A stretch of DNA of 24,000 bases. It comes from Clostridia bacterium. GTDB taxonomy: Bacteria; Bacillota; Clostridia; UBA1381. The notes under the pieces are model-generated. The model was not told the DNA's origin and searched no databases. It saw only the letters and a program-made list of their open reading frames with translations. Positions 1 through 24,000 of the stretch are shown here, piece by piece. Positions within the stretch are counted from its first letter, which is position 1. Each line of letters opens with the position of its first letter. The DNA lies in NCBI GenBank assembly GCA_900756545.1, contig CAAEKO010000034.1, forward strand, positions 48,662 to 72,661. Reading direction: 5' to 3'. Made by a program: the position numbers and the translations under genes.

Positions 1-4
1 GGAA

Positions 5-415
5 ATGGTAACTGCTAACAATAATAATATGATATTGTCCGCAAACTTTGTGGGTGTTGATTTTAATGAAAATGATACAAGTTTTATTGGATATTGTATA
101 AAATCTTTACCGCTTAAAGATTGGCGAAGTTTTATAGAAGAAGATTATTGTTTATCTTTTGAATATGAAAGAACAGGGACAATTAACGAGTTTTTTATTG
201 AATTTAAGAACTGTCCTATAAACAAGAAGATTCTTAATTTGAAAGTGATACCTACACATGAGAAGCAAACATTTGTTATAAGATTAAAAGATTTTGAAAA
301 TGTAATAGAAGATTGGAAATCTGTTGATGAAATATGTATTGTATTTTTTCCTAATAAATCAAAAAAAGTTTATGGTACAGTATCTATTTATGACTTAAAA
401 ATATGTATTAAATAA
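5..415 (+). CDS. hypothetical protein, first gene of a two-gene operon with the RES-domain gene; possibly 5'-truncated by the window edge
   Basis: 136-codon ORF from the ATG at 5. The frame stays open back to position 2, so the true start may lie upstream of the window. The stop at 413-415 is followed by a GGAGGT SD (418-423) and the next ATG at 429, which indicates translational coupling. The alternating hydrophobic pattern suggests a beta-rich fold. No catalytic or HTH motif was recognised. Confidence 0.5.
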   Translation: MVTANNNNMILSANFVGVDFNENDTSFIGYCIKSLPLKDWRSFIEEDYCLSFEYERTGTINEFFIEFKNCPINKKILNLKVIPTHEKQTFVIRLKDFENVIEDWKSVDEICIVFFPNKSKKVYGTVSIYDLKICIK

Positions 416-428
416 TTGGAGGTGCATT

Positions 429-1553
429 ATGATTATTGATATTTCTGATACTACTTTTAAAGACCTTTTAAAAGATGAAAAATTATATTTACCAATTCGC
501 TGGGATGGTAGCGACTTTCCAACTACACTACATTCTTTATTTAATTATTACATGAAGAAATTAGAGTTTCTTGTAAATGAGGAAGACCGTTACACGCCAT
601 ATGTACGTGTAGATAGACATGAGATTAAAAGAGTATGCGGATTAATTGTAAAAGCTGTAGAACACTACTTAAATGGTTTTCCCTCAAAATCTTATGAAAC
701 ATTTAACAGAGCAATGCGAGTATTAATGAATACTCCATTAAAGGTTTATCAAAAGAGTGTTATGGAACATTTTGACAAATCGGTCAATTGCTATGATGAC
801 GATGAATTAAAGCTATATCGCGTTACCTGTGTTTCTGACAATAAGCCTTATGACAGAAAGCGAGTATTTCATACACCATACAATATGAGGTCTAAAGTAT
901 CTACAAGCAGATATAGTATCGCAGGCTATCCGAGTTTATATTTAGGAACATCATTAGAGTTATGTTGTGAAGAAATCCACTTAAATCCATATAAAGATTT
1001 TGCTTTGGCTTCTGCTTTTAAACTTGAAAGAACGCTTGAATATACAAATACTAATATTAGTGTAATAGAATTGGGGGTTAAACCGCAAGATTTTATAGGA
1101 TTAGAGCCTACAAACGAAAGGACTCGCAGAACTATTCCTCGTGATTTATTAAAAGATAAAACTGTTAAATCAGCATACTTGCTTTGGTATCCTTTGATTG
1201 CAGCCTGCTCTTTTATAAGGACAAACAAAAATGATCCGTTTGCTGCTGAATACATAATACCTCAACTATTAATGCAATGGGTTCGTAATGAAATGAGTTC
1301 TTCGCCCCAAGATGAGTATGACCAACTGATTGGAATACGATATTTTTCTTGTGCGTCAATTAAATCATCTGATATGGGATTCAATTATGTATTCCCTACA
1401 AGCGGACAGCAAAAATCAGCAGAACTTCCTTATTGTTCTGTTTTAACAAAATCTTTTAAGTTGACCACCCCGAAATATATTCACGAATATGATAATATTG
1501 ACTCTTGCGAATGGAAATTAAGAAAATCAAAGGATTTCGATTTTATTAATTAG
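429..1553 (+). CDS. RES domain-containing protein (candidate NAD+-targeting / ADP-ribosyltransferase-type toxin) with a ~130-aa N-terminal extension
   Basis: 374-aa ORF with an SD upstream. The central and C-terminal region matches the ordered RES pattern: 'LYRVTCV...', then 'SRYSIAGYPSLYLGTSLELCCEEI' (R...G...Y...E), then 'IGIRYFSCASIKSSDMGFNYVFP' (the conserved Ser segment followed by N-x-v-f-p). A terminator follows the gene. Confidence 0.7.
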   Translation: MIIDISDTTFKDLLKDEKLYLPIRWDGSDFPTTLHSLFNYYMKKLEFLVNEEDRYTPYVRVDRHEIKRVCGLIVKAVEHYLNGFPSKSYETFNRAMRVLMNTPLKVYQKSVMEHFDKSVNCYDDDELKLYRVTCVSDNKPYDRKRVFHTPYNMRSKVSTSRYSIAGYPSLYLGTSLELCCEEIHLNPYKDFALASAFKLERTLEYTNTNISVIELGVKPQDFIGLEPTNERTRRTIPRDLLKDKTVKSAYLLWYPLIAACSFIRTNKNDPFAAEYIIPQLLMQWVRNEMSSSPQDEYDQLIGIRYFSCASIKSSDMGFNYVFPTSGQQKSAELPYCSVLTKSFKLTTPKYIHEYDNIDSCEWKLRKSKDFDFIN

Positions 1554-1586
1554 CAAATAGTCGCATTTTAAACCACTAACAAAATA

Positions 1587-1621
1587 CCTCTTGCAGTAGG
1601 AAAATTGCAAGAGGTTTTTTT
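1587..1621 (+). terminator. rho-independent terminator downstream of the RES gene
   Basis: Perfect 9-bp stem cctcttgca (1587-1595) / tgcaagagg (1606-1614), followed by a T7 run. Confidence 0.7.
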
Positions 1622-1627
1622 GTGTAT

Positions 1628-1654
1628 TCAATTATCACTCAATTTATACTCAAT
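1628..1654 (+). repeat. array of three TCAAT motifs phased at exactly 11 bp (copy 1 of 3 such arrays in the window)
   Basis: TCAAT starts at 1628, 1639 and 1650 (tTCAATtatcacTCAATttatacTCAATgg). The same TCAAT-N6-TCAAT-N6-TCAATG layout occurs at 7163-7189 and 16254-16280. Confidence 0.6.
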
Positions 1655-1708
1655 GGAAATAACCGATTCATCTGTTATAGTTATAATACAAGTTTGCAAA
1701 CTTATTCA

Positions 1709-1735
1709 GTCCGTAAACTAAATATTTTCGGACAA
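1709..1735. repeat. left copy of a 27-bp perfect inverted repeat flanking the integrase gene
   Basis: gtccgtaaactaaatattttcggacaa at 1709-1735 is the exact reverse complement of 3030-3056. Each copy also contains an internal gtccg...cggac palindrome. Confidence 0.9.
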
Positions 1736-1805
1736 TGTAAAATTCGGCATTATTACTGGATTTTACGGCTGTTTATATTTAATGACAGCATAATATGTTA
1801 AAATA

Positions 1806-1834
1806 ATTATAGCACATAAACTGCGGAAAATCAA
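1806..1834 (-). promoter_or_regulatory. near-consensus sigma-A type promoter on the minus strand, firing toward the left inverted repeat with no gene downstream
   Basis: On the minus strand: TTGATT (1834-1829), a 17-nt spacer, then TGcTATAAT (extended -10; the TATAAT is at 1811-1806). The only downstream minus-strand ORF is a 12-codon one without an SD. Confidence 0.6.
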
Positions 1835-1922
1835 GCATTTAGGGGATTTTCTCCCTTTTGCACAAGAAATATTTTATTTTATTCTCCGTCAGTATTGTAG
1901 TCAGATGAAAGGAAGTGTTATC

Positions 1923-2972
1923 ATGGGTCGCAGAGGCGAAAATATCTATAAACGCAAAGACGGTCGGTATGAGGGCAGATACATAAAATATTATGATATG
2001 TCCGGAAAGGCTGTTTACGGATATATTTATTCCAAAAGCTATACAGAAATCAAGGAAAAAGTCGCAAAATGTAAAACAGAAAGACATTCAGCATATAAAG
2101 GCTCAAACACCTTGCTTTGCGATTGGCTTGAAATATGGTTGATGTCGCAAGGGGTATTAAAACCTACAACTCAAAGAGTTTATAAAAGCCATATTAAAAA
2201 CCATATCAATCCGCAAATTGGTAATATTCCGCTAAAAAAGCTAAATACCGAAATTTTGCAGAATTTTATAAACAGTTTGGAGTTGTCAGCTTCAACGATA
2301 AAAACAGTATTCAGTACATTAAAATCTGCACTATCAGAAGCAGAGGACAAGGGATTTATAACATGTATGGAGTAAGGTTAAATTACCCAAAAAGGATATA
2401 TCAATAGTTCGAGTATTATCGACAGCAGAACAGCAACGGCTTGAAAAGGCATTAACAGACATGCAGATATAGGTATTTTAATTTGTTTGTATACAGGACT
2501 TCGTATTGGTGAATTATGTGCATTAAAATGGAATGATATTAACTTTGAATTATCTACATTAACCGTCAACGGAACACAAGCCCGAACAGAAAATGGTGTT
2601 GAAATTATATCTCCAAAGAGCAAGACATCAAAAAGAGAAATTCCTATACCGCCGTTTCTTCTTGATAAAATCAAGTCACTACCACGAAAAGGTGAGTTTG
2701 TCATTTCAAAGTACGGAAAGCCTTTTGATGTCCGCACTTACAGGCGGCATTTCAAAAAAGTATTGAAAAAAGCAAATTTGCCGGATATAAAATTCCATTC
2801 TCTGCGGCATACATTTTCAACCCGTGCTTTGGAGGTGGGTATGGATTATAAAACCTTATCGGAAATACTCGGTCATTCGTCTGTAGCAATTACCCTTGAT
2901 TTATATGCACATTCTCTCAAAGAGCATAAGAAAAAGCAGATGTGCAAGCTCGGTGAAATTTTTAATTCGTAG
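1923..2972 (+). pseudogene. int: tyrosine recombinase/integrase (Tn916-Int-like, with an N-terminal arm-binding domain) disrupted by two compensating frameshifts
   Basis: - N-terminal part: 'GENIYKRKDGRYEGRY...' followed by a core-binding segment (frame 0), ending at TAA 2373-2375.
- Middle part: 'HVWSKVKLPKKDISIVRVLSTAEQQRLEKALTD' reads only in frame +1 (2362-2469).
- C-terminal catalytic domain: 'ADIGILICLYTGLRIGELCALKWNDI ... HSLRHTFSTRALE ... LGHSSVAITLDLYAH' returns to frame 0.
- The likely start is the ATG at 1923, preceded by an AAAGGAAG SD. Confidence 0.85.
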
Positions 2973-2991
2973 TCAAAATTTGTAGTCAAAA

Positions 2992-3031
2992 AAGCGTAAA
3001 GGCTGATAAAGTCAACGCCTTTACGCTTTTT
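2992..3031 (+). terminator. rho-independent terminator downstream of the integrase
   Basis: 12-bp perfect stem aagcgtaaaggc (2992-3003) / gcctttacgctt (3017-3028), followed by a T run. It abuts the right inverted repeat. Confidence 0.7.
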
Positions 3032-3056
3032 GTCCGAAAATATTTAGTTTACGGAC
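3030..3056. repeat. right copy of the 27-bp perfect inverted repeat
   Basis: ttgtccgaaaatatttagtttacggac is the exact reverse complement of 1709-1735. It lies 168 bp upstream of the surface-protein start codon. Confidence 0.9.
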
Positions 3057-3224
3057 AAATGGTAAATATATGTTTTCGTTATTACTACCTTATATGGCTA
3101 CTATCAACTTTTTTACAAATAATATACAAAAATTCAGAGAAAGGAATATAAAAATGTTTGACACTTCATAAAAGACTAATAAAGATTATAATGATAAAAA
3201 TTACTAATAGAAGGAGAAATAAAT

Positions 3225-6200
3225 ATGAAAAAACTAATAAGCTTATTTTTAACTTTATGTATTACAATAACTATGTTTTCGACTTTTGTTCTGACAGCTT
3301 ATGCAGAAAATGGTACTTGCGGGGATAATGCATTTTGGAAAATAGAAAACGGTGTTTTGACAATATCCGGAAGCGGAAAGGTTGAAGGTGTTCAATTTAA
3401 TGGGAAAGACTTCCACACTGTCATATTTGATGATGGAATTACCAGTATTAATCGGGAAATTTTTAGCGGTTGTTATCAGCTTTCTAAGGTTACATTACCA
3501 AAAAATTTGGTTTATATTCCTTATAAAGCCTTTTACAATTGCTATTCATTAAGAGAAATAGTGATTCCCGAAAAGGTATCACAAATTGCAGCGTTGGCAT
3601 TTGCAGAAACATCTTTAGATAGCATCACAATACCGAAAAGCATGTTGCTTATAGGTCAGCAAGCATTTGCTGTTGCGACAGGCTGGACTATTGATGGCGT
3701 TGAATATACAGGAATTAAAGATATATATTATAATGGTACACAGCAACAGTGGAACAATATTAAAATCATTTCTGGGAAAGAAGATATCTATGGATATCAG
3801 ACCGATAACAGCGAATTAAATAAAGCGACAATACATTATAATAATGATATTTCTTACTCGGGGAAATGTGGCGACAATGCAACATGGAAAATAGAAAATA
3901 ACACATTGTATATTTCAGGAACTGGTGAGATGAATGCTTACTGTAACCTCGAAAAGGGATGGACATATCCTGAGTGGTTGGCATATGATTATGATACAAT
4001 CCAAGTAAATGAAGGTATAACTAAAATAGGAATGTGTGCATTTGATGAAACAATTGTTCCAATGGGCTTAACATTCGAATGGGGTTCTCTTACTGAAGAA
4101 CAAATTGAAGAAAACCAGCTATATCAATTTGATAACGGTAACTTTTATTTTAACAGAGACCATGTGAAAAAAGTTATTTTACCTAAATCTCTTTCAACTA
4201 TAAGTTCAGAAGCATTTTGGAAATGTAACAAATTGACTGATGTATACTACGCAGGCACAGAAACGGAGTGGAACAACATTGAAATCAGCACCAATAACGA
4301 ATCACTGTTAAATGCAGAAATTCATTACAGCACTCAGAATGGCAATAAGAATTTTACGGGAATTACTTTTGAAGATAAGTTTTTCGAATATGACGGTTCA
4401 GAAAAGACATTATTAATTTCCGGCACATTGCCCGGCGATGCATCGGTAAGATATATCAACAACAAGGCTATCCAAGGCGGCGAATATACTGCTACTGCTA
4501 TCATAACTGCCGATGGATATAACACACTCACATTGACAGCAACGATGACGATAGGATTTAGAGTAAATAATGTGATTTTACCGCTTGAAGGATATGAAAT
4601 AGGAAAGCCATGGGATAATTGTTGGACTTTTGCACAAAATGTATATCAAGAAATTTGGGGATCGGCCAAGGGCGAAGACCTACTTCGCAGTCTTGATACA
4701 GAAGATAAAAAAATAACAGAAAAGAATGTTAGAAATTTTATATTGTCTTCTGAACTCGGAGCAAATATCCGATTGGAAGATGGTGAAGATATAAATATCC
4801 ATTCGTTAATTTTAGTTCAGAAAGATAATGATGGATTTACGGTATATCATGGAAACTATAATGAAGCAATTTATTTTACTCGTTATACTTATTCTGAGTT
4901 TGCAGAACATTATGCAGACTATAAATATTTTGCATACATCAATTTCCCGAATGCACCAGAATACAGTAAAGCACCTCAAAGCATTACATTGGAAAACATT
5001 CCATCAAAAACATATGGTGACGCTCCGTTTGCATTGACAGTAACACCTGATGCTACTGCAAATCTGACAAACTTTACATATGACTCAAGCGATAAAAATG
5101 TTGCTACAGTAGATGAAAGTGGCAATGTAACAATCGTTGGCGCCGGTGAAACAATTATTAGCGTTACAGAATCTGGTAATGAAGAATACGCAAAGACAAC
5201 AGTCACAAAGAAATTGACTGTTAATAAAAAAGCATTGGAAATTAAGGTTGACGATGTTACAATCACTTATGGTGATGAAATAGATACAAATATTACTTAT
5301 ACAGGCTTTATTGATGGTGAAGATGAAACTGTATTGACAAAGGCTGTTGAAGTTGGCGGATATTCTGCAAAGCCAAATGTCGGTGAGTATGACATCATTT
5401 TAAGCGGAGCAGAAGCAGCTAACTATGAAATCAGTTATGTAAAAGCGAAATTAACTGTAAATAAGAAAGATGTGACTGTTACACAGTTAAAAGTATTTGA
5501 TAAAGCTGCGGACACAACAACCGATGCTACAATAAACACATCAAGCTTGGTAATTGATGGTATGGTTTTAGGTGATGATATTACTATTGACTTCACAAAT
5601 GCGGTTGCTACATTTGAAACAGCAGAAGTGGGTAATGATATTGTTGTCACTATTACTGCTCTGAAACTCGTTGGAACTCATGCAGAAAATTATAATTTGA
5701 CAAATACTGAAATTGAAACTACCGCATCAATTAAAGAAACAATTACTGCTTCCGATATTGCGGCACAGATAACTGCACTTTCTGTCGTTAAAGATTCTAC
5801 TGAAATTATATTACCTAATGTCCCTGCCGGATACAAAATTACACTAAAAGCTTCCGATAATGAAGATGTAGTAAAAACTGATGGAAGTGTTGCTCCTGTT
5901 GAAAATGATACACAGGTTGGGTTGACATTTACTGTAACAAATGAAGCCGATGAAACTGATGTTGCGGATACCGCTGTAATTAATGTCATAATTCCTGCTG
6001 CAACAAAGATTAACATTGCTGTAACAGCCGAAGCAAATGGTACCGTTACAGGAAGTGGTGAATATCTTAAAAACTCTAATGTAACTGTTGCTGCTACCCC
6101 TAATAGCGGTTATAAGTTCAGCGGTTGGTATAACGGAGAAACTTCTGTATCTACAAATGCATCTTACACATTCAAAGCAGAAAGAGACATTGCTCTCGTA

Positions 6201-7064
6201 GCTAAATTTGCTAAAACGACTTCATCTGGCGGCAGTGGTTCTTCCTCATATGTTGTAAAATTTGAAACAAATGGTGGAGGTAAAGTTGCAAGTCAGAGTT
6301 TAAAGAGAAATGCAGTAGTAAAAAAGCCTGCTACTCCAACTAAAGAAGGTTATACTTTTGAAGGTTGGTACACAGATAAAGAATTAACAACCGAATATGA
6401 TTTTTCCACTGAAGTCACAAAAGGATTTACACTTTACGCTAAGTGGACAGAATTAAAAACAGATGTTGAAAAGCCCGGTGATACAGAGAAGCCTGATGCA
6501 AGCAGTTCACTTCCGTTTGAAGATGTTAAATCCAACGATTGGTTCTATGGTTCTGTTAAGTATGTTTATGAAAACGGACTTATGAATGGTACGACTGACA
6601 CCACATTTGCACCGAATGACCATTTAACTCGTGCAATGCTTGTTACAATTCTCTATCGTGCGGCGGGTGAGCCAGAAGTAAATAATAGTGTTCCTTTTGA
6701 GGATGTAAATGCTGACAGCTATTATACAAAGGCTATTATCTGGGCACAGCAGAACGGCATTGTTTCGGGTGTATCCGAAAATGAATTTGCGCCTGATGAA
6801 AATATCACAAGGGAACAGATTGCAACTATTATGTACAGATACGCACAGTACAAGGGTTATGATGTCAGCGTAGGAGAAAACACAAATATCCTCTCTTATG
6901 ACGATTTTGACAGCGTTTCCGAATACGCAATATCAGCTATGCAGTATGCAGTCGGAAACGGTTTAATTAAGGGCAAATCCGAAAGTACATTAAATCCGCA
7001 GGACAATGCTACAAGAGCAGAAATAGCTACAATACTTCAAAGATTTATTGTGGCTAACAAATAA
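3225..7064 (+). CDS. large secreted multidomain cell-surface protein (BspA-type LRR, Big/MBG-type repeats, InlB-B/Listeria-Bacteroides repeats, three C-terminal SLH domains)
   Basis: - AAGGAG SD, then a signal peptide 'MKKLISLFLTLCITITMFSTFVLTAYA|EN'.
- Two 'CGDNAxWKIENxxLxISGxG' modules with LRR_5-like 'ItIPksv..Ig..AF' repeats.
- Big_2-like segment 'DSSDKNVATVDESGNVTIVGAGETIISV'.
- MBG-like segments 'ITYGDEID...GEYDIILSGAEAANYEISYVKAKLTVNKK'.
- 'GYKFSGWYNG' and 'EGYTFEGWYTDKELTTEYDF...LYAKW' repeats.
- Three SLH motifs: 'FEDVKSNDWFYGSVKY...TRAMLVTILYR', 'FEDVNADSYYTKAI...TREQIATIMYR' and 'SEYAISAMQYA...TRAEIATILQRF'. Confidence 0.9.
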   Translation: MKKLISLFLTLCITITMFSTFVLTAYAENGTCGDNAFWKIENGVLTISGSGKVEGVQFNGKDFHTVIFDDGITSINREIFSGCYQLSKVTLPKNLVYIPYKAFYNCYSLREIVIPEKVSQIAALAFAETSLDSITIPKSMLLIGQQAFAVATGWTIDGVEYTGIKDIYYNGTQQQWNNIKIISGKEDIYGYQTDNSELNKATIHYNNDISYSGKCGDNATWKIENNTLYISGTGEMNAYCNLEKGWTYPEWLAYDYDTIQVNEGITKIGMCAFDETIVPMGLTFEWGSLTEEQIEENQLYQFDNGNFYFNRDHVKKVILPKSLSTISSEAFWKCNKLTDVYYAGTETEWNNIEISTNNESLLNAEIHYSTQNGNKNFTGITFEDKFFEYDGSEKTLLISGTLPGDASVRYINNKAIQGGEYTATAIITADGYNTLTLTATMTIGFRVNNVILPLEGYEIGKPWDNCWTFAQNVYQEIWGSAKGEDLLRSLDTEDKKITEKNVRNFILSSELGANIRLEDGEDINIHSLILVQKDNDGFTVYHGNYNEAIYFTRYTYSEFAEHYADYKYFAYINFPNAPEYSKAPQSITLENIPSKTYGDAPFALTVTPDATANLTNFTYDSSDKNVATVDESGNVTIVGAGETIISVTESGNEEYAKTTVTKKLTVNKKALEIKVDDVTITYGDEIDTNITYTGFIDGEDETVLTKAVEVGGYSAKPNVGEYDIILSGAEAANYEISYVKAKLTVNKKDVTVTQLKVFDKAADTTTDATINTSSLVIDGMVLGDDITIDFTNAVATFETAEVGNDIVVTITALKLVGTHAENYNLTNTEIETTASIKETITASDIAAQITALSVVKDSTEIILPNVPAGYKITLKASDNEDVVKTDGSVAPVENDTQVGLTFTVTNEADETDVADTAVINVIIPAATKINIAVTAEANGTVTGSGEYLKNSNVTVAATPNSGYKFSGWYNGETSVSTNASYTFKAERDIALVAKFAKTTSSGGSGSSSYVVKFETNGGGKVASQSLKRNAVVKKPATPTKEGYTFEGWYTDKELTTEYDFSTEVTKGFTLYAKWTELKTDVEKPGDTEKPDASSSLPFEDVKSNDWFYGSVKYVYENGLMNGTTDTTFAPNDHLTRAMLVTILYRAAGEPEVNNSVPFEDVNADSYYTKAIIWAQQNGIVSGVSENEFAPDENITREQIATIMYRYAQYKGYDVSVGENTNILSYDDFDSVSEYAISAMQYAVGNGLIKGKSESTLNPQDNATRAEIATILQRFIVANK

Positions 7065-7119
7065 ATACTAACATAAGGCTCTGTTTGATGTCATTTCAAG
7101 CAGGGCCTTAATATTTATA

Positions 7120-7160
7120 AAGGATTAAACTGTAGTTTACAGCTTAGTCCTTTTTCTTTT
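7120..7160 (+). terminator. rho-independent terminator downstream of the surface-protein gene
   Basis: 15-bp stem aaggattaaactgta / tacagcttagtcctt (one mismatch, one G-U), a 3-nt loop, then tttttctttt. A second hairpin lies upstream: 7075-7083 / 7101-7109. Confidence 0.65.
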
Positions 7161-7162
7161 GC

Positions 7163-7189
7163 TCAATTTTCGGTCAAATTGCACTCAAT
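7163..7189 (+). promoter_or_regulatory. parC-like iteron array upstream of parM: three TCAAT/TCAAA motifs phased at 11 bp (copy 2 of 3)
   Basis: gcTCAATtttcggTCAAAttgcacTCAATgag, with motif starts at 7163, 7174 and 7185. The array lies ~150 bp upstream of the ParM-like start. 11-bp iterons upstream of parM are the classic parC layout (plasmid R1). Confidence 0.5.
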
Positions 7190-7334
7190 GAGTTTTTCAC
7201 CCTATTCTGTTATTCTAAAAGCACAGAAAGTTGGTGCAGCGGAAATATCACTTTTTGAATATTTAAAGCCACAGGAGGATAACACATTATGAAATTTTTT
7301 AGAATCAGAATAGGGAGAAAGGAGGACATAGGTT

Positions 7335-13889: not shown

Positions 13890-16235
13890 TTAATAGCAGT
13901 TTTTATCCATAAATTCTCGTAGTTTATCTGCCTTTGTACTTGTAAGTAATGTTTTTAATGCAGACGATTGAAATTCTGCATATTTCGCTTCAAGCAGTTC
14001 AGGCTCGTCTTTCCACACCTCTGAATATATATCCCAAGCTGTATCAATTCTGTTCTGAGCTTTGTGTACTTCTCCCATATCCATATACATCAGTCCTGCA
14101 CCCCAAAGGATATTGGCGTAATCGGTTGTATCATACAAATCCGAATCATGCAATACCTTTGCACATCTCTCAAGTGCGTTGACTGCTTTGTTGTACTCTC
14201 CCAATTCTGCTGCCAAGTGTGCATAATTAAAAACCTGTGCAACGCCGTCACGGCTGTTATCTAATCCGGCTTTTTTAAGAACGCCGTACCCAAGCTCCAT
14301 ATATTTTCTTGCTTCTGTCTTATTTCCGTTGGATAAATATACACCACCTAAATTGCTGTATATATTTGCTACAAGTAAGGGATTTCCCTTTTGCAATCCA
14401 TTACAGTATTCAGCAGCCTTCTTTTGATAATGTAACGCCTTTTTAAGATTATTGTTAAACACCTGCTCATAAGTTGCCTTATAATCAAGTAATAATGCTT
14501 GCTCGGATGTATTACATATTCCGTCTGCTGTCATTCGTTCAAGCTCGGACAGTATTGTATCCATACCGGTTTTGTATCTGTACTTTTCCATATACGGAAA
14601 TACATCTACAAGCAGTCTTATATATGCCCGTATATCGTCTTTTTCAGCATATATGATTATATTTTCCGCAACGGCAAACAACAGCTTGTGATGCGGTAAG
14701 TCAATACCGTGAAACAGGCATTGAAATCTTGTGTTATCAATAAGTGTTTTACAGTTGCTTATACTTGGTTTTGTATCATCGACAGTAACCTCTTGAATTA
14801 AGGGGTGCAGATATATCTTTCTGCAATCCGTCTTTTGGATGAAACCTAATTCGATTAAATCGTTTATGCTATTAAGGTTTTTCAATTCAAGCCATTTTGC
14901 AAACATTTTTGGATTTATACCCTCTGTAGGGATAAAAGCCATATTACGCATTATGTTCTGTGCATTATCGGACAAACAAGCTAATGTTATCAGCGTGTGT
15001 ATATGCTCATAATATGTGCCTTGTGTGTTTTTTCCGTCTTTTACAATTCCTATCCTATCATCAGTATTCAGTACGGTTTTTGTTTCCTGTAACTTTTGTA
15101 ATAATGCCTTTGCATTTAATATCCCCGAAGCTAACAACCTTGCAGAAAGTTCAACCGCCAATGTGTGACAATGTACGGCTTCTATAATCTGCTTTACAAC
15201 ATCAATATTTTTATCGTTAATTTCATAAAAATATCCCACAAGCTCTAATAAAGAATCCATATCTGCCATTTCCGAAATATCAATGAAATGGTAATTGTCA
15301 AATCTGCTTCGTGTTGTAAACAGAATACGACAACGGTATTTCATAATAACATCAAATATCGAATCTGCTGAAGCCGTTGTATTAAAGTTGTCAATGATAA
15401 TCAGAGTATCTTCCTTTAAGCTACGCAAAAAGCGGTTATGATTTTTGAAACGCACATCAGTATTATCTGTTATCATGTCATCAGCAAATTCAAAGTCGGC
15501 TATCATCTGCTTTAAATCGCCTGTATATGTGAAGAACAAAATATTTGTATAATCGTTTTTATGTACTTCTGCATATTTCTTGCCAAGCTCGCTTTTACCA
15601 ATTCCGGCAACACCCTGTAAAAAGATTTTATCTTGCTTTTTCAGCATTTCATCTATAGCTTGAAGTTCGTTATCCCTACCACAGAAATGTTTACAGGCTT
15701 TAGGAACAAAACCGTCAATAATATAATCTTTCACAATAGGTGATAAGCTGCCTAATGCAAGAAGCTCCTTTGTCTTGCTTTCCCTTTTCACAAAAGTACG
15801 CTCCATACCAAAATACAGCACTCTGCTGATAAAATCAGCTTTGTCCTGCTCGTTATTATACGGATAATCTCCACATAAATATTCTTTCTTCTCCGGCGAT
15901 ATATCAGTATCGTTCATTGTTAGGTTATATATTTCACTAACCGCCATATCCAAATCATAAAGCAAAGGAAAAACAAGATTTTCAATATCGAAAGACAGCT
16001 TTTTCTGTGCTTTGGCAGTTGAATAATACTCTATAATTCTCGGACTTATTTTAGCTGTTCCGTTCAGCCATTTGCATACAAGACCGTTATCCAATGAAAA
16101 ATCCTCAGAATACTTGCTTTGAAAGAAATTATCAAACAAGCACTCTTGCAGTAAATCCGTCTGATTTATACTTTCACTTTGGCTTATGTAGTTTGAAATA
16201 ATCTGCATTACAGATGAAAAATCACATCTTTCCAT
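13890..16235 (-). CDS. STAND-class P-loop NTPase (NB-ARC-like) with a C-terminal TPR array and an unassigned ~185-aa N-terminal domain
   Basis: - Walker A 'GVAGIGKS' (nt 15591-15614), Walker B 'TLIIIDNF', and 'RILFTTRSR' (an NB-ARC RNBS-B-like TTR).
- C-terminal TPR-like repeats ('VANIYSNLGGVYLSNGNKTEARKYMELG', 'AQVFNYAHLAAELGEYNKAVNALERC', 'ANILWGAGLMYMDMGEVHKAQNRIDTA').
- The track starts at GTG 16244, but that GTG lies inside the GAGGTG SD. ATG 16235 ('MERCDF') has correct spacing. Confidence 0.85.
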   Translation of the reverse strand: MERCDFSSVMQIISNYISQSESINQTDLLQECLFDNFFQSKYSEDFSLDNGLVCKWLNGTAKISPRIIEYYSTAKAQKKLSFDIENLVFPLLYDLDMAVSEIYNLTMNDTDISPEKKEYLCGDYPYNNEQDKADFISRVLYFGMERTFVKRESKTKELLALGSLSPIVKDYIIDGFVPKACKHFCGRDNELQAIDEMLKKQDKIFLQGVAGIGKSELGKKYAEVHKNDYTNILFFTYTGDLKQMIADFEFADDMITDNTDVRFKNHNRFLRSLKEDTLIIIDNFNTTASADSIFDVIMKYRCRILFTTRSRFDNYHFIDISEMADMDSLLELVGYFYEINDKNIDVVKQIIEAVHCHTLAVELSARLLASGILNAKALLQKLQETKTVLNTDDRIGIVKDGKNTQGTYYEHIHTLITLACLSDNAQNIMRNMAFIPTEGINPKMFAKWLELKNLNSINDLIELGFIQKTDCRKIYLHPLIQEVTVDDTKPSISNCKTLIDNTRFQCLFHGIDLPHHKLLFAVAENIIIYAEKDDIRAYIRLLVDVFPYMEKYRYKTGMDTILSELERMTADGICNTSEQALLLDYKATYEQVFNNNLKKALHYQKKAAEYCNGLQKGNPLLVANIYSNLGGVYLSNGNKTEARKYMELGYGVLKKAGLDNSRDGVAQVFNYAHLAAELGEYNKAVNALERCAKVLHDSDLYDTTDYANILWGAGLMYMDMGEVHKAQNRIDTAWDIYSEVWKDEPELLEAKYAEFQSSALKTLLTSTKADKLREFMDKNCY

Positions 16236-16253
16236 TCGTGTCACCTCACTTTG

Positions 16254-16280
16254 TCAATTTATGCTCAATTTCGTGTCAAT
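16254..16280 (+). repeat. array of three TCAAT motifs phased at exactly 11 bp (copy 3 of 3), within the 5' UTR of the STAND gene
   Basis: tgTCAATttatgcTCAATttcgtgTCAATgta, with motif starts at 16254, 16265 and 16276. The array lies between the STAND promoter -10 (16295-16290) and its SD (16248-16243). Confidence 0.6.
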
Positions 16281-16289
16281 GTATTTTGA

Positions 16290-16318
16290 ACTATACTTCT
16301 ATATACTAAACCTGTCAA
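16290..16318 (-). promoter_or_regulatory. sigma-A type promoter for the STAND gene
   Basis: On the minus strand: TTGACA (16318-16313), a 17-nt spacer, TATAGT (16295-16290). Confidence 0.55.
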
Positions 16319-16426
16319 ACGGCGGTATTATCTTAATATTATTATATCACATAATTGGTAGTAAATCAAATATTACATATCCGCCTGATGATAATTTGTT
16401 GATTATGGACAGGAGGATAAAACACA

Positions 16427-16603
16427 ATGACATTAAAGGACAATACTCTGCAAAATACTACAGAAGAAAACTTGAAAAATCCTCAAAATATCAGCTTTAA
16501 GAAAGGTATCGGCAAAACAACTTATGTTGTAAATGCACATTTCAATGAGAAAGTGAAAGAGGATATTGCCATGAAAATTAAAAGGCTAATTACACGACTA
16601 TAG
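16427..16603 (+). CDS. tnpW: TnpW-like small transposon protein (58 aa; absent from the ORF track)
   Basis: AGGAGG SD (16411-16416), 10 nt before ATG 16427. The product is MTLKDNTLQNTTEENLKNPQNISFKKGIGKTTYVVNAHFNEKVKEDIAMKIKRLITRL. The 'IGxTTYxVxxxF...K(I/L)xxLI' core and the position just upstream of a large serine recombinase match the TnpW family of Tn4451-like elements (from memory). Confidence 0.6.
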   Translation: MTLKDNTLQNTTEENLKNPQNISFKKGIGKTTYVVNAHFNEKVKEDIAMKIKRLITRL

Positions 16604-16655
16604 CAAACTGCAATTAGGCAGAGTCAACAAAATTATATTTTGTAATTCAAAATCA

Positions 16656-18372
<1,717 letters not shown>

Positions 18373-18396
18373 ATATTTTTAATTAATAAACAATGA

Positions 18397-18438
18397 GGCG
18401 ATACAAAGAGCAAAAAGCCCATTGTATCGCCGTTTCTT
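18397..18438 (+). terminator. terminator-like hairpin downstream of the serine recombinase
   Basis: 10-bp perfect stem ggcgatacaa (18397-18406) / ttgtatcgcc (18422-18431), followed by gtttctt. Confidence 0.55.
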
Positions 18439-18671
18439 ATAACTTCCTTATAATCATTTAACAGAAGCCACGCACTGAAAAACGCAGTGACTCCGATCTT
18501 CAATGTTACCACACACTTTTGATCGATCTTAAATAAGAAATACGACAAAATCAGAGTATACGTTTTTACCTGCTTAACGTATCTCCTATTTGAGAAATTA
18601 TTCAAAAGTATGTGGTGGACATATTCTATCATATCCTATCCGATTTTTCAAGCATATTATTCAAAAACTGC

Positions 18672-18700
18672 AAAAGGCTGAACGGAGAATCCGTTCAGCC
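18672..18700 (-). terminator. rho-independent terminator of yebC
   Basis: 10-bp perfect stem ggctgaacgg (18676-18685) / ccgttcagcc (18691-18700) with a 5-nt loop. On the minus strand it is followed by UUUUGCAGUUUUU. Confidence 0.7.
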
Positions 18701-18723
18701 CATAAACTGCGAATATTTGTTTT

Positions 18724-19461
18724 TTAATCCTCGTAATCGTCTTCGTTTTCCCAGTTGTGCCATACATTCTGGACGTCGTCGTTGTCTTCCAGATTCTCCA
18801 ATAGCTTACCCATCATCGTAAGCTGTTTTTCATCTGTCAGCGTAACCATAGTCTGGGGAACCATGCTGATTTCAGCGGAAGATAACGTATATTTTTGCTC
18901 TAATGCGTCCCGGGCAGCGTGAAAATCTGCCGGGGCTGTAGTGATCTCATAATATTCCTCTTCCGCGGCAATATCCTCTGCACCGGCCTCCAGTGCGTCC
19001 ATGGTAATCGTGTCCTCGTCAATATCCTCGTTCTCAATGACGATAACCCCTTTTTGATCAAACATAAAGCTGACGCATCCGGTCTGACCCATGTTTCCGC
19101 CGAATTTATCAAAGTAGTGCCGCACGTCCGCCGCGGTACGGTTGCGGTTATCGGTCAGCGTTTCTACGATCACCGCCACGCCATTCGGGCCATAGCCCTC
19201 ATAGGTAATATTTTCGTAGTTATCGCCTTCTGTACTGCCCGCCGCCTTTTTGATCGTACGGTTAATGTTGTCGTTCGGCATATTCGCCGCGCGGCCTTTG
19301 GCGATAGCGTCCTTCAATGATGAATTATTATCAGGGTCAGGGCCGCCTGCTTTAACGGCCACAATGATCTCACGGGCAATCTTGGTGAAGATTTTAGCTC
19401 GCTGCGCATCATTGGCGCCCTTCTTCCGTTTAATTGTACTCCATTTTGAATGACCTGACAT
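18724..19461 (-). CDS. yebC: YebC/PmpR-family DNA-binding transcriptional regulator
   Basis: '[46 protein letters not shown]...' is the canonical YebC N-terminus. AAGGAG SD. 245 aa. Confidence 0.9.
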
Positions 19462-19480
19462 CTTGTTCTCTCCTTAGAAA

Positions 19481-20206
19481 TTATTCTTCCGTATCCTCTG
19501 TTTCCGCCGCTCGGTAATCGGGATAATCCCCGTATCTGCGCCGCGAGCCTCTGGTAGTATAAGATTTCGCGTTTTTCGGCGCGATAACCACCTTCCGGTA
19601 AGGCTCTTCTCCTACAGAAAATGTTGTAACAGCCTCATTGGCCTGCAAATTGGCATGAATGATCCGCCTCTCATAGGGATTCATCGGCTCCAACGTATAT
19701 TTACGGCCGCTTTTTGCAACCTTATCTGCAAGCCGTGCAGACAGGGCGACCAATGCCTGCTCCCGCTTGGCTCTATAATTTTCTGTATCAATCGTGACTT
19801 TTATGTAGTCGTCCGATTCATGATTCACAATCAGGGATGTCAAGTACTGCAGACTGTCCAATGTATCTCCACGTTTGCCAATCACGATCCCCATATGCTC
19901 GCCGGACAACGCAATGTTCAACGCGCCGCCCTCTGCTCTTGCGTCAATATCCACATCTAAGGCCATGGCCTTAAAAACATCGTCTAAAAAAACCCGTGCC
20001 GCCTTTGTAGCCGGCTCTTTCAGCTCCGCGCTGACCTTAGCCTCCTTAGAACCAATGCCTAAAAATCCTTTTGTACCTTCATCCAATACAGTAACAATAG
20101 CTTCGTCCGCGGAAACGCCTAGTTCATCTAAGGCAAGCTTCGTAGCCTCACTTACGCTTTTTGCTGTTTTTTCTGTTTTTTTCAGGAACTTTAACAACGA
20201 ACTCAT
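19481..20206 (-). CDS. jag: Jag/KhpB RNA-binding protein (Jag_N + KH + R3H)
   Basis: 'KSVSEATKLALDELGVSADEAIVTVLDEGTKGFLGIG' (Jag_N); KH-like 'IGKRGDTLDSLQYL'; R3H 'LEPMNPYERRIIHANLQ'. The start is uncertain: TTG 20221, ATG 20206 or TTG 20197. The AGGAGG SD best fits 20197. The gene overlaps the yidC 3' end. Confidence 0.85.
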   Translation of the reverse strand: MSSLLKFLKKTEKTAKSVSEATKLALDELGVSADEAIVTVLDEGTKGFLGIGSKEAKVSAELKEPATKAARVFLDDVFKAMALDVDIDARAEGGALNIALSGEHMGIVIGKRGDTLDSLQYLTSLIVNHESDDYIKVTIDTENYRAKREQALVALSARLADKVAKSGRKYTLEPMNPYERRIIHANLQANEAVTTFSVGEEPYRKVVIAPKNAKSYTTRGSRRRYGDYPDYRAAETEDTEE

Positions 20207-21143
20207 CCTCCTTTTGATCAAAATAATTGTTTAGAAAATATTGCTGCGCCATCTGGAATATATTGGATACAATCCAGTAAATACCTAATCCTGATGGCAG
20301 TGTGAATGCGAAGAACCCAGTCATAACGGGCATCATAATATTCATGCTTTTAGACATGGACGCCGCCGGATTTTCTTCACCGCCTGCCGCAGCTTGGCCG
20401 CTCATCTTCTGAGACTGCTTCATACTGAGCCAAGTAGTCAAAACCGCGACTGCCGGGATCAAGAGCAATAGGACGATGCTCAAGTGGGTGAAATCCCCGC
20501 TGAACAGCTGACCGATATAGCTGAATGCCCGGGAAGGCACTTCTGCCAGATCCAGGCCCAGAAAATTGAAGTTGATAGACCAGCTGTCCCCCGCTCCGTT
20601 AAGCAGGGTACTCCATGTAGACAGCCGGATCTGCTCATTTTTCAAAAGCAGGGTTTGTAAATCCGCAATCTTATCCGGCAAATAGCTTGCATACTTTGAA
20701 AATGTATTGGGCCATTCTACGCTCATACGCTGGATGATTTCCCCTACTTTGGAAATAGTCTCCGGCGCTTTTGCGTCAACGCCCAGTATATGGGTCAGCG
20801 GGCTTTGAATAACCCGGTAGAGGCCGATCAAAATCGGCATCTGGATCAAGAGCGGCAGACAGCCGCCCATCATACTGACATTATTATCCTTGTAAAGCTT
20901 CATCATTTCTCGCTGCAGCTTTTCCTTATCATTGGCATACTTTTTCTGCAACTCTGCCAAAACCGGCTGGATTTTTTGCTGCTTTTTCATCGCCTTCTGG
21001 GATTTAAATGTCAACGGGAAAACAATGAGCTTGATTACCAGCGTAAACAGGATGATTGATAACCCATAGTTCTTGACGATATTATAGATCAGCCGGATGA
21101 TAAACCCCAATGGGATCGCAATAATTTCAAATAAATCTAACAT
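20148..21143 (-). CDS. yidC: membrane protein insertase YidC/SpoIIIJ
   Basis: 'MKKQQKIQPVLAELQKKYANDKEKLQREMMKLYKDNNVSMMGGCLPLLIQMPILIGLYRVI' and 'LPSGLGIYWIVSNIFQMAQQ' are the conserved YidC core motifs. The protein has a basic C-terminal tail. Confidence 0.9.
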   Translation of the reverse strand: MLDLFEIIAIPLGFIIRLIYNIVKNYGLSIILFTLVIKLIVFPLTFKSQKAMKKQQKIQPVLAELQKKYANDKEKLQREMMKLYKDNNVSMMGGCLPLLIQMPILIGLYRVIQSPLTHILGVDAKAPETISKVGEIIQRMSVEWPNTFSKYASYLPDKIADLQTLLLKNEQIRLSTWSTLLNGAGDSWSINFNFLGLDLAEVPSRAFSYIGQLFSGDFTHLSIVLLLLIPAVAVLTTWLSMKQSQKMSGQAAAGGEENPAASMSKSMNIMMPVMTGFFAFTLPSGLGIYWIVSNIFQMAQQYFLNNYFDQKEDEFVVKVPEKNRKNSKKRK

Positions 21144-21160
21144 TCTTTTTTCTTTCTCTC

Positions 21161-21373
21161 CTATTCTAATGGGTCGTACCCACCCTTATGGAAGGGATGG
21201 CAGCGAAGCACCCGCCGAAGCGCAAGATACCCGCCTTTCAGCGCGCCATATTTTTCAAGCGCCTGCACCGCATATTCCGAGCAAGTGGGAATAAACCGGC
21301 AGCAGGCTCCGCCCTTGTATGGCGAAATATTTTTCTGGTAAGACCGGACAAGCCAGATCAAAAGCTTTTTCAC
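21161..21373 (-). CDS. yidD: membrane protein insertion efficiency factor YidD
   Basis: '[67 protein letters not shown]'. The likely start is GTG 21373, in a GTGA overlap with the rnpA stop. The longer track ORF (to 21430) would overlap rnpA by 60 nt. Confidence 0.85.
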
Positions 21374-21705
21374 GACACAAACATCTCCAGTTTCTGCATT
21401 GCTGCCCGAACGTCCGCATCCACATCCCAAAAGGACTTGTCCACCGCGCGGCTGCGCGCCACGATTACAATATCAAAGCCTTGTTTTAATTCCTGTTCCA
21501 AAAGGCGGAAGCTTTCCCGCATAACCCGTTTGGCACGGTTGCGCCTGACCGCATTGCCCACAGCCTTGCCGCAGGTTAGGCCAAGACGATTGCGACCCTG
21601 CCGGTTTCTTAGTGCGTATACCACAACGCTCTGTCGCACCGCGCTTTTTCCGCGGTAATATACTCTTTTGAAATCCTTATTGAGCTTCATCGTCTCAGTA
21701 TTCAT
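21370..21705 (-). CDS. rnpA: ribonuclease P protein component
   Basis: '[23 protein letters not shown]...[26 protein letters not shown]' (the RNR motif). ATG 21705 has a GGAG SD 6 nt upstream. The track start at 21711 is a TTG. Confidence 0.85.
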
Positions 21706-21812
21706 ATTCAACTCCGCAGTCTCGGCTCTGCCTGCAAAGCCGGGAAATTTTCTGAAAATTCAAAAAAGGCAAAAAGCACGAGGCCTTTGCCTCCTTACTT
21801 CTCGCCTCATTC

Positions 21813-21947
21813 TTACGCTGACAATTTCTTTCTGCCTCTTTGTCTTCTTCTTGCAATGATCTTTCTGCCGGAAGCAGTTTTCATTCTTTTTCTGAAACCG
21901 TGCTCTTTTTTTCTCTGGCGCTTTTTCGGTTGATACGTCCTCAGCAT
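21813..21947 (-). CDS. rpmH: 50S ribosomal protein L34 (absent from the ORF track)
   Basis: Manual translation of the minus strand gives [44 protein letters not shown] (44 aa), the canonical L34 sequence. There is a GGAGG SD. The listed 68-aa ORF 21760-21966 is in the wrong frame. Confidence 0.95.
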
Positions 21948-22023
21948 TGTCCGGACACCTCCCCAAACAAAATTATTTCTTCCAATCTATGGAGAAAACC
22001 CCATAAAATTAGACACCATACCC

Positions 22024-22052
22024 ATTATACAAAAAACTTTGTCCCTTGTCAA
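22024..22052 (-). promoter_or_regulatory. consensus promoter of the rpmH-rnpA operon
   Basis: On the minus strand: TTGACA (22052-22047), a 17-nt spacer, TATAAT (22029-22024). Confidence 0.65.
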
Positions 22053-22232
22053 GTATTTTTCCAATATTTTTTTCATCCGTGGAATCTCAACAAAAAATGA
22101 CGAATAATGTGTTTTCGTTTTGCATACAATTTTAGTGCGAAATTTTCAATAAAATCTTGTTTTCGGCTTATACATGTGATAAAATAGATCTGTATAAGTA
22201 TTTTTTTTGATTCTGAAAACAGGAGGAATATC

Positions 22233-22751
22233 ATGAATACAGCCTACGTTTACCTGCAGCTTTATAAATTATTCGACAATATCACCCCCATCCGGGCAGA
22301 CTGCGGGAAATTGTGCGGCAAAGCGTGCTGCCGCGGCAAGGACAGCGGCATGTACCTGTTTCCCGGTGAAAAAAAGGTTTTCGACCTACTGACTCCGGAC
22401 TGGATCAAAACTGCGGATACGGACTTTAAGTATACATACAATAATCAGGAAAAGACACTGCCTATCGCGTTTTGTTCCGGCCGCTGCGATCGGTTTGAGC
22501 GGCCGCTGGCCTGCCGGATATTCCCCCTTACCCCTCATCTGGATACAAACAGAAGGCTGGAGATCATTATTGATCCCCGCGCAAGAGCAGTCTGTCCCCT
22601 TACTCATGGACTTAGTTTAGAGGAATATGATCCCCGGTTCATCCGGAACATCTACAAGGTCTTTAGCCTTCTGATGAAAAACAGCGAATTCCGCGGATTT
22701 ATGGATGTTTATTCCGCATACTTAGACGATTTCAGGAAATTTTTTAAATAA
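22233..22751 (+). CDS. YkgJ-family cysteine-cluster (putative Fe-S/Zn) protein
   Basis: AGGAGG SD. The N-terminal 'CGKLCGKACCRG' cluster plus later Cys residues ('FCSGRCDRFERPLACRIFP') match the CxxCxxCC / UPF0153 pattern. Confidence 0.65.
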   Translation: MNTAYVYLQLYKLFDNITPIRADCGKLCGKACCRGKDSGMYLFPGEKKVFDLLTPDWIKTADTDFKYTYNNQEKTLPIAFCSGRCDRFERPLACRIFPLTPHLDTNRRLEIIIDPRARAVCPLTHGLSLEEYDPRFIRNIYKVFSLLMKNSEFRGFMDVYSAYLDDFRKFFK

Positions 22752-22765
22752 GGACGGTTCTATAC

Positions 22766-24000
22766 ATGGATGAAATAATAAAAAAGGGAAATACAGGAAA
22801 ACGGAATAAAAAAACCGTTATCCTTTTAATTATCGCAGGCGTAACCGCTCTGCTATTCGGCGGATTCTTGTCTCTTTCACTGGTACTGCCGGATAATGTA
22901 ATCGCGGGCAATGTTTCTGTTCGCAGTATTGATTTGGGCGGCATGACGCTTGAGGAGGCACAGGCCGCTATCCGCAAAGCTGATTTATTCAAAAATGTGA
23001 CGTTAACGCTGGAGCATGACGGCACAATAAAGGAAATCCCAGCGCAGGATATCAGCTTGGACGTTGACGCCGAAGCCACCGCGCAAAAGGCCTTTGCTGT
23101 ATGCAAATCCGGCAGCATATTTAAGGATTCTTTTGACCACCTGAAGTTATTTTTCACACAAGAAAATATAGCGGTCGTGCCCAAAGCAGATACTGATACC
23201 TTGGACGCTATTCTGTTTGCATTAGGAGCTGAGGCTAATGGAGAGATGACTGACCACCAGGTCACTATTGCTGACGGCGCGGCAACTATTATACCCGGGC
23301 AGCCGGGGCAGTCCCGTGACACCCAAAAGGCTCGTGAAGAGGTTCTTGCATCCGCCGCTACAGGAAAATATGACGGCATCTCTGTAACATTAGAAAAAAC
23401 AGAGCCGGAAAAACTGACGGCTGACAGCGCATATGAGCTAATCCACAAGGAGCCTCAGAATGCGGAATATCAATATGAGGGCAATACTGTGACTGTCTCC
23501 CAAAGCGTTGTAGGCTGTGATGTGGACAAAGCTCTGCTGGATGAAGCAGTCGCAAAGGTTAACAGCGGCGCACAGGCCACTGTTCCAGTGACAGTGACCG
23601 AACCGGCCCGGACAACAGAGGTCCTCCAGTCCAAGCTGTTTAACTCAACGCTGGCCAGTTATTCCACAACGTTCTCTACAGCTGCGGCAAACCGTGCGGC
23701 TAATGTGGAGCTGGCTGCCAGCAAGATTAATGATACAGTCCTCGCGCCAGGGCAGGTCTTTTCCTATACGGAGGTTCTCGGCAATCCCTCTCTGGCAAAC
23801 GGCTTTAAAGTCGCGCCGATATATGAGAACGGAAAATCCTCCCAGGGCGTTGGCGGCGGCGTCTGCCAGGTTAGCAGCACACTGTATTCTGCAGTGCTTT
23901 ATGCAGATTTAGAGGTAGTATCCCGGCAGAATCATTCCTTGACGGTTGCCTATCTCCCAAAAGGCCAGGACGCAACTTTCGCCTACGGCTCCATAGATTT
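22766..24000 (+). CDS. VanW-family protein, 3'-truncated by the window end (absent from the ORF track)
   Basis: The frame is open from ATG 22766 to the end of the window. N-terminal TM segment 'TVILLIIAGVTALLFGGFLSLSL'. C-terminal VanW signature 'LAPGQVFSYTEVLG...GFKVAPIY...GVGGGVCQVSSTLYSAVLYADLEVVSRQNHSLTVAYLPKGQDATFAYGSIDF'. The 234-aa minus-strand ORF 22744-23448 is its antisense shadow. Confidence 0.85.
   Translation, partial: MDEIIKKGNTGKRNKKTVILLIIAGVTALLFGGFLSLSLVLPDNVIAGNVSVRSIDLGGMTLEEAQAAIRKADLFKNVTLTLEHDGTIKEIPAQDISLDVDAEATAQKAFAVCKSGSIFKDSFDHLKLFFTQENIAVVPKADTDTLDAILFALGAEANGEMTDHQVTIADGAATIIPGQPGQSRDTQKAREEVLASAATGKYDGISVTLEKTEPEKLTADSAYELIHKEPQNAEYQYEGNTVTVSQSVVGCDVDKALLDEAVAKVNSGAQATVPVTVTEPARTTEVLQSKLFNSTLASYSTTFSTAAANRAANVELAASKINDTVLAPGQVFSYTEVLGNPSLANGFKVAPIYENGKSSQGVGGGVCQVSSTLYSAVLYADLEVVSRQNHSLTVAYLPKGQDATFAYGSID

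Follow-up and report, generated by a model that had tools for sequence, protein, structure and literature searches.

A probable self-contained promoter-inversion cassette with an inactivated recombinase upstream of a surface-protein gene in Clostridia

Architecture of the repeat-bounded segment

The window analyzed here, a 24,000-nt stretch of a Clostridia bacterium assembly, contains a segment bounded by inverted repeats that encloses a tyrosine recombinase pseudogene and is followed on the same strand by a gene for a large, cell-wall-anchored surface protein (Table 1). The two 27-nt repeat arms are 100% complementary and separated by 1294 nt. No other perfect inverted repeat with arms up to 3 kb apart in the window is as long, and simulating the window 200 times with a first-order Markov model gave maxima of 12 to 16 nt, versus the 27 nt observed. 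By comparing related cassettes, all of which share this repeat architecture, we derived a lox-like core consensus of TCCG[T/A]AAA, a 7-nt spacer, and TTT[T/A]CGGA. Searched as TCCGWAAA-N7-TTTWCGGA, this core has exactly two matches in the 24 kb, both of them the repeat arms, where 0.02 would be expected by chance. Five spacer variants (CTAAATA, CTGAATA, CTAAATC, CTTAATA, and TTAGATA) occur among the cassettes. The spacer varies between lineages yet is identical between the two arms of every cassette, and half-site mismatches between arms are tolerated. An inverted repeat pair of this kind, bounding a short segment and conserved in relatives, is characteristic of invertons; both repeats are intergenic and are the only two sites in the window, an arrangement that does not match a shufflon or a gene-altering inversion.

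Table 1. Features of the segment and its flanks, in window coordinates
Feature	Position	Strand	Remarks
Conserved block outside left repeat	1618-1708	.	About 91 nt
Left inverted repeat	1709-1735	+	Core 1710-1732; same architecture in all related cassettes
Left core composition			Half-site TCCGTAAA, asymmetric 7-nt spacer CTAAATA (1718-1724), half-site TTTTCGGA
Hairpin inside left repeat	1737-1766	+	11-bp stem
Candidate recombinase promoter	1776-1810	+	Extended -10 TGTTAAAAT at 1796-1804; weak, consensus matching only
Outward promoter P_out (predicted)	1806-1834	-	-35 TTGATT (1834-1829), 17-nt gap, TGc TATAAT (1814-1806)
Conserved motif TGACGGAGAAT	1881-1891	-	CCGTCA on + strand, about 30 nt upstream of recombinase ATG
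Tyrosine recombinase pseudogene	1923-2972	+	Catalytic R, H-x-x-R, H, Y motifs otherwise present
Intrinsic terminator after recombinase	2989-3031	+	15-nt-arm inverted repeat (I14); overlaps right repeat by 2 nt
Right inverted repeat	3030-3056	+	Core 3033-3055, spacer TATTTAG
Surface-gene leader	3057-3224	+	Homologous to L031 and L003 leaders up to first codons
Presumed regulated gene	3225-7064	+	1279 aa, secreted, cell-wall-anchored

The enclosed gene matches PF00589 and PF14659 and represents a linked site-specific recombinase, a pseudogene in this copy though intact in relatives. Compared with six intact relatives, it has lost 2 bp at 2362/2363 and 1 bp at 2460/2461, leaving approximately 98 nt out of frame and introducing a TAA at 2373-2375; intact orthologues of 350/356 aa are found in three related contigs (L001-L003). 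Both deletions fall in short A runs, and we considered whether they could be sequencing errors. We rejected this explanation on finding the identical allele in independent ENA and Logan assemblies, at 100% identity in ENA ERZ27262103 (10,972 nt) and in Logan ERR589535 (3,062 nt), which form the L050/L051 pair. A preliminary description of this DNA had reported 27-bp perfect repeats enclosing a 1.35-kb segment with a frameshifted tyrosine recombinase gene, a near-consensus minus-strand promoter (1834-1806) aimed at the left repeat, and a right repeat 168 bp upstream of a 1279-aa SLH/LRR gene; our analysis bears out each of these, including the coordinates of the repeats and of the 168-nt gap (from 3056 to 3225), and adds that the promoter is conserved in relatives.

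Profile searches with the recombinase matched tyrosine-recombinase domains only, with no serine recombinase (Hin/Gin/Cin) domain among the matches. Against the NCBIfam models of FimB/FimE-type tyrosine DNA invertases, NF007370 and NF007371, it scored 26.5 and 21.7 bits, where the cut-offs are 221 and 222. The protein is 350 aa long and has an additional N-terminal domain, for which a Pfam search with the first 83 residues gave no match even at E=10. In an AlphaFold model (pLDDT 82.9), N-terminal strands at residues 14-16, 22-30, and 36-43 are followed by a helix at 46-58, a three-strand sheet and helix that suggest an arm-binding domain. The best solved structural matches to the model are Tn1549 Int and full-length lambda Int, and 54 homologues share without exception residues R201, H299, R302, H325, and Y335. 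Judged from the modeled three-domain fold together with these catalytic residues, the recombinase is lambda-Int/Tn1549-Int-like and not FimB/E-like. No direct-repeat attachment sites were seen, the reaction observed in relatives is inversion, and the intact enzyme presumably catalyzes inversion of the segment.

The predicted promoter P_out matches 10 of 12 consensus positions, carries an upstream TG, and would start transcripts near 1799 in the direction of the left repeat. Since a promoter scan of the window returned 14 promoter-like sites versus 9.4 expected, the consensus match alone is weak evidence. P_out is nonetheless credible because it is conserved across diverged relatives: in an alignment of nine cassettes from six lineages (A1), the -35, TG, and -10 positions never change, in contrast to the gap and the adjoining DNA, and P_out is the only feature near the left repeat that is conserved across the lineages compared. 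At the sequence level, the segment has the layout of an inverton, with an internal promoter reading out through one repeat and a gene beyond the repeat. P_out overlaps the candidate recombinase promoter face to face. The preliminary description had P_out running antisense into the terminator of an upstream RES gene. The left neighbor indeed lies on the plus strand and P_out could yield only antisense RNA there, and the RES label corresponds to a sub-threshold Pfam match (16.8 bits versus a cut-off of 23.2).

Each end of the segment carries a hairpin. The one next to the left repeat forms on the plus strand only, its G-U pairs turning into mismatches on the minus strand, and the region accordingly folds at -24.5 kcal/mol (z -4.2) on the plus strand versus -17.7 kcal/mol (z -2.1) on the minus strand. 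This hairpin is moderately conserved in relatives and is a candidate insulator against transcription arriving from the left that would act weakly on a P_out transcript. The structure after the recombinase folds at -22.9 kcal/mol (z -4.9), with no shuffled sequence folding equally well; with an A-run before it and a T-run after it, it is probably a bidirectional terminator. The post-recombinase terminators of some other lineages are unconvincing (z -1.2 in L020 and z -0.2 in L033), and in those lineages a co-directional cassette might be incompletely OFF.

Conserved elements also lie at and beyond the edges of the segment. A motif of the TGACGGAGAAT type occupies the equivalent position in most cassettes examined, with the exact hexamer missing from L003 and L043, and is a candidate arm-type site or operator; the form TGACGGnnAAT recurs at fixed positions in the cassettes as a candidate arm motif. 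A second copy (TGACGG) lies 55 nt past the right repeat in seven close relatives and is absent from this window. We also considered TTGACGG in the right flanks as a -35 element and discarded the idea, as no correctly spaced -10 follows it in any relative. In the block outside the left repeat, a perfect palindrome of 14 bp, AAGTTTGCAAACTT, occupies 1692-1705, and a -10-like box (TGnTATAGT/TATAAT) lies at 1675-1688. Homology of the block begins at 1617/1618 in L001, L003, and L032 and at approximately 1627 in L031, just past unrelated upstream terminators, and L052 shares only its last ~27 nt. This block may be an accessory site; a simple switch model accounts neither for it nor for the TGACGG motif past the right repeat.

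The presumed regulated gene matches LRR_5 (BspA-type), Flg_new, MBG_2, YDG, and three SLH domains. Its leader contains a window-specific TATAAT at 3187-3192 (TTCATA-16-TATAAT, 3165-3192). From this plausible leader promoter, the surface gene may be expressed whatever the state of the switch.

Related cassettes and inversion at a fixed locus

Ten other contexts contain cassettes of the P0001-P0004 clusters, with approximately 84 to 95% DNA identity to the segment, ahead of various genes for surface or secreted proteins. Nine of these ten reach far enough to show the recombinase co-directional with downstream genes for secreted, surface, or envelope-related proteins, whose domains include LRR, dockerin, cohesin, vWA, CuAO-N, SLH, and Lgt; the remaining contig (L032) stops within an uncharacterized downstream ORF. 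Cassettes of other lineages adjoin genes for an SLH protein, a dockerin protein, and an M23 peptidase, and a glycosyltransferase operon. By sequence, the segment appears to belong to a family of self-contained invertible promoter cassettes in Clostridia, found in Oscillospiraceae/Ruminococcus-type gut and rumen assemblies. Another set of homologues (L005-L017) was excluded as ordinary integrases, being 25 to 38% identical (plus one short 61% fragment) and having no flanking repeats.

We also searched several collections directly. A blastn search of a plasmid collection with positions 1600-3300 gave no match, nor did the exact repeat in metagenome contigs or a degenerate repeat in viral contigs. 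In metagenome contigs, the degenerate repeat identified seven loci, four of which are cassettes of the type designated P0042 (one flipped). The other three, lone sites within coding sequence with neither partner nor recombinase, were set aside as chance matches. A third recombination site that appeared at the common start of four Logan contigs (L043-L046) proved to be an assembly artifact, with a perfect palindrome, TCTGAAAAAATTTATTTTTTCAGA, at that position.

The P0042 cassette, whose recombinase is 72% identical and which has the same core site and promoter position, lies at one chromosomal locus, flanked by a histidine-kinase gene on one side and a GT2/GtrC-like glycosyltransferase operon on the other, and is present there in both orientations in different samples. 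Its recombinase is co-directional with the operon in ten contigs (L020-L024, L026, L027, L057, L059, and L060), and the cassette is flipped in four, each from a different sample (L025, L028, L029, and L056). The flanks are approximately 98 to 99.9% identical, and alignments of the two orientations overlap only in the 29-nt repeats, placing the breakpoints inside the repeats. The operon's start codon lies 22 nt past the repeat, which leaves no room for a promoter of its own; therefore, the operon depends on transcription leaving the segment.

Closer to the window copy, two Logan contigs (L018 and L019) carry the window's own repeat with an intact recombinase, and both their first and last bases coincide with the outer repeat edges. 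Two contigs of another lineage (L048 and L049) likewise start and stop exactly at these edges. Because the 27-nt repeat is shorter than k=31, such breaks are expected from a sample containing both orientations. The same pattern could come from several cassette copies whose flanks diverge exactly at the repeats. Neither the window allele nor any of the ten further contexts among close relatives was found in a flipped assembly, and the contig-end pattern is the sole sign of inversion in this close subfamily. The original proposal of an invertible promoter segment is backed by the inversion of P0042, the contig ends at repeats, the conservation of P_out, and the class of the downstream genes.

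Proposed switch and competing explanations

The results presented above led us to a model in which an intact recombinase would recombine the two inverted 23-bp core sites, each consisting of 8-bp half-sites around a 7-bp asymmetric spacer, and thereby flip a 1.3-kb segment bearing its own gene. The segment would be closed by a strong terminator at the recombinase end and a weaker hairpin at the other, and its one conserved promoter would fire out of the segment across the repeat that lies 5' of the recombinase. As presently oriented, P_out would face away from the surface gene and the terminator would stop read-through, a state we assign as OFF. In the flipped orientation, P_out would lie approximately 70 nt from the right repeat and transcribe the LRR/SLH gene with a leader of approximately 260 nt, which we assign as ON. 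In this scheme P_out would be active and drive the downstream gene. Two small deletions have killed the recombinase, and the switch would be frozen OFF unless a paralogue acts in trans. We consider it quite probable that the locus is, as a whole, a self-contained invertible promoter cassette whose recombinase has been inactivated in this copy, most likely leaving it frozen OFF.

The state of this copy bears directly on the first alternative, that an intact paralogous recombinase elsewhere in the genome still flips the switch via the preserved repeats. The 27-nt arms are still 100% identical despite the dead recombinase, and the core sites are nearly identical across cassettes whose recombinases are 72 to 97% identical, which makes cross-recognition plausible. 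Moreover, global invertases that serve several switches are established, for example RecV of C. difficile (PMC7446863). Against this, the frameshift allele has one orientation only in the three independent assemblies inspected (the window, L050, and L051), and its k=31 Logan contig crosses both repeats unbroken, unlike contigs whose recombinase gene is intact. This copy also lacks the TGACGG motif found past the right repeat in close relatives, and there is no second cassette within the 24-kb window. We therefore regard action in trans as unlikely. Because the same broken allele recurs in two further independent assemblies, always in one orientation, the window copy is probably locked OFF, in line with the earlier guess that the switch may be locked.

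A second alternative accepts that the segment inverts but holds that its output is expression of the recombinase, transcription of the left flank, or expression by read-through in the present orientation. The -10-like box of the left block points into the segment; in L052, P_out presently faces an L7Ae-S12-S7 ribosomal-protein gene cluster; and in L036, genes point outward on both sides. Read-through would be favored by the weak post-recombinase terminators of the L020 and L033 lineages and by the fact that every close-subfamily context was assembled in the co-directional orientation. In this window, however, a strong terminator follows the recombinase, and on the left P_out has only an antisense product to offer. 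The P0042 operon, starting so close to its repeat, needs transcription from the segment, and near the left repeat P_out alone is conserved across the lineages compared. We judge these other outputs to be improbable, and prefer the surface gene as the target of the switch.

A small mobile element with these repeats as its terminal inverted repeats, and with only an incidental link to the surface gene, is a very improbable alternative: although the 1.4-kb unit recurs in at least ten unrelated contexts, including chromosomal sites by ribosomal-protein or housekeeping genes and several mobile elements, and contigs break exactly at the repeats, homology continues 27 to 91 nt past the left repeat and on the right runs through the leader to the first codons, inspection of the flanks revealed no evident target-site duplication at the repeat edges, a transposase is absent, inverted sites lead a tyrosine recombinase such as this one to inversion and not excision, inversion at a fixed locus was directly seen, and a co-directional gene of the secreted, surface, or envelope-related class follows in all nine other contexts that reach far enough. 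The hallmarks of an insertion sequence or transposon, namely homology ending at the repeats, a duplication, and a transposase, are thus not found here. The preliminary description had named termini of a widespread small mobile element as grounds for abandoning the switch; the cassettes are in fact widespread and horizontally shuffled, but the repeats are not termini and the downstream gene class is consistent.

Significance and comparison with known systems

Promoter-inversion phase variation has received much study in Enterobacteria, Bacteroides, and C. difficile, and far less in Oscillospiraceae/Ruminococcus-type Clostridia of the gut and rumen. A self-contained cassette comprising recombinase, sites, promoter, and terminator would account for surface variation in these organisms, and its targets (LRR, SLH, dockerin, cohesin, and vWA proteins and a glycosyltransferase operon) would have a bearing on adhesion, cellulosome display, phage resistance, and immune evasion. 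The family further provides an inversion module that is compact, apparently autonomous, and based on a tyrosine recombinase with a defined 23-bp site. Its naturally occurring spacer variants might work independently of one another, as possible memory or switch parts for Gram-positive anaerobes, and natural active and dead alleles are available for comparison. The window copy itself is of modest interest, as a pseudogenized, probably frozen switch on a mobilizable element.

Full-text literature searches found no published description of this cassette family. Invertible promoter switches are known as such; the family appears undescribed. We tentatively propose, as a possibility that we hold somewhat short of even, that the cassettes are undescribed, widespread, portable phase-variation modules of Clostridia, in which an integrase with an arm domain has turned invertase inside its own flip-switch. 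Under this proposal, the accessory flank, switch, leader, and first signal-peptide codons would be exchanged horizontally ahead of many surface genes, with arm sites of the TGACGG type and the left-flank palindrome setting directionality. At 1.3 kb, the segment may be too long for short-inverton screens, whose default limits on repeat distance are perhaps below this length.

The preliminary description had likened the locus to the fimS and cwpV switches. The logic of promoter inversion is indeed shared: in fimS with FimB/FimE, C. difficile cwpV/flgB with RecV, and the Bacteroides Tsr invertons, a tyrosine recombinase flips a promoter by surface genes between ON and OFF. In those systems, however, the recombinase gene lies outside an element of 0.15 to 0.3 kb, either adjacent or distant, and FimB and FimE are proteins of approximately 200 aa with no arm-binding domain. 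By sequence and fold, the best matches are the integrases of Tn916/Tn1549 and lambda, which share an arm-binding-type N-terminus and a 7-bp overlap region. These enzymes carry out integration and excision, using attachment sites that are directly oriented or on separate molecules, whereas the cassette's core sites are inverted within one cassette, its observed product is an inversion, and its arm sites (TGACGG) are candidates.

Other systems keep a tyrosine recombinase gene in or near the invertible DNA. In type I hsdS shufflons (S. pneumoniae ivr/CreX-PsrA, Mycoplasma, and Bacteroides), the gene lies inside the invertible region (PMC7672463, PMC7096588, PMC9881135), but coding sequences are recombined and protein specificity changes, whereas the cassette repeats are intergenic and a promoter flips. 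Inverton group 139 with invertase group 35 of Clostridia has linked tyrosine recombinase/integrase genes, and some of its members shift orientation in culture (PMC11892184); compared by description, the two quoted invertons differ from the cassette in being approximately 230 to 260 bp long, with the invertase scored as nearby (PMC11892184).

The closest architecture is that of Salmonella Hin, with the recombinase inside the switch, and in this respect the fimS/cwpV analogy gives way. Like the cassette, the H-segment (hin, hixL/hixR, and the fljBA promoter) is approximately 1 kb long, is bounded by short inverted sites of 26 to 27 bp, contains the invertase gene together with a single outward promoter, and drives an adjacent surface-antigen gene in one orientation. 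The two differ in their enzymes and sites: Hin belongs to the serine recombinases and requires an enhancer bound by Fis, whereas the cassette encodes a tyrosine recombinase, modeled with a three-domain organization like that of lambda Int, and has lox-like sites with 8-bp half-sites and a 7-bp spacer.

Recombination sites and the enzyme between them

The preliminary description had listed 27-bp repeats, an enclosed recombinase gene, an outward promoter, and a distance of 168 bp to the surface-protein gene, and every one of these items is correct. The two arms of the cassette form a perfect inverted repeat of 27 nt that encloses 1294 nt. In length it exceeds every other perfect inverted repeat spanning up to 3 kb in the window, and 200 first-order Markov simulations of the same stretch gave maxima of 12 to 16 nt. 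Each arm is partly palindromic (TCCGTAAA / CTAAATA / TTTTCGGA), with 8-bp half-sites in inverted orientation flanking a 7-bp asymmetric spacer. Two inverted half-sites and a spacer are the core layout of tyrosine recombinase sites (e.g., lox, FRT, the core of the lambda attachment site). A degenerate form of the core site occurs at only two places in the 24 kb, the two arms; the number expected by chance is 0.02. For strand exchange, tyrosine recombinases need an overlap region that is identical in the partner sites. We observed five spacer variants among recombinase lineages (CTAAATA in the window type, CTGAATA in the close relative L001, CTAAATC in P0042, CTTAATA in P0055, and TTAGATA in P0100), and within each cassette both arms carry the identical spacer; half-site mismatches between arms are tolerated (L031, L036, and the window's own T/A position). 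Judged by sequence, the arm site behaves like a recombination core. Each repeat of the P0100 cassettes (L043-L049) is also extended inward by a G9/C9 homopolymer tract (e.g., L043 144-185 and 1330-1367), a second potentially hypermutable feature beside the recombination site.

The single gene between the arms encodes Phage_integrase and SAM-like N-terminal domains. The solved structures closest to it in sequence belong to an archaeal XerC-like protein, Tn1549 Int, XerA, and lambda Int; no NCBIfam model reached its cut-off, with FimB/E-type invertase models at ~22 to 27 bits against a cut-off of ~221. In an AlphaFold model built from 54 homologues (mean pLDDT 82.9), an N-terminal three-stranded sheet and helix precede the core-binding and catalytic domains. 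Foldseek ranked Tn1549 Int first and aligned full-length lambda Int over about 350 columns. As modeled, the recombinase is an integrase-type protein with a probable arm-binding domain.

The frameshifting reported for this gene is confirmed. The gene reads in frame 1 as far as a TAA, then in a different frame, and again in frame 1 from near 2462; compared with six intact relatives, the window gene is missing AA at 2362/2363 and a single A at 2460/2461. Both ORF fragments are catalogued from several sources. A look-up of the 161-aa fragment returned six contigs, two of which provide identity and orientation: ENA ERZ27262103 is 100% identical to the window across 10,972 nt, and Logan ERR589535 is 100% identical across 3,062 nt and crosses both repeats, each in the window's orientation. 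Because the identical allele occurs in both, the frameshifts are real and not a sequencing error.

Features of the cassette and of the element around it (window coordinates unless a contig is named)
Feature	Position	Strand	Remark
Conserved block outside left repeat	1618-1708		~91 nt
Perfect 14-bp palindrome	1692-1705		AAGTTTGCAAACTT; 3 nt off repeat
Left arm	1709-1735
Hairpin inside left repeat	1737-1766	+	stable on this strand only
Overlapping promoters	1776-1834		face to face
Candidate recombinase promoter element	1796-1804	+	TGTTAAAAT
Outward promoter	1834-1806	-	TTGATT-17-(TGc)TATAAT
TGACGGnnAAT	1881-1891	-	~30 nt before ATG
First in-frame stop of recombinase	2373-2375		TAA
Right arm	3030-3056		ends 168 nt upstream of 1279-aa ORF
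Leader promoter match	3165-3192		10 of 12; 33 nt upstream of ATG
TATAAT in leader	3187-3192
Surface gene, common first codons	3225-3268		ATG at 3225; MKK(L/I)I...
ALP/ParM-like gene; NikA/MobC-like gene
Relaxase gene	9672-10883
IS with DDE_Tnp_1_6 transposase	11199-12854		after relaxase gene
PBECR4 nuclease-like gene beside 784-aa STAND/TPR NTPase	13031-16244	-
Split large serine recombinase, first ORF	16687-17223		Resolvase
Split large serine recombinase, second ORF	17329-18372		Recombinase, Zn-ribbon, DUF4368
TGACGGnnAAT in relatives	L001 2367; L002 1434; L003 7192; L030 1327; L031 5106; L032 1633; L052 3308

Orientation of the segment in natural cassettes

The cassette family inverts in nature. 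The earlier reading of an invertible promoter is essentially right, since a homologous cassette of lineage P0042, whose recombinase is 72% identical to the query recombinase, is found in both orientations at one locus. This single chromosomal locus consists of a histidine kinase gene, the cassette, a GT2 and GtrC-like operon, and a DNA ligase gene, and the two arrangements occur among contigs of different samples. The recombinase runs in the same direction as the GT2 gene in L020-L024, L026, and L027, and is reversed relative to both flanks in L025, L028, and L029. When flipped and unflipped contigs are compared, both flanks match in reverse and the interior matches in the forward direction, at ~99.7 to 99.97% identity; overlap between these alignments is confined to the repeats, L020 5831-5859 and 7109-7137. 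A degenerate-site scan of metagenome contigs brought the flipped contigs to four by adding L056, and also yielded three unflipped contigs. At this locus, 22 nt separate the repeat from the GT2 start codon; thus, the operon can be transcribed only from inside or through the invertible segment.

Two Logan contigs from two runs, L018 (1356 nt) and L019 (1352 nt), carry an intact recombinase that falls in the same 90% cluster as the window's, and both ends of each contig coincide exactly with the outer edges of repeats whose sequence is identical to that in the window. Contig ends likewise fall at the outer edges in another lineage (L048 and L049), and one contig (L034) ends inside its right repeat. 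The 27-nt repeat is shorter than the assembler k of 31 and therefore cannot collapse the graph by itself. With both orientations in a sample, the node formed by the repeat and the first interior bases has two predecessors, so that a repeat-to-repeat unit is expected. In contrast to the intact-gene contigs that break at the repeats, the unbroken ERR589535 contig is consistent with a switch that has stopped flipping. The window locus is a pseudogenised and probably frozen member of the family; less probably, inversion in this genome may be served in trans. The repeat-to-repeat contigs could instead represent multiple copies with flanks that diverge precisely at the repeats, but this is less likely because all sequenced copies of the close subfamily (P0001-P0004) have 27 to 91 nt in common past the left repeat. 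The repeats are not transposon termini, as homology runs past them and inversion at a fixed locus is observed directly; no target duplication is evident in the flank sequences inspected.

The least secure step is the assignment of ON and OFF, where OFF denotes an outward promoter pointing away from the surface gene. All close-subfamily contexts inspected are co-directional, presumed OFF, in the assembly. In some lineages no good terminator follows the recombinase. By contrast, in the four P0009 contigs with left flank (L036-L038 and L041) the outward promoter faces a 1524-aa dockerin gene.

Transcription signals and candidate accessory sites

In an alignment of the left-repeat-to-start-codon region of nine cassettes from six lineages, the -35, TG, and -10 columns of the outward promoter are invariant or nearly so, and the 17-nt gap and neighboring DNA are diverged or deleted. 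Inversion would take each position x to 4765 - x, moving this promoter to ~2931-2959 on the plus strand. Transcription would then start near 2966, ~90 nt from the right repeat's outer edge and ~260 nt from the surface-gene ATG; the equivalent leader at the P0042 locus would be ~92 nt. A candidate recombinase promoter overlaps the outward promoter, and RNA polymerase could probably sit on only one of the two at once. In L004 (1-1186) and L030 (1-60), cassette homology begins at the same coordinate, equivalent to window 1847/1848, just right of the outward promoter's -35 element. Directly upstream of this junction in L004 is the end of a putative transposase-type ORF, which suggests one or more IS insertions between outward promoter and recombinase gene.

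The window has a strong hairpin and T run after the recombinase gene (-22.9 kcal/mol, z -4.9); because an A run precedes this hairpin, it should terminate transcription in the opposite direction too. The second, moderately conserved hairpin directly inside the left repeat would hinder transcription from the left and spare the outward transcript. In the surface-gene leader, the TATAAT that creates the promoter match in the window is TATCAA in L031 and L003. Being in an allele with a dead recombinase, this match may serve as a compensating constitutive promoter.

With an enzyme that has a probable arm-binding domain, the TGACGGnnAAT motifs and the palindrome become candidate accessory sites. The motif has a fixed position within most cassettes examined, and a second copy, absent from the window, lies 55 to 57 nt past the right repeat in seven close relatives. 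These motifs are candidate arm-type sites for the N-terminal domain. L033 has a second copy within the segment, mirrored about the right core. Speculatively, the missing right-flank TGACGG and the new leader TATAAT suit decay or compensation. The block containing the palindrome, which also has an extended -10-like box directed into the segment, is kept with the cassette in unrelated contexts.

Genomic contexts, spread, and relation to known systems

A one-genome-per-species scan yielded four close relatives (90 to 97% protein identity) in MAGs labeled Clostridiales, Ruminococcus, Clostridia, and Oscillospiraceae. L001, L002, and L003 have an intact 350/356-aa recombinase ORF flanked by the same repeats, and their DNA homology to the window extends from 1617/1618 to ~3059-3087, past which the flanks are unrelated. 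Among homologues at ≥58% identity, 120 clusters were listed. Look-ups added the contexts of L030, L031, L032, L052, L063, and L066, giving ten other contexts in all. In the nine that extend far enough, the recombinase is directed at same-strand secreted, surface, or envelope-related genes; L032 stops within an uncharacterised downstream ORF. Downstream cargo includes an LRR/dockerin protein and cohesin-like proteins, preceded by a small membrane protein; an LRR protein preceded by a 523-aa protein; vWA and copper-amine-oxidase-N proteins; a Big_2/CuAO-N protein, here on a ParM/NikA backbone like that of the window; a Glug/Big_2/cohesin/dockerin protein; and a small-ORF cluster including Lgt. 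The window's own 1279-aa ORF contains BspA-type LRR, Flg_new, MBG_2, YDG, and three SLH domains. Distant lineages (58 to 81% identity) adjoin an SLH/Glucodextran_B protein, a 1524-aa dockerin protein, an M23 peptidase operon, and a glycosyltransferase operon.

Homology among the window, L031, and L003 begins ~91 nt left of the left repeat, spans the leader, and reaches the first codons of three otherwise different surface-protein genes; L001 and L002 have ~95 nt of right flank in common. By these alignments, the region common to copies is larger than the invertible segment. It looks as if the switch-plus-leader module stays constant and the cargo genes behind it are exchanged, probably through homologous recombination together with transfer on mobile elements. 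Spread by transposition of the repeat-bounded segment does not look to be the route.

The window is itself a mobilisable element, adjoining yebC, jag, and yidC. L050, one of the two contigs described above with the same broken allele, is 100% identical to the window to 10972 and stops short of the IS. The PBECR4 and STAND/TPR pair may be a defence or toxin module. With the split serine recombinase, the element carries two disrupted recombinases. The upstream 374-aa gene matches RES at a sub-threshold level only.

Reviews describe invertases encoded near or inside invertible regions (PMC9881135), and a recombinase inside the invertible region is known in hsdS shufflons (PMC7672463, PMC7096588). 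Also catalogued are Clostridia invertons linked to tyrosine recombinases, the two examples quoted with coordinates being ~230 to 260 bp (PMC11892184). Full-text literature searches yielded no description of this 1.3-kb cassette family, an absence that is no proof of novelty; the family appears to be undescribed. Its regulatory logic is familiar. It merits further study for its self-contained and apparently portable design, for the candidate arm sites, and for the comparison that naturally occurring active and dead alleles allow. In the Hin system, the recombinase gene lies inside the invertible segment, a layout like that of the cassette family. Unlike Hin, however, the cassette family has a lambda-Int-like tyrosine recombinase with lox-like sites. 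The family forms a portable module ahead of surface-protein genes.
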